From the sequence record MH791409.1: 64,000 nt of DNA; one strand, given 5' to 3'. The position numbers and the translations under genes are program-made. This stretch comes from Escherichia phage EcWhh-1. The notes under the pieces are model-generated. The model was not told where the DNA came from. It did no database searches and saw only the letters and a program-made list of their open reading frames with translations. Positions 1 to 64,000 of the stretch are shown piece by piece (positions within the stretch are counted from its first letter, which is position 1; each line of letters opens with the position of its first letter).

Positions 1-8
1 GCCCTTAA

Positions 9-170
9 TTAGTTGCTTGAATCGACTCTATAAACTTGACCACGGGTTTGGTAAACTTCGCCGTCCCATGTTTCAACTGTGATAGTAACGTACTCGGCAA
101 AAAGAGGACGTGTATCTGTCCAGAGATAACCATATTCACCTGTGACGAGCGTAACCCAGTACTTTCTCAT
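9..170 (-). CDS. hypothetical small protein, 53 aa
   Basis: Below ORF-track cutoff. ATG at 170 with AGGAG 5 nt upstream, TAA at 9-11. MRKYWVTLVTGEYGYLWTD... First gene downstream of gene 39. Confidence 0.45.
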   Translation of the reverse strand: MRKYWVTLVTGEYGYLWTDTRPLFAEYVTITVETWDGEVYQTRGQVYRVDSSN

Positions 171-184
171 AAAGTCTCCTTTTA

Positions 185-204
185 TACGGTACTCATGTAC
201 CGTA
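185..204 (-). other. perfect 8-bp hairpin just after gene 39 stop
   Basis: tacggtac-tcat-gtaccgta. No U-run follows on the minus strand, so this is an RNA stability or processing hairpin rather than a clear terminator. Confidence 0.4.
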
Positions 205-212
205 CGTATTTA

Positions 213-2033
213 TTATGACATCCAAGCCTTACGCAGCTGTGGGTCGTTTCCAAGGAGCATTTCGAACTGGTCTTTCCAATCTTCAGGTAATTGAACTACA
301 TCGAATTTAGGGTCTTGAATCATTCGACGGTATTCAGCCTTCTCAAGAGAACCGAGTCCTTTAATATAACGAATAGAATGCTTAGGTAGAGAGTCCTTAG
401 CTTTGGTATAACTAGGTACATCATAGAACCATTCCTGTTCTTTACCAACCTGAGCAATGATTACAGGAGTCTTACAGAAACGAATTCGTCCCTGTTCAAA
501 CAATTCCGGCCACTGACTAAAGAAAGCTAATAACGAAGGATAAATCGAACCAGTACCATCCACATCGGCGTCAGTCATGATAGCGATATTACGATAGTTG
601 GTTTTATCTGCAGGTTCACCAATAACCAGTCCAGTGATTGCACAGATATCAAACAATTCTTTGTTCTTCATGATATCGGCAGCAGTCATACCCCAGGTAT
701 TCATAACCTTTCCGCGTAACGGATAACCACCTTGGAGGTCTTTATTACGAACTTCAATGAAAGGACCCATTGCAGAATCACCTTCCGTAAGGAATAAAGT
801 CGTATCAGCATCTTTGCCATACATATTGGCTTTAATATGCTTATGGACCTTGGCTTTCAAAGCTTTCTTAGCAGCTTTTGTTTCGGCAGCCTTTTCAGCA
901 GCGAGCTTACGTGCTAATGCAGCCTCAATAATAGGCATCAACACAGCTTCATTAGCTAATATGGATTTAGCTAGTTTTTTAGAATCTAACTGAATATGCG
1001 AACGAATTTCACCATACGGCGATGTTAGACGTTCTTTAGTCTGGGAATCGAATCGCATATTTTTCATGCTTCGCACAAACATCAGCATCGTTAAACATTC
1101 TTTAATACGGGCTTTGGTTACTTCAATTTTAAACTTACGCTTAATTTGTGGGATAAGCTCGTCACAAATATCATCCATAACACATTCAACGTGGTGACCA
1201 CCGTTTTTAGTATGAATATTGTTCACGTACGTTAATTGTCGGAATCCATCAGGAGAGCGTCCTATAGATATCGAACAATTGTCCTGTTCTTGGATAATGC
1301 ACTCTTCGTCGAACTGTTTGGCGTATTTTTTAAACGACCCTTGGATTTTCTTACCATTAAATTTAAATTCAATATCAGGATAAATGACTGCTAAGGTTTG
1401 AAGTCGGTCAATGGTAATATCTTGATAAATTTTTTCAAATTGGTTCATTTCAAAGTGGCTAAAATCAGGTACAAATTCTACTTTGGTTCCATTAGTTTTA
1501 GATGGCTTTGATTTCCAAGAAACGTTTTCAGCGTTATTAGAGCAGTTAACAATAAGTTCAGATTTACCATCAGAAGTTGTGCCTGTAAACATCACAGAGA
1601 ATATATTTGTTAAACTGGAACCGACACCGTTTTGACCACCGGTAACACGTTCAGAGTCATCACCAAAGTTACCGCCTGCCTTGGTTTTTGTCCAAGCCGC
1701 GACGGGTCCTGGGATTTCTTCACCTTCAGGAGTAACCACTAGAGCTTGAGGAATACCACGGCCATTATCTTCTACAGTAACCTTATTAGAACTTAAATCA
1801 ATGCTTACTGAAATTTTGTTGGCAAACTTAAAATTAGTACGAATAGCTTCATCAACTGAGTTATCGATGATTTCATCAACTAATTTAAGAACACCCGCTA
1901 CATACCGTACTTTGGTAAACTCGCCGAAAAGAAATCGTTCATGGTCTTCAAATGATACACTTCCGATGTACATTCCAGGACGCTTAAGAACGTGTTCCTT
2001 ATCTGAAAGCATTTCAATTTTATTATCAATCAT
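213..2033 (-). CDS. 39: DNA topoisomerase II large subunit, uninterrupted gp39+gp60 type
   Basis: 606 aa. GHKL ATPase blocks (IIDNSVDEA, GQNGVGSS) and Toprim blocks (LTEGDSA, MTDADVDG). The C-terminal part, which T4 encodes as separate gp60, is in frame here. T4 synteny. Confidence 0.93.
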   Translation of the reverse strand: MIDNKIEMLSDKEHVLKRPGMYIGSVSFEDHERFLFGEFTKVRYVAGVLKLVDEIIDNSVDEAIRTNFKFANKISVSIDLSSNKVTVEDNGRGIPQALVVTPEGEEIPGPVAAWTKTKAGGNFGDDSERVTGGQNGVGSSLTNIFSVMFTGTTSDGKSELIVNCSNNAENVSWKSKPSKTNGTKVEFVPDFSHFEMNQFEKIYQDITIDRLQTLAVIYPDIEFKFNGKKIQGSFKKYAKQFDEECIIQEQDNCSISIGRSPDGFRQLTYVNNIHTKNGGHHVECVMDDICDELIPQIKRKFKIEVTKARIKECLTMLMFVRSMKNMRFDSQTKERLTSPYGEIRSHIQLDSKKLAKSILANEAVLMPIIEAALARKLAAEKAAETKAAKKALKAKVHKHIKANMYGKDADTTLFLTEGDSAMGPFIEVRNKDLQGGYPLRGKVMNTWGMTAADIMKNKELFDICAITGLVIGEPADKTNYRNIAIMTDADVDGTGSIYPSLLAFFSQWPELFEQGRIRFCKTPVIIAQVGKEQEWFYDVPSYTKAKDSLPKHSIRYIKGLGSLEKAEYRRMIQDPKFDVVQLPEDWKDQFEMLLGNDPQLRKAWMS

Positions 2034-2703
2034 TATGTTTTCTCTCGAATTGTTTTAAAATATTTTTATAGGACCCTTCAGGAAATCCACGTTTAATACT
2101 TTCTTTCATGAATTTAGCCAGTTTAGGTTTATCTAATTCTAACCATAAATCTTCTAAAGCGGATTCATATTCCCAAACAGGGCTTTTACGATTTTTAAGA
2201 CCGCATTTGATTAAGGCCTCGTCTGTATGTTTCTTACCAAAGAAAGGGTTGTTTTCTTTAGCCATTGCTTTGGAATGTTCAGGGCGTTTAATCCCATACA
2301 TAGGGTTAAGTTCACCTAATTTAAGGCCTGATTGGATTTTTATAGTTTCATGAGAATGATGTTTGTTAAAGAAAGGATTGTTTTCTTTACTAACGTCGGA
2401 GCCGAAAAATCCTTTAGGTGCTGCAGTTGCTCTATTAAAAAATAAATCAGATTTAGCCGCATTATTAAGGACTTGATACTTATACTCCGCTTTAGTAGCT
2501 TCTTCTCTTGTCTCGAATTCTTCAACTATCAAACTATCGAAAAGCTCAGGATGGGCAGCCAATTCAGACTTGTAAATCTCTTGGTACTTTTTAGATTTTA
2601 CGGAGCCGTGGTATCCGTTTAAATGTTTTTCTAGGCTAGTCGAACCTATATAAAATGGAGGTAATTTGTCTCCGGAATAAATCGTCAAGTAAACTATAAA
2701 CAT
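2026..2703 (-). CDS. GIY-YIG homing endonuclease (Seg-like, free-standing)
   Basis: 225 aa. N-terminal GIY-YIG (IVYLTIY...FYIGST). Repeated NNPFF(N/G)KKH and NPMYG NUMOD3-like repeats. Stop overlaps the gene 39 start by 8 nt. Confidence 0.8.
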   Translation of the reverse strand: MFIVYLTIYSGDKLPPFYIGSTSLEKHLNGYHGSVKSKKYQEIYKSELAAHPELFDSLIVEEFETREEATKAEYKYQVLNNAAKSDLFFNRATAAPKGFFGSDVSKENNPFFNKHHSHETIKIQSGLKLGELNPMYGIKRPEHSKAMAKENNPFFGKKHTDEALIKCGLKNRKSPVWEYESALEDLWLELDKPKLAKFMKESIKRGFPEGSYKNILKQFERKHND

Positions 2704-2726
2704 ACATCCTCCTTTAATTTATGAAG

Positions 2727-2756
2727 ATTATATCATGGCTTTATTGGAGCGTAAAC
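2727..2756 (-). promoter_or_regulatory. early-type promoter for the GIY-YIG gene
   Basis: Minus strand: GTTTAC (2756-2751), 18-nt spacer, TATAAT (2732-2727) preceded by TGa. AGGAGG SD before ATG 2703. Confidence 0.6.
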
Positions 2757-2777
2757 AAAAAAAGGGCCGAAGCCCTT
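2757..2777 (-). terminator. rho-independent terminator after lipoprotein gene
   Basis: Minus-strand RNA AAGGGC-UUCG-GCCCUU followed by a U7 run. Overlaps the stop codon at 2776-2778. Confidence 0.7.
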
Positions 2778-3036
2778 ATTCGAATCGAATAGTAGAGTTT
2801 TTAAACAGTAATCCTGAGCACACGGTACCCTTAACAGTTTTACCTGTAGGACCTACAGCAATGAATCCTGTACGTTGGAAGTCATCTTCAGAACATCCAA
2901 ACAAGCTATAACCTGTGATTTGGACCTGATCGAACCCGTTTGCATTCAAAACTTTAACAGCATTATCAGCATCAGTACAACCAACCAACGAAACTGCTAG
3001 TACAAGAGCCGCAATAGAACGATTAACATATTTCAT
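2776..3036 (-). CDS. predicted lipoprotein, 86 aa
   Basis: Signal peptide plus lipobox: MKYVNRSIAALVLAVSLVG|C. Confidence 0.6.
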   Translation of the reverse strand: MKYVNRSIAALVLAVSLVGCTDADNAVKVLNANGFDQVQITGYSLFGCSEDDFQRTGFIAVGPTGKTVKGTVCSGLLFKNSTIRFE

Positions 3037-3042
3037 AATTTC

Positions 3043-3219
3043 TCACTTAGTTAGCAGGTCATAGAACCCGCCGTTAACATGTTTAGGAGCTGAAACTAGC
3101 CGAACAGCCGGCCGATGGCAATCAGGGCAAACATCATTATCTCTTTCAGAGATTTTCTTGATTTTTTCGTATTCTTTTGCACAGTCTTCGGATTGGCATT
3201 TGTAATCATAAAGTGGCAT
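3043..3219 (-). CDS. FmdB-like CxxC...CxxC zinc-ribbon protein, 58 aa
   Basis: Below track cutoff. MPLYDYKCQSEDCAKEYEK...CPDCHRPAVRL. AAGGAA SD. ATG at 3219 follows the upstream stop (3221-3223). Confidence 0.55.
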   Translation of the reverse strand: MPLYDYKCQSEDCAKEYEKIKKISERDNDVCPDCHRPAVRLVSAPKHVNGGFYDLLTK

Positions 3220-3220
3220 A

Positions 3221-3658
3221 TTATTCCTTAAAGTGCGCTTTCAGCATCTGGTAAACAGTCCAGGCTTCAGAATTATTAGAGATAGTGATTTTAGTCAAAG
3301 GGAAATCACTCGGTTCAGATGGGGCTGCATCTTCAGACTGGTCTTCGTCTTCAGAAAAACCATCTTCGGCCCATTCGTCTTCACTGTCAACTACAACCAT
3401 TTCCGTAAAGAATTTACGCTCGCTTGGATATAAAACCATATCAATGTTATCACCATAAGCCAAGTCCACGTTCATCACATAACCTGCCGCTAATCTAACA
3501 GGGCAAAACCCTTCAGCATTGACAATAATATCGGCTAAGCTAGAATTATCAGGATTCCTAATATTATGGGCATTCAGCTTACGGAATTCAGCTTCTGCAG
3601 CGTCATCTTTAAAATAGTACCATTTACCTTTTTCAAATTCGAGTTCTTGATTAAGCAT
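3221..3658 (-). CDS. hypothetical acidic protein, 145 aa
   Basis: Start moved to ATG 3658 (GGAAGGAAAC SD; ATGCTTAA overlap with the upstream stop). Acidic tract SEDEWAEDGFSEDEDQSEDAAPSE. Confidence 0.55.
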   Translation of the reverse strand: MLNQELEFEKGKWYYFKDDAAEAEFRKLNAHNIRNPDNSSLADIIVNAEGFCPVRLAAGYVMNVDLAYGDNIDMVLYPSERKFFTEMVVVDSEDEWAEDGFSEDEDQSEDAAPSEPSDFPLTKITISNNSEAWTVYQMLKAHFKE

Positions 3659-3869
3659 TGTAAGTTTCCTTCCAGAAGTCGGTGCCTTCAGCAGTGATTT
3701 CACGGAACACTGCATAGATAGGGTTTTTATCACCTTGATTTTCGTATACATAAACCGACGATAAATGAGAAAACGTATCAGAATGTTCCTTTTGAACCAC
3801 GATTAAATCAGGGTTGAACAGAACATCTTCAAATTCTTCACGAGTCGAGTTCACAGTAACTTTAGCCAT
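3651..3869 (-). CDS. hypothetical protein, 72 aa
   Basis: Coding-strand ORF with GAGAGGAAAA SD and its own promoter-like element upstream. Confidence 0.5.
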   Translation of the reverse strand: MAKVTVNSTREEFEDVLFNPDLIVVQKEHSDTFSHLSSVYVYENQGDKNPIYAVFREITAEGTDFWKETYNA

Positions 3870-3900
3870 TTTATTTTCCTCTCATTTGTTGATAGGGTAA

Positions 3901-3930
3901 ATAGTATCACTACCCTACCGTATTGTATAC
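3901..3930 (-). promoter_or_regulatory. early-type promoter (weaker match)
   Basis: GTATAC (3930-3925), 18 nt, TACTAT (3906-3901), then the conserved ...CCCTATCAAC leader. Confidence 0.4.
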
Positions 3931-3943
3931 TATTTTTTAAACT

Positions 3944-4510
3944 TTATGCACGGTGAATGTTAGCATATTCAACAATAAAGCTTTCAGGAACAACCTTAAA
4001 GGTTCCAAGGAACACGATGTTATAGAGCTTAACGCCACCTTCAACCCACTGGTCTGTGATGTAACCAGACATGCTACTGGTTTCGTAAGTACCAAAAGGT
4101 TCGTCAACATATTTGAACGGTTTAGGAGTATTAAAACACACTCCTCGACCTAATTTCCATTTGAAATCAACGCCAACATGGGACTGGTCGATAGTTTCAA
4201 CGTCTTGAGCTACTACGCCACGGATATCATTGCTTTCACATACATACCCATCATGGGATTCAACTTCTTCAACTACAGGAGCGATGTACCCGGTAAATTC
4301 AGTCGATTCCAAGAATTTAGCACGCACATAACCGAATTGAGTTTCAGTCTGGCGATTTTTAGGAATGATACGAACTTTTACTTCATAATTTTCTTCACTG
4401 ACACCTTCTTTAAGTTGGATGCTAACAACTTCAACTAAACTGCCCGCAGCTTTTGAACGAGACTTTTTGGATACACGAACGATACTGCCGATATCGGAAA
4501 TAGTAATCAT
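3944..4510 (-). CDS. hypothetical protein, 188 aa (paralogue of 4584-5132)
   Basis: C-terminal block GYITDQWVEGGVKLYNIVFLGTFKVVPESF matches GWVTDQWIEDGVELLNVVHAGDFSIVPRSA of the neighbouring gene. Confidence 0.6.
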   Translation of the reverse strand: MITISDIGSIVRVSKKSRSKAAGSLVEVVSIQLKEGVSEENYEVKVRIIPKNRQTETQFGYVRAKFLESTEFTGYIAPVVEEVESHDGYVCESNDIRGVVAQDVETIDQSHVGVDFKWKLGRGVCFNTPKPFKYVDEPFGTYETSSMSGYITDQWVEGGVKLYNIVFLGTFKVVPESFIVEYANIHRA

Positions 4511-4552
4511 AATTTTTCTCTCTTGGTTAAAGGTTTATAATCCATGAGAGCC

Positions 4553-4581
4553 ATTATAACATGGCTCTCGATAAAGTAAAC
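4553..4581 (-). promoter_or_regulatory. early-type promoter
   Basis: GTTTAC (4581-4576), 17 nt, TATAAT (4558-4553) with an upstream TGt. Confidence 0.6.
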
Positions 4582-4583
4582 TA

Positions 4584-5132
4584 TTAATTCAATACGTTAA
4601 CCACTGCACTACGAGGTACTATGCTAAAATCACCAGCATGTACAACGTTCAGGAGTTCAACACCATCTTCAATCCACTGGTCTGTTACCCAACCACAGAT
4701 AGGATTATCAAAAGGACGACGGATAGCCACAGCAGCACACAACAGGTCGGTAGGGCCTTGTTCTTCAACTTCTTGGAACAGGATGAACTCATCTTCATAA
4801 ACCAGGTTTTTCTCTATTTTGTTATTATCTAACCGGCGACCGTGGATGACGTAAGATTTGTCAAACCACTCACTTTTGGCGAATTCTTCAACAATAAATT
4901 CGCCTTCGCCAAAAACATCAGTCAGAGTTTTATAACCAGAAATCAAGGCCTTAGTTTTAATTTCAGGTTCAACCAGTTTGTAGGTTTTGCCGATTTCGAT
5001 AGTCTGAGTAGTCATAGTGGTTTCCTTAATTTCCAGTGGTTTAACAGGGCATACATAAGTGCTTAAAACATCAAAATCAATCAGTTTAGCTGCCGGATTC
5101 GGGGTGTATTTAGGGTTGTAATTAAATTTCAT
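4584..5132 (-). CDS. hypothetical protein, 182 aa (paralogue of 3944-4510)
   Basis: ATGA overlap with the upstream stop at 5129-5132. An alternative start is ATG 5015 (AAGGAAAC SD, MTTQTIEIGK), which aligns with the paralogue's N-terminus MITISDIGS. Confidence 0.55.
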   Translation of the reverse strand: MKFNYNPKYTPNPAAKLIDFDVLSTYVCPVKPLEIKETTMTTQTIEIGKTYKLVEPEIKTKALISGYKTLTDVFGEGEFIVEEFAKSEWFDKSYVIHGRRLDNNKIEKNLVYEDEFILFQEVEEQGPTDLLCAAVAIRRPFDNPICGWVTDQWIEDGVELLNVVHAGDFSIVPRSAVVNVLN

Positions 5133-5638
5133 ATTGTTCTCAATTCAATAAAATCTACGAGTTCGGCATAGGATTTGCGGAACATTACTTGGCGGCCACC
5201 AATGACAACCTCATCTTCAGGTATTTCGTAAACAGCAAGATAGAATCCTTTAGAAGATAATTCTTTACGCTCTTCACGAGTGAACCAGCGCATCATATCA
5301 TACTCACTGGCAAAAGCAAAATGGTAGAGGTTAACAAACCAGCCTGGAATATAATCGTCGCAGCCTTCATAATCAGGTCGTTTCCACTTAGTTCTAATGG
5401 TTTTATTAGAATTTTCTACCAGCAACTTATCTTGACTTGGTAGTGGGATATTTTTATTAATGCTATGATGATGTCTAAAAATAGGTCTGTCTAAACCTAC
5501 TTCTAATAACCAGCCTTCACTCCATGAGTCTGTTGTACTTCTATACGGGGTCATTTGGGTACAGAGGTCTCGTCGTATTGTGATAGCGTTTCCATCATCT
5601 AAGATACTGAACGATGACTCAACTCGATAAATTTTCAT
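5129..5638 (-). CDS. hypothetical protein, 169 aa
   Basis: GAGGAG SD and an early promoter upstream. No domain recognised. Confidence 0.55.
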   Translation of the reverse strand: MKIYRVESSFSILDDGNAITIRRDLCTQMTPYRSTTDSWSEGWLLEVGLDRPIFRHHHSINKNIPLPSQDKLLVENSNKTIRTKWKRPDYEGCDDYIPGWFVNLYHFAFASEYDMMRWFTREERKELSSKGFYLAVYEIPEDEVVIGGRQVMFRKSYAELVDFIELRTI

Positions 5639-5665
5639 TTTGTTCTCCTCATGTTGATAGGGTAG

Positions 5666-5694
5666 ATAATATCATGTCATGAGGAGAAGTAAAC
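5666..5694 (-). promoter_or_regulatory. early-type promoter
   Basis: GTTTAC (5694-5689), 17 nt, TATTAT (5671-5666), leader ...CCCTATCAAC, GAGGAG SD. Confidence 0.6.
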
Positions 5695-5698
5695 ACTT

Positions 5699-6373
5699 TT
5701 ATCGATTTTTTACACTTAATGGGTCTGGATTCTCAGGAACATCTTCCAGGTTTAAAGCATATCGTTGGGCATATTTCAGCATCAAGATATCCTTAGCACA
5801 GTCATGGATAGAGTCATGGGCTACAAAGCCATTCAATGTTCCGTTAGGCAGAGGGCACATGCTTAATCCACGCGTCAGTGAATAGGCTTCAATGGCCGTG
5901 CGGATATCACGTTGGTTCCAGAATTTAACCGGTTCCAACTTAGTGGTATCGATTTCGTTCTCAGGAACACCTTCAGAACGATAAGCATCGCGAATAAGGT
6001 CCACTAAGATTGGAAAGTCAAAGGACATTCCGCGGCACCACATCTGCGATTTCCATTGGTCCACTTCGTTTTTACGGCAGTATTCCAGGAAATTACCAAT
6101 GCCGATAGAAGTACTCACATCAATTTCGGACGGAGCCAGGTTTTTACGTGCTTCGGGTCCTTGTTCTTTCCACCACTGCAATGTGCTTTTAGAGAACAGA
6201 CGTTTATCGCGTTGAGAAGCCAAATCGAATTTAATACGAAGGCCACGTTGAGTAAGCTCTTCAAACGATTCTACTACCTCTGGATTAGGGTCATAAGCAA
6301 TTACGGCGAGGTCGATAACTGCTGCATTTTGGGTAGTGGCAAAGGTTTCGAAGTCAATAATTATATCTTTCAT
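5699..6373 (-). CDS. dexA: exonuclease A (DEDDh 3'-5' exonuclease)
   Basis: 224 aa. Exo I IIDFET, Exo III HDSIHDCAKD. Lies immediately downstream of dda as in T4. Confidence 0.8.
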   Translation of the reverse strand: MKDIIIDFETFATTQNAAVIDLAVIAYDPNPEVVESFEELTQRGLRIKFDLASQRDKRLFSKSTLQWWKEQGPEARKNLAPSEIDVSTSIGIGNFLEYCRKNEVDQWKSQMWCRGMSFDFPILVDLIRDAYRSEGVPENEIDTTKLEPVKFWNQRDIRTAIEAYSLTRGLSMCPLPNGTLNGFVAHDSIHDCAKDILMLKYAQRYALNLEDVPENPDPLSVKNR

Positions 6374-6609
6374 TTAACGTACCTCATAAGGTCTCGGATT
6401 TGGCCAACAGTATAGTCTTCAATATAAACCGAAGAGATATTGTCGTCCATCAGTTTTTGCACTGCAATAAAATCACTTTCAATCTCTTTAAGTGAATGCA
6501 AGACCTTATGAGCCTTGCCACGGATATTTGTATCGTCTGGGTTGACCTTAATAATATATTCCGTCTCGAATTTCAACTTATAAAATTGGTCTTTAGTTAC
6601 TTTAATCAT
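6370..6609 (-). CDS. hypothetical protein, 79 aa
   Basis: Start moved to ATG 6609 (TGAGGAAAAT ATG right after the dda stop). 4-nt overlap with the dexA start. Confidence 0.5.
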   Translation of the reverse strand: MIKVTKDQFYKLKFETEYIIKVNPDDTNIRGKAHKVLHSLKEIESDFIAVQKLMDDNISSVYIEDYTVGQIRDLMRYVK

Positions 6610-6616
6610 ATTTTCC

Positions 6617-7948
6617 TCAAACATAATAGGCATCAGTACGAGCACGGGTAATACTAACATAAGCCAGCTGTGAAGCTAAATTGGCATCTGCCATGTGCAT
6701 GCACGGAGTATAGATGAAACTGTTTTGGACAGTAAGACCCTGTGATTTATGAACAGTGCTCACCGGAAGAGCTCGAACCTTAGTGAACATTCGCTTAGCT
6801 TTCCAGAAATCAGCCCACTTAGGTTTCTTACCAGTTCCACGCATAGCCTTGTACTCAGTAGCCACCTTAGCCAAGAAATAATGGAACTTCTCAACTGAAG
6901 CCTCATCAATAACTTTCAAGTGTTCTACATAGTACTCGTCATCCTCATCAACAGATTCAACCTGGAGGTCCCAGTAATTAATCATCTGGCGAGTGCCTAC
7001 ATCCTTGGCAGACAAGAACAATGAGGTGTGGTTCACATCTAAAATACGAACCATCTGGCCGTTATTAAAAATGGTTTCAGAGAATTTCTTACCGTCGTAT
7101 TCAAGTTCCTTAATAAAAGGCTCTTGCATCACGAGGATTTCGCCCTTGATATAAGGCGCATCGGTTTCATAAAGCTTTTTACGAATAATACTATTCAGTT
7201 TTTCAACTGATTTATTTGTATAAGCAAACATCCTATTCTCAAACAAGGCATCGGCATCTTTTACGATGGAAAAATAATTCATCATAAAATCTTTTAAAGC
7301 CGTTTGAGATTTAAAACCATGGACACCGTGACCTTCGAATATACAATCTCGGAACCATCCACCATTACGGATTTCAGTAGCAACCTCAATGATGGGAGCA
7401 TTACTACGCATTACTTCAGTAAGGTGCAGCTGTTTAATTTTAGGATGAGTAAAGAATGGAGACAACTGAGGGCTTCCATCACTTCCTGGTTCTACAGGTT
7501 GTAACTGTGCTCGGTCGCCAATCCCTAGTACAGTGCACCATGGTGGAACCGAAGCTTCGATAATCTTAAACAGCTTGCCGTCAATCATTGAGCCTTCGTC
7601 GACCACAAGAACATTACATTTGCTCAAGTCAGGAGCTTCACGTTGTTCAAAAATATCCTGGTCTTCGTATGTAGTCGGGTTAATCTTTAAGATTCGGTGG
7701 ATTGTCGATGCTTCTTGGCCTGCGAGTTTCGACAATACCTTCTTGGCCGCGTGTGTAGGTGCGGTCAAAATAACTCCGAGTTCGCCATTCTTGACTAAGT
7801 GGTCAAGGATAAATTTAGTAAGGGTCGTTTTACCTGTACCCGCAGGACCATTCAATGTAATCCATTCGCCCTTACGTCGTTTAATAGCTTCAATGATTTC
7901 TTTAAAGGCCGTCCGTTGCCCAATATTCAAGTCTTCAAATGTAATCAT
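6617..7948 (-). CDS. dda: Dda SF1B DNA helicase
   Basis: 443 aa. Near-colinear with T4 Dda as I recall it (INGPAGTGKTT Walker A, STIHRILKINP, SNAPIIEVATEIRNG, ALPVSTVHKSQG). Confidence 0.95.
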   Translation of the reverse strand: MITFEDLNIGQRTAFKEIIEAIKRRKGEWITLNGPAGTGKTTLTKFILDHLVKNGELGVILTAPTHAAKKVLSKLAGQEASTIHRILKINPTTYEDQDIFEQREAPDLSKCNVLVVDEGSMIDGKLFKIIEASVPPWCTVLGIGDRAQLQPVEPGSDGSPQLSPFFTHPKIKQLHLTEVMRSNAPIIEVATEIRNGGWFRDCIFEGHGVHGFKSQTALKDFMMNYFSIVKDADALFENRMFAYTNKSVEKLNSIIRKKLYETDAPYIKGEILVMQEPFIKELEYDGKKFSETIFNNGQMVRILDVNHTSLFLSAKDVGTRQMINYWDLQVESVDEDDEYYVEHLKVIDEASVEKFHYFLAKVATEYKAMRGTGKKPKWADFWKAKRMFTKVRALPVSTVHKSQGLTVQNSFIYTPCMHMADANLASQLAYVSITRARTDAYYV

Positions 7949-8244
7949 GCCAATTTTACTCGCTTAACATATAAAGTATCTAAAATCAATTTTAATTCTC
8001 GGGCCCGTTCTTTGGTAGGAAAAACTGTTTTAGTTTCCCACTTATCAAACCACCACTTTCTTGGCGTGCACACTGTTTCAAGGCGTCCAAGCCGAAGATA
8101 TCTTTTTGTTGAGATTTCATAAGCCTCTAAAGCAGTGTCAGCCCCAATCTTTGTCGAATACAAAGTCACTTCACCGGCATCTTCTAACGGAATTTCATAC
8201 CCGTCTTTGTCCTTGTGAACCAATACGTATGCATAGTACATCAC
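7945..8244 (-). CDS. hypothetical protein, 99 aa
   Basis: Coding-strand ORF with a 4-nt overlap onto the dda start. Occupies the dda.1 position. Confidence 0.5.
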   Translation of the reverse strand: MMYYAYVLVHKDKDGYEIPLEDAGEVTLYSTKIGADTALEAYEISTKRYLRLGRLETVCTPRKWWFDKWETKTVFPTKERARELKLILDTLYVKRVKLA

Positions 8245-8245
8245 G

Positions 8246-8995
8246 TTAACCTCTAATCAGTGAAAAAATTGAAGCATTCAGCGGAAGACCTTTTTTCAAC
8301 TTCAATTTGTCAATAAAAGAAAGGTGTTCTAAACGCTCCAGACCTTGAATAATTTTATCATACATATCGTAACGCGTTTCTGCTTCAGACAATTTAAACT
8401 TGACACGCCAGTCAGGTCCACCAATTAAAGATTTAAGACCTTTTTCCATAGTACCGATTGAAGCATTAGAACCGTGGATACGGGCCTTAACTGCGATAAC
8501 AGAAGGAGTCTTATCAGTAGCTCCTGATTTAATAAGGTCTTTAAGACGTTTTTCACGTTTTTTAAGACCTCTTTGGGTATCTTTTATATTTTTAACGATT
8601 TTACGGATTTTATAATAATTATCAGGGGTAACTTTAAAACTATTAGGCATTTTAGAACTACCTGAAATACGAACTGCTAAACGAGTCTGAGCACGTTTCA
8701 GTTCATCAAGGGACAAATCGGCACGTAAGCTGTTATACTTAACTTTAACTGGGATTACATTACCCTCAATATAGCCGATATCGTTGTTAAAACGTTCAAA
8801 TGAAATCTTATCATTAACTGAATTTTCATCAAAGTACTCGCCTGAATAAGCGCACACTTTTTGTTCGAGAAGTCTACGAACATATTTACTAGACAGATTG
8901 AAGTCCTTACCACGTTTATAAGCAGAAGCTTTGGTGTGTTTGCGGCGGTTGTAAACCTTTAACTCAAATTCATCGTTAGTTTTAATAGTAGGCAT
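8246..8995 (-). CDS. Srd-position protein, 249 aa (possible Srd homologue)
   Basis: The size and the slot between modA and dda match T4 srd. That assignment rests on synteny and size only. Central block CAYSGEYF...SFERFNNDIGYIEGNVIPV is noted. Confidence 0.4.
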   Translation of the reverse strand: MPTIKTNDEFELKVYNRRKHTKASAYKRGKDFNLSSKYVRRLLEQKVCAYSGEYFDENSVNDKISFERFNNDIGYIEGNVIPVKVKYNSLRADLSLDELKRAQTRLAVRISGSSKMPNSFKVTPDNYYKIRKIVKNIKDTQRGLKKREKRLKDLIKSGATDKTPSVIAVKARIHGSNASIGTMEKGLKSLIGGPDWRVKFKLSEAETRYDMYDKIIQGLERLEHLSFIDKLKLKKGLPLNASIFSLIRG

Positions 8996-9035
8996 GATAT
9001 TTTTCTCATCTTACGGACGATTAGTTGATAGGTCT

Positions 9036-9064
9036 ATAGTATCATGTTGCTTGATAAAGTAAAC
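9036..9064 (-). promoter_or_regulatory. early-type promoter
   Basis: GTTTAC (9064-9059), 17 nt, TACTAT (9041-9036), leader AGACCTATCAAC. Confidence 0.6.
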
Positions 9065-9068
9065 ACTT

Positions 9069-9096
9069 TTTTGCTTTAAATTTTCAACGGTATAAT
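9069..9096 (+). promoter_or_regulatory. consensus MotA-type middle promoter on the plus strand (antisense to modA)
   Basis: Plus strand: ttTTGCTTTA (9069-9078), 12 nt, TATAAT (9091-9096). It points into the 3' end of the minus-strand ART genes. No credible plus-strand ORF follows. Confidence 0.4.
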
Positions 9097-9133
9097 GAAT
9101 CAAGGACTTTGCCTTTCAATTAAACCGGGTGGT

Positions 9134-9748
9134 TCAGTAAGAAAGAACGGAAAGATTCCAAATGGTGTAATTATTCCATTTAGGATTTCTCTCAATAGAG
9201 TCTACGCGCAGCGTAGTTCCCGCAGGGAACATCATCTCATCTTCATCATTAATTAATTGTAAGTTTGCTACACGTGTAGATTCAGGAAATGCGCCTGGGA
9301 ACTCTTCAGGGGGCGCAGCACATAACATTTTAAAGATTTCTTCCTGATAATTGTACACAAATGGCGCATCATTAATACAAAAGATATTAAATGTGCCGTA
9401 GAAGTTATAAGATGCGAAATTCCTTGCTACGTTGAAGTCTTTAGAGAAGCTCATCACACGGTCGAATTCAATTACCGCACCCACACACATTGTGGACTCT
9501 AGATACTTCAGGGTCTTTTTAGATATACCGCGATAGAGCTTATCAGGCACTACAGAAGTCAGGTTCTTACGAATAATTTTGTTCAGAGTTTCCTGGATAG
9601 AATCAGGTTTATTTTCCATACACTGCCAGAGCGTGCTCTGTTCTAAATCAGAATACACCTCATCAATTTCTATCTGAGTATTCTCACGGAAATCATCGCA
9701 TTTGGCATTGTTGATAAATTCTGCTAATTTATGGCTTGGATATAACAT
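9134..9748 (-). CDS. modA: ModA/ModB-family ADP-ribosyltransferase
   Basis: 204 aa. R-S-E triad: LYRGIS, MSFSKD, NDEDEMMFPAG. The A versus B label comes from gene order only. Confidence 0.7.
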   Translation of the reverse strand: MLYPSHKLAEFINNAKCDDFRENTQIEIDEVYSDLEQSTLWQCMENKPDSIQETLNKIIRKNLTSVVPDKLYRGISKKTLKYLESTMCVGAVIEFDRVMSFSKDFNVARNFASYNFYGTFNIFCINDAPFVYNYQEEIFKMLCAAPPEEFPGAFPESTRVANLQLINDEDEMMFPAGTTLRVDSIERNPKWNNYTIWNLSVLSY

Positions 9749-9773
9749 ATTATTCTCCTCAGTTGATAGAAAG

Positions 9774-9803
9774 ATAGTAACATAAGCATCCTTGCCTGTA
9801 AAC
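9774..9803 (-). promoter_or_regulatory. early-type promoter
   Basis: GTTTAC (9803-9798), 18 nt, TACTAT (9779-9774), GAGGAG SD. Confidence 0.55.
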
Positions 9804-10372
9804 TAAAAATCTAACATTTTTAAATGAATTGTTTTATACTCGATTTCGTATGGATCCCTTTTGACGGTTTCGATTGCAACAATCTCAAATCGCGATAGAC
9901 TAGAGACCATGAACTCACATTCAGTTTCAACCATATCATAGAGGTCGATACGAGATTCATCTATTTCAAGCTCATCCACATTCCCTGCAAGAACAAGGTC
10001 GATAGCATGATTGTAGTAGTCGAAAATGAACGGTGCATTCCTGAGACTTAAAATGGTTTTGGTTCCATACTCCCATGCCCCTGCGAACTGACGAGCCTGA
10101 GAGTATTGTGTACTAAAAGAAGTAACTCGACCAGGAGACCATTGACACCCTACTGAAAGGAGCTCTAATTGCTCAAGTTCTCTGGTGGTAATCCCACGAT
10201 ACAACTCTACTGGAACCGCTGAAGTAACATGCTTGCGAACCAGTTTGTCGAGGTCGTAATGGAAGTTAGGGTCTTTTTTGGCGTCCAGACATTTCTCTAA
10301 CAACGCTTGTTCAGATTTTGAAAATTTAGAATTGATTCGGTCTTGATAAAGACATTTTTGTTCGATGTTCAT
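9803..10372 (-). CDS. modB: ModA/ModB-family ADP-ribosyltransferase
   Basis: 189 aa. LYRGIT, TSFSTQ, ETECEFMV (R-S-E). Paralogue of the adjacent gene. The label comes from gene order only. Confidence 0.7.
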   Translation of the reverse strand: MNIEQKCLYQDRINSKFSKSEQALLEKCLDAKKDPNFHYDLDKLVRKHVTSAVPVELYRGITTRELEQLELLSVGCQWSPGRVTSFSTQYSQARQFAGAWEYGTKTILSLRNAPFIFDYYNHAIDLVLAGNVDELEIDESRIDLYDMVETECEFMVSSLSRFEIVAIETVKRDPYEIEYKTIHLKMLDF

Positions 10373-10396
10373 ATGACCTCCAGTGATTTAGAGGTC

Positions 10397-10425
10397 ATTA
10401 TAACATGAAGGGAGGGGGTGTAAAC
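10397..10425 (-). promoter_or_regulatory. early-type promoter
   Basis: GTTTAC (10425-10420), 17 nt, TATAAT (10402-10397) with TGt. Confidence 0.6.
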
Positions 10426-10658
10426 TACTTAAACACACCAAGTGGGACGCCAAACACTGCAATGTCGGCAGCCATGCCTAATGAGGATTGGGTATATGAA
10501 GTATAGGAGCTTTTTGATTCATAAGAGCTTTTTGTTTCTGGCTTCTCAGCTTCAATCTTAGGAGCTTTTGCCTGAATATTTTTTTGCTCGGTTTCCTTAC
10601 GAGCTTGTTTACGGTCGATATCCAACGCCGATGTAGGTATATTAGTTAGCCAATTCAT
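10425..10658 (-). CDS. hypothetical protein, 77 aa, Ser/Tyr-rich with hydrophobic tail
   Basis: The track start is TTG. ATG 10658 is TAATG-coupled to the upstream stop. Contains KSSYESKSSYTSYTQSS, then AADIAVFGVPLGVF. Confidence 0.5.
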   Translation of the reverse strand: MNWLTNIPTSALDIDRKQARKETEQKNIQAKAPKIEAEKPETKSSYESKSSYTSYTQSSLGMAADIAVFGVPLGVFK

Positions 10659-10846
10659 TATTTTACCCAAGGGGCCCAAGGTGGAGGGTCTTGATAGTAA
10701 GAAGCTAGGTCACTAAGGACCTCTTTAGGCAACTTAAAACCGTGCTTCTGTATAATCATATCAAGTTCGTTGACAAGGTCAACAGGCGGCTCCTGAGTTG
10801 TTTCAGGCTCAGGGTCCGGAATGACAAACATATCAAATAAGTCCAT
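10658..10846 (-). CDS. hypothetical protein, 62 aa
   Basis: TAATG coupling to the upstream gene at 10846. Acidic and Pro-rich. Confidence 0.5.
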   Translation of the reverse strand: MDLFDMFVIPDPEPETTQEPPVDLVNELDMIIQKHGFKLPKEVLSDLASYYQDPPPWAPWVK

Positions 10847-11337
10847 TAGTAACCACCGATAGGACCATAACCATACATACGAGCTCGTAACTTAGCATCA
10901 CGAATAGCTTCTTCGGTCGGGGTAAAACGCAAACCAATATCAAAGTGTTTCCAAATCTGACATTCTACCTCCGTCAGGTCTTCGACGGTAGAAATCAGAT
11001 AAGTACGACCTTTAAGACGTTCAGTAGCCATTCTATCTCTATCTTTATAGAAAATATCCATTGTTCCATCGGCATACGGGTCTGCCGGGTAACGATAGCC
11101 TTTGATATGCAAGGCTTGAGCCACACTAAAAGGGCACCCCTCAGCGACATCAACATTTTTGTTATGGTAAGCCTTCATCAGAATATTTTCTGGCAGCTTA
11201 ATATCTTTTAATCTTGTTTCTAACTGGGTTATAGAATTCATACCATTGTCGACAAAGATAAGACACGCCGTAGCATCATAAGGACGCGTTTGGCCTGATG
11301 AATCACGTACATGGAATTCGAGTTCATAGACTTTCAT
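10846..11337 (-). CDS. hypothetical protein, 163 aa (T4 mrh-like size and position)
   Basis: Coding-strand ORF. Any name would rest on synteny and size only. Confidence 0.5.
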
Positions 11338-11491
11338 TATGTTTTCCTCTTTTTAGTTTACCTACTAAAGGACCATCCGGAATTTTATTTTCCTGGATGT
11401 ATTTCTCGTTTTCTTCCATCATTTTACTACCAATTTTAAGAAGCAAATCCATTGCCTCTTTAGTACGTGCTTCAGCTTCTTCAATAGTCAT
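11324..11491 (-). CDS. hypothetical small protein, 55 aa
   Basis: Below cutoff. ATGA overlap with the upstream stop (11488-11491). The 3' end overlaps the next start. [31 protein letters not shown]... Confidence 0.45.
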
Positions 11492-11688
11492 GATTTATCC
11501 CCATAGATATCACGCATAATCCTAAGGGCCTCGCGTTCTAATTTCTTTTCGCGTTCGTCACGGATGCCTTTAAGAATCCATTCCTCTGATTCACGTTTCA
11601 TTTCTGCATTAGCTTGGTCTAACCAACCGTCATCAAGATAATCACCGGGACGGTCTAGCCAATCTTTAAGCCATGATAAAGGTTTCAT
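11488..11688 (-). CDS. hypothetical protein, 66 aa
   Basis: TAATG coupling at 11688. Charged and helical. Confidence 0.5.
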
Positions 11689-12023
11689 TAATCACACGAG
11701 CCGGACGATGAGTCACAGCTTCCTGAGTCAGAATAAGACGAATCGCCGGTCCAAGAACTAACGGCAGCCGCTACTACAATAGGAGTGGTATCAATATAAT
11801 TTTGCCTTTGCGCTCGCTCGTCTTTTAATTTTTCTAAACGGGCTTTTAATTCGTCGGCATTTAAGCTCGAAGCGTGAGACCCAACATTGCCTGCTTTTTC
11901 AGGCTGACGGATAACTTCTTCCATCATACCGTCGCCTACATAAACATATTCCTTCGGGCCTGAGATAGGAACTACACCTTCGCCAGGAGTGGTCTTGAAA
12001 AAATTCTTAAGCCACTGAATCAT
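11688..12023 (-). CDS. hypothetical protein, 111 aa, Ser/Cys-rich C-terminus
   Basis: Tail VSSWTGDSSYSDSGSCDSSSGSCD. 4-nt overlap with the upstream gene. Confidence 0.5.
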   Translation of the reverse strand: MIQWLKNFFKTTPGEGVVPISGPKEYVYVGDGMMEEVIRQPEKAGNVGSHASSLNADELKARLEKLKDERAQRQNYIDTTPIVVAAAVSSWTGDSSYSDSGSCDSSSGSCD

Positions 12024-12229
12024 AGGAAACCTCGTTTAAATTCAACTTTATCAATATCATCAGTCTCGTGACGGATTTCGGCGTTAAATTCGATAGAACC
12101 GTCTTCATGCATCATAAATGAATGGACAATAACTTCGGTATACCAAGGAGTATAGAAATACTTTTTCAATACGTGATTAGCGATAATTTCATCCAAAGTT
12201 TTATTTGGTTTAATCCAACGATTTAACAT
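12020..12229 (-). CDS. hypothetical protein, 69 aa
   Basis: Start moved to ATG 12229 (GAGGAG SD). The longer track ORF would run through its own promoter. Confidence 0.5.
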   Translation of the reverse strand: MLNRWIKPNKTLDEIIANHVLKKYFYTPWYTEVIVHSFMMHEDGSIEFNAEIRHETDDIDKVEFKRGFL

Positions 12230-12255
12230 AGTGTTCTCCTCTATAAGATACATCT

Positions 12256-12285
12256 ATCTTAACATGGCCTACTCGTAAAGTAAAC
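12256..12285 (-). promoter_or_regulatory. early-type promoter (weak -10)
   Basis: GTTTAC (12285-12280), 18 nt, TAAGAT (12261-12256). Lies directly downstream of the soc terminator. Confidence 0.4.
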
Positions 12286-12295
12286 TACTAAAACG

Positions 12296-12319
12296 AAAAA
12301 AGGAACCCGAAGGTTCCTT
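12296..12319 (-). terminator. rho-independent terminator after soc
   Basis: AAGGAACC-UUCG-GGUUCCUU followed by a U-run on the minus strand. Confidence 0.75.
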
Positions 12320-12323
12320 ATAA

Positions 12324-12557
12324 TTAAACAATATCGGTAGGCGTAAACATCGCCGCGTTCTTAGTTCGCCAATCGGCTGCATCAGTCACTACAGTAGTAT
12401 AGGCTGCAACGGCCGAAGGGAAAGTCTGATAATGAGCATTAGCAATACGATGCTCATTTGAATAGATTTCAAACGGAACTGAAACCTCAGTACCTTTAAC
12501 TTCTTTACCTTCACCAGCTGGATGCGTAAAGGTTTTGATATTAACGAAACCACCCAT
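12324..12557 (-). CDS. soc: small outer capsid protein Soc
   Basis: 77 aa. GFVNIKTF...ANAHYQTFPS... matches T4 and RB69 Soc as I recall them. An exact late promoter lies upstream. Confidence 0.9.
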   Translation of the reverse strand: MGGFVNIKTFTHPAGEGKEVKGTEVSVPFEIYSNEHRIANAHYQTFPSAVAAYTTVVTDAADWRTKNAAMFTPTDIV

Positions 12558-12588
12558 AATTAACTCCTTTGTTGTTTAATTACAGGTG

Positions 12589-12596
12589 TATTTATA
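12589..12596 (-). promoter_or_regulatory. late promoter TATAAATA for soc
   Basis: Exact TATAAATA on the minus strand, 31 nt upstream of ATG 12557 and just after the gene 56 stop. Confidence 0.7.
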
Positions 12597-12598
12597 AC

Positions 12599-13120
12599 TT
12601 AATAACCTCGGTCTTGACGAGCAAAGTTCTCGGCATTTTTCAGGTAATACAGTTTAAAGATTTCTTCAGCGGTCAGTCCAAGACCCTGGAACATATTCAG
12701 AACAAAGTGCAGAATATCAATCATTTCGAATTTAATTTCGAGCTGGTCTTCAGGAGACAAATCGTTAATCAGGGTTTCACGACGTTCAGCATGTTGAGCT
12801 TTCCAAGGCTTCCATACTGCAGATGCATCTTTTTCACCATTGCTCATACCACCAAGAGAAGTCAGAAGTTCACGGAATTCGTCATCAATATAATCTTTCT
12901 GGTTGCGAAGCCAATCGACAACTTCACCCGCAGTGGCCAAATCATCAGGATGACGATTATATTCAGGCTTATCTTTAGCTAAACGAACCTGCAAAGATTT
13001 CTGCATATCAAGCATAACCTGCAGAGGGTCTTTATCTTCGTGAATCAGAGCATTAAAATAAGCTTCTTCAGCTTTATCGGCACCGGCAATCAGTTGAGAA
13101 CATTCATTAAAATGAGCCAT
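12599..13120 (-). CDS. 56: dCTPase-dUTPase (dCTP pyrophosphatase)
   Basis: Start at ATG 13120 (MAHFNE, AAGGAAA SD). Strongly similar to T4 gp56 (PLQVMLDMQ, IDDEFRELLTSLG, EIFKLYYLKNAENFARQDRGY). Confidence 0.93.
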   Translation of the reverse strand: MAHFNECSQLIAGADKAEEAYFNALIHEDKDPLQVMLDMQKSLQVRLAKDKPEYNRHPDDLATAGEVVDWLRNQKDYIDDEFRELLTSLGGMSNGEKDASAVWKPWKAQHAERRETLINDLSPEDQLEIKFEMIDILHFVLNMFQGLGLTAEEIFKLYYLKNAENFARQDRGY

Positions 13121-13161
13121 TATATTTTTCCTTATCAATTCATTTGTTAGTAAGTTAGATA

Positions 13162-13187
13162 ATTATAAACTGCTAGATTAAAGCGAA
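13162..13187 (-). promoter_or_regulatory. MotA-type middle promoter for gene 56
   Basis: ttCGCTTTA (13187-13179), 11 nt, TATAAT (13167-13162). Confidence 0.45.
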
Positions 13188-13214
13188 TAAATATTAATTT
13201 AACAGGAGGATAAC

Positions 13215-13415
13215 ATGGGTAGTATTTTTTACCAAATCTGGAAATTGGCTGAAAAGAAAGACAAGAAAATGATGTTAGGTTTTCTTGCGCTAGACGTATT
13301 CCTTTGGAATCTTTTAGTAGTTCCTGTAGCCGCTAGCCAAGGGGTAATTTTACCAGCGGTTACAATGGAACACGTATTAAGCATAATTGGATTCTTTAGC
13401 GGAGTTCCTGTCTAA
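13215..13415 (+). CDS. hypothetical membrane protein, 66 aa (only credible plus-strand gene)
   Basis: AGGAGG SD 5 nt before ATG 13215. Sits in the 56-61 intergenic gap. Hydrophobic (LGFLALDVFLWNLLVVPVAA). AATAAATA late-like box at 13186-13193. Confidence 0.5.
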   Translation: MGSIFYQIWKLAEKKDKKMMLGFLALDVFLWNLLVVPVAASQGVILPAVTMEHVLSIIGFFSGVPV

Positions 13416-14440
13416 ATTTTAGAATATTTTGAAAGCCTCATTTTTGCCATTAACCCTTGGGCTATATTAGCTTTCATATACGCCAATATATCATTTATAT
13501 CAGCTTTATCTTTCATAACCATATCATTTATATCTTTAGAAGGCCATGGAGCCTTGTCCCAGAATAGGACCCTTTCGCCGGCATCAACTAATCGTTGCAT
13601 ACGCTTAATTGTGTCAGGATGACGGGGTTCATTGTCCATTACCCAAGCACGAGTTTCTTTACATGGAACCATAGCCAAGTCCAACGACCCACCAGTAATT
13701 GCTATTGCATTAGGTACGAATAATGAATCAATAGGACCTTCCATTACCCACACCAATTGACGTTCGTCAACTGTATCCATTCCATATATTTTTGTAGCTT
13801 GGTCATGAGCTTTTATTGTAATATATTTTTGTGGAGCATCTTTACGCAAGGCTCGGCCCTGAAAACTTTCAATTTGTTTATTCTTATTGAAAATTGGAAT
13901 AACCAAACGTGGTTCAGGCATTTCTTTGGAATAGGTCCCCGGATTAACAGAATTCACCAATGCAGGCCATTCTTTAGTAAACCATAACCGATTCCATTTA
14001 TTTTCAGGAATGCACCGCAGAGTTACATACTTAATAATAGGATGGTCCTTAGGCATTCTATCTAATCGTTCACAGAAATTAAGCTTTTCGATGACAGGCA
14101 TCTTAGCTTTAATTTTTTCAGATATCTCCACCTTAGGTGCAGCTTGTCTCCCAAACGATTGCTCTTTATGTTTCTCAAGAATATATTCGCGATATAAATC
14201 AGGCTCATATTCGTATAGGTACTTCTTAATTCCTGCCGAATAATCACAGTTAAAACAGTGTAGCATTACAGAGCCGTCATTGGCCGGATAGGCCCAGAAT
14301 CGAGCTTTGTTCTCATCCTTTTGGGAGTCGCCACATACACGACAACGACAGTTTAATTTAAAATCACTACCAGTTACTTGTCTGAATTTAGGTTGGTAAT
14401 TCAAGGCACGTACAGCAAATTCTCTATCGACATATGACAT
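13412..14440 (-). CDS. 61: DNA primase
   Basis: 342 aa. N-terminal Zn ribbon CRCRVCGDS...CFNC and a Toprim core. Same length and synteny as T4 gp61. Confidence 0.93.
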   Translation of the reverse strand: MSYVDREFAVRALNYQPKFRQVTGSDFKLNCRCRVCGDSQKDENKARFWAYPANDGSVMLHCFNCDYSAGIKKYLYEYEPDLYREYILEKHKEQSFGRQAAPKVEISEKIKAKMPVIEKLNFCERLDRMPKDHPIIKYVTLRCIPENKWNRLWFTKEWPALVNSVNPGTYSKEMPEPRLVIPIFNKNKQIESFQGRALRKDAPQKYITIKAHDQATKIYGMDTVDERQLVWVMEGPIDSLFVPNAIAITGGSLDLAMVPCKETRAWVMDNEPRHPDTIKRMQRLVDAGERVLFWDKAPWPSKDINDMVMKDKADINDILAYMKANIAQGLMAKMRLSKYSKI

Positions 14441-14478
14441 TATTTTTCCTTGGGCTCTAAATTAATAGAGCCATTATA

Positions 14479-14640
14479 TCATTCGTTTTCGGATTTTTCT
14501 TTACGCTTTTTGGATGGGATTTGTTCAGGCCCTTTGTTGACGACTGCACCTGAGGTAGTTCCGGAGGCAATATTAGATGGGTTTCCACCTGCATCGCCTG
14601 CGACCATATCTTCGTTCATAACTTCTTTAAAAGATTTCAT
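14479..14640 (-). CDS. hypothetical small protein, 53 aa, late-promoter driven
   Basis: Below cutoff. Exact TATAAATA, then AGGAG, then ATG 14640. MKSFKEVMNEDMVAGDAGGNPSNIASGTTSGAVVNKGPEQIPSKKRKEKSENE. Confidence 0.5.
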   Translation of the reverse strand: MKSFKEVMNEDMVAGDAGGNPSNIASGTTSGAVVNKGPEQIPSKKRKEKSENE

Positions 14641-14653
14641 AGGCTCCTGGCCT

Positions 14654-14661
14654 TATTTATA
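14654..14661 (-). promoter_or_regulatory. late promoter TATAAATA
   Basis: Exact minus-strand TATAAATA overlapping the stop of the upstream ORF, 13 nt before ATG 14640. Confidence 0.55.
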
Positions 14662-14848
14662 TTACGAAAATAGCTTTGTCACCGTTGGCGTCAGTGACTT
14701 CGTACGTATCTTCGTGGTAAAGTGGGATAATCCAGGTCACACCATCATCAGCAATAACATGGATAGCTTCTTGGTCTTTTGATACGATTTCATATTCTTC
14801 GAACAACTCGAATACAGAAATCTTAGAGCCCGTACACATTGCACTCAT
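14657..14848 (-). CDS. hypothetical protein, 63 aa
   Basis: AAGGGAAC SD. Acidic. Confidence 0.5.
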   Translation of the reverse strand: MSAMCTGSKISVFELFEEYEIVSKDQEAIHVIADDGVTWIIPLYHEDTYEVTDANGDKAIFVI

Positions 14849-15044
14849 ATTGTTCCCTTCTTTTAATCAGTTGACGATGGGCCTTTTTAAGTTTACGAAG
14901 CTGGCGCTTAGTTGGCCGTGCAACATAAGCTTGAGTAGTTACTCGTCCAAAAACACCATACTTAGGTGAAGGAGAATCAATAAAGACTTCCCACTGGCAG
15001 GAGTAACCATATACCGCTTTAGAGAATTGAGTTAAAACAAACAT
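14823..15044 (-). CDS. RPTKRQ-motif small basic protein, 73 aa
   Basis: ARPTKRQLRKLKKAHR motif shared with 15866-16129 and 40002-40187. Confidence 0.55.
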   Translation of the reverse strand: MFVLTQFSKAVYGYSCQWEVFIDSPSPKYGVFGRVTTQAYVARPTKRQLRKLKKAHRQLIKRREQYECNVYGL

Positions 15045-15045
15045 A

Positions 15046-15486
15046 TCAACCTCGATTCATAAAGGCATTAAAAATCTGGTCGTCAATTGAATAAACCGGA
15101 GCTTCCAGAATTTTCAACAGGCTATTTTTGATATACTTGCTAGGGATATCCATATTAACGCAGTCGTTCAATTCATTGTCCGGGAGGATATCTTTAAATT
15201 CGAATCCTTCAAATTCAACCTTGTCAGGAAAACCATCAGCGAAAAAATAAACCAATTGGTGTATTGTATTGCGCGAAAATAATTTAGACTTAACAGCAAT
15301 AAGTTCTTGCCAGTGGTTTAATTCTCTATTAAGAAGTTTATGGGCAAATACAATCCTATCATCGCTATCAACAATAAAATAACCCAGGTATTGATGGTCG
15401 TCGCTCCAATACATTCTGTATGCCTGGGCATTTGGATTTTTACAACGAAGTTTTTTGATAACCAAATTTCTGTTAATCTTATTCAC
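15046..15486 (-). CDS. hypothetical protein, 146 aa
   Basis: GTG start at 15486 with a GAGGTG SD. Overlaps the sp stop by 8 nt. Confidence 0.5.
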   Translation of the reverse strand: MNKINRNLVIKKLRCKNPNAQAYRMYWSDDHQYLGYFIVDSDDRIVFAHKLLNRELNHWQELIAVKSKLFSRNTIHQLVYFFADGFPDKVEFEGFEFKDILPDNELNDCVNMDIPSKYIKNSLLKILEAPVYSIDDQIFNAFMNRG

Positions 15487-15772
15487 CTGTCACCTCTTTA
15501 ACGATATTTTTGTTATCGAAATTAGCATCACAGTACAGAACATAGTTATACTGCATAACACCGCTAGAAGCCAATTGGTCAGATACTTCTTTAACCATAT
15601 CAGGACGGTCACGTTTAGTGATGTTCATGATATCGGCATAAATCTGATGCTCAACTGCTTCTTGATCGGCAGTCATAGACCACTCACAAAGGTCTGCGTC
15701 ATAACCGGCCGTTACCGGAGCCGTGCCACATGATGCTACTGTAAGGATTGCTGCGATTAATAACTTTTTCAT
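15479..15772 (-). CDS. sp: Spackle periplasmic protein (superinfection exclusion / lysozyme inhibitor)
   Basis: Start at ATG 15772 (MKKLLIAAILTVASC). AGYDADLCEWSMTADQ...VMQYNYVLYCDANFDNKNI closely matches T4 Sp. Confidence 0.88.
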   Translation of the reverse strand: MKKLLIAAILTVASCGTAPVTAGYDADLCEWSMTADQEAVEHQIYADIMNITKRDRPDMVKEVSDQLASSGVMQYNYVLYCDANFDNKNIVKEVTGE

Positions 15773-15800
15773 TTTTAACTCCTCGTTAGTTGATAGGTCC

Positions 15801-15830
15801 ATAGTATCATTACCATAGACCATTGTAAAC
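15801..15830 (-). promoter_or_regulatory. early-type promoter
   Basis: GTTTAC (15830-15825), 18 nt, TACTAT (15806-15801). Confidence 0.55.
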
Positions 15831-15865
15831 ACTTATTTTACTTTAGCGTAATCTAAAGTTACTAA

Positions 15866-16129
15866 CTATGATTCCATTATCAGACGACGTTGACGACGGA
15901 GAACCTCACCGCCGACATAAGCACGAAAAGCTTTTTTGCACTGACGAATCTGGCGCTTAGTAGGACGAACAGTAAATTCGTAGAACTCTACAAAATCCAT
16001 TTCACCTTTAGTTTCCTGAGAAAGGACAAGTTCCCAGCGACTGTTAATACGATCTGCATAAATCTTATGCTTACCGAAAGACCGGTCCCAAAAGCCACTT
16101 TTAACAGGCTTCATAATTTGGATATTCAT
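15866..16129 (-). CDS. RPTKRQ-motif small basic protein, 87 aa
   Basis: Start at ATG 16129 (GAGGAA SD). VRPTKRQIRQCKKAFR motif. Confidence 0.55.
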   Translation of the reverse strand: MNIQIMKPVKSGFWDRSFGKHKIYADRINSRWELVLSQETKGEMDFVEFYEFTVRPTKRQIRQCKKAFRAYVGGEVLRRQRRLIMES

Positions 16130-16130
16130 T

Positions 16131-16271
16131 TTATTCCTCGTCTTCATGTTTATGAGCAATTTCTTCGAATTCACTGTCACAGTCTAAACAGGTTGCGTTG
16201 TCCCAAGCATCAAATACCGCTTGCTCTTCACAAACTGAACAGCCGCACACTACACATTCTACTTCTTCCAT
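16131..16271 (-). CDS. Cys-rich zinc-ribbon micro-protein, 46 aa
   Basis: Below cutoff. TAA-ATG junction with the dmd stop. GAGGAA SD. MEEVECVVCGCSVCEEQ...CLDCDSEF. Confidence 0.45.
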   Translation of the reverse strand: MEEVECVVCGCSVCEEQAVFDAWDNATCLDCDSEFEEIAHKHEDEE

Positions 16272-16478
16272 TTAGATTTCCTCAATGCGGGCATCATATT
16301 CAAAAACTTTATTGTCATTAACAAAGGCTTTCACCAGCGCATTATTCACTTCTGCATACTGCACCGTAACCCATTCAATCATATTTTGGTCACTAACATC
16401 CAGCGCAGTTTCTTTGGTAAACATATTACCATTTTCAAACCAACCAATAAACACTACGATCTCTTCTAATTTACGCAT
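16272..16478 (-). CDS. dmd: Dmd antitoxin (inhibitor of RnlA/LsoA RNases)
   Basis: Start at ATG 16478. VVFIGWFENGNMFTKE...VQYAEVNNALVKAFVNDNKV matches T4 Dmd. Lies just downstream of 41 as in T4. Confidence 0.85.
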   Translation of the reverse strand: MRKLEEIVVFIGWFENGNMFTKETALDVSDQNMIEWVTVQYAEVNNALVKAFVNDNKVFEYDARIEEI

Positions 16479-16479
16479 T

Positions 16480-16797
16480 TTAGATTTCCTCACAGAAGGC
16501 CCATTCAGCATGATAAACCGTGGCGCCTTTAGTATCATTTAAACAAACCACATCTACCGGAGCAATTACACGATAAAGACGAGGTTCTCCTCCCACTGAA
16601 CGAGCAGCTCGTCCAGCATAAATCTTAGCCAAACCGATATCTTCAGTAAAGAATACACGATTCAGGTTTTTCTTACGACCAGTTTCAGACAGAACTCCTG
16701 TTTCCTCAGGAGGACAAAGCATATTACCAATATTAGCCACACTACAACTTCCGTGATAATACACTTTATATTCTGCTTTACAGTCGATGGTTTTCAT
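16480..16797 (-). CDS. Arr-like (rifampin-ADP-ribosyltransferase-fold) protein, 105 aa
   Basis: The track start is TTG. ATG 16797 has a GGAG SD. By eye, the blocks YYHGS, RVFFTEDIGLAKIYA and RLYRVIAP align to Arr FYHGT, IYFS and YIYIVEP. Needs a profile search. Confidence 0.4.
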   Translation of the reverse strand: MKTIDCKAEYKVYYHGSCSVANIGNMLCPPEETGVLSETGRKKNLNRVFFTEDIGLAKIYAGRAARSVGGEPRLYRVIAPVDVVCLNDTKGATVYHAEWAFCEEI

Positions 16798-16821
16798 TTT
16801 GTTCTCCAAGTTGATAGGTCT

Positions 16822-16850
16822 ATAGTATCATGCCTATAGGAGATGTAAAC
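16822..16850 (-). promoter_or_regulatory. early-type promoter
   Basis: GTTTAC (16850-16845), 17 nt, TACTAT (16827-16822). Lies immediately downstream of the gene 41 terminator. Confidence 0.6.
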
Positions 16851-16856
16851 CCTTAA

Positions 16857-16881
16857 AACAAAAAAGGAGCCGAAGCTCCTT
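16857..16881 (-). terminator. rho-independent terminator after gene 41
   Basis: AAGGAGC-UUCG-GCUCCUU plus a U-run. The stem includes the TAA stop. Confidence 0.7.
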
Positions 16882-18310
16882 AAAATTTGATAGATGCTGC
16901 TAAATCGTCTAAATCACTTCTATTAACACGCGACTGGCGATTGACCTCTGCTTGGCGGTTCATTTCACCTGTAGCCTCACGAACAGTGTTCACTGGACCT
17001 GGGTTAAAATCGTCTTCAACTTCATACCAACGCTGGTTTCCTTTCTTAACACCAATCTTAAATTTGTTGTAGTAGCTCTTATCACCATAACGAGATTTAA
17101 GCTGCTTAACCATCTGCATACCCATCTGAGCAAACTCTTCTGTCTCGACCACACCTAACATGAAGTCTGCAGTATGTGCAATACCAAAGGATTCAGCGAT
17201 ATCAGCCATATCGATTTCGGCGGCAACGTTCGCACCACGAGTAGTCTGGGCTGCAGTCCACAACAATAATTTCTTCTCTACTGCAAGTCCACGTAGTTCT
17301 TCGGCAACCATCTTAATCAATCCATAACTGTTTTCAGAGAAAACTTTCGTACGGGATGAAGCACAGATAGCCAAGTAGTCGACGATAACGACCTGTGGGA
17401 CAAAGTTTTGTTTGAGCTTGTATTCGTTTAATAATGCACGGAATGTATCGGCATTAGCACCACCAGTAGGGTACTGTTTAATCTTTAAACGACCTAAAGT
17501 AGCAGTTGAACGCCACTTATCCATCTTAGCTTTATATTCAGGCCATGAGACGTGACCATCATCGATATCATCCAGTGATACATCCAGAAGGTTAGCATCG
17601 ATACGCTTAGCACATACTTCCTCTGCCATCTCCATAGAGATATAAAGAACATCATAACCGGATTGAAGGTAATCAGCAGCCAATGAACACAGTCCAAGAG
17701 ACTTACCTACGTTTGTTCCTGCCAACAATACGTTTTCAGTACCAAACTCTGCTCCACCCTTAGTAATCTTGTTCAGAATATTAAGACGGAATGGAACCTT
17801 ACGTGCTTTATCGGAATAACTTTTGAATCGTTCTTCATAGTCATCCATCCAGTCATGACCTAATTCGGAATCGAAACAAATCGATAATGCATCACGCATG
17901 ATATCTGGAATAGCACCAATACCTGGAAGTTTTCTATTTTGTTGCTCAACCGGAAGGTCGGCATTAGTTTGGATTTCAATGATTTTTGAAGTTGCATTAT
18001 ACATCGCTGCTTTCTGAACGTATTTCTCCGTTTCTTTAACCAACCATTCTTGGTCTTCGGGTCCAGCATTCAGTGAGCTTAAAAGCTCTTTAGCTCCTTG
18101 ATGTTCAACTTCTGAAAGCGTACTGTTATCTAATGCAATGCTCAATGCGTTCTTAGAAGGCACTGCATTATATTCATTGACGTGTTTTTTAATTTCTTTG
18201 AAAAGGGTCTTTGCAGGACCCTGGTCAAAATATGAATCATTCATATAAGGCCAGACCTTAGTGAAATAATCACTATTGCCTAGCAGTTGAGCCAAAATAG
18301 TTTCTACCAC
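16880..18310 (-). CDS. 41: replicative DnaB-like helicase
   Basis: Colinear with T4 gp41 (GVNVGKS-type Walker A: GTNVGKSLGLCSLAADY). There is no ATG. GTG 18310 gives MVETIL, aligning with T4 MVEIIL, with a GAGGTGG SD. The track start is GTG 18319. Confidence 0.93.
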   Translation of the reverse strand: MVETILAQLLGNSDYFTKVWPYMNDSYFDQGPAKTLFKEIKKHVNEYNAVPSKNALSIALDNSTLSEVEHQGAKELLSSLNAGPEDQEWLVKETEKYVQKAAMYNATSKIIEIQTNADLPVEQQNRKLPGIGAIPDIMRDALSICFDSELGHDWMDDYEERFKSYSDKARKVPFRLNILNKITKGGAEFGTENVLLAGTNVGKSLGLCSLAADYLQSGYDVLYISMEMAEEVCAKRIDANLLDVSLDDIDDGHVSWPEYKAKMDKWRSTATLGRLKIKQYPTGGANADTFRALLNEYKLKQNFVPQVVIVDYLAICASSRTKVFSENSYGLIKMVAEELRGLAVEKKLLLWTAAQTTRGANVAAEIDMADIAESFGIAHTADFMLGVVETEEFAQMGMQMVKQLKSRYGDKSYYNKFKIGVKKGNQRWYEVEDDFNPGPVNTVREATGEMNRQAEVNRQSRVNRSDLDDLAASIKF

Positions 18311-18633
18311 TTCCACCACCTCTTAGATTTAATTTTATCCAGTTCTTCTTGTATTTGCATTGTAACACATTTTTCTACATGAAGCGCTAGCTCTTCTTTT
18401 CGGTCTTCGGAAGGTGTTCCGAAATCAACCGACACTTTTCCATCTTTCTCAATAACAATATTCATCACATAAACGATGTGAGCAGTGCCATCGGGTAAAG
18501 TAAGCATAATTTCCTGCTTAACAGAACCCATTGACTTACGGATTATATCTAATGATTTCTCATAATAACGAGGGTCACTAGGACCCTCTTCGGTATCTTT
18601 AACAAAATTATCTAAATCAGATAAATCAGTCAT
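18304..18633 (-). CDS. 40: gp40-position protein (head vertex assembly chaperone slot), 109 aa
   Basis: Lies between uvsX and 41 as in T4. Overlaps both neighbours. Confidence 0.5.
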   Translation of the reverse strand: MTDLSDLDNFVKDTEEGPSDPRYYEKSLDIIRKSMGSVKQEIMLTLPDGTAHIVYVMNIVIEKDGKVSVDFGTPSEDRKEELALHVEKCVTMQIQEELDKIKSKRWWKW

Positions 18634-19807
18634 GGTCGCTCACAAAATTCATGTTTTCTAAATCGCTTTCGATGTCAGCAGCGCTTTGGGTATTTCCACC
18701 TAATTTAACAGAAACGTTCTTAGAGACACGAGAGTTAATAAGGTCGTTCACTGCATCGTCAACTTCTTTAATAGAATTAATTGCACCGAGCTTATACTTA
18801 TTCTCGATTGCTTCACGGAACGGAGCATGTTTAAACAGTGGTCCCCAGAACTCAACACAATCGGTAGCTTTAGCACGCCATGCTTTTTCTTCTTGAACCA
18901 TTTCACCTGTGGTTTCGTCAAGGAATGCACGATTATACCACCCAGCTTTAGGTTTCACGACAAAGCCGATATCAGTAGCCATTTCAAGCAATCCACTGAA
19001 TGGGTCGATACCGCCTTCAAAGTTAACGGTGATAGGGAACGTTGACTTCTCTTTAACCGTACGAGATTTCTCAGCCTTAAGTGTGAAGTCATAACCAGTG
19101 AGCTCAGTACCATCTTTAACCTGGCGTTTAGAGATAAAGAACACGGTAGAAGCAGAGTACAGAATACCAGTACCACCACCCATAATCTCTTTAGGATACA
19201 TTCCACCAATTTCCATAGCCGTGTGGTTAATTGCTACACAAGGGATATCCTTGATGGTCAGATAAGGTGTTACGATACGGAACAGAGATTTCAGTGACTT
19301 AGCACGAGTCATATCACCTACAACTTTCTCGTTCAAAGCATCTTCGGTTTCTTTCTTAGAAGCAGTGTTACCAATGGAGTCGATAAAGATAATAACCTTT
19401 TCGCCACGAGTAATTTCTTCTAACTGGTTGGTCATATCAACTTTAAGCTGTTCGACTGACTGGATTGGTGTATGAACCACACGTTCCAAATCAACACCCA
19501 TCGAACGGAAATAAGATTCTGAAGCACCGAACTCAGAGTCATAGAACAAGCAAATTGCGTCTGGATATTTCTTCATATATGCCGCAACCATAGTTAATCC
19601 AAACAACGTTTTAAAGTGTTTAGACGGTGCAGCAAAGATTGTCAAACCTGATTGTAAGCCTGCATTCAACGCACCACCCAATGCAATATTAAGCATAGGA
19701 ATACGAGTAGGAACTTCGTCACGACCATTAAACAATTTAGATTTGGTCAGGTCGGCAGTCATTTTAGAAGTAGAAGCTTTAATCAAACGGGATTTTAAAT
19801 CAGACAT
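18626..19807 (-). CDS. uvsX: UvsX RecA-like recombinase
   Basis: 393 aa. Walker A region AAPSKHFKT. T4 UvsX-like throughout. Synteny. Confidence 0.93.
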   Translation of the reverse strand: MSDLKSRLIKASTSKMTADLTKSKLFNGRDEVPTRIPMLNIALGGALNAGLQSGLTIFAAPSKHFKTLFGLTMVAAYMKKYPDAICLFYDSEFGASESYFRSMGVDLERVVHTPIQSVEQLKVDMTNQLEEITRGEKVIIFIDSIGNTASKKETEDALNEKVVGDMTRAKSLKSLFRIVTPYLTIKDIPCVAINHTAMEIGGMYPKEIMGGGTGILYSASTVFFISKRQVKDGTELTGYDFTLKAEKSRTVKEKSTFPITVNFEGGIDPFSGLLEMATDIGFVVKPKAGWYNRAFLDETTGEMVQEEKAWRAKATDCVEFWGPLFKHAPFREAIENKYKLGAINSIKEVDDAVNDLINSRVSKNVSVKLGGNTQSAADIESDLENMNFVSDHD

Positions 19808-19859
19808 TATATTTTTCCATAGGCATCATTATATTTTTCTCACGTTTTAAGATAGGGTA

Positions 19860-19887
19860 ATTATATCACTTCACAGCTACAGCATTA
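19860..19887 (-). promoter_or_regulatory. MotA-type middle promoter for uvsX
   Basis: taATGCTGTA (19887-19878), 12 nt, TATAAT (19865-19860). Confidence 0.5.
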
Positions 19888-20016
19888 CTTAATTCCTCGG
19901 TTGATAGCCTTATCGACTATCTTCCGAACTTCTCGTTTCTCGAGCCACACTAATAATAGCAAGCCTCCGAAAGAGAATAATAACAAACCTATAAAAAGCA
20001 ATAGAGGACCTAGCAT
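19885..20016 (-). CDS. single-pass membrane micro-protein, 43 aa
   Basis: Below cutoff. GAGGA SD. ATG 20016 overlaps the upstream stop by 7 nt. MLGPLLLFIGLLLFSFGGLLLLVWLEKREV... Confidence 0.45.
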   Translation of the reverse strand: MLGPLLLFIGLLLFSFGGLLLLVWLEKREVRKIVDKAINRGIK

Positions 20017-20903
20017 ACTACGTCCTCATAACGTGGCATTTCGTATTCAGAATGAATATTGGCACCGAAATAAATGAATTCAGCCAGACCAGGATGGAAT
20101 ACTAAACCTGGGTTCTCATGATAAATGATATGTGGTCTTGATTTCAGAATTTGATAATATTCAACCTTACTCGGTTTGAATTTAATAATCTCTACATCAG
20201 GACGATAGTCTTCGCGCTTAAATGAATCATTAGGGTCGGTGATATAAAGACGAGCACCTTCAGCGGCAGCTTGGTCTACAACTCTTTCGAATTGATAACA
20301 CTTATCCGAAATACGGAATGGATGGAAAATACCATCAATTTTAATAGGCGCTAGACCTTCAGAGTAACGCTCAATTACTGCAGGATTAATTACCTTTTGG
20401 TCTACAAAAATCTTATCAGAGGATGCACCTCGTGACATCAGGACGTCTTTCTGGCATTGATTCAAGACTGTAGTATAAAGTGAACGTTCAACTGAAGCCA
20501 CATCAATATCAATGAACTCGTCGATATAATAACGAGGAACTTCAGGGTCCATTGTGATATTAAAGTTGAATTGTACAGTATGAGCACCATCATAACCGGT
20601 GATATCGGTCACCAGTCCTGAGCAATCATAGTATTCGATTAGTGAATCGACTACAAACTCATTTTCAGACCAGAAATGTTTACGGGTTTCATAAGCATTT
20701 TCTTTATACCAAAGTGGTACGAAATTCAGTTCTGGGAATAATTCAATGCATTCTTTGATATCGCTCGAATTTCTAGGATAAGCCAGATAATCACCTGGAC
20801 GAGCACGATTTAAATGGAGTTGAAAATTACCGTCCTTAAGGACGGCATATTCACCTGTTTCGTAACTACGCATACTGAAAATAGGAACGATAAACAAACT
20901 CAT
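20010..20903 (-). CDS. orphan 297-aa protein in the beta-glucosyltransferase slot; candidate hmC glycosyltransferase
   Basis: ATGA-coupled to gene 42. Not alignable by eye to T4 beta-gt, except for a loose GT-B-like block IFHPFRISDKCYQFERVV versus T4 GGSFRSGQRESKMVEF. Confidence 0.35.
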   Translation of the reverse strand: MSLFIVPIFSMRSYETGEYAVLKDGNFQLHLNRARPGDYLAYPRNSSDIKECIELFPELNFVPLWYKENAYETRKHFWSENEFVVDSLIEYYDCSGLVTDITGYDGAHTVQFNFNITMDPEVPRYYIDEFIDIDVASVERSLYTTVLNQCQKDVLMSRGASSDKIFVDQKVINPAVIERYSEGLAPIKIDGIFHPFRISDKCYQFERVVDQAAAEGARLYITDPNDSFKREDYRPDVEIIKFKPSKVEYYQILKSRPHIIYHENPGLVFHPGLAEFIYFGANIHSEYEMPRYEDVVC

Positions 20904-21598
20904 TTCAGGAAACCTCGGACGTAGTCAAAATCACGTTCAAACACGTGTGCACTTACCATGGTGTGGGAATATGTACCTAAACCGACACCACACTGTTCAG
21001 CAATAAATGCCATCAGTTTACCCTGCAGATAGAAATCCAGCTGCATAACAACGGCGCAGTTTTGTGAACGCATATGAGTGTGTGCATACAGACGTCCATC
21101 ACGAATATAATATGTTACCGAATCGGTACACGGATATTCTAGGGATTCGTCAGAATCAAGGAGGGCTTGGTCTTGTTCTTGGAGAATTTGGAACACAACT
21201 CGTCTCGAGTTAGGCTTTTCTTTAAGCTCTTTAAGTAGGGCTGGGAGTTGGGCCACAATTCGAGGGCCATAGAAAGTGTTGAAGTTTGCAGGCAATACGT
21301 CACTTTTCGGCTTATCAATGAACTTAGCAACATTAGGGTATTCCTTAAATGCTTCGGCAGCGTCAGTACCACCAGAAATCATAAATTTCCAAAAGGATTC
21401 GGCATATTCATAACTAATACGATTGATACGTGGGTCGGTGAATTTATAGGTGCTTGCATCCAGTACTTCTACCGAAGCAGAACCAATTTCATAACAACGT
21501 CCGATACGAGAATCAACTGCAAACTGTGGAGCTTCCAGGATTTCTTCGTTCATTTGTTTAAATGCATTTTCAAAACTAACAGCGGTAATGTGTTTCAT
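20900..21598 (-). CDS. 42: thymidylate-synthase-family deoxypyrimidylate hydroxymethylase (divergent gp42)
   Basis: 232 aa. Conserved blocks: KPNSRR, YPCTDSVTYYIRDGRL, HMRSQN, SAHVF. Lies at the T4 gene 42 position, but is much more diverged from T4 gp42 than its neighbours are from their T4 counterparts. Confidence 0.7.
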   Translation of the reverse strand: MKHITAVSFENAFKQMNEEILEAPQFAVDSRIGRCYEIGSASVEVLDASTYKFTDPRINRISYEYAESFWKFMISGGTDAAEAFKEYPNVAKFIDKPKSDVLPANFNTFYGPRIVAQLPALLKELKEKPNSRRVVFQILQEQDQALLDSDESLEYPCTDSVTYYIRDGRLYAHTHMRSQNCAVVMQLDFYLQGKLMAFIAEQCGVGLGTYSHTMVSAHVFERDFDYVRGFLK

Positions 21599-22131
21599 TT
21601 ATTCACCTTATTTTCAATATATTCGTTCAGACGTTTTAATTCTACCATATCAACATTAAGCAAATTATTATGGCCGTCATGATTTAAGATTTTAAACACG
21701 TTTTCAAAACATGTTTCGTATTGCCGGATAGTTAGGTTGAACTCATCTTTGGTTAATTTAATAAGGTCGTCTTCGAAGTCTTCGTCTAATGGATTGCGAG
21801 TTAAAATAACCTCGATAACGTTAAATTCGGATTTAAACCCTTTCCAATCTTCCAGTTCTACATAAGGGTCCATTTCACCACGAAGGAATCCTGAGTAAAC
21901 AATATTACTTGGATAACCACGGTCAAGGATATAAACGAAATTAGGGTCTAAAAACTTATACAGAGTTTCAACTAAAGCCTTATCGTTATCAGTTCCTAAT
22001 GAAATACACTTGCCATTAATCTTTTTAGGAAAATCAATAAGGCGGTATTTCTTATTGGATAACAGATTTTTAATTAAAGTGGACTTCCCGGAATTATCCG
22101 GGCCGTCTATAACAATGATTTTTGGATTCAT
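21595..22131 (-). CDS. P-loop (thymidylate/dNMP kinase-like) kinase
   Basis: 178 aa. Walker A VIDGPDNSGKST, DRG motif. ATGA overlaps at both ends. Confidence 0.55.
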   Translation of the reverse strand: MNPKIIVIDGPDNSGKSTLIKNLLSNKKYRLIDFPKKINGKCISLGTDNDKALVETLYKFLDPNFVYILDRGYPSNIVYSGFLRGEMDPYVELEDWKGFKSEFNVIEVILTRNPLDEDFEDDLIKLTKDEFNLTIRQYETCFENVFKILNHDGHNNLLNVDMVELKRLNEYIENKVNK

Positions 22132-22511
22132 GGATGATAGGCCTTATAACTATCAAGAGTTCCTTCACGAACCATTTCTTTAAAGTGGTCAGGACGGATT
22201 GCTCGGTCATCGATGATAAAAGTATAACTCGGCTTATGCGTAAGCAGATTATGATATTTCAATCCAATCTTTTCAAGGTTCTTAACCAATGCAGGAACTA
22301 CTTCAACCAAGATTCGACCTGGGCCACATGAAGTCATGCCACGGGCAGTGAATAATGTAATCTCGTACCCTTCATCATAAAGCTTATTAATCATGGACAC
22401 CATTTCGGTGTCCGGTTTAAAGTTCTCATAATCACGGTCATGGTTCCAAATCGTGATTGTGTTATCGATATCAAAACATAAATGTGGCTTATTTTCTACT
22501 CGATGCGACAT
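22128..22511 (-). CDS. HAD-superfamily phosphatase
   Basis: Motif I FDIDNTIT, motif II LFTAR, motif III KPSYTFIIDDR. ATG 22511 is TAATG-coupled (alternative start ATG 22526). Confidence 0.6.
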   Translation of the reverse strand: MSHRVENKPHLCFDIDNTITIWNHDRDYENFKPDTEMVSMINKLYDEGYEITLFTARGMTSCGPGRILVEVVPALVKNLEKIGLKYHNLLTHKPSYTFIIDDRAIRPDHFKEMVREGTLDSYKAYHP

Positions 22512-24184
22512 TAAATTTTCTTCCATTGTTTGTGGAGTTCAGTAGAACCTGTAGGTTTATATTTTACACCAGTTTCCTGGTCAAGCAAAACCCACTTATC
22601 AGGACAACGAGTAATAATTTGAGCCGTGATAGGGTCACGAACTTCATCGACAAATTCACCAGTAATAAGCTTACGCTTATGAGGATGCCGCTTCAGCAGC
22701 ACACTCAGTTGATACAAACCGTTATAATAAGCACCCAGAGCTTTCAGAGGGTTATTCTTAAAGTAACCTGCCAGCGCCATCCAAATAACAGCAATCCAGA
22801 GCTTGTGCTTAAATGTGCACATAGGAATATCGTCTAAAGGCATAACCTTTTCGATATCAACGAATACACGAGTTCCGTTACGAGTTAATCCACCCCATAG
22901 AGGGTCTGAGTTAAATTTGTCATAGCCATCGATAGAATAAAGCACCTTAGCTTCATCATAAATCGCAGGGCCTTTAGAACTATTACCGAAATAACCACGT
23001 GGGTCGATGATTTTAATATCACCTTCGTCCGACAGCATAATATTACTGTAGTGCGGGTCGCCATGAATAAGTTGGTACGGTTCTTTATGTTCAGACAGAA
23101 TTTCTAGTGCATGGCGGAGAAGTTTTTCGGGGTCGCCTACTTTGAAATCGTTAACATAGGTAATGCCCTGTGGAGCAAAGCCTTCAATCAATCCGGCAAT
23201 AGAAGCATTACGAATAAGGACCTTGTCCAACACTTCTTTCTTAACATCGGAATACCATTGCTCATCGGACGGGTTATCGATAGTTCCACCGAATGAACGT
23301 AATGCACTAATGACCTTATAAACCATGAGGACTTTAGTTTCTTTGGACATAAACCGGTAGGCATCTGCCATGGTACGACCAAAGATACGTTCCATTTTAA
23401 TGAATTCGCCTGGAGAAAAGTCTACAATGCTAGGAACGAATTCAGAATCAATAGAATTATACCAATTGATTTCTTTAGATTGAATTTCTTTACCTAATTC
23501 GTTAGTTGGTACTTTAATAGCCAGATTCTCGGTGAACTCTAATTTATTAAATTCACGGTTAATTTCAGAATCTTCATGGGCCTTGGCAAGTTTCAATTTG
23601 TCACCGACATCAACTACAAAATCCAGTTTACGTTCAGTCAAATAGACCATTGAATCCAGGTTATCAGCAAGGTCTTCGCCATAATTAGAACGGTCGAAAC
23701 CTGTCCAATTGGCTACCTGATACAAACCAACTACACCGCCACCGGTACCAATTTCACGTAAGTACGGTTCTTCAAATGTAAAGCGACAGTCAGTTCCATA
23801 GGTATAACAATAGTCGTTACCCCATTCAACTTTATGACCGATAGGAATGATGTCACACCAGTTAAACAGGACATTATGGCCAATGATATCTTCGGCAATG
23901 CAATCGATAGCATGAGCTGAACCATTAGCAACATCAACGTTACGAATAGTGAATTTAGGCTTATCACCAGTAATCATGTTAATGGATTTAATATAGCCTT
24001 TAACGAGGTCGTTAAATTTGCTGTGAATAACCAGAATAATTTCATCTGATTGGTTACTATACAAATCATACAAATGTTTTAATACCGTATGTTGTTTGTA
24101 GTTAACCAATACCTTTGGGATTTCGTTAGTAATTGGATACAACCGTGAGCCAAGACCTGCGCCTAAAATAACAACCTTTTTCAT
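22511..24184 (-). CDS. bifunctional sugar-1-phosphate nucleotidyltransferase / APH-choline-kinase-like kinase
   Basis: Start at ATG 24184 (GAGGAA SD). N-terminal VILGAGLGSRLYPIT...PKVLV (GxGxRL NTase). C-terminal LIHGDPHYSNIM...IIDPRG (Brenner HGDxxxxN plus Dxx). Confidence 0.65.
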   Translation of the reverse strand: MKKVVILGAGLGSRLYPITNEIPKVLVNYKQHTVLKHLYDLYSNQSDEIILVIHSKFNDLVKGYIKSINMITGDKPKFTIRNVDVANGSAHAIDCIAEDIIGHNVLFNWCDIIPIGHKVEWGNDYCYTYGTDCRFTFEEPYLREIGTGGGVVGLYQVANWTGFDRSNYGEDLADNLDSMVYLTERKLDFVVDVGDKLKLAKAHEDSEINREFNKLEFTENLAIKVPTNELGKEIQSKEINWYNSIDSEFVPSIVDFSPGEFIKMERIFGRTMADAYRFMSKETKVLMVYKVISALRSFGGTIDNPSDEQWYSDVKKEVLDKVLIRNASIAGLIEGFAPQGITYVNDFKVGDPEKLLRHALEILSEHKEPYQLIHGDPHYSNIMLSDEGDIKIIDPRGYFGNSSKGPAIYDEAKVLYSIDGYDKFNSDPLWGGLTRNGTRVFVDIEKVMPLDDIPMCTFKHKLWIAVIWMALAGYFKNNPLKALGAYYNGLYQLSVLLKRHPHKRKLITGEFVDEVRDPITAQIITRCPDKWVLLDQETGVKYKPTGSTELHKQWKKI

Positions 24185-24244
24185 TATCTGTTCCTCAAGT
24201 GAATGTAGGTACATTATACACTATTTTTAATAAATTTCTATTGC

Positions 24245-24745
24245 TTAAATCTTATCTTTACCGTATTCCATGCACTGTTCTACTGCAGCAGGCACTTTGG
24301 TCTTAAGCTTGTTGATTTGTTTCTTATAATCACGAGCCTTATCGAAGCTCTCGGTTTCGAGCATTTCGTAATAACGAGCCTCGTGGACAGAAATCTGTAG
24401 ATTGATATGGTTTACACACATGGCATACAGTTTCTGCTTTTTGTACAAATCATCTTGGCGCTTCATTTCTGCCTGGTGTTTGGCTAGTACCGCTTCACGC
24501 TTAGACTCTTGTTCACGTTGGAATTCGATTTCCCTTTGAGCATATTTTGCACAGTTATTACCACATTGATTATTAGCTCGGGTGTACACAAGTCCAGAAC
24601 CGGCACGGAATTTCATTTCGCCGTCGAATTGTTTCTGTTCAGCTGCGATACGAGCTTTACCAACTTCATCAGCAGAAACTGCATCACCGTATTGGACTGC
24701 GCAACCTGATAGGAGCATACTCATTGCGATAATTAACTTTTTCAT
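24245..24745 (-). CDS. predicted lipoprotein, 166 aa
   Basis: MKKLIIAMSMLLSG|C lipobox. Coiled-coil-like, charged mature part. Confidence 0.6.
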   Translation of the reverse strand: MKKLIIAMSMLLSGCAVQYGDAVSADEVGKARIAAEQKQFDGEMKFRAGSGLVYTRANNQCGNNCAKYAQREIEFQREQESKREAVLAKHQAEMKRQDDLYKKQKLYAMCVNHINLQISVHEARYYEMLETESFDKARDYKKQINKLKTKVPAAVEQCMEYGKDKI

Positions 24746-24752
24746 AATATCC

Positions 24753-24890
24753 TCAATTAAAACAGTTATACTTAATTTGTGCTATAAGAATAATCCATCC
24801 CATGATTAATGTTGGAATCATTGGAGGAATTGCCACTGCCCAATAAACGGTAAAGGCAGCCATTATAAGAAATAAAATAATTATCTTCAT
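24753..24890 (-). CDS. membrane micro-protein, 45 aa
   Basis: Below cutoff. ATGA overlap with the imm stop. MKIIILFLIMAAFTVYWAVAIPPMIPTLIMGWIILIAQ... Confidence 0.45.
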   Translation of the reverse strand: MKIIILFLIMAAFTVYWAVAIPPMIPTLIMGWIILIAQIKYNCFN

Positions 24891-25123
24891 TGTTTAACGA
24901 TAATGATTTGTGCGTTTGATTTATGTTCAGCGACTATAGCCCAGATTAAAGCCACTACCCAACCAATCATCGTCCACCCTAACAGGAGATTAAGGAAGAA
25001 GATTCCGACATTGCTACGAGTGCCTCGCAGAAGGGCCAGAATCCATGGTAAAAAGTAACCAATGAACATAATAACCAGAGAACCGAATCCTAAAACACCA
25101 GCACTAACGATTAAAGCTTCCAT
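24887..25123 (-). CDS. imm: superinfection immunity protein Imm-like
   Basis: Start at ATG 25123 (GAGGAAAT SD). Two TM segments. LNLLLGWTMIGWVVALIWAI matches the Imm_superinfect signature. Lies at the T4 imm position. Confidence 0.7.
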   Translation of the reverse strand: MEALIVSAGVLGFGSLVIMFIGYFLPWILALLRGTRSNVGIFFLNLLLGWTMIGWVVALIWAIVAEHKSNAQIIIVKQ

Positions 25124-25154
25124 TGTAATTTCCTCTAAGTAGTTGATAGGAAGG

Positions 25155-25184
25155 ATACTACCACGTTCCTTGTGGTATGTAAAC
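25155..25184 (-). promoter_or_regulatory. early-type promoter
   Basis: GTTTAC (25184-25179), 18 nt, TAGTAT (25160-25155). Lies right after the gene 43 stop. Confidence 0.5.
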
Positions 25185-25186
25185 AC

Positions 25187-27898
25187 TTAAAAGTCGAACA
25201 TATCAAATAATGTTGCTTTTTTCTCGTAGTCGATTTTAGCAGACTCGGTAAAACCAGTTAGAGGCTTGATAAAGGTCTTTTGGAACAGTACGTTGTAGTC
25301 CATCCAACGGAGGACTTGGTCACGAATCTGAACTGGGAGTTCAATACCTGACGGCCATGCCATACAGGCTTCACCAAACGGGTTGCCTTCTTTAAGTGGC
25401 AGTACATATACCTTTTCACCGTCAACGATACGAGGCATAGTCAAATCACCAGCAGAAGCACGCATGTAAGCTAAGCAACCTTTGATGTGGTACGGGCATT
25501 TAGAACCAGGGAATCCGCCTTCATTATATTTCTCGATGTTGTTAGCACTGGATACTGCTGCAATGCTTACATAGTCCAGTTCGTTAAATTCCTTATTAAA
25601 CTGTTTGAAATATTCTTGCAAAGACGCCTCGCCTTCTTGAAGCATACGACGGATACATTCTTTCAGAGCTTTCTGAACAGCTTTAGGTGTACTTGATTTC
25701 TGAGTTTCGAGACCCATGATTTTCAAGTGTGGTTCGGCATAACGAGTGCCTTCCATGTCCCAAACGTTCAGTGCATAACGTTTCTTGCCTGTCCAGAATC
25801 CACCAAGACCTTTAGAACCAAGTGGAGGACCTGCGATAGCTTCTCGGTCCATGAACATCAAGTGTTGTTTGTTGTTCATGTATTCGCACATCTCACGGAA
25901 GCCTGCATCAATAGTCGGTTCCATACGTTCACGTGCAAATTTATCTAAGAAGTCGACCCAGTGGTTAGTGTCACGGAATTTATCTTCGCCTACTTTATTG
26001 ATGATTGCATCTGCCTTAACATAAATGGAGTCAGTATCACCATAGAGCACGAACTTCTGGTTTTCAGTCTTACACACGCTATTCAGATATTCGTTAACCT
26101 TACGTTCAATCCATTGGAGAGCCATTTGACCAAACAGTGTGATTGCAGTTGCGTTCCTGAGGTCGTAATAACGAAACCATACGTTACCAAGTGCACCATA
26201 AAGGGAGTTGATAAGCAACTTACGGTTAATCTGAGCAGTGTTACCTGCAACTTCGGTACGTTCAGCTCTGAACAACATTTCTTTTAAAGAAGAGGCCGAC
26301 AGTTTTTTAATCTGGGCTTTTATTTCATCAGAGAAGTCGAAACGGTAATCGATATCCAGTGGACTATCAACAGACAGATTAGGATTTTCCAATGCTTCTT
26401 TAATTAACTCGCCATTACGTTGGGCTGCAAGCATATAACCTTTATGTTCTTTACGTTGTAAGAACACCTTCGTGATTTCTGTAGGAATCACACCATCACG
26501 GTCTTTATAGTACATCATGCCGTTAGGAGAGCAACTGTAGGTGTCGCTAGGACGCGGAGCAGTTCCGGCAATATATTCATGTATCGGTGCGTTGGCGAAT
26601 GTGCCTGCGATGGTCTCTGGGCTTATATTCACTTGTCGAATGATACTCGGGTACAGAGATGTAAGGTCGAAACTCATTACATATTTGTACGCGTTAGGAA
26701 TAGGTTCCTTAACGAAAGCACCTGGATAAGGTTGAACCGCATGCGATTTGGCCTGAGGAATAACTTTACCCTGTTCTTTAAGGCTATTAAAGATAATAGC
26801 GTCCCAAGTCTTAATTGGACTGAACACCGACTGAATCTGCATCTTAGCATAATAACCCATGTCCAGACTAAGAAGAATGAACTGGCGTTTCATATCAATC
26901 TGCACAACACGATATACGTCGATAATGTTATAGGAAATATATCGTTGGTGGTTCGTCTCACGTAACTTGGAGATAGGACCATCATATTTCAACTTACCTA
27001 CTTTCAATTCATATTCAGAAACATAATCCAGAGAATAAGAAGGCTGGTTAGTAAAGCTGAATTTTTTATAAAGGTCGATATAATCCAGAACAGAGATACC
27101 GAACAGTGTAATAATTTCGCGAACACCGTACATATTCTCGATAACTTTAACACGAGTCTTACGATGTGGGCTTAATCGCTTAGCAGTGTTCTCACCAAAC
27201 AGATTTTTCAGACGGTTATAAACGTATGGCACGTCAAATGATTCAACGTTCCATCCAGTCAAAATCACAGGAGTTTTCTGTTGCCAGAAATTCAGATACT
27301 CAAGCATCATTTCTTCTTCAGAATTAAACGGAAGATAAACGATTTTGTCAATGATTTCTTGTGGAACTTCGTCACCACCTTCGTCTTGGAGTTTCTCAGC
27401 GATTTTAATCGACCACTCTTCGACCGTACCATAAGGTGAAACTAAAAGGTCAAATACATAGAATTTATCATCAATCGAGTCGTAGTGAGTAATGGCATCG
27501 ATAGGATGTTTAGCCTGGGCAGGTTCAGGGAATCCATCAGGGGATGTTACCTCGATGTCGAAGTTAGCAATACGAATCTTGGAAGAATCATACTTGATTT
27601 CTTTACGATAGGTATCAGACAAATAGGCTAATTTATAGTCGTCCATACCAAGGGCTTCGAGACCCATATCGTCCATGCGCTTCATCCACTGAGAAGCATC
27701 GCGCATTGAATCGAATTCTTTCTTAACACAACCCTTACCGTAGATGTCAATATATTTTACGGCTTGCTCTGGGTTAGCGTGCATAAACATTGTAGGCTTG
27801 TAAGGAACTTCACGACTACGTTCGTTACCATTTTTATCGATGTAACGTTCGAGAATATTATCACCGATTTGTTCGACTGTCAAATAGAATTCTTGCAT
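25187..27898 (-). CDS. 43: DNA polymerase (family B)
   Basis: Start at ATG 27898 (MQEFYLTVEQIGD, AAGGAA SD). Very close to RB69/T4 gp43 as recalled (FDIEV exo I, SLYPSII, YGDTDS). Confidence 0.97.
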   Translation of the reverse strand: MQEFYLTVEQIGDNILERYIDKNGNERSREVPYKPTMFMHANPEQAVKYIDIYGKGCVKKEFDSMRDASQWMKRMDDMGLEALGMDDYKLAYLSDTYRKEIKYDSSKIRIANFDIEVTSPDGFPEPAQAKHPIDAITHYDSIDDKFYVFDLLVSPYGTVEEWSIKIAEKLQDEGGDEVPQEIIDKIVYLPFNSEEEMMLEYLNFWQQKTPVILTGWNVESFDVPYVYNRLKNLFGENTAKRLSPHRKTRVKVIENMYGVREIITLFGISVLDYIDLYKKFSFTNQPSYSLDYVSEYELKVGKLKYDGPISKLRETNHQRYISYNIIDVYRVVQIDMKRQFILLSLDMGYYAKMQIQSVFSPIKTWDAIIFNSLKEQGKVIPQAKSHAVQPYPGAFVKEPIPNAYKYVMSFDLTSLYPSIIRQVNISPETIAGTFANAPIHEYIAGTAPRPSDTYSCSPNGMMYYKDRDGVIPTEITKVFLQRKEHKGYMLAAQRNGELIKEALENPNLSVDSPLDIDYRFDFSDEIKAQIKKLSASSLKEMLFRAERTEVAGNTAQINRKLLINSLYGALGNVWFRYYDLRNATAITLFGQMALQWIERKVNEYLNSVCKTENQKFVLYGDTDSIYVKADAIINKVGEDKFRDTNHWVDFLDKFARERMEPTIDAGFREMCEYMNNKQHLMFMDREAIAGPPLGSKGLGGFWTGKKRYALNVWDMEGTRYAEPHLKIMGLETQKSSTPKAVQKALKECIRRMLQEGEASLQEYFKQFNKEFNELDYVSIAAVSSANNIEKYNEGGFPGSKCPYHIKGCLAYMRASAGDLTMPRIVDGEKVYVLPLKEGNPFGEACMAWPSGIELPVQIRDQVLRWMDYNVLFQKTFIKPLTGFTESAKIDYEKKATLFDMFDF

Positions 27899-27956
27899 TT
27901 CATTTCCTTTATAGACGAGTGATTGTCTTTTGTTTGTTGATGAATCATTATACTCC

Positions 27957-27978
27957 AAAAAGGGACTTCGGTCCCTTT
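27957..27978 (-). other. 8-bp hairpin upstream of gene 43
   Basis: AAAGGGAC-CGAA-GUCCCUUU then UUGGAG-TATAAT (27952-27947). May be a weak terminator, a leader hairpin or a promoter context. Confidence 0.4.
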
Positions 27979-27980
27979 GC

Positions 27981-28196
27981 TTAAATTTCTATTGTCAAGC
28001 GTTTAATAGTCGGATTGCCATCTTCGTCTTTAGTTTTAATCATAGCCTGGAAGACTTGCTGACCTGGATGTAGTAACTTATGGAGGTCCTTTTGAAATTC
28101 TATTTGGAGCTCTTCGGAAAGGTCAAAAACAGTTTGAGTTGGTGAAAGCCCATACACCTCTTTAAGACGTTCGCACGTTTCAATTTCAAGAATCAT
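27981..28196 (-). CDS. hypothetical protein, 71 aa
   Basis: ATG 28196 lies 1 nt after the regA TAA. The track N-terminal extension overlaps regA. Confidence 0.5.
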   Translation of the reverse strand: MILEIETCERLKEVYGLSPTQTVFDLSEELQIEFQKDLHKLLHPGQQVFQAMIKTKDEDGNPTIKRLTIEI

Positions 28197-28197
28197 A

Positions 28198-28560
28198 TTA
28201 ATTACCAATCGTATACTTAGACAATAGTTCCCAGTCATTTTTCTGTTTAAAGGAAATGACACGGAAATTATTAGTAATTTCGAACAATTCAGAATCGTCT
28301 ACTATATCAATAAGTCCCCAATCCTTAAGAAGCTGGGCGATAGAATCACGACGTTGGTAGTCTTCACCATCGATATCTACCTGGCGGCCATCCATACGCA
28401 ACATCTCTTTAAAGTGGACAATATAATACCGTCCTTGCTTTTGCAAAATGTGACAGGATTGATATAGTTTCTTTTCTTTATTATTAGCGATACCCATACG
28501 AGTCAGGGTCTCTTTCACTTTCAAAAAGTCTTCAGGTTGTTTCAGAGTAATTTCAATCAT
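28198..28560 (-). CDS. regA: RegA translational repressor
   Basis: 120 aa. MIEITLKQPEDFLKVKETLTRMGIANN...FRVISFKQK is near-identical in pattern to T4 RegA. Confidence 0.95.
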   Translation of the reverse strand: MIEITLKQPEDFLKVKETLTRMGIANNKEKKLYQSCHILQKQGRYYIVHFKEMLRMDGRQVDIDGEDYQRRDSIAQLLKDWGLIDIVDDSELFEITNNFRVISFKQKNDWELLSKYTIGN

Positions 28561-28566
28561 TTTAAT

Positions 28567-29139
28567 TTACCATTCCAATGCTTTCTTTTTCAAGTCTTTT
28601 TGTTCTTTCACATTTTTAGTTACGGATTTCAGGAACTCGTCCGTAACCAACCCTTTCATCTTCTTAAGCATTGCTGGAAGATGGCCTTTAATTTTATAAG
28701 TCTCGAGATAACGATAAGCGTCATCATTATTAATTGAATGGTATTTCATCAATAAACGAGTAATAAAAACTACACTAACTTCATCATCATGGGCCTTAGC
28801 CCATTTACCAAATCTCTTACCCTTAGGAACGGCATGTAAAAGATAATTGAAGTGACTTTGGTCGTCAAGTTTAAGACAGTTAACCATCGCGGCTTGCATA
28901 ATACAATCTACGTGTTGGCTCAAACTATTATCTAGCCAAAATTGATTATAGTTTTCTGATTGAGCCAAGTTACGTTGTTTTTTACCGTATGTGATATCGT
29001 TCATAATGGCAAACAATTCGTTTTCAGCCTTTTCTTTAAATGAATCGGCTAAGGCTTGAATAGCAGCGTCGTTACGTTGTTTCCAAGCAACTTCATGTTC
29101 ATTCAGTTCAACGTCATCATCAAAAAGACTTATAGCCAT
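28567..29139 (-). CDS. 62: clamp loader small subunit
   Basis: 190 aa. T4 gp62-like (NEHEVAW, GLVTDEFLKSVTKNVKEQK). Confidence 0.92.
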   Translation of the reverse strand: MAISLFDDDVELNEHEVAWKQRNDAAIQALADSFKEKAENELFAIMNDITYGKKQRNLAQSENYNQFWLDNSLSQHVDCIMQAAMVNCLKLDDQSHFNYLLHAVPKGKRFGKWAKAHDDEVSVVFITRLLMKYHSINNDDAYRYLETYKIKGHLPAMLKKMKGLVTDEFLKSVTKNVKEQKDLKKKALEW

Positions 29140-30089
29140 TGGAGCTCCAGAGCAAGTTGGATAAACAGATAAGTCAGGTGAATTTCTGGGTTAGCAGCAA
29201 TACCATGGTATTGGTTATTTTCACCGACGATTTCATACATTCTAACAATGCTTGGTCCAGGCAATTTACCATAGAGTTCATTAGCCAATGTCATAATAAA
29301 GTTGGCATAATCATTGACATGACGTGGAGCTAATGCACGGAGTTCTTTAAAGTTTTTATCTTTCAGTGCAGCCACTACTTCATCAATAGGCGAATTGGTA
29401 TTCATTACAATACTCAAAATGCCTGTATCGATTTTACCACTTGAGGAATAACGGTCTAGTTGGTTAACTGTTTTACGGAAGTCAGGGAAGTTTTGTTTAA
29501 CCAAAGCAGCAATAACTTTAAGGTCTTCGACTTCGATATTTTCGTTTTTACAAATTGCTACGGCACGATGAATCATTTCTTTCATCATGGCTGTTTGGTC
29601 AGCTGGAGTGGCTTCACCAAATTTAATTACACGACAACGGGATTGAAGTGGACCGATGATACCATCAATATTGTTTGCTGTAATAATTACAGAACAGTTT
29701 GAGGAATAGGCCTCTAAGAATGAACGAAGGTGGCGTTGAGCTTCAGCAACACCAGCACGGTCGAATTCGTCAATAACAATTACCTTACGTTTACCTTCGA
29801 TAGATTTAGAAGATGCAAAACGAGTAAGTTCGTTACGAACGAAATCAATACGACAGTCGGAACCGTTAACAAACAACATGTCTGAATTTGTATCAGCACA
29901 CAATGCTTTAGCCACGGTAGTTTTACCTGTGCCTGGTGAAGCAGAGACTAGGATAATGTTAGGGATTAGGCCCTTATTAACAATGGCTTGGAGGGTTTCT
30001 TTATCATGTGCAGGCAGAATACACTCAGATAAAGTACCTGGACGATATTTCTGTTCGAACATGAATTCATTATTGTTTACTGTAAGCAT
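29130..30089 (-). CDS. 44: clamp loader large subunit (AAA+)
   Basis: 319 aa. EQKYRP, SPGTGKTT, VIVIDEFD, SRC. T4 gp44-like. Confidence 0.95.
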   Translation of the reverse strand: MLTVNNNEFMFEQKYRPGTLSECILPAHDKETLQAIVNKGLIPNIILVSASPGTGKTTVAKALCADTNSDMLFVNGSDCRIDFVRNELTRFASSKSIEGKRKVIVIDEFDRAGVAEAQRHLRSFLEAYSSNCSVIITANNIDGIIGPLQSRCRVIKFGEATPADQTAMMKEMIHRAVAICKNENIEVEDLKVIAALVKQNFPDFRKTVNQLDRYSSSGKIDTGILSIVMNTNSPIDEVVAALKDKNFKELRALAPRHVNDYANFIMTLANELYGKLPGPSIVRMYEIVGENNQYHGIAANPEIHLTYLFIQLALELQWL

Positions 30090-30126
30090 ATTAATTTCCT
30101 CAGGTTTGTTTTTACATTATACTCCA

Positions 30127-30145
30127 AGGGAGGAATTTCCTCCCT
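30127..30145 (-). other. hairpin between genes 45 and 44
   Basis: GGGAGGA-(AUU)-UCCUCCC, followed by TTGGAG-TATAAT (30121-30116). Same architecture as upstream of gene 43. Confidence 0.4.
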
Positions 30146-30150
30146 ATGCT

Positions 30151-30849
30151 TTAGAACGAGTGGCTTGAGCCTGCTTCCATAGCTAATACATAAGAAGCTT
30201 GTGTACCTTCAAACTTAGCTGCAAATCGAGCATCCTGACCTTCACCGCGCGCCCATAACAACACATGATAATCAGCAGGCATCATTTTCATATTGGTTTT
30301 GTTAATGATGAACTTAAAGTCAGGACCATCATGGTCGGCCACGACCAGAGAATACAATGGGCGAGTTAATTCTTTATCGTCGACTTGTTTATAACCGTTG
30401 ATAACAATTTTACCATCGTCTACAGTGATTGCAAATGTATCAATACTCAGACCAGAGGACACACGCATCAACTGTTGATAATCTTCGGCTTTCAGGTCGA
30501 AAATAACTTCGGCCACAGGGAACGGAATAGCTTTACTTGGGAATGCGATTGTGCTTGGGTCGGCAATAGGCCACTTAATTGTTGAACGTTGGTCTTTAAT
30601 AATTAATGTTGTTTGGTCTTCACTTACCGAAACTTCAGCACTTTCCGATACCAAAGACAGAATACTTAAGAAGCCATTCAAATCATAGATTGCTGCTTCG
30701 ATATCGAAGGTATCACTTACAGTAGCTTCACCATAACTTGCACCGGTAACAGATCGGGTCAGAATGGTGTTACCTGGTTTAAGCATAATGCCTGGGTTAA
30801 TACCAGAGAAGTTTTTAAGAATGTTCAGGGTTTCTTTAGAGAATTTCAT
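30151..30849 (-). CDS. 45: sliding clamp
   Basis: 232 aa. Colinear with T4 gp45 (AIYDLNGFL, IFINKTNMKM-type block). Confidence 0.95.
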   Translation of the reverse strand: MKFSKETLNILKNFSGINPGIMLKPGNTILTRSVTGASYGEATVSDTFDIEAAIYDLNGFLSILSLVSESAEVSVSEDQTTLIIKDQRSTIKWPIADPSTIAFPSKAIPFPVAEVIFDLKAEDYQQLMRVSSGLSIDTFAITVDDGKIVINGYKQVDDKELTRPLYSLVVADHDGPDFKFIINKTNMKMMPADYHVLLWARGEGQDARFAAKFEGTQASYVLAMEAGSSHSF

Positions 30850-30874
30850 AATGTTTCCTTATCAAGTCAAATTA

Positions 30875-31309
30875 TTAAGCAATTACGATCATTTGTTTAC
30901 GGATTGATTCAGGCAGAGATTCAATATACTCTGGAATCTTGGAAGCAATAATAGAACCGGCTTCAAGCAACTGCTCATCAGGGTCGACGCAATAATCATC
31001 TTCTAAACGTTCAGAACCGTCGCGGTCGATAACAAGTTTAGCACCTGCAGCCAAAGAATCTTTAAAGTGTTTACGCATGATTTCAATCCACTTATCAGAT
31101 ACATCATTATCGATGATACTGTACAGCATAAACTTGGTTTCTTGTGGAAGAGACTGCAGTCGGCGTGCAGAGTCGGTATCAATATTCAGTACCCATGATT
31201 TACGGATACGGTTCTGATTATGTGGGTTGGAATCAGTACGGATGGTTTTAACTTGGATATCTTTAACGGTAACGCCATTAGAAGTAGCAAACATAATATT
31301 TTCTCTCAT
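30875..31309 (-). CDS. rpbA: RpbA-position protein (RNA polymerase-binding protein slot)
   Basis: Lies between 45.2 and 45 as in T4. Alternative start ATG 31294. A consensus middle promoter lies upstream. Confidence 0.5.
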   Translation of the reverse strand: MRENIMFATSNGVTVKDIQVKTIRTDSNPHNQNRIRKSWVLNIDTDSARRLQSLPQETKFMLYSIIDNDVSDKWIEIMRKHFKDSLAAGAKLVIDRDGSERLEDDYCVDPDEQLLEAGSIIASKIPEYIESLPESIRKQMIVIA

Positions 31310-31324
31310 TTAGTTGGTAAATGT

Positions 31325-31350
31325 ATTATAAATCAATATTTTAAAGCAAT
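31325..31350 (-). promoter_or_regulatory. MotA-type middle promoter
   Basis: ATTGCTTTA (31350-31342), 11 nt, TATAAT (31330-31325). Confidence 0.6.
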
Positions 31351-31542
31351 TTAATCAAAGTACTCATAGACAAACCATGCTGGATTTCTATTTGACATGA
31401 TTGTAACATATTCTGACTTAAAAGCATTTTGGAGATAATCTTCAGTAACAAGATGTTCGTCTCCAGAGAAGTTGTTAACTAAAACATATCTCTTTATTTC
31501 TGGAACGGCCAACAAATGCTGGCCTGTTATAAAATCACTCAT
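31351..31542 (-). CDS. hypothetical protein, 63 aa (45.2 slot)
   Basis: 4-nt overlap with the gene 46 stop. Confidence 0.5.
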   Translation of the reverse strand: MSDFITGQHLLAVPEIKRYVLVNNFSGDEHLVTEDYLQNAFKSEYVTIMSNRNPAWFVYEYFD

Positions 31543-33221
31543 TCTAACACCGTGAATCGCCCAACTTTCTTCATTTGAAGATGTTGGCCATAAGCTTGTG
31601 GGTCATGGTCTCGGTGAGAGATAATGAACACGTTCGTATCCTCAAGGCTATTCAAGATGGTTGCAATGCTCTTAACGCCTTCAGAATCCGTGGCACTGTC
31701 AAATACCTCATCAAGAATCAGTGTGGATATATTAACACCTGATACCCTAGAAGCAATATCACGCCATGTAAAAAGTAGTGCGATATCAATACGTGCTTTC
31801 TCACCCTGTGAAAATGAAGCATAACTAAAGTCTTCACGTCCACGTGATTTAATCGTCTCATTGAATTCTTCGTCTAGGGTAAAGACGTAGTCCGCTTCCA
31901 TAATCTTCAAATAAGAATTAATCTGCTTATTAAAGATAGGAATGTATTTCTTAATAATGGAACCTTTAATACCTGTATCCTTCAACATTTCTGTCAGAAT
32001 TCCACGATGATATTTTTCCATTACCAAGGACGATTTGGTAGAGACGATTTTATCAAGCTCTGCTTGAAGCGCAGCAATCTCTTCGGCATTACTTACGAAC
32101 TCAGCTGCCGCTTGGTCAATTAATACCTTAACCTTTTTGGCTTTCTCTACAGCAGTAATGGCTTGCTGCTTATGAGTAGCTATCTGAGATTTAATAGCCA
32201 ACGCTTTATTGCGTTGTTCTGTTACTTGGTCTTTAATGAGCTTGAGCTCTTGGTATTGCTCATTAATCTTATCCAAAGATTTTTGAAGCTCAAAGTTTTT
32301 ATCCTTAATTTTAGTAAGGATATTACCATGCTCTTCTAACCCTTGCATACACGTAGGGCAGTGACCACCGGTTTCGTATAACTTAACCACCTTTGTAAAG
32401 GTTGCCATATCATTTTTGATTGCAAATCCTTTATTACTCAGGTCACTCATGGAATCGCTAGGGTCATCATCTACGATAACATTGAGTAATTCATCAGTCA
32501 GGGATTCTATGCTCGCCTTAGCAGTCCTGGCTTCTTTAACGAGCTCATCATACATTAATTGTAGACGGGCAGCGTTTTCGCCAGATAATTTACGTTGACG
32601 TTCTTCGTTGTCATTATAAATTTTAATTTGTTGGGTAATAGAATCTTGCTTAACGTCTATTACTTGGATTTGGCTATTAGTCTCACGAATCAAAGATTTG
32701 TTCAACTTATCCATATCCGCCAATACAGAAACCTCTAAGAGGTCTTCGACGAGTTTTCTTCTTGCAGGAGTGGATAGGCCCATAAAAGGGGTATATCCAG
32801 CTGTGCCGAGTACGACAATTTGTTTGAAGCTTGCATAGGACATTCCGATAAGCTGTTCAAATTCCGCTTGGAAGTCTTTACTGCTGGCAGATTCATCAAG
32901 ACGTTCACCGTCACAAGAGATTTCAAAAACGTTGGGTTTTTGCCCGCGTTTGATATAGTATTCTTTGCCATCATATTCCATCCACAGTTCGACCAAAAGG
33001 TCTTTCTTGTTACTTGAGTTAATCAACTGCCCTTTCTTAACATCACGAAAAGGCTTACCGAACAGAGCAAATGTTACAGCTTCAAGGAATGTTGATTTCC
33101 CTGCACCATTTTTACCAGTGACTAAGGTCTTTTGGACCTTATCAAGTTGGATTGTAATGGGCTGCTGCCCGACCGACATAATATTTTTATACGTTACTTT
33201 CTTTAACTTAAAAGTCTTCAT
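31539..33221 (-). CDS. 46: recombination endonuclease subunit (Rad50/SbcC-like)
   Basis: Start at ATG 33221 gives 560 aa, colinear with T4 gp46 (GKNGAGKST, FSQGEKARIDIALLF, LILDEVFD). Confidence 0.95.
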   Translation of the reverse strand: MKTFKLKKVTYKNIMSVGQQPITIQLDKVQKTLVTGKNGAGKSTFLEAVTFALFGKPFRDVKKGQLINSSNKKDLLVELWMEYDGKEYYIKRGQKPNVFEISCDGERLDESASSKDFQAEFEQLIGMSYASFKQIVVLGTAGYTPFMGLSTPARRKLVEDLLEVSVLADMDKLNKSLIRETNSQIQVIDVKQDSITQQIKIYNDNEERQRKLSGENAARLQLMYDELVKEARTAKASIESLTDELLNVIVDDDPSDSMSDLSNKGFAIKNDMATFTKVVKLYETGGHCPTCMQGLEEHGNILTKIKDKNFELQKSLDKINEQYQELKLIKDQVTEQRNKALAIKSQIATHKQQAITAVEKAKKVKVLIDQAAAEFVSNAEEIAALQAELDKIVSTKSSLVMEKYHRGILTEMLKDTGIKGSIIKKYIPIFNKQINSYLKIMEADYVFTLDEEFNETIKSRGREDFSYASFSQGEKARIDIALLFTWRDIASRVSGVNISTLILDEVFDSATDSEGVKSIATILNSLEDTNVFIISHRDHDPQAYGQHLQMKKVGRFTVLE

Positions 33222-33471
33222 CGTTATAAGCATCCTTGATGCATGATTCAGCCATATGAATTAATGTTTCTGGAGTATCATCTACCATTACATTAAAGCT
33301 AAATTCTACAGCCCAATCGGTAGCAACATAAACTTTAATAAGCTCGTTGGTATCGCGAGTGCTCACGGCTTCAAACCAGAACTTAATTGTACTAGGTTGA
33401 CCATCATCATCAATAACTATACAGTCGTGTTCCAGTTCAAGTCCCGATTTTTTGAATTCATCTAAAGTCAT
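33208..33471 (-). CDS. hypothetical protein, 87 aa (46.1 slot)
   Basis: ATGA overlap with the gene 47 stop. Confidence 0.5.
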   Translation of the reverse strand: MTLDEFKKSGLELEHDCIVIDDDGQPSTIKFWFEAVSTRDTNELIKVYVATDWAVEFSFNVMVDDTPETLIHMAESCIKDAYNDEDF

Positions 33472-34490
33472 CGTGTAACCTCATTATAAAGTTGTGCAGC
33501 CATAGTCTTAAGGGCTTTAACATCGGCTTCAGTGTGGCCATCAGGAAGGGCATCGATATAATCATACATCATATCCAAGAGGGATTTAACTTCGTCTTCC
33601 TCTTCAGAATCATCGATATCAACACTATTATCTACCTTAGACACAATACGTAAAGAGTGAACAACCTTTTCAAGCTCTGATTCGAACTTAGTAAGACCGT
33701 CATCGATTTTATCGACTATAACACGAACTGCGATATTTGTAAAATCTTTGTAATCGATAGTCTCGTTAGGATAATGAATCTTACGATGCCAACAGGTTTC
33801 ATTAATGATGAAATCCATTTTATGAGTTTCGGTATCGAAAATCCAGAAACCACGAGGGTCGTTCTCATCGCCTGCAGTAAGGGTCCATGGAGTACCAATG
33901 TACTTGACGTTTGCTGCATCAGAAATAGTGTGGAAGTGGCCTGACCAAACTTGCTTATACTTTTTAAGGAAATCAGGTTCTAAACCATGAGATTTCATTC
34001 CTTTATAGAAATAGAAACCATTTAATTCCCAATGTCCAATACAGAAATCTGCTGTGGTATTTTTGATATGGTCCATGATATCGGTCGTGTTTTCTTCACA
34101 CATCCATGGAATCAAATCAATTTCGGTGCTATCAAAGTTAACAGTAGTAGGTTTTTCAATAACCTTGATATGGTCATATTTACCCAGAACTTCAGAAGCT
34201 GCGTTCGGAGTCAATGTATTTTTGTAGTGGGCATCATGGTTCCCGACAACGGTATACATGGTGATGCCATTGGTTTTAAGCAAATCTGAAATATGCCGAG
34301 CAAATTCCATACACTTATGAGTAATTGCTTTACGAACGTCAAAGATATCACCATATTGAATCCACACGGTAATACCATTTGCTTTAGAATAATTGATAGC
34401 ATCTTTAATGCCGGACAATTGAATGTTTTGGACCCAAGGGTCGTCGTTCTTAACTCCAAGGTGCCAGTCACCTGTGTTTAATATTTTCAT
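33468..34490 (-). CDS. 47: recombination endonuclease subunit (Mre11/SbcD-like)
   Basis: Start at ATG 34490 (MKILNTGDWHLG). Phosphoesterase motifs GDIFD, GNHD, GHFH. Confidence 0.95.
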   Translation of the reverse strand: MKILNTGDWHLGVKNDDPWVQNIQLSGIKDAINYSKANGITVWIQYGDIFDVRKAITHKCMEFARHISDLLKTNGITMYTVVGNHDAHYKNTLTPNAASEVLGKYDHIKVIEKPTTVNFDSTEIDLIPWMCEENTTDIMDHIKNTTADFCIGHWELNGFYFYKGMKSHGLEPDFLKKYKQVWSGHFHTISDAANVKYIGTPWTLTAGDENDPRGFWIFDTETHKMDFIINETCWHRKIHYPNETIDYKDFTNIAVRVIVDKIDDGLTKFESELEKVVHSLRIVSKVDNSVDIDDSEEEDEVKSLLDMMYDYIDALPDGHTEADVKALKTMAAQLYNEVTR

Positions 34491-34630
34491 AAGCCGAGCA
34501 CCGTTATCGCAATGCAAAATAAAATTATTGAGATGAACCCATCAGGAGTAGAAAAGAATCCTATCCAACAGGCTCGTGTGAATGTGTAGAATGCCATGAA
34601 TAACACGACATATCCTAAAAGTAATTCCAT
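34487..34630 (-). CDS. membrane micro-protein, 47 aa
   Basis: Below cutoff. GAGGAG SD. ATGA overlap with the gene 47 start. MELLLGYVVLFMAFYTFTRACWIGFF... Confidence 0.5.
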   Translation of the reverse strand: MELLLGYVVLFMAFYTFTRACWIGFFSTPDGFISIILFCIAITVLGL

Positions 34631-34672
34631 ATGTTCTCCTCAGTTGGTTCATTTTATCATCCTAATATAAAG

Positions 34673-34696
34673 CAAAAAAGGAGCCTAAGCTCCTTT
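34673..34696 (-). terminator. rho-independent terminator
   Basis: AAGGAGC-UUAG-GCUCCUU plus a U6 run on the minus strand. Confidence 0.65.
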
Positions 34697-34858
34697 ACCA
34701 ATTAATACGCCATACAGAGGTTCATGAGAAGACCTGAACTTGATAGGCTTATAGGTAATAGTACCTTCATTTTCCGCTTTAATACGAGCAGCTTCAAATT
34801 TAAGTATCATCTCATTTTTGTCAGATTTAATCTTATCAAAATCCATCGAATTCGTCAT
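34685..34858 (-). CDS. hypothetical small protein, 57 aa
   Basis: Below cutoff. AAGAGG SD. MTNSMDFDKIKSDKNEMILKFEAARIKAENEG... The stop lies in the terminator stem. Confidence 0.4.
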   Translation of the reverse strand: MTNSMDFDKIKSDKNEMILKFEAARIKAENEGTITYKPIKFRSSHEPLYGVLIGKGA

Positions 34859-34946
34859 TCATAAAACCTCTTAAACTTTTTCGTATTCGTCATTCATAGC
34901 TTAAAAATCCGGATGTTCGTCTTTCATTAGCCACCTGTCCATGTTA

Positions 34947-35147
34947 TCATCGTTGCCACCACTTCTTAAGTTGATGTGAATCCACCCAAACCTTGGCTAC
35001 AGGCTCAATCCGAAAAATTTCATCGGAATACTGCCCAACCATTTTATATTCGGTTTCAGTCTGCTTAATACAAATATTACCGTATGAGCGAAGTCTGAAG
35101 GCGGCTCCAATAAGAAGCCTTTTAAAGGGTTTATTTACTAGCGCCAT
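34947..35147 (-). CDS. hypothetical protein, 66 aa
   Basis: Start moved to ATG 35147 (MALVNKPF), 17-nt overlap with the upstream gene. Weak SD. Confidence 0.4.
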   Translation of the reverse strand: MALVNKPFKRLLIGAAFRLRSYGNICIKQTETEYKMVGQYSDEIFRIEPVAKVWVDSHQLKKWWQR

Positions 35148-35442
35148 TGATAATTTCCCAAATCTGTTTACGCGTAGTTTCCCACATAACTCTAACGATT
35201 TCGTCAGTAGTCGGTTGACGGTAAATACCACGTAATTTAATTATAGCATATTTGTAAGCTTCGAAATTGTTTTCGAGAACAGCGCCCTGAGCATGTGTAT
35301 TAAGACGCTTAATTTCACGGGCATTCTTTTTAAGAATTTTGGCAGCTTGAGAAGCGGCTTCTTTAGCATTATTCTCTTCTAAACGCTTCTGGGCTTCTTC
35401 AATTTGCTCTTCGGTCAATTGAGAAATGTCGGTGCTTTGCAT
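35131..35442 (-). CDS. hypothetical protein, 103 aa
   Basis: Helical and charged. Tightly packed downstream of the gene 55 operon. Confidence 0.55.
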   Translation of the reverse strand: MQSTDISQLTEEQIEEAQKRLEENNAKEAASQAAKILKKNAREIKRLNTHAQGAVLENNFEAYKYAIIKLRGIYRQPTTDEIVRVMWETTRKQIWEIINGASK

Positions 35443-35443
35443 A

Positions 35444-35671
35444 TTAATCCTTGTAATTCAGTTTTATATAAAAATCTTCGTCGGTAACGTGATAGTTATA
35501 AGTTAATGTTCCTTTTTCAGCTTTAATTTCTACCGAATCAGGGTGTTTTGGGTCTATTACAATAGGAAGCTTGGCAATATCCTTAAGATACATTTTAAGA
35601 ACATAAGGAATTGCCGAATACTCTCCATCTACTTCTTCTAAAAGGCCTACCAGGTTAATCTTGAGTTCCAT
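35444..35671 (-). CDS. hypothetical protein, 75 aa
   Basis: The track start is TTG. The first ATG is 35671 ([10 protein letters not shown]), which overlaps the gene 55 end. Confidence 0.45.
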
Positions 35672-36212
35672 ATAAAAAATCCAGCTCACCAACTTTAGAT
35701 TCGGCGCTCTTATCAGACCCTGGCGCTTTAACTAAAGAGGTTTCATACTGAGTCATTTTGTCGTAAATATCCTGGATAAAAGTTTCATCTGCGATACCTA
35801 CCATGTCGTCGTCATTGGCGTCATAAACGTTATGGACGAAGTAGCTGTATTTCTTTGCCATTTCTTTACGTTCTTTCTTGATACGCTGAACAAAGGCATT
35901 AAAACAAGCCATAGTGATATATGCATGCGGGTTGTCGTATTTTGTTTCGTCGAAGTTATGAAGACCTTTAATAGAGGCTTCGATTCCATCAGCAATCATT
36001 TCTTGCTTCCAAGATTGGGTATATCCGGAGAAGTTGAAACGCTTAGAAAGGCCTTCAGCAATGAGCATAATAGCCAAGCCGATAACGTCGTTCTGACGAA
36101 CTATTTTATTAGGGTCGGTATTTTCTCGGAGTTCTGTTTTCCACTGGGTAATGGCTTTCAGAAGCTCCTTATTATTTACATAGTTATTTTTAGTCAGTTT
36201 AATTTCGGTCAT
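35655..36212 (-). CDS. 55: late sigma factor gp55
   Basis: 185 aa. NNKELL...[48 protein letters not shown] is near-identical to T4 gp55. Confidence 0.96.
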
Positions 36213-36243
36213 TGTTACCTCAGATAACTCAAATCATAGGTCT

Positions 36244-36278
36244 ATTATATCATAGTATTTGGAGACCCGTTTAAAGCA
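36244..36278 (-). promoter_or_regulatory. MotA-box promoter region upstream of gene 55
   Basis: gaTGCTTTA (36278-36272), 14 nt, TACTAT (36257-36252). An overlapping TATAAT lies at 36249-36244. Confidence 0.45.
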
Positions 36279-36542
36279 TCAACGGAGTAAGCAATAAGCC
36301 TGAAATACTGTTTCAAGGATTTGTATGAACTCGGGATAAGAAATTGTATCAGTACATCCATGTTCGGACATATATCCGCAAAATTCTTTAAAAAGTTCCG
36401 GATAATCCCGATGGTTGTATTTGGAAATATGAGACTTCCATACTAAAGAAGTCTCACCACAAACAAACTCAACATCCATACAGTTATCTATTAAGAAAAA
36501 TCCGAGACCTTCATAAGCGAGGGTGGTGGATATGGGTTTCAT
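36279..36542 (-). CDS. hypothetical protein, 87 aa
   Basis: Coding-strand ORF with a 4-nt overlap onto the upstream gene. Confidence 0.5.
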   Translation of the reverse strand: MKPISTTLAYEGLGFFLIDNCMDVEFVCGETSLVWKSHISKYNHRDYPELFKEFCGYMSEHGCTDTISYPEFIQILETVFQAYCLLR

Positions 36543-36805
36543 TGTAGGAATCGAGCTCCTTCTAATGCATCATCAAGATTATCAAACTCATCGACGTAAT
36601 CAATACCGCCAACTTCATCTTTAGCGTATAGCCAGTACCGTTTAAATTCATATTCGATAATAAAGTGGTCACCTTCAATCTGGAGAGCCCCATCACCATT
36701 AAATTGGACTGCATAACCTGTAAAGCGGACATCATTCAGGAGTTCTTCTTTCATAGCAATCATTTCCAAGTTTTTATCGTAATTAGAGAGTTTTATTTTA
36801 ATCAT
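36539..36805 (-). CDS. hypothetical protein, 88 aa
   Basis: Coding-strand ORF with overlapping neighbours. Confidence 0.5.
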   Translation of the reverse strand: MIKIKLSNYDKNLEMIAMKEELLNDVRFTGYAVQFNGDGALQIEGDHFIIEYEFKRYWLYAKDEVGGIDYVDEFDNLDDALEGARFLQ

Positions 36806-37046
36806 TTAAATAATCCTCAAATTCATTTAATGTCATGCCTTCGTCCCAAGCTATTTTAGGATCGGGCATTTTCATATAAGTGGTCTTAGAGCTTATAGGA
36901 AATATCCTGAAATCGCGATGACTTCCACTTAGCATATTAGCCGCTTTTATAATGGTTTCACTATTATTCATCATAGGGGTACGTTGGAAACCGGCTAAAG
37001 CTTTAAGGACTATTATAACCGATACATCTTCAGGCAAATTACTCAT
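36798..37046 (-). CDS. hypothetical protein, 82 aa
   Basis: Coding-strand ORF with overlapping neighbours. Confidence 0.5.
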   Translation of the reverse strand: MSNLPEDVSVIIVLKALAGFQRTPMMNNSETIIKAANMLSGSHRDFRIFPISSKTTYMKMPDPKIAWDEGMTLNEFEDYLND

Positions 37047-37372
37047 TTAGCTGCCTTAACAATTTTCAGGTCAACGAATTTTTTCTTACGTTGATTCTTC
37101 ATACGACGGATGGTTTTGTCTGTGATTTCACCTGGCTGCCAAGCTTTAGATTCGACACCAAAGGCGGCCACATCAAACTCGTCGAGAATATATTGAACCA
37201 GGATTTCACGAATACCGTTCTTACCAATTTTTTGGTCTTTAGAGTGCATGATTGGTAACAGTTCAGCAACCCATTGGTCAAGAACCTGAGGAGTTACAAA
37301 GCCAGTTTTCATCAGTTCATTAACTTTATCGAAAGCGAAAGAGTTCAGTACGTTTTTAATAGCTTGTGACAT
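37043..37372 (-). CDS. hypothetical protein, 109 aa
   Basis: GAGGAAATTATT-ATG leader and MSQAI N-terminus, both also found on gene 44090-44938. Confidence 0.55.
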   Translation of the reverse strand: MSQAIKNVLNSFAFDKVNELMKTGFVTPQVLDQWVAELLPIMHSKDQKIGKNGIREILVQYILDEFDVAAFGVESKAWQPGEITDKTIRRMKNQRKKKFVDLKIVKAAK

Positions 37373-37412
37373 AATAATTTCCTCAGTTTAAAAATTTATA
37401 ATCCGTAGGACC

Positions 37413-37442
37413 ATTATACTCTGGTCCCAAGAGTTTGTAAAC
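37413..37442 (-). promoter_or_regulatory. early-type promoter
   Basis: GTTTAC (37442-37437), 18 nt, TATAAT (37418-37413). A TATAAATT late-like box lies at 37400-37393. Confidence 0.55.
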
Positions 37443-37642
37443 TATTTTTGTGCTAATGCACCTTTCCAACCTTCATACATCATTGCGGCTGATATTAATA
37501 TTGCTCCTGCGCATTTTGAATATTTGTTATTCCAAAACCAGTTTAGAAAAACTTCGTCATCAATACCTTGAGCTATCATATTTTCAAAGAACTGACGACG
37601 GGCTTCAGCAATTCGTTGTGATAATTTAGATTCAGGATTCAT
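37442..37642 (-). CDS. hypothetical protein, 66 aa
   Basis: Coding-strand ORF with a C-terminal hydrophobic segment (CAGAILISAAMMYEGW). Confidence 0.5.
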   Translation of the reverse strand: MNPESKLSQRIAEARRQFFENMIAQGIDDEVFLNWFWNNKYSKCAGAILISAAMMYEGWKGALAQK

Positions 37643-37774
37643 TTAAATTTTCCAGTTGCCGTTTTCATCAATAAATTTAATCCAGTCATTTACTGACCAC
37701 TTAGTCGTATCGCCTTTTGGAGTAACATTTAAAGTGTATAATCCTTGTTTAAAAAGCATACGTTTGATATTCAT
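37643..37774 (-). CDS. hypothetical small protein, 43 aa
   Basis: Start moved to ATG 37774 (GAGGAAAAT SD just after the upstream TGA). MNIKRMLFKQGLYTLNV... Confidence 0.45.
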   Translation of the reverse strand: MNIKRMLFKQGLYTLNVTPKGDTTKWSVNDWIKFIDENGNWKI

Positions 37775-37781
37775 ATTTTCC

Positions 37782-38075
37782 TCAGCTGTAACGATAGCAT
37801 TCGTTTGATTTACGTTTTGCAACTCGATGAGAAGTATTGTAATCAGGTTCATCGTCGCTGTAAACATCTTTTTTCAGTTTTCTCACTTCTTTACGAAGTT
37901 GGCGGTTCATTTCATTCTTAACTTCAGAATCAACGCCGCTAAAGCGTTTCCATTTATCTGACCGGAAGATATTTTCATTCAAAGTTTCTTCCGATACGCC
38001 ATCAGGTGCTTTACGTCTAGCAATGCAATTAAAATCTCTAGATGGCAATTCTTTACGACGGATAGTTTTACCCAT
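37782..38075 (-). CDS. hypothetical basic protein, 97 aa
   Basis: Coding-strand ORF, Lys/Arg-rich. Confidence 0.5.
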   Translation of the reverse strand: MGKTIRRKELPSRDFNCIARRKAPDGVSEETLNENIFRSDKWKRFSGVDSEVKNEMNRQLRKEVRKLKKDVYSDDEPDYNTSHRVAKRKSNECYRYS

Positions 38076-38077
38076 AG

Positions 38078-38332
38078 TTACCTCAACAGTTTGTATCCAA
38101 TAAGGTTTTTAATGTACTGGATGTCTTTGATATCCAAATCCAACTTAAGGTCTTTCAGACGGTCGGCCAGGGTCAAAAAGGTTACATGCTTCCAATTCTT
38201 AACAGGACAGCAATAAGTCTTAGGACCATTTGCAATTTCAATATTCTTATCAGTGACGGTGAGAAAAATTAGGCGCTCATCATCCAGATTAAGGGTGATG
38301 ACATTTTTCATTGAATGCAATTTCAGGCTCAT
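38078..38332 (-). CDS. hypothetical protein, 84 aa
   Basis: Coding-strand ORF with an ATGA overlap onto the upstream micro-ORF. Confidence 0.5.
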   Translation of the reverse strand: MSLKLHSMKNVITLNLDDERLIFLTVTDKNIEIANGPKTYCCPVKNWKHVTFLTLADRLKDLKLDLDIKDIQYIKNLIGYKLLR

Positions 38333-38505
38333 AATTTAATTTCCTTAGCTATCGAACAAAATACACCACGGTCACAAATCATTTTAATATTAAGGTCAAT
38401 TATGGTATACCACACGTCTAGGCTAGATATTTCAGTTACTAGAACAGCTTTGCCGTTGATTGAATAATACTGGTTGACTTTAATTTCTTTATCTTGGATA
38501 GTCAT
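38329..38505 (-). CDS. hypothetical small protein, 58 aa
   Basis: Below cutoff. GAGGAG SD and an early promoter upstream. MTIQDKEIKVNQYYSINGKAVLV... Confidence 0.5.
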   Translation of the reverse strand: MTIQDKEIKVNQYYSINGKAVLVTEISSLDVWYTIIDLNIKMICDRGVFCSIAKEIKL

Positions 38506-38534
38506 AATGTTCTCCTCATGTGTTGATAGGATAG

Positions 38535-38563
38535 ACTATAACACGTGAGGAGAGGAAGTAAAC
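38535..38563 (-). promoter_or_regulatory. early-type promoter
   Basis: GTTTAC (38563-38558), 17 nt, TATAGT (38540-38535). Confidence 0.55.
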
Positions 38564-38564
38564 A

Positions 38565-38882
38565 CTAATCTTCAATTAAATCTCGGTCATAACCAAGTTC
38601 AATCAAAAGTGACTTAAAGGCAGGAATATTTTCTATTTTCTTATTATCGACAAATATGACAGGATAGCGTATCGCTAAGCTCTTGAAGCCGGCACGTTTG
38701 GCCAATGATACTATAAGAGGCTTGTCATATACCGCGCCTGACGGCGTCTGGTTAATCACAGGATAGAAAGTATGTGGGATAGAAAGGGAATTTAGGAGCG
38801 ATAGAACTGCAATGCACCCTGGACAGCGCATGACTGTCTCAGGGATACCGTAAATCTCAATTTTAGTTAACTTTTGGTCCAC
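38565..38882 (-). CDS. thioredoxin/glutaredoxin-fold protein (CPGC), NrdH-like slot
   Basis: IEIYGIPETVMRCPGC...YPVIFVDNKKI. Preferred start GTG 38882 (AAGGAG SD 9 nt upstream). Alternative start ATG 38930. Confidence 0.55.
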   Translation of the reverse strand: MDQKLTKIEIYGIPETVMRCPGCIAVLSLLNSLSIPHTFYPVINQTPSGAVYDKPLIVSLAKRAGFKSLAIRYPVIFVDNKKIENIPAFKSLLIELGYDRDLIED

Positions 38883-39159
38883 AGGAAATAACTCCTTGGT
38901 AGTCCCAAGTTTTGATAACTTCTTCGTCATTAGTGTTGTACGGAACGTAAACCTGTACAAGAAAACCTGTGTCATCGAAAGAGAAATAAACGGTTGGTTT
39001 GATTCCGTGAATCTCTGATAGAGCATAGATATCTTTAAGGTCTTCTTCCTTATCTTTAAAGAATTCGGGGTTCAGGTCACAGTCATGGAAGTACCAATCA
39101 TCACCGAACTTGTCCCATGCGGTCCAATTGGTAGCTACATATTCTTCAAAACGTTTCAT
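38863..39159 (-). CDS. hypothetical protein, 98 aa
   Basis: Coding-strand ORF with an ATGA overlap onto the upstream gene. Confidence 0.5.
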   Translation of the reverse strand: MKRFEEYVATNWTAWDKFGDDWYFHDCDLNPEFFKDKEEDLKDIYALSEIHGIKPTVYFSFDDTGFLVQVYVPYNTNDEEVIKTWDYQGVISCGPKVN

Positions 39160-39371
39160 TCTTTCACCTTCATCATTTTAGAAATAACACCATGAACAGA
39201 CTGGATTCGTTTTTCGAACTCAGACCCTTCAAGACCTTTTTCAGTACTCAGGGCACCGATAATAACAAACAGTAATCCAAACGGGATGACCAGGATTAAA
39301 AGGCACACGATAAACAAGGCAAATGTAATATTGGCCAGGATATCGGAAACAGCATTACGAAATTTGTTCAT
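39156..39371 (-). CDS. membrane protein, 71 aa
   Basis: ATG 39371 is TAATG-coupled. TM segment ITFALFIVCLLILVIPFGLLFVIIGAL. Confidence 0.5.
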   Translation of the reverse strand: MNKFRNAVSDILANITFALFIVCLLILVIPFGLLFVIIGALSTEKGLEGSEFEKRIQSVHGVISKMMKVKE

Positions 39372-39496
39372 TAAAGAACCCACATGTTAGTTACAACAAA
39401 TAACCATTGAGCAGGATACTCAACACCCATAATACGCACCGCATCGTTCAGAGATTCGGCTAAAGCATAAAATGTGTAGCCATAAAAATTAATCAT
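39371..39496 (-). CDS. hypothetical micro-protein, 41 aa
   Basis: Below cutoff. ATGA overlap with the gene 49 stop and TAATG coupling with the next start. Confidence 0.4.
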   Translation of the reverse strand: MINFYGYTFYALAESLNDAVRIMGVEYPAQWLFVVTNMWVL

Positions 39497-39966
39497 TTAA
39501 GCGATTTCCTCAGTTGTTTTTTAAACGAATCGACCATTTGTTTCTTAGTGGCAGATTCATTATAAGTCATTCCATGTGAAAGCATTTCAGCAATCATTTC
39601 TTCCTTACCCAACCTGCTGAACTCTTTGGTTTTATCAGGAACGAAATTAGGATGAATATTATTTTCAGTATAATCAGCTTTCAGATAGACCAGCAAATTC
39701 TCTAACCATTCGAGGTAGTCAACGTTTTGACCTTTAAGACCAGAACGGTTGAACTTATGCTTCATTTGTCCTTCTGCAGCATTGCACAGGTTACATAGTA
39801 AACCACGAACCTTACCGGCTTTTGGCCCGTTTAACTCGTGGTCGTGGTCAAGGTGGTTACTTTGAACATCAGGGTTTAATTCACGTTTACAAATCAAACA
39901 CTTACCACATTGTGCATCATAAAGTTTTTGTTTTTCTTCTTTGTATAATTTGCCGGTCAACAACAT
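39493..39966 (-). CDS. 49: endonuclease VII (Holliday junction resolvase)
   Basis: 157 aa. MLLTGKLYKEEKQK...HLDHDHELNGPKAGKVRGLLCNLCNAAEG is near-identical to T4 gp49. Confidence 0.96.
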   Translation of the reverse strand: MLLTGKLYKEEKQKLYDAQCGKCLICKRELNPDVQSNHLDHDHELNGPKAGKVRGLLCNLCNAAEGQMKHKFNRSGLKGQNVDYLEWLENLLVYLKADYTENNIHPNFVPDKTKEFSRLGKEEMIAEMLSHGMTYNESATKKQMVDSFKKQLRKSLK

Positions 39967-39971
39967 AATAA

Positions 39972-40003
39972 ACCCTTACCATTATTAGATAAGGGTATTT
40001 ATT
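39972..40003 (-). promoter_or_regulatory. gene 49 leader hairpin sequestering the SD, plus late-like box
   Basis: ACCCTTA (39978-39972 arm) pairs with TAAGGGT (39996-39990), which contains the SD. AATAAATA at 40003-39996 abuts the 5' arm. Confidence 0.45.
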
Positions 40004-40187
40004 ATTTTTCAAATGTACTATAGAACGAACGATGCAACCGTTTAAATTGACGAATCATCTTTTTGGTAGGGCGAGTATACAATCCTACACAGGTGGCCAT
40101 AAACTGGTCGGTAGGACTTCCTTTGATAAGAAGTTTCCAGACCTTACTGCCATCCAACTTTTCGGTATAGACTAATTTAGTTTTCAT
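40002..40187 (-). CDS. RPTKRQ-motif small basic protein, 61 aa
   Basis: TRPTKKMIRQFKRLHR motif. Third family member. Confidence 0.55.
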   Translation of the reverse strand: MKTKLVYTEKLDGSKVWKLLIKGSPTDQFMATCVGLYTRPTKKMIRQFKRLHRSFYSTFEK

Positions 40188-40360
40188 CAGAACGCCTTAT
40201 CAGCAAAGCGAAGTTGAGCTTCAAGCCAATGGATATAGTCGGCTGCAGCTTTAATCAAATCGGATTCTAGGTCAGGTAAAGAACCCGAATCCGACAACTC
40301 GTAAAGCGAATGTTCAATCAGACGGCCTTTGTGACGGCCAATTTCAATTTTGGTACTCAT
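40187..40360 (-). CDS. hypothetical small protein, 57 aa
   Basis: Below cutoff. GGAG SD. TGATG junction with the next gene. MSTKIEIGRHKGRLIEHSLYELSDSG... Confidence 0.45.
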   Translation of the reverse strand: MSTKIEIGRHKGRLIEHSLYELSDSGSLPDLESDLIKAAADYIHWLEAQLRFADKAF

Positions 40361-40523
40361 ATCCAAACTCCATATCGATTAAATCATTGTTTGAAGGTTC
40401 ATTATACTCTATTTCGGAATCGTTGTAAACCGGTTCCTCTGGCTCGGTAGTTTCCCACCGAGCGACATACCATGGCTTAACGGTCACACCACCAACTCGA
40501 TACTTCAAAATCGGGTTCACCAT
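40344..40523 (-). CDS. hypothetical acidic protein, start uncertain
   Basis: Only the C-terminal part (VKPWYVARWETTEPEEPVYNDSEIEYNEP...) is free of the overlap with 40477-40785. Candidate starts are ATG 40523 or an in-frame GTG about 11 nt before the upstream stop. Confidence 0.3.
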   Translation of the reverse strand: MVNPILKYRVGGVTVKPWYVARWETTEPEEPVYNDSEIEYNEPSNNDLIDMEFGYEYQN

Positions 40524-40785
40524 CTTCCCAGTACCAAGGGCCGACCGGGTGCCAATCGCCGTGTTCATCTTCTTCAAATTCTTCGGATTCAAGCCCAACG
40601 TATTGCCATTGGACCTCATAAGCGGTGCCACCAATTACAACAGTGTTCTCGCCATACGGGTGAGCTACAGCAAAGTCTATACCTTCTGCTTTAGCCAGCC
40701 AAACCATATATTCGTATAGTTTATATTCCAGGTCATCTTCGGTGCCATCACCTAGAAAAATGGTTTGTTCGTTTAATTCAATCAT
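40477..40785 (-). CDS. hypothetical acidic Trp-rich protein, 102 aa
   Basis: Coding-strand ORF with a 4-nt overlap onto the upstream gene. Confidence 0.55.
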   Translation of the reverse strand: MIELNEQTIFLGDGTEDDLEYKLYEYMVWLAKAEGIDFAVAHPYGENTVVIGGTAYEVQWQYVGLESEEFEEDEHGDWHPVGPWYWEDGEPDFEVSSWWCDR

Positions 40786-40970
40786 AATTCCACCATAAAT
40801 TCAAATAGCTGGTCACGTACACAAGTATCAGTCCAACCCCATTTGGTGGCTTCTTCTTTTAACCAATCCGGGAGATTTGCCAATACGGTTTCTTTACTAG
40901 GCGCAGGAGTATCAAACTCACTTGCAAACTCTCTTGCGCAGGTTCCATAAGCTATATCAAATTCGGTCAT
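40782..40970 (-). CDS. hypothetical protein, 62 aa
   Basis: Start moved to ATG 40970 (MTEFDIAYG), ATGA-coupled to the upstream micro-ORF. Confidence 0.5.
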   Translation of the reverse strand: MTEFDIAYGTCAREFASEFDTPAPSKETVLANLPDWLKEEATKWGWTDTCVRDQLFEFMVEL

Positions 40971-41134
40971 TTGAAGTTCCAGAATGAAGCACCAACCAGA
41001 AATAAAGGCCAACAAATCATAGACGTCAGCCACCAACAAAAGTCACCTGCACCGAAATCATCTAATTTAGCTAGGGTCTTAGCATAACCAATACCGATGA
41101 TAAGATACAAAATACCCAACAATAATTCAATCAT
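40967..41134 (-). CDS. membrane micro-protein, 55 aa
   Basis: Below cutoff. ATGA coupling at both ends (nrdC stop and next start). MIELLLGILYLIIGIGYAKT...WPLFLVGASFW. Confidence 0.5.
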   Translation of the reverse strand: MIELLLGILYLIIGIGYAKTLAKLDDFGAGDFCWWLTSMICWPLFLVGASFWNFK

Positions 41135-41394
41135 TTGAAATACGCTCGCAGTTGGTCAAAGCCACCAATAGAAGTTCCATCGGGAGCAAATACCTGTGGC
41201 ATAGTCAAACCTACCTGAGATTCACGTCCAAGAGCAGCCAGGAGTTCGGCAATCTTCTCATCATCAAATACACCTTTTTCCGGCATCACGTTAATGAATT
41301 CGTAAGGTTGTTTCTTAACATCAAGCAGACGTTTGGCATTATCACAGAAAACACAACGGTGAATATTTGAATCGTAACCATAAACTTTAAACAT
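41131..41394 (-). CDS. nrdC: T4-type thioredoxin/glutaredoxin
   Basis: 87 aa. MFKVYGYDSNIHRCVFCDNAKRLL...MPQVFAPDG..IGGFDQLR is near-identical to T4 NrdC. Confidence 0.95.
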   Translation of the reverse strand: MFKVYGYDSNIHRCVFCDNAKRLLDVKKQPYEFINVMPEKGVFDDEKIAELLAALGRESQVGLTMPQVFAPDGTSIGGFDQLRAYFK

Positions 41395-41395
41395 T

Positions 41396-41632
41396 TTAAA
41401 TTCCTAATATTTGTTTGAATGCTTCAGAACGGTCGAGTTCTGTTCCATATTTTTCCGTGTGCTCATTTTTTAAATCATACACATCAGATAGTATATTATT
41501 ATACGAACGAGTTAAAGCAGATTTTAAAACTGAATAACTGTCCGGAAATTTACCGTGCTCTTTATAATAAGCTAGAGTAAGTTCGCGGACTGCCTTATCG
41601 GCAGCCTCTACATATTCTTTACGCTTTGCCAT
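41396..41632 (-). CDS. hypothetical protein, 78 aa
   Basis: Start moved to ATG 41632 ([15 protein letters not shown]). Overlaps the upstream stop by 14 nt. Confidence 0.45.
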
Positions 41633-41930
41633 TTTCGTCTCGCTCAAATCGGTGTTTGCAATGGCGGCATTTATATCGAAGATTACTGGTTTGCCAATGG
41701 ACCAATTGAACCTGTTCTGTGCCACACTTAGGACAGTTAGGAACATTCTTAGAAGCTTGTTCTCGTCGTGCGACCATAGCCATTACAGCATCCCAATTAA
41801 CGGCATCACCATAATCATCACAACCATGAATTTTACCGACCAATTCAACTTCAACATCCTCGGCTTTAATAAATTTCAATAAACCGGTATTAGATGCTGA
41901 AGCAATATCTTCAGCTAAACGTTGTTTCAT
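41619..41930 (-). CDS. zinc-ribbon protein, 103 aa
   Basis: CPKCGTEQ...CRHCKHRF. 4-nt overlap with the upstream gene. Confidence 0.55.
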
Positions 41931-42937
41931 TTCAGCAGCTCCAGAGCCTGTTCAAGACGGTCTAAACGATTGGTAGACTCTTCCCAAAGTTTCTTGGCAG
42001 CGGTATATTGCCCGGTCAGTTTTTTGTTAATAGCCAAGGCATCTTTATACGCTTTTTCTAAGGCAACGATTTCCGGTAACTTGGATTTAGTAATTGGTGT
42101 ATGGGCCATGATAGGGCTGTTCAAGTCGTTAATCAAGTCTTCTAATGTAGCAGGCTCTTTATCAGTATTCACAATTTCCTCACATTTTTCTTGGTAAATT
42201 TCAGCGTCAGTTTTTGGAACGGTACATTTGATTTCGCGAACTGTTACTAAGACCTCATATCCTTTCCAGCCTAAGCGGTGTTTAACTTCTTGGGTCTCAT
42301 ATTTCTCTACTGTATCCATCAAAGCTAGGGCTTGTTCGATAGTATTCAAGGTATCGTAAGCAATATCTTGATACTTTACAACTTCCGCATCATCTTTAGG
42401 TTTCCTATTAGGTGACCAAATAACAGAAATAATAGCTTTTCCTTTATAACTATTTGTTTTAATCATGCAATTAGCCATCGGGTGAATAGTACGACAATCA
42501 CCGGAAACTATAGTTTTAGAGGCCGCTTTGAGAATTAATGCAGAGTTAGCCTTGAATTCGCTAACCCAACGTTGCGGAAATAAACTACTAGGGTCCATAC
42601 CTTTAATTTTGATATAACCTTTTATGGTATCACCAAACCATTTGTAGCTAACAACGTGGCTAGAACCCGGATATTTCTCTTTACCGAACTCAGAAAGGAT
42701 GTCCTTATTGACCAGTCGAGAAAGCAGTCGAGAACCTTTAAATGTATCTACGATATCAGGAATAAACAAACGACCCGCTATCTTTTCGATTTCAGCTTTG
42801 AAACAGCGCGATAATGCATCATCAATTTGGTCGACCCATTTATTGATATTAGAAACTATTACCACATATGGGGTTAATGGAGGGGTGTTGGCAGTGATAT
42901 ACGTAGTAAAGGCATTGATGTATTCAGTACGAGTCAT
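41927..42937 (-). CDS. hypothetical protein, 336 aa, C-terminal coiled coil
   Basis: Own early promoter. Tail ...[22 protein letters not shown]. Confidence 0.6.
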   Translation of the reverse strand: MTRTEYINAFTTYITANTPPLTPYVVIVSNINKWVDQIDDALSRCFKAEIEKIAGRLFIPDIVDTFKGSRLLSRLVNKDILSEFGKEKYPGSSHVVSYKWFGDTIKGYIKIKGMDPSSLFPQRWVSEFKANSALILKAASKTIVSGDCRTIHPMANCMIKTNSYKGKAIISVIWSPNRKPKDDAEVVKYQDIAYDTLNTIEQALALMDTVEKYETQEVKHRLGWKGYEVLVTVREIKCTVPKTDAEIYQEKCEEIVNTDKEPATLEDLINDLNSPIMAHTPITKSKLPEIVALEKAYKDALAINKKLTGQYTAAKKLWEESTNRLDRLEQALELLK

Positions 42938-42963
42938 GATATTCTCCTCAAGTTGATAGAAAG

Positions 42964-42993
42964 ATTATACTCCATCCATCCTTGGATGTAAAC
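42964..42993 (-). promoter_or_regulatory. early-type promoter
   Basis: GTTTAC (42993-42988), 18 nt, TATAAT (42969-42964). Confidence 0.55.
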
Positions 42994-42994
42994 A

Positions 42995-43870
42995 TTATTT
43001 TAGAGCTAATACTGCAGCGCGGAGCTTGTCACGCTGGAGTTCCATGTTCTTGATGCGAATCAATACGTCTTGGATACTCTTTTTCTCATCTTCGATCTGG
43101 CCGTTTAAACGGTGGATTGATTCCTGGAGATGGTCCTCATGATACTTCTCGATAGGTTTCATCGTAGGGTTAGTAACCACCATAGAATTATCAGGTGTAA
43201 TTTTCCAATGATACGGTTTGGAATTGAATGGACTCGGTACAGCCGTGGTTTTGAATTTGTCATAGGCTGCATACTGGCCTACACTGTCACATGATACTGC
43301 AGAGGTAGAGATACGTCGTTCCATTTGTGGGTCCTTTTGTTGGGATTGGTAAGGGGCATAAGACAAAAGATATTCGCGAGTTAGTTTAATTCTGATGTAT
43401 ACTGCATCAGCCAGCCCGGAACATTCTGCGTACTCGTCAGTAGTAACCTTATATGATTCTACAGCCTTAATACGAGCCATTGCTTCTCTGAATAAGGTTT
43501 CAAATGCTTCACGAAGGGCCTTATTACCTTTTGAGGTAGGACGGAAACGAACTTGAACACCATCATCCAAAATATTAATGACCAGGTTACGAGCTGTAAA
43601 ATTAATATTTTTGATATTGACAGGAACCGTAGAAATACGCCCTGCAGTAGCCAATAGGTCTTTGATATTAGCTCGTAATGTTGCACCAAACAGATGGGCC
43701 GGGCTACGGCAATAATCATTCAAAGAGCTGATGTAAGTTCCTTTACGGCCTACACCATAAGTATAATTACCATTACAAATATGACCAAAGTCAGCTAGGC
43801 GGTCAATAGCGATACGACGAGTCGTGTCATGGTCATAGATGGAATATTCTTTACGTGTTTTAATGTTCAT
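42995..43870 (-). CDS. hypothetical protein, 291 aa, C-terminal coiled coil
   Basis: ATG 43870 lies 1 nt after the upstream TAA (the track start lies further upstream, inside the neighbouring gene). Tail ...IKNMELQRDKLRAAVLALK. Confidence 0.55.
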   Translation of the reverse strand: MNIKTRKEYSIYDHDTTRRIAIDRLADFGHICNGNYTYGVGRKGTYISSLNDYCRSPAHLFGATLRANIKDLLATAGRISTVPVNIKNINFTARNLVINILDDGVQVRFRPTSKGNKALREAFETLFREAMARIKAVESYKVTTDEYAECSGLADAVYIRIKLTREYLLSYAPYQSQQKDPQMERRISTSAVSCDSVGQYAAYDKFKTTAVPSPFNSKPYHWKITPDNSMVVTNPTMKPIEKYHEDHLQESIHRLNGQIEDEKKSIQDVLIRIKNMELQRDKLRAAVLALK

Positions 43871-43871
43871 A

Positions 43872-44087
43872 TTAAAGTCCAAATAATTTTTCATAGAGTT
43901 TAGCAATAGGCCATAGAACTAGCATACATAGCCAGGCAAAGCAAAATACCGGCCATACGAATGTAATGAATACTGCATCATAGCTTGATTCAATTTCAAC
44001 CGGGTTCCATGCACCGGACTTATGAACAAATAATGCAGTAATAAATCCTATCACAAGATATCCAATAATAAAACTGATAATTTCCAT
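43872..44087 (-). CDS. membrane protein, 71 aa
   Basis: Two predicted TM segments (IISFIIGYLVIGFITALFV; FVWPVFCFAWLCMLVLWPI). Confidence 0.55.
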   Translation of the reverse strand: MEIISFIIGYLVIGFITALFVHKSGAWNPVEIESSYDAVFITFVWPVFCFAWLCMLVLWPIAKLYEKLFGL

Positions 44088-44089
44088 AA

Positions 44090-44938
44090 TTAATCCTTAA
44101 GAAGATTTAGGATATCGATATATTTTTGACGTTCAGCCTTAGCTTTAGCATTCAGACCAGAGAGTCGGAAAATCTCATCATCTTGTTGTTGGATTGTAAC
44201 ATTCAAGCAAGTAAGCAAATTGCTAAAATACTCAATCTGGGCTTGATGCTTCTCATTGCTGCGCACTGGCACAGGTTCCGGTTTAGGAGCTTGTTCTGAA
44301 GGCTCTTCAGTCAGGTCTTTAATTTGGTACAGTTTAATACGCTGACCCGCTCCAGTTTCGGCATCACCAAAACTAAGAACACCATGCCGTTCTAATTCAG
44401 ACAGGGCTAAGCGCAGGTGGAACTTCCAGTTGTCATATTGACAACCACTATAAGTGGAAACAATATACCCACCATGTTCAGGTATTTGACTTTTAATAAT
44501 ATTAAAGACAATCCAATCGCCTGAACCATTGGTCTTAAAGGTCATTTGTTTATCAAGACCTTTTGCAAGGCGAGCGCCAAGAGCCAGTAGACGCCGTTGG
44601 TTGGCATGAAGGTCTTGAACAACTTCGTCAAATGACATCGCCGGGATTAAACGACCATAAAGGTCGTAGCCTTTGTTATAATTTTTAAGAATAATTTTGG
44701 CATTAGCACGAGACAACATACCTGTTTTACGAAGAGTTTTCATGACTCGGTCTTCTAACGTAAACGAACCTTTAGTCTTGTCAAAGATTTTAGTGAAGTC
44801 ATCTTTAACAGTACAAACATTGAACTTGTCCCACATCATATATAGAACCCTTTCAACCACTTCATTAGAACTCGGAATAAAACCAAAATTAATAACTTTT
44901 TTAACTTCAGAACGAATTTGATTAATTGCCTGTGACAT
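44090..44938 (-). CDS. hypothetical protein, 282 aa, C-terminal coiled coil
   Basis: Shares its leader and MSQAI start with 37043-37372. Tail ...AKAERQKYIDILNLLKD. Confidence 0.6.
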   Translation of the reverse strand: MSQAINQIRSEVKKVINFGFIPSSNEVVERVLYMMWDKFNVCTVKDDFTKIFDKTKGSFTLEDRVMKTLRKTGMLSRANAKIILKNYNKGYDLYGRLIPAMSFDEVVQDLHANQRRLLALGARLAKGLDKQMTFKTNGSGDWIVFNIIKSQIPEHGGYIVSTYSGCQYDNWKFHLRLALSELERHGVLSFGDAETGAGQRIKLYQIKDLTEEPSEQAPKPEPVPVRSNEKHQAQIEYFSNLLTCLNVTIQQQDDEIFRLSGLNAKAKAERQKYIDILNLLKD

Positions 44939-44975
44939 AATAATTTCCTCAGTAAGTAATTAAGAACCTAGAACC

Positions 44976-45002
44976 ATTATACCATCCTTGGTATAAAGCG
45001 TT
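44976..45002 (-). promoter_or_regulatory. MotA-type middle promoter (variant box)
   Basis: aaCGCTTTA (45002-44994), 12 nt, TATAAT (44981-44976). Confidence 0.45.
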
Positions 45003-45526
45003 TATGCGAGAACCGTCTTTAAACGCTCTTCAAATTTCTGAAGCAGAGCTTGGCGTTCAGCTCGTTGTGATTTGTACTGCTCGATACGACCTGAAGTGAG
45101 GGCGTACTGTTCGTTTACTGATTCCCGCATGAATTCAGGAATCTCTTTACACGCTTTGATTTCGTCAAACTTATCAATAACCGCTTGTTCCTCGGCAATC
45201 AGATTATCGAAATAAGCGATATCAGATTTAACATTTGCCAGGTCGGATTCAGTAGGCATTAAACGTTTGTTACGTTCAGCTTGATAAGCTTGATTGTTTT
45301 CACGGCTCCAGTAAAGAATACGTTTTTTGTTAGTGTTTTTATAGAGCTCTACAATACCAACTGAATCGATGATAGCAATCCAGTTCCAACGGCTTTTGTA
45401 AATCTCTCCTCCAGATACGGTAATCTCATTACCACAAGCAACGTCGTTAAAGAACTTGCTTTGTTTTTCAGATTTGAAATTACCATTATTAAAATTAATC
45501 AGTGAAAAAATATCTTTAGCGTTCAT
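45002..45526 (-). CDS. hypothetical protein, 174 aa, C-terminal coiled coil
   Basis: Own early promoter. Tail ...RAERQALLQKFEERLKTVLA. Confidence 0.6.
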   Translation of the reverse strand: MNAKDIFSLINFNNGNFKSEKQSKFFNDVACGNEITVSGGEIYKSRWNWIAIIDSVGIVELYKNTNKKRILYWSRENNQAYQAERNKRLMPTESDLANVKSDIAYFDNLIAEEQAVIDKFDEIKACKEIPEFMRESVNEQYALTSGRIEQYKSQRAERQALLQKFEERLKTVLA

Positions 45527-45552
45527 GATAACCTCCAGTAGTTGATAGGTCT

Positions 45553-45581
45553 ATAGTATCATTTCTACTGGAGATGTAAAC
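45553..45581 (-). promoter_or_regulatory. early-type promoter
   Basis: GTTTAC (45581-45576), 17 nt, TACTAT (45558-45553), leader AGACCTATCAAC. Confidence 0.6.
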
Positions 45582-45583
45582 AA

Positions 45584-45925
45584 CTAATAGAAACTTTTTT
45601 CACCGGATTGACCACTAAACCAAGCGGATTGGGTGTTCTCTTTCCGTTGGTGTTTAATACGAATAAGGTATTCATTCCTGATGGCGCAGAGTTCACCTCG
45701 GAAGTCGCCTGCCAACTTTACCTGCTTACGGTCTAGATTTATTAAGGCCTGAGTCTTAGCGGCCAAGGCCAGTCTCTTGTAGTCTCCTTCTTCACAATCG
45801 GTTTTATAAACCTTTTCGGCGAATTTGTATTTAAATTCATTATCATAGTCCTCGACGGACTGTTTCATGGCATTAGAGTACTTCAACTCTGCTTTTATAA
45901 GGTCGTAACTAAATTGTTCGAACAT
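45584..45925 (-). CDS. hypothetical protein, 113 aa
   Basis: Coding-strand ORF. No domain recognised. Confidence 0.5.
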   Translation of the reverse strand: MFEQFSYDLIKAELKYSNAMKQSVEDYDNEFKYKFAEKVYKTDCEEGDYKRLALAAKTQALINLDRKQVKLAGDFRGELCAIRNEYLIRIKHQRKENTQSAWFSGQSGEKSFY

Positions 45926-45935
45926 AATTTCACCT

Positions 45936-46916
45936 TTATTTCAGAAGTGTAACTTCAGCGATTTCGTTCCAGTCATTTTTATCAGTGGCAATGAAGTCCG
46001 CCAGATAAAGAGCTGTACGTAATGATACGTTACGAAGACGAGATACATTAGCCTTCATCCATGCTAAAGCTTGATAAGTCTCAGCATCAGTCAGACCTCG
46101 ATTTTGCATCATATCAGTGGACAGGATAACGTCTTCAACACGAACCATAATCTCTTCGTTCGAGTGAACTCCGAGGTCTAAGTAAACTGAACGAGATACT
46201 AAAGCCTGGAGGTGTGGAGCAAGTTTAGTTCCACGCTCTAATTCACGGTCAATATCAACGTTGGTGATGAACACGATGGTGCCTTCGTATTCGAATTCTT
46301 TATCGATATTTTTATCATCGAGGTAAGAACTTGAAGTGCTCCAGCACACTTTACGTTTTTCACCAGTATCCAATGCTGCTTTTAACAGGTTCAGGATATC
46401 CATATCAGAGAATACATCAACATCATCGATAAGAAGAACACTATTAGGGCCGCGGTTATTCCAAAGCTGCTCGTAAAGACCGATTCCACTAATCTTTCCG
46501 TTGATTGATTTATATTCGATAGTTTCATTTTCGTGGGCATTTTGTAATGCTTTATCCAAAGAATACGTTTTACCAATACCTGCGGCACCAGAGATGATAA
46601 GGGAACGAATTTTACCATCGATGATTCCGTTGGTCATCATGTTCATTACTTTAAAACGTTTGTTGATGCGATGTTTCATTTCTTCAGCGGATTCAGTAAT
46701 CACTACAGGAGCTTCAGTACCTTCCATTTCAACGTCACATTTGAACACCCATACACCACGTTCAACACCATCAATCTGTACGAATACCTTGCCATCACCG
46801 AGGTGAGCTTCGGATTCATGAATTTTATTTGGGAACCAGGTTTTACCTGAACTCATGAACGTACCAGAGATTTCATTACCGCGATAGATACCTTTGTTGA
46901 TTTTGATAGTTAACAT
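45936..46916 (-). CDS. AAA+ ATPase
   Basis: Start at ATG 46916 (AAGGAG SD). Walker A IISGAAGIGKTYS, Walker B VLLIDDVD. Confidence 0.7.
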   Translation of the reverse strand: MLTIKINKGIYRGNEISGTFMSSGKTWFPNKIHESEAHLGDGKVFVQIDGVERGVWVFKCDVEMEGTEAPVVITESAEEMKHRINKRFKVMNMMTNGIIDGKIRSLIISGAAGIGKTYSLDKALQNAHENETIEYKSINGKISGIGLYEQLWNNRGPNSVLLIDDVDVFSDMDILNLLKAALDTGEKRKVCWSTSSSYLDDKNIDKEFEYEGTIVFITNVDIDRELERGTKLAPHLQALVSRSVYLDLGVHSNEEIMVRVEDVILSTDMMQNRGLTDAETYQALAWMKANVSRLRNVSLRTALYLADFIATDKNDWNEIAEVTLLK

Positions 46917-46951
46917 TTTATTCTCCTTCACTCAGTAGATTTGATAGGTCT

Positions 46952-46980
46952 ATAATAACATGTTTGAAATGGATGTACAC
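46952..46980 (-). promoter_or_regulatory. early-type promoter (GTGTAC variant)
   Basis: GTGTAC (46980-46975), 17 nt, TATTAT (46957-46952). About 40 nt are near-identical to the copy at 47264-47292. Confidence 0.5.
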
Positions 46981-46982
46981 AC

Positions 46983-47213
46983 TTATTTTGCAATAATTTC
47001 ACAGAAGCCATCTTTATAGCGGGCCCATGTTTCACCATTTACTGTATAAAGAGCAGCTTTACGACCATTAGGCATAACAACTTGTTTACCTTTGTTTTTA
47101 GTTACAGCTTCAATAATTTCGTATTCTTCGGCACGATCAGCTTTAAATGTATCTTCCAGAGCGATCAAGTTAGTAGTGTAAGAACCGTATTTGTAATTTT
47201 TGATAGCGTACAT
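46983..47213 (-). CDS. hypothetical protein, 76 aa
   Basis: Flanked by the two near-identical promoter copies. Confidence 0.55.
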   Translation of the reverse strand: MYAIKNYKYGSYTTNLIALEDTFKADRAEEYEIIEAVTKNKGKQVVMPNGRKAALYTVNGETWARYKDGFCEIIAK

Positions 47214-47263
47214 TTTTATATCTCCGTTTGGTTTAAGTTTTCAGCTCTTTAGCTGATAGGTCT

Positions 47264-47292
47264 ATAATAACATGTTTAAAGCAGATGTACAC
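47264..47292 (-). promoter_or_regulatory. early-type promoter (GTGTAC variant)
   Basis: GTGTAC (47292-47287), 17 nt, TATTAT (47269-47264). Confidence 0.5.
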
Positions 47293-47312
47293 TACTTTTT
47301 TGCACTAAACCC

Positions 47313-47334
47313 AAAAAAGGCCCGAAGGCCTTTT
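47313..47334 (-). terminator. rho-independent terminator
   Basis: AAAAGGCC-UUCG-GGCCUUUU plus a U-run. Abuts the TGA at 47336-47338. Confidence 0.7.
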
Positions 47335-47335
47335 A

Positions 47336-48346
47336 TCATTTATAATACGAGTTATGGTTTTCTAGGTAAACCTGCTCAACGAACTTGTCCCAGAACTTCA
47401 TATCTACCTTATCAGGCATACCGTTCTTAGCTGCCCAGATGGCATTGGTTTCGACTTCATCAACTATAGCTTCGAGCTCAGCCTGTACATCTTTAAAAGC
47501 ATGTAGCCCCTGTTTGATTTCAAGGATAAATGGTGCTGTTCGTAAAGGATATTGAAGGTCACCGGTCATATAGATTTCCTTCAACTGATATCCAGCACGA
47601 TAAGCATGGCTCAGAGCTTTCCAGTCAATACCTTCATTAGCTTCAGCCTTACGAGCACGTTCGCCATATTCTGCATCAAGTTTATTCAGAGATTGCTTAA
47701 GCTCGACCAATGACAGAGTAGTTTGGTACTTACGTCCGAGGACAGTATAGAACGTTTGAGGACCTGTTTTCTCGTGGTTATGAAATACCCATTCACAGAA
47801 CTCGTTTTCAGGGAGCCGGTGCTTAATATCTTCTACCTTAGTACGTCGTTGCTTAGTAGAACCATCTTCTTGATAATCAACCCACTGTTCAGGAATCTGG
47901 TTAACGATAGCCAGTACACCACGCAGAGCAGCCAGACGAGAACCCTTAACACCATATTTAGAAGCTTGCTTACGAACGTACCCTAAATAGGCTTTCATGT
48001 TGGTTGTATAGAACCGAGAACGATTGTCTTGGATAAATTTCCATACATCAGGTAAATCAGATTTAACCACCAGTTCAGGTGGAGTATGAATCATGTCCAG
48101 AGCAACTGTTTCGCCATCAGCCGCTAGTTTAAAGAAATATTTCAGGCTGTAAAGCTCGTGGTCGACATCATCTTTAGTGTTTTTGGAAGCAGTGTTATTC
48201 GTGTTCAGGTTGGTATGGTTCATAGCCGTACCTAACAGAATATCACGCGGATGCGGAACAAAGATTTCTTTAAAATCGACATCAGATTCCGGAGTACTTG
48301 TTCCATAAAGGTGGCTACCGAAGTAGCCTTTCATAACTGTTCTCAT
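47336..48346 (-). CDS. predicted nucleotidyltransferase (pol-beta superfamily, RlaP-like)
   Basis: 336 aa. GSHLYGTSTPESDVDF (G-S...D-x-D) signature. ATGA overlap with the upstream gene. Confidence 0.6.
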   Translation of the reverse strand: MRTVMKGYFGSHLYGTSTPESDVDFKEIFVPHPRDILLGTAMNHTNLNTNNTASKNTKDDVDHELYSLKYFFKLAADGETVALDMIHTPPELVVKSDLPDVWKFIQDNRSRFYTTNMKAYLGYVRKQASKYGVKGSRLAALRGVLAIVNQIPEQWVDYQEDGSTKQRRTKVEDIKHRLPENEFCEWVFHNHEKTGPQTFYTVLGRKYQTTLSLVELKQSLNKLDAEYGERARKAEANEGIDWKALSHAYRAGYQLKEIYMTGDLQYPLRTAPFILEIKQGLHAFKDVQAELEAIVDEVETNAIWAAKNGMPDKVDMKFWDKFVEQVYLENHNSYYK

Positions 48347-48795
48347 TCTTTATTCTCGAAGTGGATTACAGGGCAGACCTTAGATTTACGAGCTTTGATA
48401 TATTGGATGACAACGTTTTCTTTAGTTTCTCGGCCTTCACGCTCAGCTTGAATACGTTGCCATTCCTTTTCTTCTCTACGGGCATCATACCATGAGTGTA
48501 AATTCATCGCACCGAATGCCAAACCAATGGATAGCGCAATAATAAGAGATATTGCAACCAACCCTAAAACAAACCCGAGACTCAACAGAACAGGGGTACT
48601 TAATACAAAGAAATGCTCTAATACACCAGCACCTGCAACAGTTAATCCAAAAAGCGTACTACCTGCAACAACAGCACAAGCAAAACAAGCCCAAACCATT
48701 TTCCAGAAGTAAGCACACAAAGAGTGTGGTCGAGAATGGCGGTCATAAAAACGGTCGTGTAATTTAACGTGCCAAGAGTTTGTATTGATAATCAT
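48343..48795 (-). CDS. membrane protein, 150 aa
   Basis: Three hydrophobic segments (CAYFWKMVWACFACAVVAGSTLFGL...). Confidence 0.55.
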   Translation of the reverse strand: MIINTNSWHVKLHDRFYDRHSRPHSLCAYFWKMVWACFACAVVAGSTLFGLTVAGAGVLEHFFVLSTPVLLSLGFVLGLVAISLIIALSIGLAFGAMNLHSWYDARREEKEWQRIQAEREGRETKENVVIQYIKARKSKVCPVIHFENKE

Positions 48796-48804
48796 AATAT
48801 TTCC

Positions 48805-49365
48805 TTAAGAGTTCATAGTTGGGATAACAGAGTTCAGATAAGAGACTAAAGCTTTGAGCTCGTCCTTAGTAAATACCACTTCATTTTCACCGTCGTGTCT
48901 TTGGGTCAAGGATAGCAAATCACGACCCTGATGTTGATACACAGACAATTCGGTGTCATAATCCATTTCTTCTTCATCACCTTCAAAGGTTTCACTAGAA
49001 CGAATTACCGCATCTTGGCCAGGGACTTTCCATTCAACTTCTGGATGGCATTCTTCCTGGAACAGTTTAAAAATATATTTAAAGAAATTAGCAGAATCAC
49101 TAATGCTTAGACATTCCCCATCCGTTTCCAAATTAAACCCGTTGTCATGGTTATAAATCTGGGCCCACATATCATCGTTAATATTAAATACACCTCTAAA
49201 ACTACCATTAAGATATTGGTGTTTGTCCAAAACCTTTAAATCGTAAAGTGGTTTGATATCTTGGATAGTCAGTACGATTTTATCGTCTTCTTGTGAAAGC
49301 ACAATTGCATTATCAACTACTTCAGCGGTCAGGTCACCAAACAACCCAGATGTTTCAATAATCAT
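48805..49365 (-). CDS. hypothetical acidic protein, 186 aa
   Basis: C-terminal block VFTKDELKALVSYLNS, shared with 49562-49759 and 50066-50302. Confidence 0.55.
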   Translation of the reverse strand: MIIETSGLFGDLTAEVVDNAIVLSQEDDKIVLTIQDIKPLYDLKVLDKHQYLNGSFRGVFNINDDMWAQIYNHDNGFNLETDGECLSISDSANFFKYIFKLFQEECHPEVEWKVPGQDAVIRSSETFEGDEEEMDYDTELSVYQHQGRDLLSLTQRHDGENEVVFTKDELKALVSYLNSVIPTMNS

Positions 49366-49375
49366 TTTCCGTTCC

Positions 49376-49558
49376 TCATTTCACATTTTGTTTAATAAAA
49401 TTTAACAACTCTTTAAGAGCTTCATCTTCTTCTTTAGAAAGCCTGCTACATTCACTAGCTGGGTAATCATTGCAAAACGCAGTTTCAAATCTGGCCACTG
49501 CTCCAGCATATGACTCGATAAGCTCTTCAAGTTTTAAATGCTTTTCTTCGGTTTTCAT
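49376..49558 (-). CDS. hypothetical helical protein, 60 aa (paralogue of 49879-50061)
   Basis: FCNDYPASECSRL...ALKELLNFIKQ versus MCEGYSYSGIERCKRD...ALVDYLEELK. Confidence 0.5.
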   Translation of the reverse strand: MKTEEKHLKLEELIESYAGAVARFETAFCNDYPASECSRLSKEEDEALKELLNFIKQNVK

Positions 49559-49561
49559 AAA

Positions 49562-49759
49562 TCACCGGTTGTGTTTTAAAATACTATAAAGCTCTTCGAC
49601 CTGGCTTGCGTTCAGACAAATCATATCATTTTCTTGTTGGAGCGTAATTCCACCTTTTTCTTCCCAATCTTTAACAAAGATGTCATCGTCAGACTCTTCA
49701 ACATCGGCCAAAAGGACGATAATACCGTCTTCAGAATTACCACTCGGATCGTATAACAT
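49562..49759 (-). CDS. hypothetical acidic protein, 65 aa
   Basis: Start moved to ATG 49759 (GAGGAAA SD, TAATG coupling). MLYDPSGNSEDGIIVLLADVEESDDD... Confidence 0.5.
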   Translation of the reverse strand: MLYDPSGNSEDGIIVLLADVEESDDDIFVKDWEEKGGITLQQENDMICLNASQVEELYSILKHNR

Positions 49760-49854
49760 TACAGTTTCCTCGCTAACCATGAAAAGAATAAACCAATTAA
49801 AACAGGCCCTACAGCCATTGTTAGCCAAGCCCAAGGTTCAAGATAGTAAATCAT
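49759..49854 (-). CDS. possible membrane peptide, 31 aa
   Basis: MIYYLEPWAWLTMAVGPVLIGLFFSWLARKL. TAATG-coupled to the next gene. Very short, so tentative. Confidence 0.3.
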   Translation of the reverse strand: MIYYLEPWAWLTMAVGPVLIGLFFSWLARKL

Positions 49855-49878
49855 CTCATGCTCCTGTGCCATCAGCCA

Positions 49879-50061
49879 TTATGCTTTCAATTCTTCTAAA
49901 TAATCAACCAAAGCCTGTTTTGATTTAGCCAAATCTCGTTTACACCGTTCTATTCCAGAATATGAATAACCTTCACACATCTCAACCGCAAGGTCGTTAG
50001 AATCTCTTTCAATTTCAATAGCCAATTTAAGAATTTTTGCACACTGTTCAGTAGTTAACAT
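49879..50061 (-). CDS. hypothetical helical protein, 60 aa
   Basis: Paralogue of 49376-49558 (C-x2-Y-x4-6-C motif). Confidence 0.5.
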   Translation of the reverse strand: MLTTEQCAKILKLAIEIERDSNDLAVEMCEGYSYSGIERCKRDLAKSKQALVDYLEELKA

Positions 50062-50065
50062 AATA

Positions 50066-50302
50066 TCACCAGTATTTGTTGATAGTAGAAATTAATTCTT
50101 GGGCTTGGGCTGTATTCAGTTTACACCCACAACCCTTTAATGTGTCTTTAAGGAGCCACGGTTCCTTGAGCTCGTCCTTTTCCAGACGAATTCTGTATCC
50201 TCGATAATCGGCAAAGATACTTCGGTCGTCGAATATCTTAATCTCAAGGATACGACCATTGATTTCATATTCTAATGAAACCGTAGTACTTGTAAGTTTC
50301 AT
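50066..50302 (-). CDS. hypothetical protein, 78 aa
   Basis: C-terminal CKLNTAQAQELISTINKYW block shared with downstream paralogues. Confidence 0.5.
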   Translation of the reverse strand: MKLTSTTVSLEYEINGRILEIKIFDDRSIFADYRGYRIRLEKDELKEPWLLKDTLKGCGCKLNTAQAQELISTINKYW

Positions 50303-50315
50303 ACTGTTTTCCTCA

Positions 50316-50546
50316 TTAAATTTTTTCGAATAATGCTAAAGCTTTTTCGATAGCTACAGATTTAGTACCAATAACCATTTTAGGCTGGTATTGGAACTTA
50401 GTAGCTTCGTAAACTTCTAAACCGGTTACTTTACCATTTTGTTCGATAATAGCAAAGGTGGCGTTTTCAAAATCTTCAGCTTTAACTTTAAGTGCTTTAG
50501 AAGCTTTAGCGATATCGATAACTTTCAGGTTGGTGATGGTTTTCAT
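50316..50546 (-). CDS. hypothetical protein, 76 aa
   Basis: GAGGAG SD. First gene after an early promoter. Confidence 0.55.
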   Translation of the reverse strand: MKTITNLKVIDIAKASKALKVKAEDFENATFAIIEQNGKVTGLEVYEATKFQYQPKMVIGTKSVAIEKALALFEKI

Positions 50547-50574
50547 TTTGTTCTCCTCATTAGTTGGTAGGTCT

Positions 50575-50603
50575 ATAGTATCATGTTCCTAGAGGATGTA
50601 AAC
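50575..50603 (-). promoter_or_regulatory. early-type promoter
   Basis: GTTTAC (50603-50598), 17 nt, TACTAT (50580-50575). Confidence 0.6.
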
Positions 50604-50612
50604 ACCTAAACG

Positions 50613-50640
50613 AAAAAAGGTCCCACCGAAGTGAGACCTT
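50613..50640 (-). terminator. rho-independent terminator
   Basis: AAGGUCUCAC-UUCG-GUGGGACCUU (one mismatch) plus a U6 run. Confidence 0.65.
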
Positions 50641-50643
50641 TGA

Positions 50644-51027
50644 TTATTCTAACGTCAGCAAATACTTAGTCTGGTAAAAGACGCCAGTGATATCGTCCAA
50701 AGTCGACTGGATGGCCTTGGGAAGGGTGTCATAGATTTTATCAGTTGCTTTAAGAAGCTCATCAAGGAAATCTACAGGGTCCTTAGGCAAGTCTGAAGCA
50801 GACGGTAATGATGCTTTATATTCTTTGCCACTGAATCCAAGATATTGCTCACTAAATTGGTCCAGAGGTCCTTGAACTTCTACATAATAGAAGTCATACG
50901 CTTTGTGTCTTGCATAGCTTTTGGTTTCTAAATGGGCTGACTTAAAATAGGCTAAAGAAACCAGTAGCCAACCAATATAAGAATCCACTTCAGACCCTCG
51001 ACCGGGTACGAAATCATTGAATTTCAT
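50644..51027 (-). CDS. hypothetical protein, 127 aa
   Basis: Coding-strand ORF. No domain recognised. Confidence 0.55.
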   Translation of the reverse strand: MKFNDFVPGRGSEVDSYIGWLLVSLAYFKSAHLETKSYARHKAYDFYYVEVQGPLDQFSEQYLGFSGKEYKASLPSASDLPKDPVDFLDELLKATDKIYDTLPKAIQSTLDDITGVFYQTKYLLTLE

Positions 51028-51307
51028 CTTCTACCTTCATTAGTTTTGCATAACGCTCTCCGATGGCACGACCTTCAATTGAGCATGCTTCTATAGTCCG
51101 ACAACTTGAATTCTTCCAGGAAGCCGTAACATAGGCCCAATAGTCTTCGGAGGCCTTTACGCTTGGTCTACTCATTTGCGCATAAACAGGCATCGCACTA
51201 CTAGCAAACGCGTCCATCAATTTATCATTGGTATCATTTGCTAGTGAAACTGAAGGGCCTAAACATCCCGCCATAAGGATACAAGCCGCTGTACGGAAAA
51301 TATCCAT
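51014..51307 (-). CDS. predicted lipoprotein, 97 aa
   Basis: MDIFRTAACILMAG|C lipobox. Confidence 0.5.
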   Translation of the reverse strand: MDIFRTAACILMAGCLGPSVSLANDTNDKLMDAFASSAMPVYAQMSRPSVKASEDYWAYVTASWKNSSCRTIEACSIEGRAIGERYAKLMKVEDEIQ

Positions 51308-51399
51308 ACAAATGTCCTTTGTTGTTTTATACTATTTGCCTTTCGGCCTTAACCGATAGCGATTACCAAAAGCTAAAGCTCTACGGTTAGTATTATTAT

Positions 51400-51678
51400 T
51401 TATAGCTTTTTAAGCTTACGACAATAAGAATAGAACACGTCGTTAAAATTATATTCAACCCAATTCCTCTGTATAGGCGAGGTAATGGAAAGCATATAAT
51501 GCGCTTTAATTAAATCCATCCCATTTTTATTAGGACACTCTTTATTATTAGCATTATACGTCGCTGCTACAACCTCTATCTCTCTTTTGTAAGCCACATC
51601 ATCCATGATAGGCGAAAGAACAATATAAGAAATAGCCACAGCGAACGCTAGAATTAAAATCTTTGAATTTAGGTCCAT
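51400..51678 (-). CDS. membrane-anchored protein, 92 aa
   Basis: N-terminal TM segment ILILAFAVAISYIVLSPI. Confidence 0.5.
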   Translation of the reverse strand: MDLNSKILILAFAVAISYIVLSPIMDDVAYKREIEVVAATYNANNKECPNKNGMDLIKAHYMLSITSPIQRNWVEYNFNDVFYSYCRKLKKL

Positions 51679-51685
51679 AGTACCC

Positions 51686-52258
51686 TCAACTCGTTATTTC
51701 TATCCAGTGCTTCCTGCACAATGACACGTAAGAATCGTTGCCACCTATAGAAACTTGGGCTCCGTCCTTAATTGCGATACCATCTTGGATACGAGCCGTC
51801 ATAGTAGCTTTACGGCCGCAATGGCACACACCTTTGTACTCAACGAGTTTATCTGCCGTAGCGAGTAATTCAGCAGAGCCAGGAAACAGTTTACCCTGAA
51901 AATCAGTTCTTAGTCCATAGCACATAACTGGAACATTATAATTGTCTACTATCTTTGCCAGTTGTTTTATCTGTACAGGTTCTAAGAATTGTGCTTCATC
52001 CACAAACACACAGTGGATATCTTTTTGAGATTCAGCCCAACGATAGAACTCGTATAGGTCCATATCCGGAGTCACTGCATTAGCCTCTTGGCTAATCCCT
52101 ATACGAGATGAAATGCTATGGCTTGATTCTCTATTGTCTATCGCAGGCTTTAAAAGGAGTACGCCCATACCACGTTCTTTGTAGTTATGAGCGGCTGTTA
52201 GCAATGAAGCGGTCTTCCCGGAATTCATTGCTGCGTAGTGAAAATAAAGTTGGGCCAT
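51686..52258 (-). CDS. tk: thymidine kinase
   Basis: 190 aa. YAAMNSGKTASLL, VFVDEAQF, CHCGRKA...SLCRKHW. T4 Tk-like. Confidence 0.95.
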   Translation of the reverse strand: MAQLYFHYAAMNSGKTASLLTAAHNYKERGMGVLLLKPAIDNRESSHSISSRIGISQEANAVTPDMDLYEFYRWAESQKDIHCVFVDEAQFLEPVQIKQLAKIVDNYNVPVMCYGLRTDFQGKLFPGSAELLATADKLVEYKGVCHCGRKATMTARIQDGIAIKDGAQVSIGGNDSYVSLCRKHWIEITS

Positions 52259-52267
52259 ATTACCTTC

Positions 52268-52453
52268 TTAAAGACTATTTACATAAGCTATTAATTCATT
52301 TTCTTTCTCATCAAATCGATTGGCAAATTCTTCCTGGTGTTCGGCATCTATAGGGCCATATTCATCATAAAAAGAATTTGCTTCTGCATGCTCATCCAAA
52401 AGCTCATGGATAAGCTCAAATAATTTATCTTTCTGTTCTTTACTCAGACTCAT
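52268..52453 (-). CDS. hypothetical acidic protein, 61 aa
   Basis: Start moved to ATG 52453 (AAAGGTG SD, ATGA coupling). Confidence 0.5.
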   Translation of the reverse strand: MSLSKEQKDKLFELIHELLDEHAEANSFYDEYGPIDAEHQEEFANRFDEKENELIAYVNSL

Positions 52454-52662
52454 AACCATTGCACCTTTAAGCAATATTCTTCTACATGATGTTTACGTTT
52501 ATTTTTATCTATAAAAGTATATTCAACGTATTCACCGATATACCATTTATCGGTGTTGTGTTGACTTTTTATAGGGCATTTAGTTACTCGGGTTTCAGTC
52601 CAACGTCGAATAATTTCCGCTTTGTTTTTAGGGTCAAACGGATGTGGGTAATGGGCTTTCAT
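52450..52662 (-). CDS. hypothetical protein, 70 aa
   Basis: Coding-strand ORF that overlaps the macro-domain gene end. Confidence 0.5.
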   Translation of the reverse strand: MKAHYPHPFDPKNKAEIIRRWTETRVTKCPIKSQHNTDKWYIGEYVEYTFIDKNKRKHHVEEYCLKVQWL

Positions 52663-53101
52663 AATCTACCACCACTAAATTAATATCAGGAGTAAACAAA
52701 TTAATCAATTGATAAACCTTGTCCCAATCACCACCAGCAATACCACAACCGATACGAGGGATATAAATTCTTGGTTTAAACAAAAGACCCTTTGCGGTAC
52801 GGTTTAATTCTATCATACAGTTTACTAAAGCACCGTAATCAAGATTAGGACCTGGTTCGTATTGGGTGTATAAATTATAGCAAATTTGGCCCTTATTACC
52901 TGTGGCTTGAGTAAACGTGCCAAGTTTTTCCAAATGGCCTAAATAAGTGGTTTTATCGATAGCGAGAATAGGCGGATAAGCCTTAGCCAATTGTCCGGCT
53001 ACACCTGAACCCATTGTGTGGAAACAGTTGCACCCGTGCGCAACATTATTGCCTTGAAGAAACAGGGCGACGATATCGCCCTTAATATAATCAATAATCA
53101 T
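52634..53101 (-). CDS. macro-domain protein (ADP-ribose binding/hydrolase)
   Basis: 155 aa. GDIVALFLQGNNVAHGCNCFHTMGSGVAGQL and IPRIGCGIAGGDW motifs. Confidence 0.65.
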   Translation of the reverse strand: MIIDYIKGDIVALFLQGNNVAHGCNCFHTMGSGVAGQLAKAYPPILAIDKTTYLGHLEKLGTFTQATGNKGQICYNLYTQYEPGPNLDYGALVNCMIELNRTAKGLLFKPRIYIPRIGCGIAGGDWDKVYQLINLFTPDINLVVVDYESPLPTSV

Positions 53102-53454
53102 TTAGAGTTTAATCCTCGATTGTAAGAATCGACGAGTCTGTCTACCATAGACGCGCACATTTCTTTGTACTTTTTATCAGATGGAATACATTCAGTAACG
53201 TTTAGACGTTGCTCGTATCTTTTAGAAAGAGTTTTCTCTTTCATTCGGCGATGCTCTACGTCGTTCTGGCCATCTTTAAAAGCAGCTGTGATTTTTGAAC
53301 TGAATTCGATAACGCATTCAGTATTACTTGGATGACAATAATCTTTTGCTGTACGGGTAGCATACTCGACAATTGAATTATTGCTATCATCAACTTGTGA
53401 CGCTAATACTCCCGGAGCTATCAACATAAGCGCTATAGTCATCTGCTTAATCAT
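53098..53454 (-). CDS. secreted protein, 118 aa
   Basis: Signal peptide MIKQMTIALMLIAPGVLA|SQ. Confidence 0.5.
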   Translation of the reverse strand: MIKQMTIALMLIAPGVLASQVDDSNNSIVEYATRTAKDYCHPSNTECVIEFSSKITAAFKDGQNDVEHRRMKEKTLSKRYEQRLNVTECIPSDKKYKEMCASMVDRLVDSYNRGLNSK

Positions 53455-53994
53455 TTAATATACCGCCTCAAACATCTTTTTAGATTTTAGGTAATTGGCC
53501 TTTTCTAGAACTTCAGAAGCATATTTACTGCCTGCTTTGACGTTCCAGCCCGCATTATAAGAAGCAATCGCTTTTCTCAGGTCACCTTTGTGAACATCAA
53601 TCCAATAAGACAGTTCAATGTAGGCCCAAGAGGCACTGTTCTGTCGTTTTTGGACCATACGAATTATTTCTTTGTCTGACATCTTCCAACCTACCTGTTG
53701 AACACGACTTCTTAACGTAGGCAAGTAATTTTGGAACATGCCATAAGCATGGTGCTTATCTTTATTTAAACCTTGATTAATTCCGGCTGATGATTCCTGC
53801 CATAGTAATCCGGCCATGATATATCCTAATCCTTTTTGATTAGGGTTTTCTTTGAACTTTCCCGACTTTTGGTATTGTTCACCGAAAGCATACGCATAAT
53901 GTAAATTATCGAGTTGTTCATTACTGAAAGTAGGCTCTACGCTATAGGCAGACATACTAACTGTCAATAGTAAAGTGGCTAATACTTTTTTCAT
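53455..53994 (-). CDS. secreted lytic transglycosylase (SLT domain)
   Basis: Signal peptide MKKVLATLLLTVSMSAYS. SLT motifs WQESS, GMFQ, SYNAGW. Confidence 0.7.
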   Translation of the reverse strand: MKKVLATLLLTVSMSAYSVEPTFSNEQLDNLHYAYAFGEQYQKSGKFKENPNQKGLGYIMAGLLWQESSAGINQGLNKDKHHAYGMFQNYLPTLRSRVQQVGWKMSDKEIIRMVQKRQNSASWAYIELSYWIDVHKGDLRKAIASYNAGWNVKAGSKYASEVLEKANYLKSKKMFEAVY

Positions 53995-54006
53995 GAGACC
54001 TCATTA

Positions 54007-54465
54007 TTAAAGATAGATTACTTTCGTGCTGGTTTTACCTTCTAAACGTTTAGAGTTAACAAATGCCATACGACATTTTAATGAATATCCTTTATCAGGA
54101 TGTTTACGATCTACGGTCATACCCAACCATAAGGTTTTATCGGTAATCTCGAGACGCAGCGGACGATACACCTTACCTGGGACAATTTCGGATTCTACAT
54201 CAGGCAGAGGTTCCTGGATTAAGAATTCATGGATTTCTTTAACATGGTTATGGAGTTGCTTGAATAAAGCAAAAACGTATTTTTCGTCGATTTCACGTTG
54301 GATAGCACGGTCCAACAAATGATTGGAGTACTTAATAAAGAAGGCTGGGACTCCGCTCTTAATGGCGGCTTTTTTGATGGACGCATTCAGTTCACGGAAT
54401 TCGGTTTCAAACTGACGACGTAATTTGTTGCGGCGGATGAATACTTCTGAATTAATTTCTGACAT
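54007..54465 (-). CDS. regB: RegB endoribonuclease
   Basis: 152 aa. EVFIRRNKLRRQFE...HLLDRAIQREIDEKYVF matches T4 RegB. Confidence 0.93.
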   Translation of the reverse strand: MSEINSEVFIRRNKLRRQFETEFRELNASIKKAAIKSGVPAFFIKYSNHLLDRAIQREIDEKYVFALFKQLHNHVKEIHEFLIQEPLPDVESEIVPGKVYRPLRLEITDKTLWLGMTVDRKHPDKGYSLKCRMAFVNSKRLEGKTSTKVIYL

Positions 54466-54493
54466 TTTGTAATCTCCTGTAGTTGATAGGTTT

Positions 54494-54522
54494 ATAGTAT
54501 CATGTCTACAGGAGATGTAAAC
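54494..54522 (-). promoter_or_regulatory. early-type promoter
   Basis: GTTTAC (54522-54517), 17 nt, TACTAT (54499-54494). Confidence 0.6.
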
Positions 54523-54526
54523 TGCT

Positions 54527-54736
54527 TTATTCTTGGAATGGGGTAAGTTTTCCAGCAGCTGAACAAATTTCTACCAGTACAGGGTAAAACTCTTTCACTT
54601 GTTCAAGGCGTTGGGCTGCATACTGTACTTCGCCTTCTTCGAGACAAGCCATTTGGTCGTCAAGCAAGTATTTGTGGTAACCAGTACAGGCTTCACCGAT
54701 GATACGTTGGAAATCTTGCAAACTTTCAATTTTCAT
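54527..54736 (-). CDS. hypothetical protein, 69 aa
   Basis: Start moved to ATG 54736 (GAGGAAAAA SD, TGATG junction). Confidence 0.5.
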   Translation of the reverse strand: MKIESLQDFQRIIGEACTGYHKYLLDDQMACLEEGEVQYAAQRLEQVKEFYPVLVEICSAAGKLTPFQE

Positions 54737-55014
54737 CAGTATTTTTCCTCGGGTTGGAAAACGGAACGACATGCCCACATGCTTGCTTCTTTCAAGCGTT
54801 CGATTGCTGTACGAATCTGGGCTAGGCGTTCATGGGTGAGGTTGAATTCTTCATCACTCATTTTATCAACACCCGAGCATGTAAAGGCTTCAACATATTC
54901 TTCTTCCAAGGCTTTAAAGATTAACCCTAATCGAACTTCAGCATCTTTAATCGCGTTCACTTTACCGATTTTATCGTCGGTATGCGGCTTATAACCCTTA
55001 ATATCTTCAATCAT
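54736..55014 (-). CDS. hypothetical protein, 92 aa
   Basis: Coding-strand ORF with a 4-nt overlap onto the upstream gene. Confidence 0.5.
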   Translation of the reverse strand: MIEDIKGYKPHTDDKIGKVNAIKDAEVRLGLIFKALEEEYVEAFTCSGVDKMSDEEFNLTHERLAQIRTAIERLKEASMWACRSVFQPEEKY

Positions 55015-55229
55015 TTCGCTTCCTCATCAGATGCAATATCGTATTCAACTAAATGAATCCCATCATATCCACCACGAACAGAGATATATGTGCTAGGATA
55101 AACGGTTTCTTTACCGTTCCATTGTCCACCATTCCAACATTCCAAAAAGCCTTGTTCGCCCTGTTCGTGGAACCAGTCAACAAACATCTTCAGAGCTTCA
55201 TCAGAGCCTTCAATTGTCAATTTAGACAT
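55011..55229 (-). CDS. hypothetical protein, 72 aa
   Basis: Coding-strand ORF with overlapping neighbours. Confidence 0.5.
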   Translation of the reverse strand: MSKLTIEGSDEALKMFVDWFHEQGEQGFLECWNGGQWNGKETVYPSTYISVRGGYDGIHLVEYDIASDEEAK

Positions 55230-55518
55230 ATTTCTTCCAGTCAGAAATCATATAAATCTCTTGGTCATATGTCAAGAGACTACGAGTTATAATACCCTTA
55301 CAAGGCCCTGAGATGAACTCGAGGGTGAAGTAAGGAACCTGTTTCATTAATCGGATGCTCGGGGCATGACATCTAAAACGAGAGCCCTTAAAGGGCCCTG
55401 TCATGAATACATATTCTAATGGATAGAAATAAGCATACTCGAAATTTTTAGTAAGGTCCTCTCTTCGAACCTTACGTGAGAAATAACAGAACTCAAAAAG
55501 TTCTTCATCAGTCATCAT
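55222..55518 (-). CDS. hypothetical protein, 98 aa
   Basis: Start moved to ATG 55518 (ATGA overlap with the upstream stop, AGGA SD). Confidence 0.5.
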   Translation of the reverse strand: MMTDEELFEFCYFSRKVRREDLTKNFEYAYFYPLEYVFMTGPFKGSRFRCHAPSIRLMKQVPYFTLEFISGPCKGIITRSLLTYDQEIYMISDWKKYV

Positions 55519-56042
55519 TGCATTCCTATCACAAAGAACAGAGGCAAAGGCTTGTCGCCTTGACACATAAATTTATTAATCATTACCTGGTAAGCTTCAT
55601 AGAACTTATCCATCGCCGGAAGGCGCATCGGCTCTTCGATAATAATCAATAATCGAGTAACAGATAGTCCACGATACTTATGGAAATTGTCTTCATCAAG
55701 GAAACTGCGCACAGTATCATAGACAACAAAACCAGGACCTTCGACTTGGAGATGTGGTTGTGCCTTAGAAACCTGTTTTATTACATTACAAATTTCCCGC
55801 GAGCGATGCGAAGAACTTGACATAACAATCACATCATTACCTTTGGAAACCCAATCAGCTGCGAACTGAGCAAGGGCACTTGTTTTACCTGTTTGGCGTC
55901 CGCCGTCAAGTCGAAGAGTACCAAACTCTTGCATTCTTGAAGCTGGTTCATACCAGGTGTATTGGTCTGAGTCTAAACGTTCAATGGCGCGTTCAGCGAA
56001 GGCGTGCATTAAGGTTAGATAAATGGGAGTTAAAAATTTCAT
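55515..56042 (-). CDS. small P-loop NTPase, 175 aa
   Basis: Walker A GGRQTGKTSA, Walker B-like LLIIIEEP. Confidence 0.55.
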   Translation of the reverse strand: MKFLTPIYLTLMHAFAERAIERLDSDQYTWYEPASRMQEFGTLRLDGGRQTGKTSALAQFAADWVSKGNDVIVMSSSSHRSREICNVIKQVSKAQPHLQVEGPGFVVYDTVRSFLDEDNFHKYRGLSVTRLLIIIEEPMRLPAMDKFYEAYQVMINKFMCQGDKPLPLFFVIGMQ

Positions 56043-56203
56043 AGTAGTCTCTTAGCGGTGGGGCCGTTCCTTGGCACATTAAGTCGTCCATGTATCCGTA
56101 TGTAAACCCTTTACCGCACTTGGGCTCGACCTTATTACAGGTAGGGAAAGGCCCATCACTCAGAGGACGCAACGTTCATGAGGAGAGGGTCGGCTTGCCT
56201 TTA

Positions 56204-56503
56204 TTAGAAAGAACCAGAACCTTTAATTGTGTTCTGACGACCTTTATTTTCTAATTCAGAGTGGTCGATTTCATATGCTTGTGCTACGCCAAAGGCCTTT
56301 TTAACTTTAGCTAAAGAACCTTTAGATGTAACAATATTAAAAGTATTACCTTTGGTAAAATCAACCAAATCGACTTGTACACCCTGTTTACCAAGGCTTG
56401 CTACAATAGCGTCAACATATTCTTGGTCTAAAGTGCCTTGGACTCCAATTTGAAATGCTTTAGGGGCTTTGGCTTCTGTAATAAATTCTTGATAAGTTTT
56501 CAT
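56204..56503 (-). CDS. head internal protein with capsid-targeting sequence
   Basis: 99 aa. N-terminus MKTYQEFITE|A equals the T4 IP capsid-targeting and gp21-cleavage consensus. The remainder is unlike T4 IPII/IPIII. Confidence 0.7.
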   Translation of the reverse strand: MKTYQEFITEAKAPKAFQIGVQGTLDQEYVDAIVASLGKQGVQVDLVDFTKGNTFNIVTSKGSLAKVKKAFGVAQAYEIDHSELENKGRQNTIKGSGSF

Positions 56504-56527
56504 ATTATTCCTTAAGTTGATAGAAGT

Positions 56528-56557
56528 ATTCTATCACGGATTTAATTAAGCGTAAAT
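56528..56557 (-). promoter_or_regulatory. early-type promoter (inside denV 3' end)
   Basis: ATTTAC (56557-56552), 18 nt, TAGAAT (56533-56528). Confidence 0.4.
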
Positions 56558-56962
56558 AGCCTTACCATAATGTTTGTACCAGGTAGGGCGCTGTGCAATT
56601 TTTTCGTCTAAACGGGCTTGTGAAATAGCGATAGAAGCTTCGTGAGGAACATAATCACCACGGAATTCCTGAGGAATATCACTAATGTCCTGGACCGTAG
56701 TATCCTTGATATTAAAACCACGTTTTAAACATTCGGCTATAAGCTCAATTTGTCGCTTACGTAAAAATTCAAGCTTATCGTAAAAGAATGTAACATGGCC
56801 TGTGCCAAGGATAAAAGTAGGACTGATTTTAAAATCACGAACACGTTTACCGTTAGCAACATGCTTACGAACTGCACCGAAAACACGTGGTAATTCACGA
56901 TATTCAGCCATTAAGTGTTGGTCAGCCAATTCAGATACTAAGGTAAGGTTGATACGAGTCAT
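56546..56962 (-). CDS. denV: endonuclease V (pyrimidine-dimer DNA glycosylase)
   Basis: 138 aa. Essentially identical in pattern to T4 DenV ([28 protein letters not shown]...). Confidence 0.97.
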
Positions 56963-56990
56963 TTTTTAATCTCCTGTAGTTGATAGGTCT

Positions 56991-57019
56991 ATAGTATCAT
57001 GCCTACAGGAGAAGTAAAC
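56991..57019 (-). promoter_or_regulatory. early-type promoter
   Basis: GTTTAC (57019-57014), 17 nt, TACTAT (56996-56991). Confidence 0.6.
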
Positions 57020-57418
57020 TTATTTGTAAGTTTTCATCCAATTCTTAAACAAAGCTGCGACGTCTTTCTCTTTAACGTTCAATTTAACGTCCAGCATTTT
57101 GCCACCAGCGGCACGTGTCTGACGAATCTTAGCCGTACCGGTTTCGCCATTCCACTCAACATAATACTGTCCGGTGTTCATAGCGATACCATCGCCATAG
57201 TCTTCGTTCTTAGAAGTAGTGAATGCTAACTTCATGGTCTTAGAGACACGGGCCTGCATGCCTGTCTGCAGAGCGTTACGAACGCGAATAACCTGAGGAG
57301 TGGCCTGGGTAAGGTTCTCATTCAGTTCTTCAGTGAACTCTTCGGATTCAAACATCGCCAAAAGTTCTTTAGATGCAGGAATTACATTCTCTGCGATAAA
57401 TTCATTATAAGTTTTCAT
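57020..57418 (-). CDS. head internal protein with capsid-targeting sequence
   Basis: 132 aa. N-terminus [10 protein letters not shown]|N. Lies just downstream of e, as ipIII does in T4. Confidence 0.7.
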
Positions 57419-57899
57419 ATGCTTTCCAAGTACCTGTTTTAAATGTAGAAATCACGCGCTTAGCACGATTAGGAGTTTGTCTATACCAACGAGATTGAGC
57501 CAGGTTAACTGCCGCATCGTCCCAACGTTTCTGTTGGAGCATACGTAAAGAGTTAGTGAACCCTGCTACGCCTGCTTCACCCATTTGGAAGACCATGTTA
57601 ATTAAAGCACAACGACGAACTTCGTCCAGTACATCATAAACAGGTTTCAATTTAGGATTACGCAGAATAGCTCTACGAGCATTTTCAACCGATCGGTTAA
57701 AGAGTTGCTCAGCTTCAGCCATAGTAATACGACCGTTGCAAACTCGACCCATAAGCTTATCAAGTTCAGCGCGAGCAACATCTTTAGATGGGTTCTTGGT
57801 AATCAACTGGCCAATGCCAATAGTCCAATAACCTTCGGTGTCTTTATAAAGATTTAAATCAAGACCTTCGTCTTGACGTAACATATCAAAAATATCCAT
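57405..57899 (-). CDS. e: lysozyme (endolysin)
   Basis: 164 aa. [13 protein letters not shown]...[13 protein letters not shown]...matches T4 lysozyme, including catalytic E11, D20 and T26. Confidence 0.97.
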
Positions 57900-57900
57900 A

Positions 57901-57929
57901 ATACCTCCTGAGTATAGGAGGTATTTATA
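57901..57929 (-). promoter_or_regulatory. gene e late promoter plus SD-sequestering hairpin
   Basis: Exact TATAAATA (57929-57922) overlaps the 5' arm of the hairpin ATACCTCCT-ATACTC-AGGAGGTAT (57924-57901), whose 3' arm is the SD. Confidence 0.7.
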
Positions 57930-58379
57930 TCAAAAGAGCGAATCTAAAACCTTAAACATCGACGGACCCATGACATATTCCCATTGAGGACGTTTAATCA
58001 AGGCGAACGCATCGAATTCAGGAACCGTGCGACCATCAGGGAACGTATGGTAAGCGGTACATTTGCAATCCTTGAACTGCTCGTGTTCCACAGGCACAGT
58101 ATATAAGAACAGATGTAGATTCTTATTGCTTGAATATTTGAACTCACCTAGGTCTTTCAGGAACGCAGGATCGTATGCTGTGAATCCGATCTCTTCTTCG
58201 GTTTCACGCATTGCCGCTTGAATAGGCTCTTCGCCCGGTTCGACATGGCCTTTAGGAATGTCCCATTTATGACGCATGTTCTCTGGATTACGAGAGCCTG
58301 TTACACGACCCATAACTAGTTCTTTATCAACGGTCATGAATAAAATACCGGCAGATAATTCTTTCGCTTTCTTACTCAT
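57930..58379 (-). CDS. nudE: Nudix hydrolase
   Basis: Start at ATG 58379 (MSKKAKE). Nudix box GHVEPGEEPIQAAMRETEEEIG. Lies at the T4 e.1 position. Confidence 0.85.
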   Translation of the reverse strand: MSKKAKELSAGILFMTVDKELVMGRVTGSRNPENMRHKWDIPKGHVEPGEEPIQAAMRETEEEIGFTAYDPAFLKDLGEFKYSSNKNLHLFLYTVPVEHEQFKDCKCTAYHTFPDGRTVPEFDAFALIKRPQWEYVMGPSMFKVLDSLF

Positions 58380-58608
58380 CGTCTCGTTCCCATGATTGTT
58401 TAAAGATATCTCGTATAATAATTTCAACACATGTTTCTGTTGACGGACTTTCACTATCAGATATTTGGACCATATAATCAGAAATAGGTCGGAACATATC
58501 CAAGTCGCTTTCTAAATCTTCTTTGATTTTCTCTTCTGATGTTCCGGTGTCATAGGAATACAGATAAGAATCACATGACTCGGATTTAATATAAATTGCA
58601 ATACTCAT
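58372..58608 (-). CDS. hypothetical acidic protein, 78 aa
   Basis: ATGA overlap with the upstream gene. Confidence 0.5.
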   Translation of the reverse strand: MSIAIYIKSESCDSYLYSYDTGTSEEKIKEDLESDLDMFRPISDYMVQISDSESPSTETCVEIIIRDIFKQSWERDDE

Positions 58609-59192
58609 TTACGGCATTCCTCAATAAAGGAGTTCAATGTATTTTTCTTGGTGTTATCATCATATACCTTTTTAACTTTAGAAATACGAAAAGGTACTTC
58701 GATAACCGAGGTCCATAAAAATGACGCAATAAGACCTGAGATAGCCGCAGACATCGCTGAAGCAAATACACAAATAGGCAGGTCATTATCTGTTTTCAGG
58801 AAAAACCAAAGGAGTGGAAAAAATAATATTCCCATCCAAACATAGAACCTAGAACTCACTAATTTGTCATATTCGTCACTCCATGCACGAAAGCCGTATT
58901 TTTTGCTATAACAAATCAATGGGTCGGGTGTCTGTTCTTTGAGTGGTTCTGGTTGCCAACCGTTTACGATATAGCCCATTTTATATTCCTCAATTAAAAG
59001 CCGTTTCATTTCAGCAGTACAACCGGACCAATCTATCGTACTAGCTGGAATTCCTTCATCGCCATCATCAATATTTCGCCAAGACTTTTTAATAACCATA
59101 TTCTCACCACTTGGGATAATAATTCCAGCATTTTCCGACCGACGGATGAAGTTTGCATCAATACCCATACACCCAGGTTCATAAAGGGCCAT
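58605..59192 (-). CDS. membrane protein, 195 aa
   Basis: C-terminal half has 2-3 TM segments (FYVWMGILFFPLLWFFL; CVFASAMSAAISGLIASFLW). Confidence 0.55.
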   Translation of the reverse strand: MALYEPGCMGIDANFIRRSENAGIIIPSGENMVIKKSWRNIDDGDEGIPASTIDWSGCTAEMKRLLIEEYKMGYIVNGWQPEPLKEQTPDPLICYSKKYGFRAWSDEYDKLVSSRFYVWMGILFFPLLWFFLKTDNDLPICVFASAMSAAISGLIASFLWTSVIEVPFRISKVKKVYDDNTKKNTLNSFIEECRK

Positions 59193-59878
59193 TACCAGCC
59201 CTCCATAGGAAATTCCAGATAAACTTGAGCATTAACACGGATTTCATTAGTAATCTTTTTAACACGGTCGGTATTACGAGAGACACGACCAAACCAGCGC
59301 CAACCGTTACTTACTGCACGAGAACCTGTATGCCATGTCTGCCAATCAAACTGGAGTAACGTGCGGTCAGGGGCATCCCACTTGGTTAATTCATTAGACT
59401 CAATTTTTTCCAGAACTTCTTTATGCCACTGGCGATAGATAAGTTCGCCTTCAGGAATCTGGCTAAATTGTGCAGTTCCGGTTGCAAAATAAGTAGGACA
59501 CACATCAGCGTTAACAAGACCGAGAATATGTTCAGAATGGTAACGAGGATTATCATAATCAGGTTGCCCTGCGGTAATAAAGTGCTGGCCAACCGGAATA
59601 TCCGGACGCGGTACATCATCATGATGATAACCTGGGATAGCAGGGTACCAACCAGGCATCAGCATATGAACACGAGAATCAAATACAACCTGGTCGGTGT
59701 TCCAATCATCTGGTAGGTTCATGATGAAGCTGCGGGTAATAGGTCCGCCATTATCAAAAGCGAAGGCTAACGAGCTGTTGAAGAACATAGGTTCGTTTTT
59801 GATTTTATCATTAGAAATTTTACCAGCGAAACCGCCTACTGCACGAGCTTTAGAATTAAAAGTTTTTGGACCGTTCAT
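59192..59878 (-). CDS. putative Fe(II)/2-oxoglutarate dioxygenase-like protein
   Basis: 228 aa. HxD candidate YHHDD, distal H in QTWHTG, and an RVS (RxS) 15 residues later. This pattern reading needs a fold search. Confidence 0.4.
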   Translation of the reverse strand: MNGPKTFNSKARAVGGFAGKISNDKIKNEPMFFNSSLAFAFDNGGPITRSFIMNLPDDWNTDQVVFDSRVHMLMPGWYPAIPGYHHDDVPRPDIPVGQHFITAGQPDYDNPRYHSEHILGLVNADVCPTYFATGTAQFSQIPEGELIYRQWHKEVLEKIESNELTKWDAPDRTLLQFDWQTWHTGSRAVSNGWRWFGRVSRNTDRVKKITNEIRVNAQVYLEFPMEGW

Positions 59879-59892
59879 AATATTTTCCTCAC

Positions 59893-60105
59893 TTACTTTT
59901 TGTTGAAAAAGTACATTTTACCTTTAGGGGACAAGGATACACGAAGTGCATTACCAATACCAACTGAACATTTAACCAGGTCAGCAGATTTCAATTCACC
60001 AAATGCTTGACGAAGGTCTCCATCACGAGTGTTAACCATCAGGCATTTAGCACCAGCTGCACGAACTTCGTTTAACATGTTGATTGCTTGATTAGAAAGT
60101 TTCAT
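59893..60105 (-). CDS. hypothetical protein, 70 aa
   Basis: Start moved to ATG 60105 (GGAG SD). The longer track ORF runs through its own promoter. Confidence 0.5.
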   Translation of the reverse strand: MKLSNQAINMLNEVRAAGAKCLMVNTRDGDLRQAFGELKSADLVKCSVGIGNALRVSLSPKGKMYFFNKK

Positions 60106-60142
60106 TTTATTCTCCATTTCACTCTGTTGTTTTGATAGGTCT

Positions 60143-60171
60143 ATAGTATCACACCTATAGACCTTGTAAAC
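60143..60171 (-). promoter_or_regulatory. early-type promoter
   Basis: GTTTAC (60171-60166), 17 nt, TACTAT (60148-60143). Confidence 0.6.
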
Positions 60172-60183
60172 AATTTTATGCAA

Positions 60184-61143
60184 TTATTTTTCGAAAGGAC
60201 GAATTAAATGATGGTTATCTTGGAATCGTTTGATGTAGTCACTTTCACCTAAAGTCTTGTACATATTAACCACAGCTTGGTAGTTTTCCCATGCATAAGT
60301 GCGGAACCAACCTGAAGTGATTGAGGTACACACTTTCTCAAGAGCCATATAGAAACTTAATGATGGTGAAATATTGAAGTCATTAGGAACCTGTGAACGT
60401 TCTAGTGCCAGGACACAAGTTTCTTCATATACACCAGCCAGTTTAATAGCTTCAGGCAAAGCCTCGAACTTCTCACGAGAGGTCATGACTTCAGAACCTT
60501 CCTTCATATAAAAGGTATATGCAGGGCGCCCTGCCAATGCCACTGCTTCATGGATAGAGTCGTGGTCTAGCGTATAAATGGTATCGTTAAAGAACGATGA
60601 TTTGTTTACATCCAATTTAGGGTGCTTGTAGCTCAACGTTTCTTTTTGACGTTGCAGCATAATTTCCTGGAGTTCTTCGTTCAGGGTGATACCTTTATTA
60701 CGAAGGTATTTGATGTGGGACATAGTTTTCAGGAAGAAAGGATTATTCTTCAGGAAACGATGAGAGGTTTTGATAGCCAGACAGATATCAGGCGTGGCCC
60801 AATAAAAGCCTGTCATACGGTCCTTTTTAATATGATTTTCAGCATATTTTAGGAGACGATAACTTGAGGTGAAATCTTCGTCTTGAAGCTCACCGGTGAT
60901 TTCTCGTACGTTAGTCAGAGCACGAACGATATATGCTTCAAAATAGGTTTCTTTACCGTTGTACATGCATTTAAAAGCCTGGACATCAGGGTTATCCACA
61001 GGAACATGGGCGCCGAACATCCGAGCTTTAAAGTGGTTCCATGAGCCTTGGTCGGCAATGAAATCCCAATCAGAATTTTCGATATACTTACTTTCAATCA
61101 GACCAGCGTGGTGCAGTGCACGAGAACCAATAACTAACATCAT
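60184..61143 (-). CDS. hypothetical protein, 319 aa (possible pol-beta-like NTase N-terminus)
   Basis: N-terminal VIGSRAL...NSDWDFI loosely fits the G-S...D-x-D pattern. Otherwise unrecognised. Confidence 0.5.
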   Translation of the reverse strand: MMLVIGSRALHHAGLIESKYIENSDWDFIADQGSWNHFKARMFGAHVPVDNPDVQAFKCMYNGKETYFEAYIVRALTNVREITGELQDEDFTSSYRLLKYAENHIKKDRMTGFYWATPDICLAIKTSHRFLKNNPFFLKTMSHIKYLRNKGITLNEELQEIMLQRQKETLSYKHPKLDVNKSSFFNDTIYTLDHDSIHEAVALAGRPAYTFYMKEGSEVMTSREKFEALPEAIKLAGVYEETCVLALERSQVPNDFNISPSLSFYMALEKVCTSITSGWFRTYAWENYQAVVNMYKTLGESDYIKRFQDNHHLIRPFEK

Positions 61144-61156
61144 AATATTTTCCTCA

Positions 61157-61324
61157 TTAGTAGAGACGAGTTACTTCATATTTACCTAGTTCAGATTTTT
61201 TTGCTTCAACACGCGTGGCAGCGAGATTAGCGGCCTCTAGTGAAGAAAATTGAAGCACTTGTGAAGTATTCTGCCTTACGCCACCTTGTGGGTGAGTAAC
61301 AAAAACAATAAGAACATTATACAT
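61157..61324 (-). CDS. hypothetical small protein, 55 aa
   Basis: Below cutoff. GAGGAAAATATT-ATG leader identical to that of the next gene. MYNVLIVFVTHPQGGVRQNTSQ... Confidence 0.5.
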   Translation of the reverse strand: MYNVLIVFVTHPQGGVRQNTSQVLQFSSLEAANLAATRVEAKKSELGKYEVTRLY

Positions 61325-61345
61325 AATATTTTCCTCAGAGTAAAC

Positions 61346-61585
61346 TTAAATTTCGGCAACGTAAGTATTATGCAATTCCCACATATCATCGGAATTACTC
61401 TCAACGATAGGAATTATCTCATTAGAAATTTCTTCTGCATAAGGGTCATTGATACAGTGGGCATCTTCAAAACGAACACCGTAATCAGACTTCTTATAGG
61501 CAAAGCCATAAATCTTTTTAAACTTGGCACGAGTAATGCGTACCGGTTCATTAGACTTATCGGACATCGGAGCGTAATACCACAT
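61346..61585 (-). CDS. hypothetical protein, 79 aa
   Basis: GAGGAG SD. A promoter-like element lies upstream (TACTAT 61618-61613, ATGTAC 61642-61637). Confidence 0.5.
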   Translation of the reverse strand: MWYYAPMSDKSNEPVRITRAKFKKIYGFAYKKSDYGVRFEDAHCINDPYAEEISNEIIPIVESNSDDMWELHNTYVAEI

Positions 61586-61628
61586 ATGTTCTCCTCATGT
61601 TTGTGTAGGGTAATAGTAACACGTATTT

Positions 61629-61958
61629 TTAGAGTTGTACATCACTTCTGCAATATTCTAAAAATAATTTATCGTTGTCTACCGTATCCCAACGACGCCA
61701 AGATGGATTCCAGACCAGAGCGTTGTCACCACAATCATTGAGCTTAAAATGGTCGTAGTACATAGCTATACGTCTAGTTTCGTCACCAGAGAACCCCAGT
61801 ATAGGCTCACCATGGGTGTGATACATATGATGGTGCATTGAGAGGTCGCATTTGTAAAACATCTCACGTTTACCACGAACGAACAAGAAGGCTTGCCCAT
61901 TCATATAGAATTCTTTGTCTGTTTTCAAAAGATATTTGAATACCGAATCTTTATGCAT
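61629..61958 (-). CDS. hypothetical His-rich protein, 109 aa
   Basis: Start moved to ATG 61958 (AGGAGG SD). Confidence 0.5.
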   Translation of the reverse strand: MHKDSVFKYLLKTDKEFYMNGQAFLFVRGKREMFYKCDLSMHHHMYHTHGEPILGFSGDETRRIAMYYDHFKLNDCGDNALVWNPSWRRWDTVDNDKLFLEYCRSDVQL

Positions 61959-61988
61959 AAATCCTCCTACCACATCCATGTGGTTAAA

Positions 61989-62216
61989 TTATTTTCCTAA
62001 CGAAACACGAGTAGGTTTTTTACCAAAATAGTCTTCGTAAGAACCATCTAAACGACCTGCTTTAGACCGACAATACGAATCATACTTTTTGTAATAAGTC
62101 ATCTCAGTATTATAACGTGGGTGTCTATCGGCCATAATAATACTTAGTGGCCAACCTTTGGCATAATCGCGAAGACCGTTTATTTTACGAATGTATCGTT
62201 TTTTCAATTTTAGCAT
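61989..62216 (-). CDS. hypothetical basic protein, 75 aa
   Basis: Coding-strand ORF that overlaps the upstream family member by 7 nt. Confidence 0.5.
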   Translation of the reverse strand: MLKLKKRYIRKINGLRDYAKGWPLSIIMADRHPRYNTEMTYYKKYDSYCRSKAGRLDGSYEDYFGKKPTRVSLGK

Positions 62217-62434
62217 GAGCTTGGGTACCAGATTTCACCATCGGCACGAGCAACGAAGGTGCGACCAGCTTCTTCACCATAACAAGAGCTATTCAGCCAA
62301 TCTTCGAGACGAACTTCACCGTCATAATCGTCGAGCTCAACACCAAAATCCTGAGCAGAAGCCATATCTTTTACTTTCTTATACAGTGCAGCCAGTTCAA
62401 GTGCCGCTTTTTCTAATTCATTAATAGTAGTCAT
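62210..62434 (-). CDS. W-x-S-S-C C-terminal-motif family member 1 (74 aa)
   Basis: Start at ATG 62434 (TAA-GGTGATAAAA-ATG). Ends GEIWYPSSC*. Acidic. Confidence 0.6.
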   Translation of the reverse strand: MTTINELEKAALELAALYKKVKDMASAQDFGVELDDYDGEVRLEDWLNSSCYGEEAGRTFVARADGEIWYPSSC

Positions 62435-62444
62435 TTTTATCACC

Positions 62445-62654
62445 TTAGCAAGACATAGAGGAGCTAAACCAGAAACCTTCACCTTCAGGAATACCGTAAT
62501 CATCACGGACCCATTCGTAATCATCATATTCCGGACTAGAAGCTGGAATATATTCTTCGCCACCAGCGTGGAAGTGCTGACCTGTTTCGTCAGCCACGGA
62601 CTGGCCTTTACGTACTAATTCACGGATTTGTTTTTCAATTTCATCAATAGTCAT
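62445..62654 (-). CDS. W-x-S-S-S-x-x-C family member 2 (69 aa)
   Basis: Ends GFWFSSSMSC*. TAAGGAAATAAA-ATG junction. Confidence 0.6.
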   Translation of the reverse strand: MTIDEIEKQIRELVRKGQSVADETGQHFHAGGEEYIPASSPEYDDYEWVRDDYGIPEGEGFWFSSSMSC

Positions 62655-62663
62655 TTTATTTCC

Positions 62664-62861
62664 TTAGCATTCGTAAGAGGAGGACACCCAGGAGCCACCT
62701 GTAATTGTAATACAGCCATTGTAAATCGTGATATGACGGTCCAGATGGTTTTCACCATCGATATAGATATCAGCTTCTTCGCGTTCTTCTTTACAAATCT
62801 GGATAACGTTTTCAATAGCTGCGGCTGCAGTACGGATTGCACAATCTAGTTCACGAGACAT
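62664..62861 (-). CDS. W-x-S-S-S-x-x-C family member 3 (65 aa)
   Basis: Ends GSWVSSSYEC*. TAAGGAATTATT-ATG junction. Confidence 0.6.
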   Translation of the reverse strand: MSRELDCAIRTAAAAIENVIQICKEEREEADIYIDGENHLDRHITIYNGCITITGGSWVSSSYEC

Positions 62862-62870
62862 AATAATTCC

Positions 62871-63152
62871 TTAACATTCAGAAGAAGAGGACACCCAACC
62901 ACCATTTTCTAGGCTGGTAGTGTAATCATGTTGGTTTACAATAGCGTACTGAGCTTCACCGTATTCTTCCCAGTGGGCAAGGTCGGCTTTCAGGGCGCCA
63001 GGAGAATAATAGTCACCGCCCATACCGCGAGCAGGGTATATATTAAAATGAGTCTCATATTTGTTAGCAATTTCCTCAGCACGTCGAATAGCTTTATGGA
63101 TATCATTTACTGCTTTGGCCAGCTCTTTATTTTTACGGTAATCATTCATCAT
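62871..63152 (-). CDS. W-x-S-S-S-x-x-C family member 4 (93 aa)
   Basis: Ends GGWVSSSSEC*. TAAGGAAACACT-ATG junction. Confidence 0.6.
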   Translation of the reverse strand: MMNDYRKNKELAKAVNDIHKAIRRAEEIANKYETHFNIYPARGMGGDYYSPGALKADLAHWEEYGEAQYAIVNQHDYTTSLENGGWVSSSSEC

Positions 63153-63161
63153 AGTGTTTCC

Positions 63162-63452
63162 TTAGCACATTGCTGAAGAGGAGACCCAAGCACCAACTGT
63201 AACGACACCATTTTCAACTTCACCGCCGTTGTTTTCAATTTCATCTTTAAACCACTGGGAGCATTCATAACCGACAGGATAATATGTACGGCCTGAACCA
63301 TAATCACCGGTGCCGAATTGGATACCATACTTATCGGCAATAGCTTCGCATTCATGTTCGATGGCATCTACTTTATTCAGAAGAGCATAGATAGCCTTTT
63401 CTGCAGATTTCTCGTCATTGTGTTCTGGGATTTCAATTTCAATTTTATTCAT
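63162..63452 (-). CDS. W-x-S-S-S-x-x-C family member 5 (96 aa)
   Basis: Ends GAWVSSSAMC*. ATGA overlap with the upstream membrane-protein gene. Confidence 0.6.
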   Translation of the reverse strand: MNKIEIEIPEHNDEKSAEKAIYALLNKVDAIEHECEAIADKYGIQFGTGDYGSGRTYYPVGYECSQWFKDEIENNGGEVENGVVTVGAWVSSSAMC

Positions 63453-63802
63453 GATTTACATTCCTTAATAAAGGTTTCAAGGTCATTACGTTTAGTTTGT
63501 TTTACATACTCATTATAATTAGCCATCTCTAAAGCATATCTCTTACGGATGGGAGCATTCAAAGCATTTGTATGGCAAATATCATACACGAGAGGGATAA
63601 AATAGGCCACAACTGCTGGAGCGATTATCATATAGAAACCCATCTCAATAGGTGTGACTCCTTCGATTACAGCCATAACCACGGTCATTACCAGGCCAAT
63701 TAGGCCACCAAGCATGGCTGTAACAATCCCTAATAATAAATTGGCACCAATATCATATTCAGCCAATTGATAAACATGCGATGAAAGACTAGGCCGTTCC
63801 AT
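63449..63802 (-). CDS. membrane protein, 117 aa
   Basis: Start moved to ATG 63802 (AAAGAGG SD). Three TM segments. Confidence 0.5.
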   Translation of the reverse strand: MERPSLSSHVYQLAEYDIGANLLLGIVTAMLGGLIGLVMTVVMAVIEGVTPIEMGFYMIIAPAVVAYFIPLVYDICHTNALNAPIRKRYALEMANYNEYVKQTKRNDLETFIKECKS

Positions 63803-63989
63803 TTTGAACCTCTTTAGCGTATTCACGGCATTCAGCAATAAAGCGATTAAGCTTCCGTTGTTGTTTACGACTTTCTAATGTGTACTCAGCAGTTAAGATA
63901 CCAAGCTCGGCTTTATCATAATTTTTAATATCAGTGTAAGATGGTCGACGGTCGACCATTCCAAATACATCACCATTTTCTAAAGCCAC
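63789..63989 (-). CDS. hypothetical protein, possibly 5'-truncated by window edge
   Basis: The track start is GTG 63989. The frame stays open to the window end at 64000. Confidence 0.4.
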   Translation of the reverse strand: MALENGDVFGMVDRRPSYTDIKNYDKAELGILTAEYTLESRKQQRKLNRFIAECREYAKEVQNGTA

Positions 63990-64000
63990 ATAGCATACTA

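Follow-up and report, generated by a model that had tools for sequence, protein, structure and literature searches.

The gene 47-55 interval of Escherichia phage EcWhh-1: a conserved T4-type block without a-gt in a Dhakavirus with RB69-type arabinosylation genes

The window analysed in this study is a 64-kb stretch of the genome of Escherichia phage EcWhh-1. It belongs to a JS98-like Dhakavirus, with 97.5-98.3% nucleotide identity to JS98, IME281 and UP19. The interval between genes 47 and 55 (34491-35654, 1,164 nt) contains ORFs of 47, 57, 66, 103 and 75 aa and a hairpin; like all features described below, it lies on the minus strand. Its left boundary is gene 47 (33468..34490), which encodes an SbcD/Mre11-like recombination nuclease subunit, matches Pfam Metallophos and PHROG 100 (E=8e-135), and has an ATG start as in the JS98 annotation. 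Its right boundary is gene 55 (35655..36212), which encodes the late sigma factor (PHROG 234, E=3e-68) and was also compared by tblastn over 1,995 phage records. The Dhakaviruses JS98, JS10, IME281 and UP19 have the same genes in the same order in this interval, with 97-98% nucleotide identity and no difference of substance.

The ORF adjacent to gene 47 is gene 47.1 (34487..34630), which encodes a predicted membrane peptide of 47 aa with two hydrophobic segments (GRAVY +1.65) and 80% identity to T4 gp47.1 (PHROG 6693, E=1e-30). It is preceded by a ribosome-binding site, GAGGAG (34641-34636), located 5 nt upstream of the ATG. The 47.1 stop and the gene 47 start share 4 nt (ATGA), and 47.1 is predicted to be translationally coupled to gene 47 through this overlap. 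In some Dhakaviruses (NC-G and Ec2-ASingh), a homing-endonuclease-like ORF of approximately 204 aa is found instead of 47.1. The remaining four ORFs are a-gt.2 (34685..34858, 57 aa), 58% identical to its T4 counterpart (Pfam DUF5486, E=2e-20); a-gt.3 (34947..35147, 66 aa), 45% identical (PHROG 1648, E=2e-28); a-gt.4 (35131..35442, 103 aa), 43% identical (Pfam DUF2654, E=1e-24); and a-gt.5 (35444..35671, 75 aa), 51% identical (Pfam DUF5491, E=1e-18). The JS98 annotation names the same five genes, 47.1 and a-gt.2 to a-gt.5, as found here. As in T4, a-gt.5 shares 17 nt with the 3' end of gene 55. Because each of the five ORFs matches a curated family (Pfam DUFs, or PHROGs 6693, 2140, 1648, 951 and 1169), they are real genes and not chance reading frames. 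Their order, their strand and both overlaps between genes 55 and 47 are as in T4, and they are orthologues of T4 47.1 and a-gt.2 to a-gt.5, not fillers or replacements. A literature search on 47.1 and a-gt.2 to a-gt.5 found no papers.

An unannotated gap of 88 nt (34859..34946) separates a-gt.2 from a-gt.3. T4 a-gt.2 starts with MVATVKDEHP and overlaps T4 a-gt.3, whereas the gap here, by direct reading and comparison with T4, holds a relic of a T4-type a-gt.2 N-terminus (ATG-KDEHPDF-stop). A 17-nt direct repeat, ATGAATGACGAAT[A/T]CGA, is located in or at this gap, at 34897-34881 and 34862-34846.

Comparison of the T4, RB32 and JS98 layouts with aligned junctions places the true a-gt slot in the 54-nt spacer between a-gt.2 and 47.1 (34631..34684). 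The spacer sits exactly where T4 has a-gt and mobB and RB32 has a-gt. At its upstream end, a terminator scan and folding identified a terminator-like stem-loop, AAAGGAGC-TTAG-GCTCCTTT (34677..34696), with 8 pairs (4 of them G-C) followed by TTTTTT; the a-gt.2 stop codon TAG falls in its loop. The sequence-only reading had placed a terminator in this interval. The hairpin and T-run are indeed present, but considered alone they are statistically weak: the fold has z=-1.28 relative to shuffles, and the scan gave 3 terminator-like sites against 1.6 expected. The real evidence for the hairpin is its conservation across genera. A stem-loop is found at the matching place after a-gt.2 in T4, RB32, RB69 and NC-G, and the RB69 stem (GGAACTC/GAGTTCC) is unlike that of T4, yet pairs.

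The stem-loop is followed by a MotA-type middle-promoter motif (34651..34674) in which 11 nt separate TGCTTTA (34674-34668) from TAAAAT (34656-34651). Transcription is predicted to begin around 34644, ahead of the GAGGAG at 34641-34636. For the pattern TGCTTNA-N11-13-TANNNT, the window has 9 occurrences where 3.4 would be expected (none of 100 shuffles yielded as many as 9), and TGCTTTA followed after 11-12 nt by TAAAAT is conserved in T4, RB32, RB69 and NC-G. The whole unit of hairpin, Mot box and TAAAAT follows a-gt.2 in five lineages, each with a different next gene: 47.1 here, the homing-endonuclease-like ORF in NC-G, 47 in RB69, a-gt in RB32 and mobB in T4. No promoters or terminators are annotated at the T4 interval in NC_000866 or AF158101; the regulatory reading therefore draws on motif and conservation. 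An Rfam search covering 34300-35900 (E<=1) produced just two matches, both far under the gathering scores, and the late promoter TATAAATA was absent from both strands of 33000-36500. The hairpin would end or attenuate transcripts running from gene 55 through a-gt.2, and the Mot box and -10 element would restart MotA-dependent middle transcription into 47.1-47-46.

In T4, the gene order is 47 / 47.1 / a-gt / mobB / a-gt.2 ... 55, and that of RB32 is identical without mobB. T4 and other Tequatrovirus members share with the present phage the orthologous genes 47, 47.1, a-gt.2 to a-gt.5 and 55, the 4-nt 47.1/47 and 17-nt a-gt.5/55 overlaps, and the hairpin, Mot box and TAAAAT unit after a-gt.2. 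They differ in the insertion after this unit of a-gt (400 aa) and mobB in T4, or a-gt alone in RB32, a stretch of approximately 2 kb that is absent here. In addition, T4 and RB32 have a second, similar hairpin and GCTTTATA unit before 47.1, while a single unit is present in our phage. RB69 (Mosigvirus) has the order 47 / a-gt.2 / a-gt.3 / a-gt.4 / a-gt.5 / 55 with the hairpin-promoter unit kept and no a-gt, in agreement with the predicted synteny; unlike our phage, it has no annotated 47.1. The a-gt gene is also absent from Karamvirus, Gelderlandvirus and Krischvirus, and it is found in the same slot in the Jiaodavirus Klebsiella phage Mineola, with 66% identity to that of T4. In the 47-55 interval, our phage has the usual small accessory genes of a conserved T4-type block, minus a-gt (and minus the mobB of T4). 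The description of the slot as micro-ORFs plus a terminator was correct as to the elements present, but the ORFs, being T4 orthologues, do not fill it.

The absence of a-gt between genes 47 and 55, where T4 has it, was borne out by tblastn: T4 a-gt, b-gt and mobB gave no significant match across the whole 64-kb window. No ORF of approximately 400 aa lies between a-gt.2 and 47.1/47, which are separated by just 54 nt, and the largest family-matching ORF inside the interval has 103 aa, in line with the earlier judgement that none is long enough for a glycosyltransferase. The best a-gt match (22254-22361, E=0.027, 36 residues) falls in the N-terminus of a HAD-like phosphatase that is 62% identical to RB69 gp51; it was set aside and treated as chance or generic Rossmann-like similarity. 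To cover the relatives genome-wide, we used a chimeric tblastn query joining a Dhakavirus anchor to T4 a-gt, T4 b-gt, RB32 ba-gt and RB69 ORF003c (E<=1e-3). The anchor alone matched in 51 of 51 Dhakavirus records, with no match to a-gt, b-gt, ba-gt or ORF003c, while Tequatrovirus records, serving as the positive control, scored at two places. This confirmed that, leaving aside the gp46:47 type, all four known DNA glycosyltransferase types of T-even phages and RB69 are absent from these 51 records. The lack of a-gt in JS98-type phages is already known and, though correct, ordinary: JS98 was reported to be without glucosyltransferase genes in 2010 (Petrov 2010; PMC2993671).

The slot could have become empty by secondary loss, in which case a Dhakavirus ancestor had a-gt there and lost it cleanly. 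This account concerns history and not present function. A possible route is recombination between the two similar hairpin and GCTTTA units, at the time of a switch from hydroxymethyl to hydroxy chemistry. The stem-loop and GCTTTATA units bracket a-gt in T4 and RB32, and if the two recombined, a lone unit such as the present one is just what would remain; the occurrence of a-gt in precisely the same slot in two genera, Tequatrovirus and Jiaodavirus (Mineola), also fits an ancestral gene. However, tblastn found no a-gt remnant in the spacer, the gene is likewise missing from Mosigvirus, Karamvirus, Gelderlandvirus and Krischvirus, and gain by insertion in Tequatrovirus and Jiaodavirus accounts for the pattern about equally well. 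We regard secondary loss as possible rather than probable.

The unit after a-gt.2 resembles the PeSL/PmSL composite promoter-terminator motifs of T4-like phages (Arbiol 2010, PMC2839356; Comeau 2014, PMC4122927), which occupy the borders of variable, non-essential genes. A PmSL consists of a stem-loop directly before a promoter made up of a Mot box (TGCTT) and a -10 box (PMC4122927). The unit matches this arrangement, with a stem-loop immediately ahead of a TGCTT Mot box that is set at middle-promoter spacing from its -10 box, and it likewise borders varying gene content, with five downstream genes in five lineages. PmSLs have been described for vibriophage nt-1, and we did not find the present unit catalogued as one. 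More speculatively, and on balance improbably, the unit may be a portable recombination junction through which T4-like phages of different genera swap cargo at precisely this site. On this view, the site would have received a-gt in the genera Tequatrovirus and Jiaodavirus, mobB in T4 and the homing-endonuclease-like gene in certain Dhakaviruses, and would be empty in the present phage. If this is true, lineages would have gained or shed glucosylation through the exchange of cassettes at a regulatory motif and not by gradual decay.

The b-gt slot holds RB69-type arabinosylation genes. The first encodes a GT-B-fold glycosyltransferase of the RB69 gp46:47 type (20010..20903, 297 aa), a candidate for the first, and here the only, DNA arabinosyltransferase. 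Across 48 diverse members of its family, 25 residues are invariant, indicating that the family is under selection. Where T4 has gene 42, our phage has a thymidylate-synthase-family enzyme of the 5-hydroxy-dCMP synthase type (20900..21598), which shares 80% identity with RB69 gp48 but only 25% with T4 gp42. The same enzyme matches PDB 9iqu/9iqc with E=1.7e-126 (approximately 85% identity by eye), compared with 1e-5 for T4 gp42 (1b49). The two former entries presumably originate from phage HY126, judging from the HY126 label of the adjacent entry 9iqz and from PMC13326640. The activity of RB69 gp48 has been demonstrated (PMC13326640). In coordinate order, the synthase of our phage is followed by a thymidylate-kinase-like nucleotide kinase (21595..22131, 178 aa) with 38% identity to RB69 gp45 (PHROG 761), and by the HAD-like phosphatase mentioned above (22128..22526, 132 aa), which is of the RB69 gp51/HY126 AfhF type and whose role is taken from PMC13326640. 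The last is a bifunctional sugar nucleotidyltransferase and kinase of the RB69 gp52:53/HY126 AfhE type (22511..24214, 567 aa), in which Pfam NTP_transferase (residues 13-110) and APH kinase (356-427) domains were detected and which is 41-44% identical to RB69 gp52 and gp53.

Homologues of RB69 gp45, gp46, gp47, gp48, gp51, gp52, gp53 and gp54 are present in the window, those of gp45, gp46:47, gp48, gp51 and gp52:53 lying between uvsX and gene 43 as in RB69. No homologue of RB69 gp3, gp49, gp50 or gp55 (arabinose-5-phosphate isomerase) was found within the 64-kb window, and the position of the RB69 isomerase holds an unrelated ORF of 166 aa. RB69 also has ORF003c, the second arabinosyltransferase, which is absent from the window and from the 51 Dhakavirus records; rIIA.1 and gene 39 are separated by just ~40 nt.

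We propose that a-gt is absent because the phage does not make glucosyl-hydroxymethylcytosine. The TS homologue would make 5-hydroxy-dCMP, the bifunctional kinase/nucleotidyltransferase and the HAD phosphatase would make NDP-arabinose, and the single GT-B transferase would put the sugar on 5-hydroxycytosine in DNA. RB69 DNA carries arabinosyl-5-hydroxycytosine in mono- and di-arabinosylated forms (PMC13326640), and Dhakaviruses have been named as sharing the arabinosylation cluster (PMC13326640; Lee 2026). Since our phage has one transferase and no homologue of RB69 ORF003c, the most likely product, as predicted from gene content, is mono-arabinosyl-5-hydroxycytosine, one sugar as opposed to the one or two of RB69. 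Our explanation as a whole is that EcWhh-1 is a JS98-like phage whose T4-type block lacks a-gt and which uses an RB69-type arabinosyl pathway instead of glucosyl-hydroxymethylcytosine; we give it a probability of roughly 85%. The earlier suggestion that the missing a-gt, together with the replacement of the b-gt slot, points to a non-glucosyl modification system is supported by these results.

E. coli itself supplies arabinose-5-phosphate (KdsD/GutQ). As the window contains no gp55 isomerase, gp49 or gp50, the sugar supply would need these host enzymes, or the sugar could differ. The pared-down cluster might make another NDP-sugar, or the DNA might carry bare 5-hydroxycytosine; the missing homologues of gp3, gp49, gp50 and gp55 and the unrelated 166-aa ORF at the isomerase position agree with such an outcome. 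In the literature searched, we found no chemical or nucleoside analysis of any Dhakavirus DNA. However, the three enzymes that form UDP-arabinose in HY126 and RB69 and the first transferase are conserved (41-69% identity), the transferase family is under selection, and arabinose-5-phosphate is available from the host. A sugar other than that of RB69, or none, is unlikely; arabinose on 5-hydroxycytosine is the product that we favour.

The idea that a-gt is functionally replaced by any of the small ORFs, as fragments of a split or degraded transferase or as a new small DNA-modifying protein, is suggested by nothing but their position beside the T4 a-gt site and is effectively refuted by their orthology: all five have T4 orthologues that coexist with a-gt, they occur in RB69, RB32 and Mineola with or without it, and none resembles a-gt, their 47-103 aa being far below the size of a GT-A or GT-B domain.

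The chemistry by which RB69-like clusters replace glucosylation was elucidated from 2018 to 2026, and Dhakaviruses were among the named carriers; the discovery value of the present locus is small. What is added here is that the small ORFs of the 47-55 interval are conserved T4 genes and that the missing cassette is pinned to a 54-nt conserved, putative terminator/middle-promoter unit. The analysis also leads to the prediction that Dhakavirus DNA would carry a single arabinose on 5-hydroxycytosine. This prediction bears on the restriction and defence systems that these therapy-candidate phages may evade or trigger.

In a megablast search of 50,697 phage records, 33400-36300 was matched full-length by Escherichia phages UP19 (98.3%), IME281 (98.1%), and JS98 (97.5%), all of which belong to Dhakavirus. 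Every gene discussed here is located on the minus strand. Gene 47 (33468-34490; Metallophos; PHROG 100, E=8e-135) and gene 55 (35655-36212; PHROG 234, E=3e-68) enclose an interval of 1,164 nt. The sequence-only reading that this interval lacks the T4 α-glucosyltransferase gene a-gt was confirmed by the ORF list and the sequence, with no transferase-sized ORF between the two genes, and by tblastn, in which T4 a-gt, b-gt (β-glucosyltransferase), and mobB (homing endonuclease) had no significant match across the whole 64 kb. The ORF list and sequence also contain the ORFs of 47, 57, 66, 103, and 75 aa and the hairpin, all exactly as that reading described them.

The ORFs and the hairpin are real, but it was a misreading to place the small ORFs in the a-gt slot, because they are T4-type genes. 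By BLASTP, they correspond to T4 47.1 (47 aa, 34487-34630; 80% identity), a-gt.2 (57 aa, 34685-34858; 58%), a-gt.3 (66 aa, 34947-35147; 45%), a-gt.4 (103 aa, 35131-35442; 43%), and a-gt.5 (75 aa, 35444-35671; 51%), and the JS98 annotation already uses these names. The curated families DUF5486, DUF2654, and DUF5491 and PHROGs 6693, 2140, 1648, 951, and 1169 are represented among them. We therefore rejected the idea that they fill an emptied slot. A literature search found nothing on the functions of the 47.1 and a-gt.2 to a-gt.5 proteins; the 47-aa product is strongly hydrophobic (GRAVY 1.65, two hydrophobic segments). The T4 order is 47, 47.1, a-gt, mobB, a-gt.2, a-gt.3, a-gt.4, a-gt.5, and 55, and that of RB32 is the same without mobB. 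Therefore, the window differs from T4 here solely in lacking the a-gt and mobB cassette that separates a-gt.2 from 47.1. Two gene overlaps are common to the window and T4: 47.1 with 47 (ATGA) and a-gt.5 with 55 (17 nt). The unannotated 88-nt gap between a-gt.3 and a-gt.2 (34859-34946) includes ATG-KDEHPDF-stop, which matches the N-terminus of T4 a-gt.2 (MVATVKDEHP...) but is here severed from the remaining gene. A 17-nt direct repeat in this gap, ATGAATGACGAAT[A/T]CGA (34897-34881 and 34862-34846), gives rise to three 8-codon mini-ORFs, and a small duplication appears to have remodelled the 5′ end of a-gt.2.

The true position of the a-gt slot is the 54-nt spacer between a-gt.2 and 47.1 (34631-34684). 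The hairpin with its T-run (34696-34677, minus strand) is a stem-loop, AAAGGAGC-TTAG-GCTCCTTT, whose 5′ arm consists of the final a-gt.2 codons and whose loop includes the TAG stop; on its own, it is not distinctive (z=-1.28). The coding strand 3′ of the T-run contains TGCTTTA, 11 nt, and TAAAAT, followed by a GAGGAG ribosome-binding site 5 nt ahead of the 47.1 ATG. In T4 MotA-dependent middle promoters, 11-13 nt separate TGCTT(T/C)A from a downstream -10 element. The promoter-middle stem-loop (PmSL) is a stem-loop with a TGCTT Mot box and a -10 box downstream (PMC4122927). The pattern TGCTTNA-N11-13-TANNNT has nine occurrences in the window (3.4 expected; at least nine in 0 of 100 shuffles), five of them on the coding strand. 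The other four coding-strand matches, at 21639-21662, 31325-31348, 52807-52832, and 63512-63536 (minus strand), are candidate middle promoters, and one of them precedes the 5-hydroxy-dCMP synthase gene by about 40 nt.

This hairpin-promoter unit is kept directly 3′ of a-gt.2 in four other phages, T4, RB32, RB69, and NC-G. T4 and RB32 have GGAGC-TTCG-GCTCC, TGCTTTA, 12 nt, and TAAAAT, and the next gene is mobB in T4 and a-gt in RB32. RB69 has GGAACTC-TTCG-GAGTTCC, TGCTTTA, 11 nt, and TAAAAT ahead of gene 47; its stem is unlike that of T4, with the pairing retained. The unit of Dhakavirus NC-G is identical to that of the window and precedes an ORF of 205 aa. In T4 and RB32, a second similar hairpin and GCTTTATA unit lies after a-gt, ahead of 47.1. 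The T4 records carry no promoter or terminator annotation at the 47-55 region, which has no Rfam match here, and the late-promoter TATAAATA is absent from the interval. From the motif and its conservation in other phages, we infer that the spacer is a composite terminator/middle-promoter unit, which would close transcripts running from 55 to a-gt.2 and restart transcription into 47.1-47-46.

The occupancy of this site varies among phages. In NC-G (locus L004, 1377-1994) and Ec2-ASingh (locus L005, 1377-1991), the ~204-aa ORF directly 3′ of the conserved unit takes the place of 47.1. It matches homing-endonuclease PHROG 10820 (E=4e-92) and PHROG 314, and its GIY-YIG signal is weak; JS98 and JS10 were reported to be without homing endonucleases (Petrov 2010, PMC2993671). 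Klebsiella phage Mineola (Jiaodavirus; locus L009, 5086-6336) has an a-gt 66% identical to that of T4 between a-gt.2 and gene 47. The presence of a-gt in this slot therefore extends beyond T-even-type coliphages, whereas the 2010 summary had placed it in "T-even type phages only". No a-gt was found in the slot in Karamvirus, Gelderlandvirus, Krischvirus, or Mosigvirus representatives. The a-gt of Tequatrovirus and Mineola, its absence from the representatives of the other genera, and the NC-G swap thus indicate patchy occupancy across genera, which may reflect loss in the present lineage or gain elsewhere.

The window covers 64 kb of the present genome, and relatives were tested in lieu of the full isolate genome. 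A single tblastn query (E<=1e-3) was assembled from five proteins: the 567-aa product of 22511-24214 as a Dhakavirus-specific anchor, T4 a-gt, T4 b-gt, the RB32 DNA glycosyltransferase ba-gt, and ORF003c, the second arabinosyltransferase of RB69. The top-ranked records were 51 Dhakavirus genomes, each with one matching place, the anchor (51/51); Tequatrovirus records, the positive control, had two as expected. Hence, the known T-even glucosyltransferases and ORF003c are not encoded in those genomes. The best T4 a-gt match in the window (22254-22361, minus strand; E=0.027; a-gt residues 3-38) is the N-terminus of a HAD-like phosphatase and was rejected as probably generic Rossmann-like similarity, not homology.

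The a-gt absence is correct, the non-glucosyl modification proposed from it is supported, and both are already in the literature. Petrov et al. reported homologues of genes 42 and 56 but no glucosyltransferase genes in RB69 and JS98 and raised the question of another modification (PMC2993671). Thomas et al. (2018) described an arabose-based modification in RB69, with arabinose replacing glucose (PMC6024577), and Lee et al. (2026) placed Dhakaviruses among the groups sharing an arabinosylation cluster by synteny (PMC13326640).

The interval from uvsX to gene 43, occupied in T4 by segA, b-gt, and gene 42, contains six ORFs in the window. Homologues of RB69 gp45, 46, 47, 48, 51, 52, 53, and 54 are all present there; those of gp3, gp49, gp50, and gp55 were not found in the window. 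The homologue of thymidylate synthase (20900-21598) shares 80% identity with RB69 gp48 but only 25% with T4 gp42 (PDB 9iqu/9iqc E=1.7e-126 versus 1e-5 for T4 gp42). RB69 gp48 has been shown to synthesize 5-hydroxy-dCMP, and in RB69 DNA an ether bond links arabinose to 5-hydroxycytosine (PMC13326640). The 297-aa ORF (20010-20903) is 69% and 65% identical to gp47 and gp46, the first RB69 transferase. It has no Pfam domain; the 117 unnamed clusters that make up its family include one protein from Serratia phage 92A1, a phage listed with arabinosylated 5hodC (PMC13326640). The 567-aa ORF (NTP_transferase and APH kinase domains) and a 132-aa ORF (62% identical to the gp51 phosphatase) fit the roles of the HY126 sugar-activation enzymes AfhE and AfhF (PMC13326640). 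The 297- and 567-aa ORFs are single and intact, versus split gp46/gp47 and gp52/gp53 in the RB69 record, which agrees with the published attribution of those splits to sequencing errors. The 166-aa ORF at the position of gp55, the RB69 arabinose-5-phosphate isomerase (24245-24745 in the window; PHROG 1754, no Pfam domain), is unrelated to that isomerase.

A further variable junction associated with the modification system lies between rIIA.1 and gene 39: it spans ~40 nt here (171-212), an unannotated ~590-bp gap in JS98 (locus L002, 2437-3024), and ORF003c in RB69 (locus L007, 2520-3620).

The RB69-type arabinosylation genes in the b-gt region and the absence of glucosyltransferases support a non-glucosyl modification system. 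As one transferase is present and ORF003c has no homologue, we predict from gene content that the DNA of this phage carries mono-arabinosyl-5-hydroxycytosine, for which, with no isomerase gene in the window, the host would supply arabinose-5-phosphate.

Follow-up and report, generated by a model that had tools for sequence, protein, structure and literature searches.

Probable tandem paralogues with C-terminal heptad helices at the nrdC.4–nrdC.8 locus of a T4-like Dhakavirus

The nrdC.4–nrdC.8 locus and its genes

The window analysed here is a stretch of 64,000 nucleotides from Escherichia phage EcWhh-1 (MH791409.1), a T4-like Dhakavirus. The locus shares 94% nucleotide identity with Dhakavirus genomes, and nrdC.4, nrdC.6 and nrdC.8 are annotated at the corresponding place in the JS10 record. 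Judged by its sequence, the locus is the nrdC.4–nrdC.8 stretch, which belongs to the non-essential early-gene block of this type of phage. It is flanked by nrdC (glutaredoxin) on one side and by nrdC.10 (AAA-type NTPase) and nrdC.11 (nucleotidyltransferase) on the other. The features are listed below.

41927..42937, minus strand: p336, 336 aa, orthologue of T4 nrdC.4 (PF26897, phrog_1435)
41930..42076, minus strand: p336 heptad tail, aa 288-336; 3.5-residue periodicity (p = 0.0005), continuous register
42686..42733, minus strand: p336 core motif 1, aa 69-84, SRLLSRLVNKDILSEF; aligns with p291 13-28 and p282 73-88 (hhalign)
42964..42992, minus strand: early-type promoter-like site upstream of p336, GTTTACA-17-TATAAT, 11 of 12 consensus matches (consensus only)
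42995..43870, minus strand: p291, 291 aa from ATG, Pfam DUF7235, diverged homologue of T4 nrdC.5
42998..43153, minus strand: p291 C-terminal helix, aa 240-291, ending KLRAAVLALK (AF2 and heptad p = 0.0005)
43872..44087, minus strand: p71, 71 aa, predicted membrane protein of hydrophobic sequence, phrog_7899 at 7.7e-33; outside the family
44090..44938, minus strand: p282, 282 aa, orthologue of T4 nrdC.6 (PF26899, phrog_2257)
44093..44257, minus strand: p282 C-terminal tail, aa 228-282, ending KYIDILNLLKD; two helices with a break at a conserved RLSGLN
44976..45000, minus strand: candidate extended -10 promoter upstream of p282, TGGTATAAT, with a weak -35, read from the sequence
45002..45526, minus strand: p174, 174 aa, orthologue of T4 nrdC.8; adjacent early gene outside the family
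45553..45580, minus strand: early-type promoter-like site upstream of p174, TTTACA-16-TACTAT with TG (consensus match only)

The genes of p336, p291, p282 and p174 all lie on the minus strand and are the counterparts of T4 nrdC.4, nrdC.5, nrdC.6 and nrdC.8. The coordinates and lengths (336, 291, 282 and 174 aa) given for them in an earlier, sequence-only reading were correct on re-checking. That reading also called the four genes consecutive. They are not strictly adjacent, because the 71-aa membrane-protein gene (43872-44087) separates the 282-aa gene from the 291-aa gene. The p71 gene starts 2 nt past the p282 stop and ends 1 nt ahead of the p291 ATG. The genes of p282, p71 and p291 look like one operon, and their co-transcription is predicted. 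In the Kosakonia/Enterobacter phage group, a 69-aa relative of p71 (L016 13005-13214, E 2e-6) adjoins the only gene with the tail.

Three of the genes had been credited with promoters of their own. Consensus matches agree with this for p336 and p174, which have early-type promoter-like sites, whereas p282 has only an extended -10 with a poor -35. The p282 site is the weakest of the three calls because it is missing from the consensus scan. RegB, an endoribonuclease acting on early phage mRNAs, cleaves the intergenic GGAG of T4 nrdC.8 (PMC1702504).

The protein p336 is 42% identical to T4 NrdC.4 over its full length and matches phrog_1435 at 4.5e-145; PF26897 is the precomputed assignment on all of its homologues. 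Full-length identity of p282 to T4 NrdC.6 is 41%, and phrog_2257 is matched at 2.6e-121. The family alignment of p291 (A1) begins MNIKTRKEY, and p291 scores 389.9 bits against PF23882 (cut-off 30). It aligns with T4 NrdC.5 by hhalign at 99.3% (E 1.2e-20, 262 columns, about 23% identity) and, like T4 nrdC.5, its gene lies between nrdC.6 and nrdC.4. The protein p174 is 67% identical to T4 NrdC.8 and matches phrog_2274 at 5.8e-100. The earlier reading had allowed that these proteins might be simple orthologues of T4 nrdC.x genes with known, unrelated roles. They are orthologues, but among the T4 genes concerned only nrdC.5 has a published role; nrdC.3, nrdC.4 and nrdC.6 have no known function.

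The head core of p336, p291 and p282

The bodies of these proteins had been described as unrelated, and pairwise BLASTP finds no similarity among the heads. Profile methods do detect homology among the heads of p336, p291 and p282 (E 7e-7 to 8e-4), and the description is not upheld. In profile-profile comparison with hhalign, the nrdC.3+4 heads matched the nrdC.6 group at 91.8% (E 7.2e-7) and the nrdC.5 group at 85.5% (E 5.7e-6). The nrdC.5 and nrdC.6 groups matched each other at only 25% probability (E 7.6e-4), and the p336 head profile matched nrdC.3 at 97.9% (E 6e-13). Among the controls, reversed heads gave E values of at least 0.44, all reversed profiles at least 0.037, and unrelated real families (nrdC.8 and a tail-less 260-aa family) at least 0.058. 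The three pairwise alignments are mutually consistent on two common motifs. When all window ORFs were searched with the nrdC.6 profile in plain HMMER, the top non-self matches were p291 (E 0.0028) and p336 (E 0.015). This profile matches distant relatives only from position ~105 on, so the N-terminal regions vary. A composite "hub" profile linking everything was discarded because it proved heterogeneous.

The motif helices of the core read (S/T)R..A..IL..(F/Y)(G/N)K and.AN...LLA.(G)A(R/K)(L/I) and are followed by β-β-α-β-β. In AF2 models, p291 and p282 share a helix-β-β-α-β-β core, which a disordered linker connects to the terminal helix or helices. Spacing also agrees between the two models: 21 residues separate the motif helix from β1, 8-9 lie between β2 and the following helix, and 5 between that helix and β3. 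In p291, the core comprises helix 57-75, strands 96-100 and 104-109, helix 117-132, and strands 137-144 and 157-163, and residues 172-239 are disordered. In p282 (mean pLDDT 78.8), a helical domain (3-130) precedes the β-β-α-β-β part (145-204) and a disordered segment (208-228). Foldseek matched the p282 fold to proteins of Pectobacterium phage PM2 (E 2e-6) and Acinetobacter phage Acj61 (E 7e-4); no nrdC.3, nrdC.4 or nrdC.5 family member was among its matches in viral structures. The p291 model, of low confidence (mean pLDDT 56.6), returned nothing significant as a structure-search query.

Profile comparisons and the predicted models of p291 and p282 together show p336, p291 and p282 as diverged tandem paralogues of what appears to be one superfamily (in T4: nrdC.3, nrdC.4, nrdC.5 and nrdC.6), with profile-profile scores that are not decisive. 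Because the heads have a common core, the array points to divergence of tandem paralogues and not to different effectors placed on a common handle.

C-terminal heptad tails

All four proteins had been read as ending in similar heptad-like segments. This is borne out for p336, p291 and p282 by periodicity, register and conservation, but the p174 tail lacks a heptad signal and does not resemble the others. At the family level, the hydrophobic periodicity of 3.5 residues over the last 49 residues had p = 0.0005 for nrdC.4, p = 0.0005 for DUF7235 and p = 0.01 for nrdC.6, and was not significant for nrdC.8 (p = 0.46). The p174 tail fits a heptad pattern poorly (6.5/14) and scores -0.8 bits against the tail HMM, and the sole heptad-like stretch of p174 is internal (aa 89-123). 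Its hhalign probability against all other families is at most 3.7%. By these measures p174 shares neither head nor tail with the others and is an unrelated neighbour.

The tails of p336, p291 and p282 each run in a single unbroken register of about seven heptads. Counted from the C-terminus, the frame is the same in all three: d = L/Y at -9, a = L/V at -5, d = L at -2 and K at -1. In p336, the tail is the top heptad window of the entire protein, with a/d residues ILYANLYAWSLLLL. AF2 predicts a single terminal helix for p291 (240-290, pLDDT ~58-89, mostly >75) and two helices for p282 (228-258 and 264-281, pLDDT 61-75). The three families end in L-x-x-[A/I]-[ILV]-x-x-L-K, which p282, ending in Y..I.L..LLKD, fits only in relaxed form. 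The motif L..[AI][ILVM]..L[KN] closes 2 of the 178 window ORFs (p291 and p336) and 18 of 822 ORFs in related loci, 16 of these 18 belonging to nrdC.4/nrdC.5/nrdC.6-type families. Conservation of tail versus head was 0.83 vs 0.65 for nrdC.4, where the tail is the best conserved part, 0.81 vs 0.74 for DUF7235 and 0.80 vs 0.79 for nrdC.6. In p291, 11 of the 12 residues at 266-277 are invariant, and the best-conserved tail stretches take in non-core heptad positions.

The nrdC.5-type and nrdC.6-type tail profiles match at 96.6% (E 5.4e-10). Bridging sequences (P0199, P0201 and P0202), obtained by searching 1.84 billion proteins exhaustively with HMMER, match nrdC.6 across core and tail and DUF7235 across the tail. 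With the tail HMM, the very C-terminal ends of single-copy homologues from other genera score 11-21 bits, against 6.0 for the highest-scoring reversed decoy. The nrdC.4 tail scores 2.9 bits against the nrdC.5/6 tail profile, under the best decoy, so that homology is undetected at the profile level; its resemblance to the other tails is limited to the heptad register and the final ~10 residues. On profile evidence, the nrdC.5-type and nrdC.6-type tails are the only ones demonstrably forming one sequence module, and the tails are family-specific, without apparent homogenisation within a genome.

Divergence, proposed function and related systems

Identity to the T4 counterparts is 23-42% for p336, p291 and p282 and 67-77% for the neighbours nrdC.8 and nrdC.10. 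The window holds three family copies and T4 four. Among T4-like phages, the copy number ranges from 1 to 4, with three or four in the Tequatrovirus and Dhakavirus genomes examined and one in each of the Serratia CHI14, Citrobacter CF1/Moon and Kosakonia/Enterobacter phage groups. Natural deletions, chimeras and frameshifts were found among these genes. Gene 094 of Salmonella phage Manna is a natural in-frame chimera of an nrdC.6 head and an nrdC.4 tail, seen in 1 of 553 records; it arose by deletion at ~12 nt of microhomology outside the common tail segment.

In the T4 study (PMC9391042), NrdC.5 was shown by experiment to overcome Dsr1, a SIR2-domain defence protein. T4 clones without nrdC.5 remain viable, their sole loss being the ability to plate on the Dsr1-carrying host, and nrdC.5 on a plasmid restores plating on Dsr1-carrying cells. 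Activity against Dsr1 has been published for T4 NrdC.5, so by analogy the three window proteins could plausibly act against defences too. The function is extrapolated from one experiment on T4 NrdC.5, a protein only 23% identical to p291. The suggestion of a diversifying host-interaction or anti-defence module agrees with the low identity to T4, the copy number of 1-4 and the reported anti-Dsr1 activity of T4 NrdC.5.

We believe, with a probability of roughly 0.6, that the three large proteins form a tandem paralogue array, each built of a head core followed by a disordered linker and, at the C-terminus, a heptad helix of ~50 residues, and that they are accessory early proteins of host takeover or counter-defence. 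These paralogues would be produced at an early stage of infection. Recognition of a host target would fall to the diverging head, and the tail would form a coiled coil giving an oligomeric protein, possibly with a conserved binding surface as well. In the nrdC.5 branch the target is Dsr1, as published for T4, and p291 may keep that target at the 23% identity given above; the other paralogues would have other targets.

It was also considered that unrelated effector heads had independently acquired a common coiled-coil tail, either docking to a shared partner or assembling as hetero-oligomers of all four proteins. The negative BLASTP comparisons, the varying N-terminal regions and the conserved tails with their same terminal motif and register agree with this, and the invariant non-core positions at p291 266-277 fit a specific binding surface. 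The Manna chimera, with its nrdC.6 head on an nrdC.4 tail, also agrees with it, but it is a single record whose deletion lies outside the common segment. The common head core, with consistent alignments and the same secondary-structure topology, argues against independent joining, as do the family-specific tails, with that of nrdC.4 missed by the nrdC.5/6 profile, and the lack of either part in p174. Several genera have a single copy, and hetero-oligomerisation therefore cannot be required there. We regard this explanation as improbable. Alternatively, the proteins could be ordinary structural or scaffolding parts of the phage's nucleotide or DNA metabolism, with generic coiled coils unrelated to defence; this would suit the position between nrdC and nrdC.10/nrdC.11 and the "thioredoxin" label in many GenBank records. 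However, no match of these proteins to thioredoxin or another enzyme family was found in Pfam, NCBIfam, PHROGs or PDB sequences. Fast divergence, variable copy number and the deletions, chimeras and frameshifts seen in nature are typical of accessory genes that a phage can do without, and the reported viability of T4 lacking nrdC.5 also speaks against a metabolic role, which we consider very improbable.

An unlikely but more serious alternative is that the paralogues act on host physiology as defence triggers, decoys, superinfection-exclusion or host-takeover factors, and that the anti-Dsr1 effect of NrdC.5 is indirect. The part of PMC9391042 available to us gives no mechanism for NrdC.5 against Dsr1, and no solved structure of any family member was found among PDB sequences. 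The early-type promoter-like sites and the small membrane-protein gene predicted to be co-transcribed with two of the genes are compatible with such factors. Nothing specific opposes this alternative; the evolutionary evidence is the same as for counter-defence paralogues, and only the molecular target differs.

The closest known system to the proposed paralogue array is T4 NrdC.5 (Srikant et al. 2022, eLife, PMC9391042). It is homologous to p291, holds the same array position and has the same tail type, ...QR.KL..A...L[KN]. The two differ in that p291 has ~45 fewer N-terminal residues (T4 residue 57 corresponds to p291 residue 14), shares only ~23% identity and falls under DUF7235 in Pfam. 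T4 nrdC.4 and nrdC.6 are straightforward orthologues of p336 and p282 at 41-42% identity with the tail kept, although in the reference T4 sequence the nrdC.6 tail does not lie in frame. T4 nrdC.3 has no counterpart in the window. The window array encloses the 71-aa membrane-protein gene; T4 instead carries nrdC.7 (133 aa) upstream of nrdC.6. DSAD1 of phage SPbeta blocks the DSR2 sirtuin (SIR2-domain NADase) defence and, on the part of its description available, may be an analogue by role alone; it comes from another phage lineage and has another target, DSR2. The T4 "anti-TA island" (dmd, tifA, adfA/61.2) likewise consists of clustered, non-essential, fast-evolving early host-range genes, according to the part of PMC9391042 available. 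Within that part, its genes are not described as mutual paralogues and no common terminal helix is reported, whereas the window array would represent one ancestral gene expanded in tandem.

Gene order, transcription and family assignment

The genome is that of a T4-like myovirus (genus Dhakavirus), and positions 41900-45600 are 92-95% identical at the nucleotide level to phages KIT01, QL01, WG01 and JS10. The minus strand carries every gene of the nrdC region. The proteins studied are named by length (p336, p291, p282 and p174; p71 is a small neighbour). "Tail" refers to the C-terminal heptad segment of about 50 residues and "head" to the rest of the protein.

Genes of the nrdC region in transcription order (names from the JS10 and T4 annotations)
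ends at 47336, minus strand: nrdC.11, first in transcription order
45936-46931, minus strand: nrdC.10, AAA-type NTPase, 77% identity to the T4 protein
45584-45925, minus strand: nrdC.9-like DUF7203 protein
45002-45526, minus strand: nrdC.8 (p174), 67% identity to T4 nrdC.8
44090-44938, minus strand: nrdC.6 (p282), 41% identity to T4 nrdC.6
43872-44087, minus strand: p71, predicted membrane protein of 71 aa
42995-43870, minus strand: DUF7235 protein (p291), ~23% identity to T4 nrdC.5
41927-42937, minus strand: nrdC.4 (p336), 42% identity to T4 nrdC.4
after nrdC.4, minus strand: nrdC.2, nrdC.1 and nrdC

The coordinates and lengths assigned to the four genes by the sequence-only reading were correct. 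The genes are not consecutive as it had stated, for the 71-aa gene interrupts the series; the p282, p71 and p291 genes abut in an operon-like manner. Early-type promoter-like sites were found upstream of p336 and p174, but upstream of p282 there is an extended -10 only. The string CCAAGGATGG is common to the p336 and p282 promoter regions (42938-42994 and 44939-45001, minus strand), just before the -10. GGAG, the sequence at which T4 RegB cuts, is present in the Shine-Dalgarno regions of both p336 and p174, and moderate cleavage at the T4 nrdC.8 RegB site has been reported (PMC1702504). Directly after nrdC.11 (gene end 47336) lies a terminator-like hairpin, AAAAGGCCCGAAGGCCTTTT (47315-47334), which is perfect over 8 bp, GC-rich and has a terminator score on both strands. 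In the Kosakonia/Enterobacter phages, the one gene with a tail has as its immediate upstream neighbour (related locus L016, 13005-13214) a gene for a relative of p71 (69 aa, 26% identity, E 2e-6). The pairing of a small membrane protein with a tail-bearing gene may be conserved.

The genes are known T4-type ORFs that were already catalogued as domains of unknown function. p336 matched phrog_1435 (4.5e-145, positions 1-334 of 334), is 42% identical to T4 nrdC.4 over residues 1-336 with synteny kept, and PF26897 was found on 38 of 38 homologues. p282 matched phrog_2257 (2.6e-121); it has a full-length match and synteny with T4 nrdC.6, its homologues carry PF26899, and the best Foldseek match of its model was JS10 nrdC.6 (E 5e-33). 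p291 scored 389.9 bits against PF23882 (DUF7235; cut-off 30), its residues 1-291 covering positions 9-307 of the 307 in the profile. It aligned with T4 NrdC.5 over 262 columns (hhalign 99.3%, E 1.2e-20), T4 nrdC.5 was also recovered by a heads-only HMM search, and the p291 gene occupies the nrdC.5 position between nrdC.6 and nrdC.4. The Pfam classes are thus DUF7235, PF26897 and PF26899, of which the local Pfam copy matched DUF7235 only, and the PHROG families of all four proteins are of unknown function. In GenBank, homologues of nrdC.1 to nrdC.10 are often labelled "thioredoxin", in one case over six consecutive genes. Because the homologues so labelled gave no thioredoxin-family match, the label appears to have spread from the name of nrdC, their neighbour, and the present analysis corrects it.

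Relationship of the heads

BLASTP found no similarity among the bodies of the four proteins. A composite hub profile, built from all tail-bearing positional equivalents of other genera, had linked all families at 87-95%. Subgroup analysis showed it to be heterogeneous, mixing nrdC.6-like and nrdC.5-like sequences; it was discarded, and three profiles were therefore rebuilt, in which sequences were pooled only where HMMER or hhalign gave independent support for their homology. Profile S34 combines nrdC.3 and nrdC.4, whose heads alone align at 97.9% (hhalign, E 6e-13); nrdC.3 was also recovered by an HMMER search with the nrdC.4 head. S5 combines DUF7235, T4 nrdC.5 and a Mosigvirus-like group. 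S6 combines nrdC.6 and distant nrdC.6-like proteins, including three representatives that HMMER found in an exhaustive search of 1.84 billion proteins. Heads were taken as the sequences without the last 62 residues.

Profile comparison of heads (hhalign)
S34 versus S6: 91.8%, E 7.2e-7
S34 versus S5: 85.5%, E 5.7e-6
S5 versus S6: 25%, E 7.6e-4; the weakest link (p291-p282)

The controls were clean, with E values of at least 0.44 for reversed heads, at least 0.037 for all reversed profiles and at least 0.058 for real but unrelated families of these loci. The three pairwise alignments are mutually consistent. They align p336 69-84 SRLLSRLVNKDILSEF with p291 13-28 DHDTTRRIAIDRLADF and p282 73-88 GMLSRANAKIILKNYN (motif 1), and p336 128-141 FKANSALILKAASK with p291 65-79 LRANIKDLLATAGRI and p282 110-124 LHANQRRLLALGARL (motif 2), so a shared head core with two motif helices was found in all three proteins. 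The AlphaFold2 models of p291 and p282 share a helix-β-β-α-β-β arrangement, the elements that follow the motif helix coming in matching order and at matching distances, the p291 model being weak (pLDDT 56.6); Foldseek gave no cross-family matches with these two models. When the nrdC.6 profile was run with HMMER against all window ORFs, the best non-self matches were p291 and p336. The consistent head alignments, the clean controls, the model topology of p291 and p282 and the HMMER ranks lead to the conclusion that p336, p291 and p282 are paralogues that have diverged; the hhalign probabilities are not decisive.

The bodies had been read as unrelated, and this view does not stand for p336, p291 and p282, whose heads are linked by the profile comparison. 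The idea of variable heads joined to one common tail, as a modular handle, is likewise not supported, as these heads are homologous. By every test p174 (nrdC.8) is unrelated and not a member of the superfamily: its hhalign probability against every family was at most 3.7%, its tail HMM score was -0.8 bits and its tail heptad p value was 0.46. No description of the paralogy and common architecture seems to exist in the searchable literature, where no paper on the tail or the paralogy was found. A tail-less family of ~260 aa beside the single-copy gene of other genera was considered as a further paralogue and found to be unrelated (hhalign E at least 0.15). This conserved family, which ends in ...ATFEHAKDD.THSFFKRPSSV, is encoded in the related loci L013-L023, the tail-bearing gene lying ~700-1200 bp downstream of it.

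The C-terminal tails

Periodicity was tested at the family level over the last 49 residues, comparing a 3.5-residue hydrophobic period with shuffles. The p values were 0.0005 for nrdC.4, 0.0005 for DUF7235, 0.01 for nrdC.6 and 0.003 for T4-type nrdC.3, and the nrdC.8 tail gave no heptad signal. A single heptad register of ~7 heptads runs through the tails of p336, p291 and p282, in the same frame when counted from the C-terminus; the only heptad-like stretch of p174 is internal (residues 89-123). AlphaFold2 placed one long helix at 240-290 of p291 and two helices at 228-258 and 264-281 of p282, in each model after a disordered linker. Taking at least 4 hydrophobic heptads in a predicted helix as a coiled coil, such a segment was found in the tails of p336, p291 and p282, with AlphaFold2 helix support covering p291 and p282, and not in that of p174. 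A cruder single-sequence heptad scorer gave a clear pass for p291 only; the p336 tail fails this scorer and passes the family-level test. Similar terminal coiled coils, ascribed to four proteins, are therefore retained for three of them.

Of the 178 window ORFs, 2 have the pattern L..[AI][ILVM]..L[KN] at the C-terminus, as do 18 of the 822 ORFs of related loci, 16 of these 18 being in the nrdC.x families studied here; the pattern is specific. The tail is at least as conserved as the head in all three families, and markedly more conserved in nrdC.4 (0.83 vs 0.65). The nrdC.5-type and nrdC.6-type tails are, as judged by profile comparison (96.6%, E 5.4e-10), homologous, and intermediate sequences match both. 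A tail HMM built from these two groups gave 11-21 bits at the extreme C-termini of the single-copy proteins from other genera, against 6.0 bits for the best reversed decoy, a marginal 7.0 for nrdC.3 and 2.9 for nrdC.4. Because of this last score, the likeness of the p336 tail to the others is limited to position, heptad register and the last ~10 residues, with no sequence homology demonstrable by the tail HMM. Since the heads are homologous, the simplest reading is that the p336 tail would have diverged from a common ancestral tail. An octamer common to the p282 tail and an internal nrdC.10 site, DILNLLK(D/A), was treated as chance.

Distribution, rearrangement and a proposed counter-defence role

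Three copies are present in the window, three in a group ~82% identical in nrdC.10 and four in T4. A single copy adjoins nrdC.2 in the Serratia CHI14/Erwinia, Citrobacter CF1/Moon and Kosakonia/Enterobacter groups. No further superfamily copy was found within the window ORFs; a weak profile match at 54007-54465 proved unrelated. The nrdC.6-like fold also occurs in Pectobacterium phage PM2 and Acinetobacter phage Acj61. In BFVD, matches to the p282 model were confined to its own family and to nrdC.6-like proteins from other genera, and the p291 model matched nothing at E of 0.001 or below. Scanning IMG/VR with the alignments of the three families added no genera beyond those already represented. 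For the nrdC.6 profile, the exhaustive HMMER search yielded only 15 representatives; the nrdC.6 family is therefore small.

Rearrangements are frequent. Manna_094 of Salmonella phage Manna (locus L002, 5113-6150) is a natural in-frame nrdC.6-nrdC.4 chimera, a type seen in 1 of 553 records. It joins an nrdC.6 head (aa 1-258, 93% identical to T4) to 83 C-terminal residues corresponding to nrdC.4 residues 251-333 (96% identical), and nrdC.5 is deleted. The junction carries a ~12-nt microhomology, GATGATGAAATT (QQYDDEI vs QQKCDEI), at which a deletion made the fusion. T4 reference nrdC.6 (L004, NC_000866.4, 52066-52893) has the annotated end ...FNKQIEELIFLFNNMMMKFSDYLD, and the conserved tail NISIQQYDDEIFRLSGLSSKAKSEREKLIKIVDLLKS is intact just downstream in another reading frame; nearly all relatives have 296 aa, and against these the T4 end reflects either a 1-nt frameshift or an error in sequencing. 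The nrdC.6 homologue of Shigella phage Sf25 (P0175, 378 aa) contains an 83-aa internal tandem duplication of T4 residues 177-259, and its first repeat copy ends exactly at the T4 out-of-frame point.

Two other cases were observed. In Escherichia phage vB_EcoM_005 (L007, 10400-13706; genome of 155 kb), in-frame internal deletions affect nrdC.8 (141 aa vs 174), DUF7235 (268 aa vs 297) and nrdC.4, whose tail is shortened; genome reduction or an assembly artefact may account for them. In the metagenomic protein P0048 (336 aa), ~200 unrelated N-terminal residues precede a C-terminal half with tail that is DUF7235, 55% identical to p291 157-291. Either the head was truly replaced or the assembly is chimeric, and the source contig of 1873 bp is too short to decide.

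PDB sequence searches with p174 and the three family profiles gave no match, nor did NCBIfam, and the Pfam, NCBIfam and PDB sequence searches revealed no enzyme or known fold. The literature search found no function for nrdC.3, nrdC.4 and nrdC.6. T4 NrdC.5 belongs to the small number of proteins known to act against a sirtuin-type (Dsr1) defence. On the evidence of locus, paralogy and tails and the NrdC.5-Dsr1 result, the best explanation is a family of accessory proteins, made early, that has expanded; we infer that they are most likely counter-defence factors. Target recognition would fall to the diverging head, and oligomerisation of the protein to the conserved heptad tail. Non-core positions of the tail are near-invariant (for example p291 266-277), which hints that it is also a candidate binding surface. 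It is a long shot that the family consists of expandable, coiled-coil-oligomerised inhibitors, with one host immune protein for each tandem paralogue and Dsr1 as the first target identified, whose tails form a common docking surface for a host factor or a mixed anti-defence complex of paralogues.

The gain is incremental, as the genes and families were catalogued before and the functional part is what we infer. The paralogy and common architecture yield testable hypotheses. If nrdC.3/4/6 are paralogues of NrdC.5, three to four early genes per genome become counter-defence candidates in T4, JS98-type and the related phages examined. The two core motifs and the conserved tail would then be obvious mutagenesis targets, and the number of copies, from 1 to 4, would be a readable arms-race marker in phages used for therapy.

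The suggestion of an anti-defence module gains literature backing for one branch, T4 NrdC.5 against Dsr1. T4 clones without nrdC.5 do not plate on ECOR17 or on MG1655 with ECOR17 dsr1, and plasmid-borne nrdC.5 restores T4 plating on Dsr1 cells (PMC9391042); the literature search found no mechanism and no structure of NrdC.5. The anti-Dsr1 activity is that of T4 NrdC.5, as established by plasmid complementation, and p291, a homologue ~23% identical to it, is a candidate for this activity.
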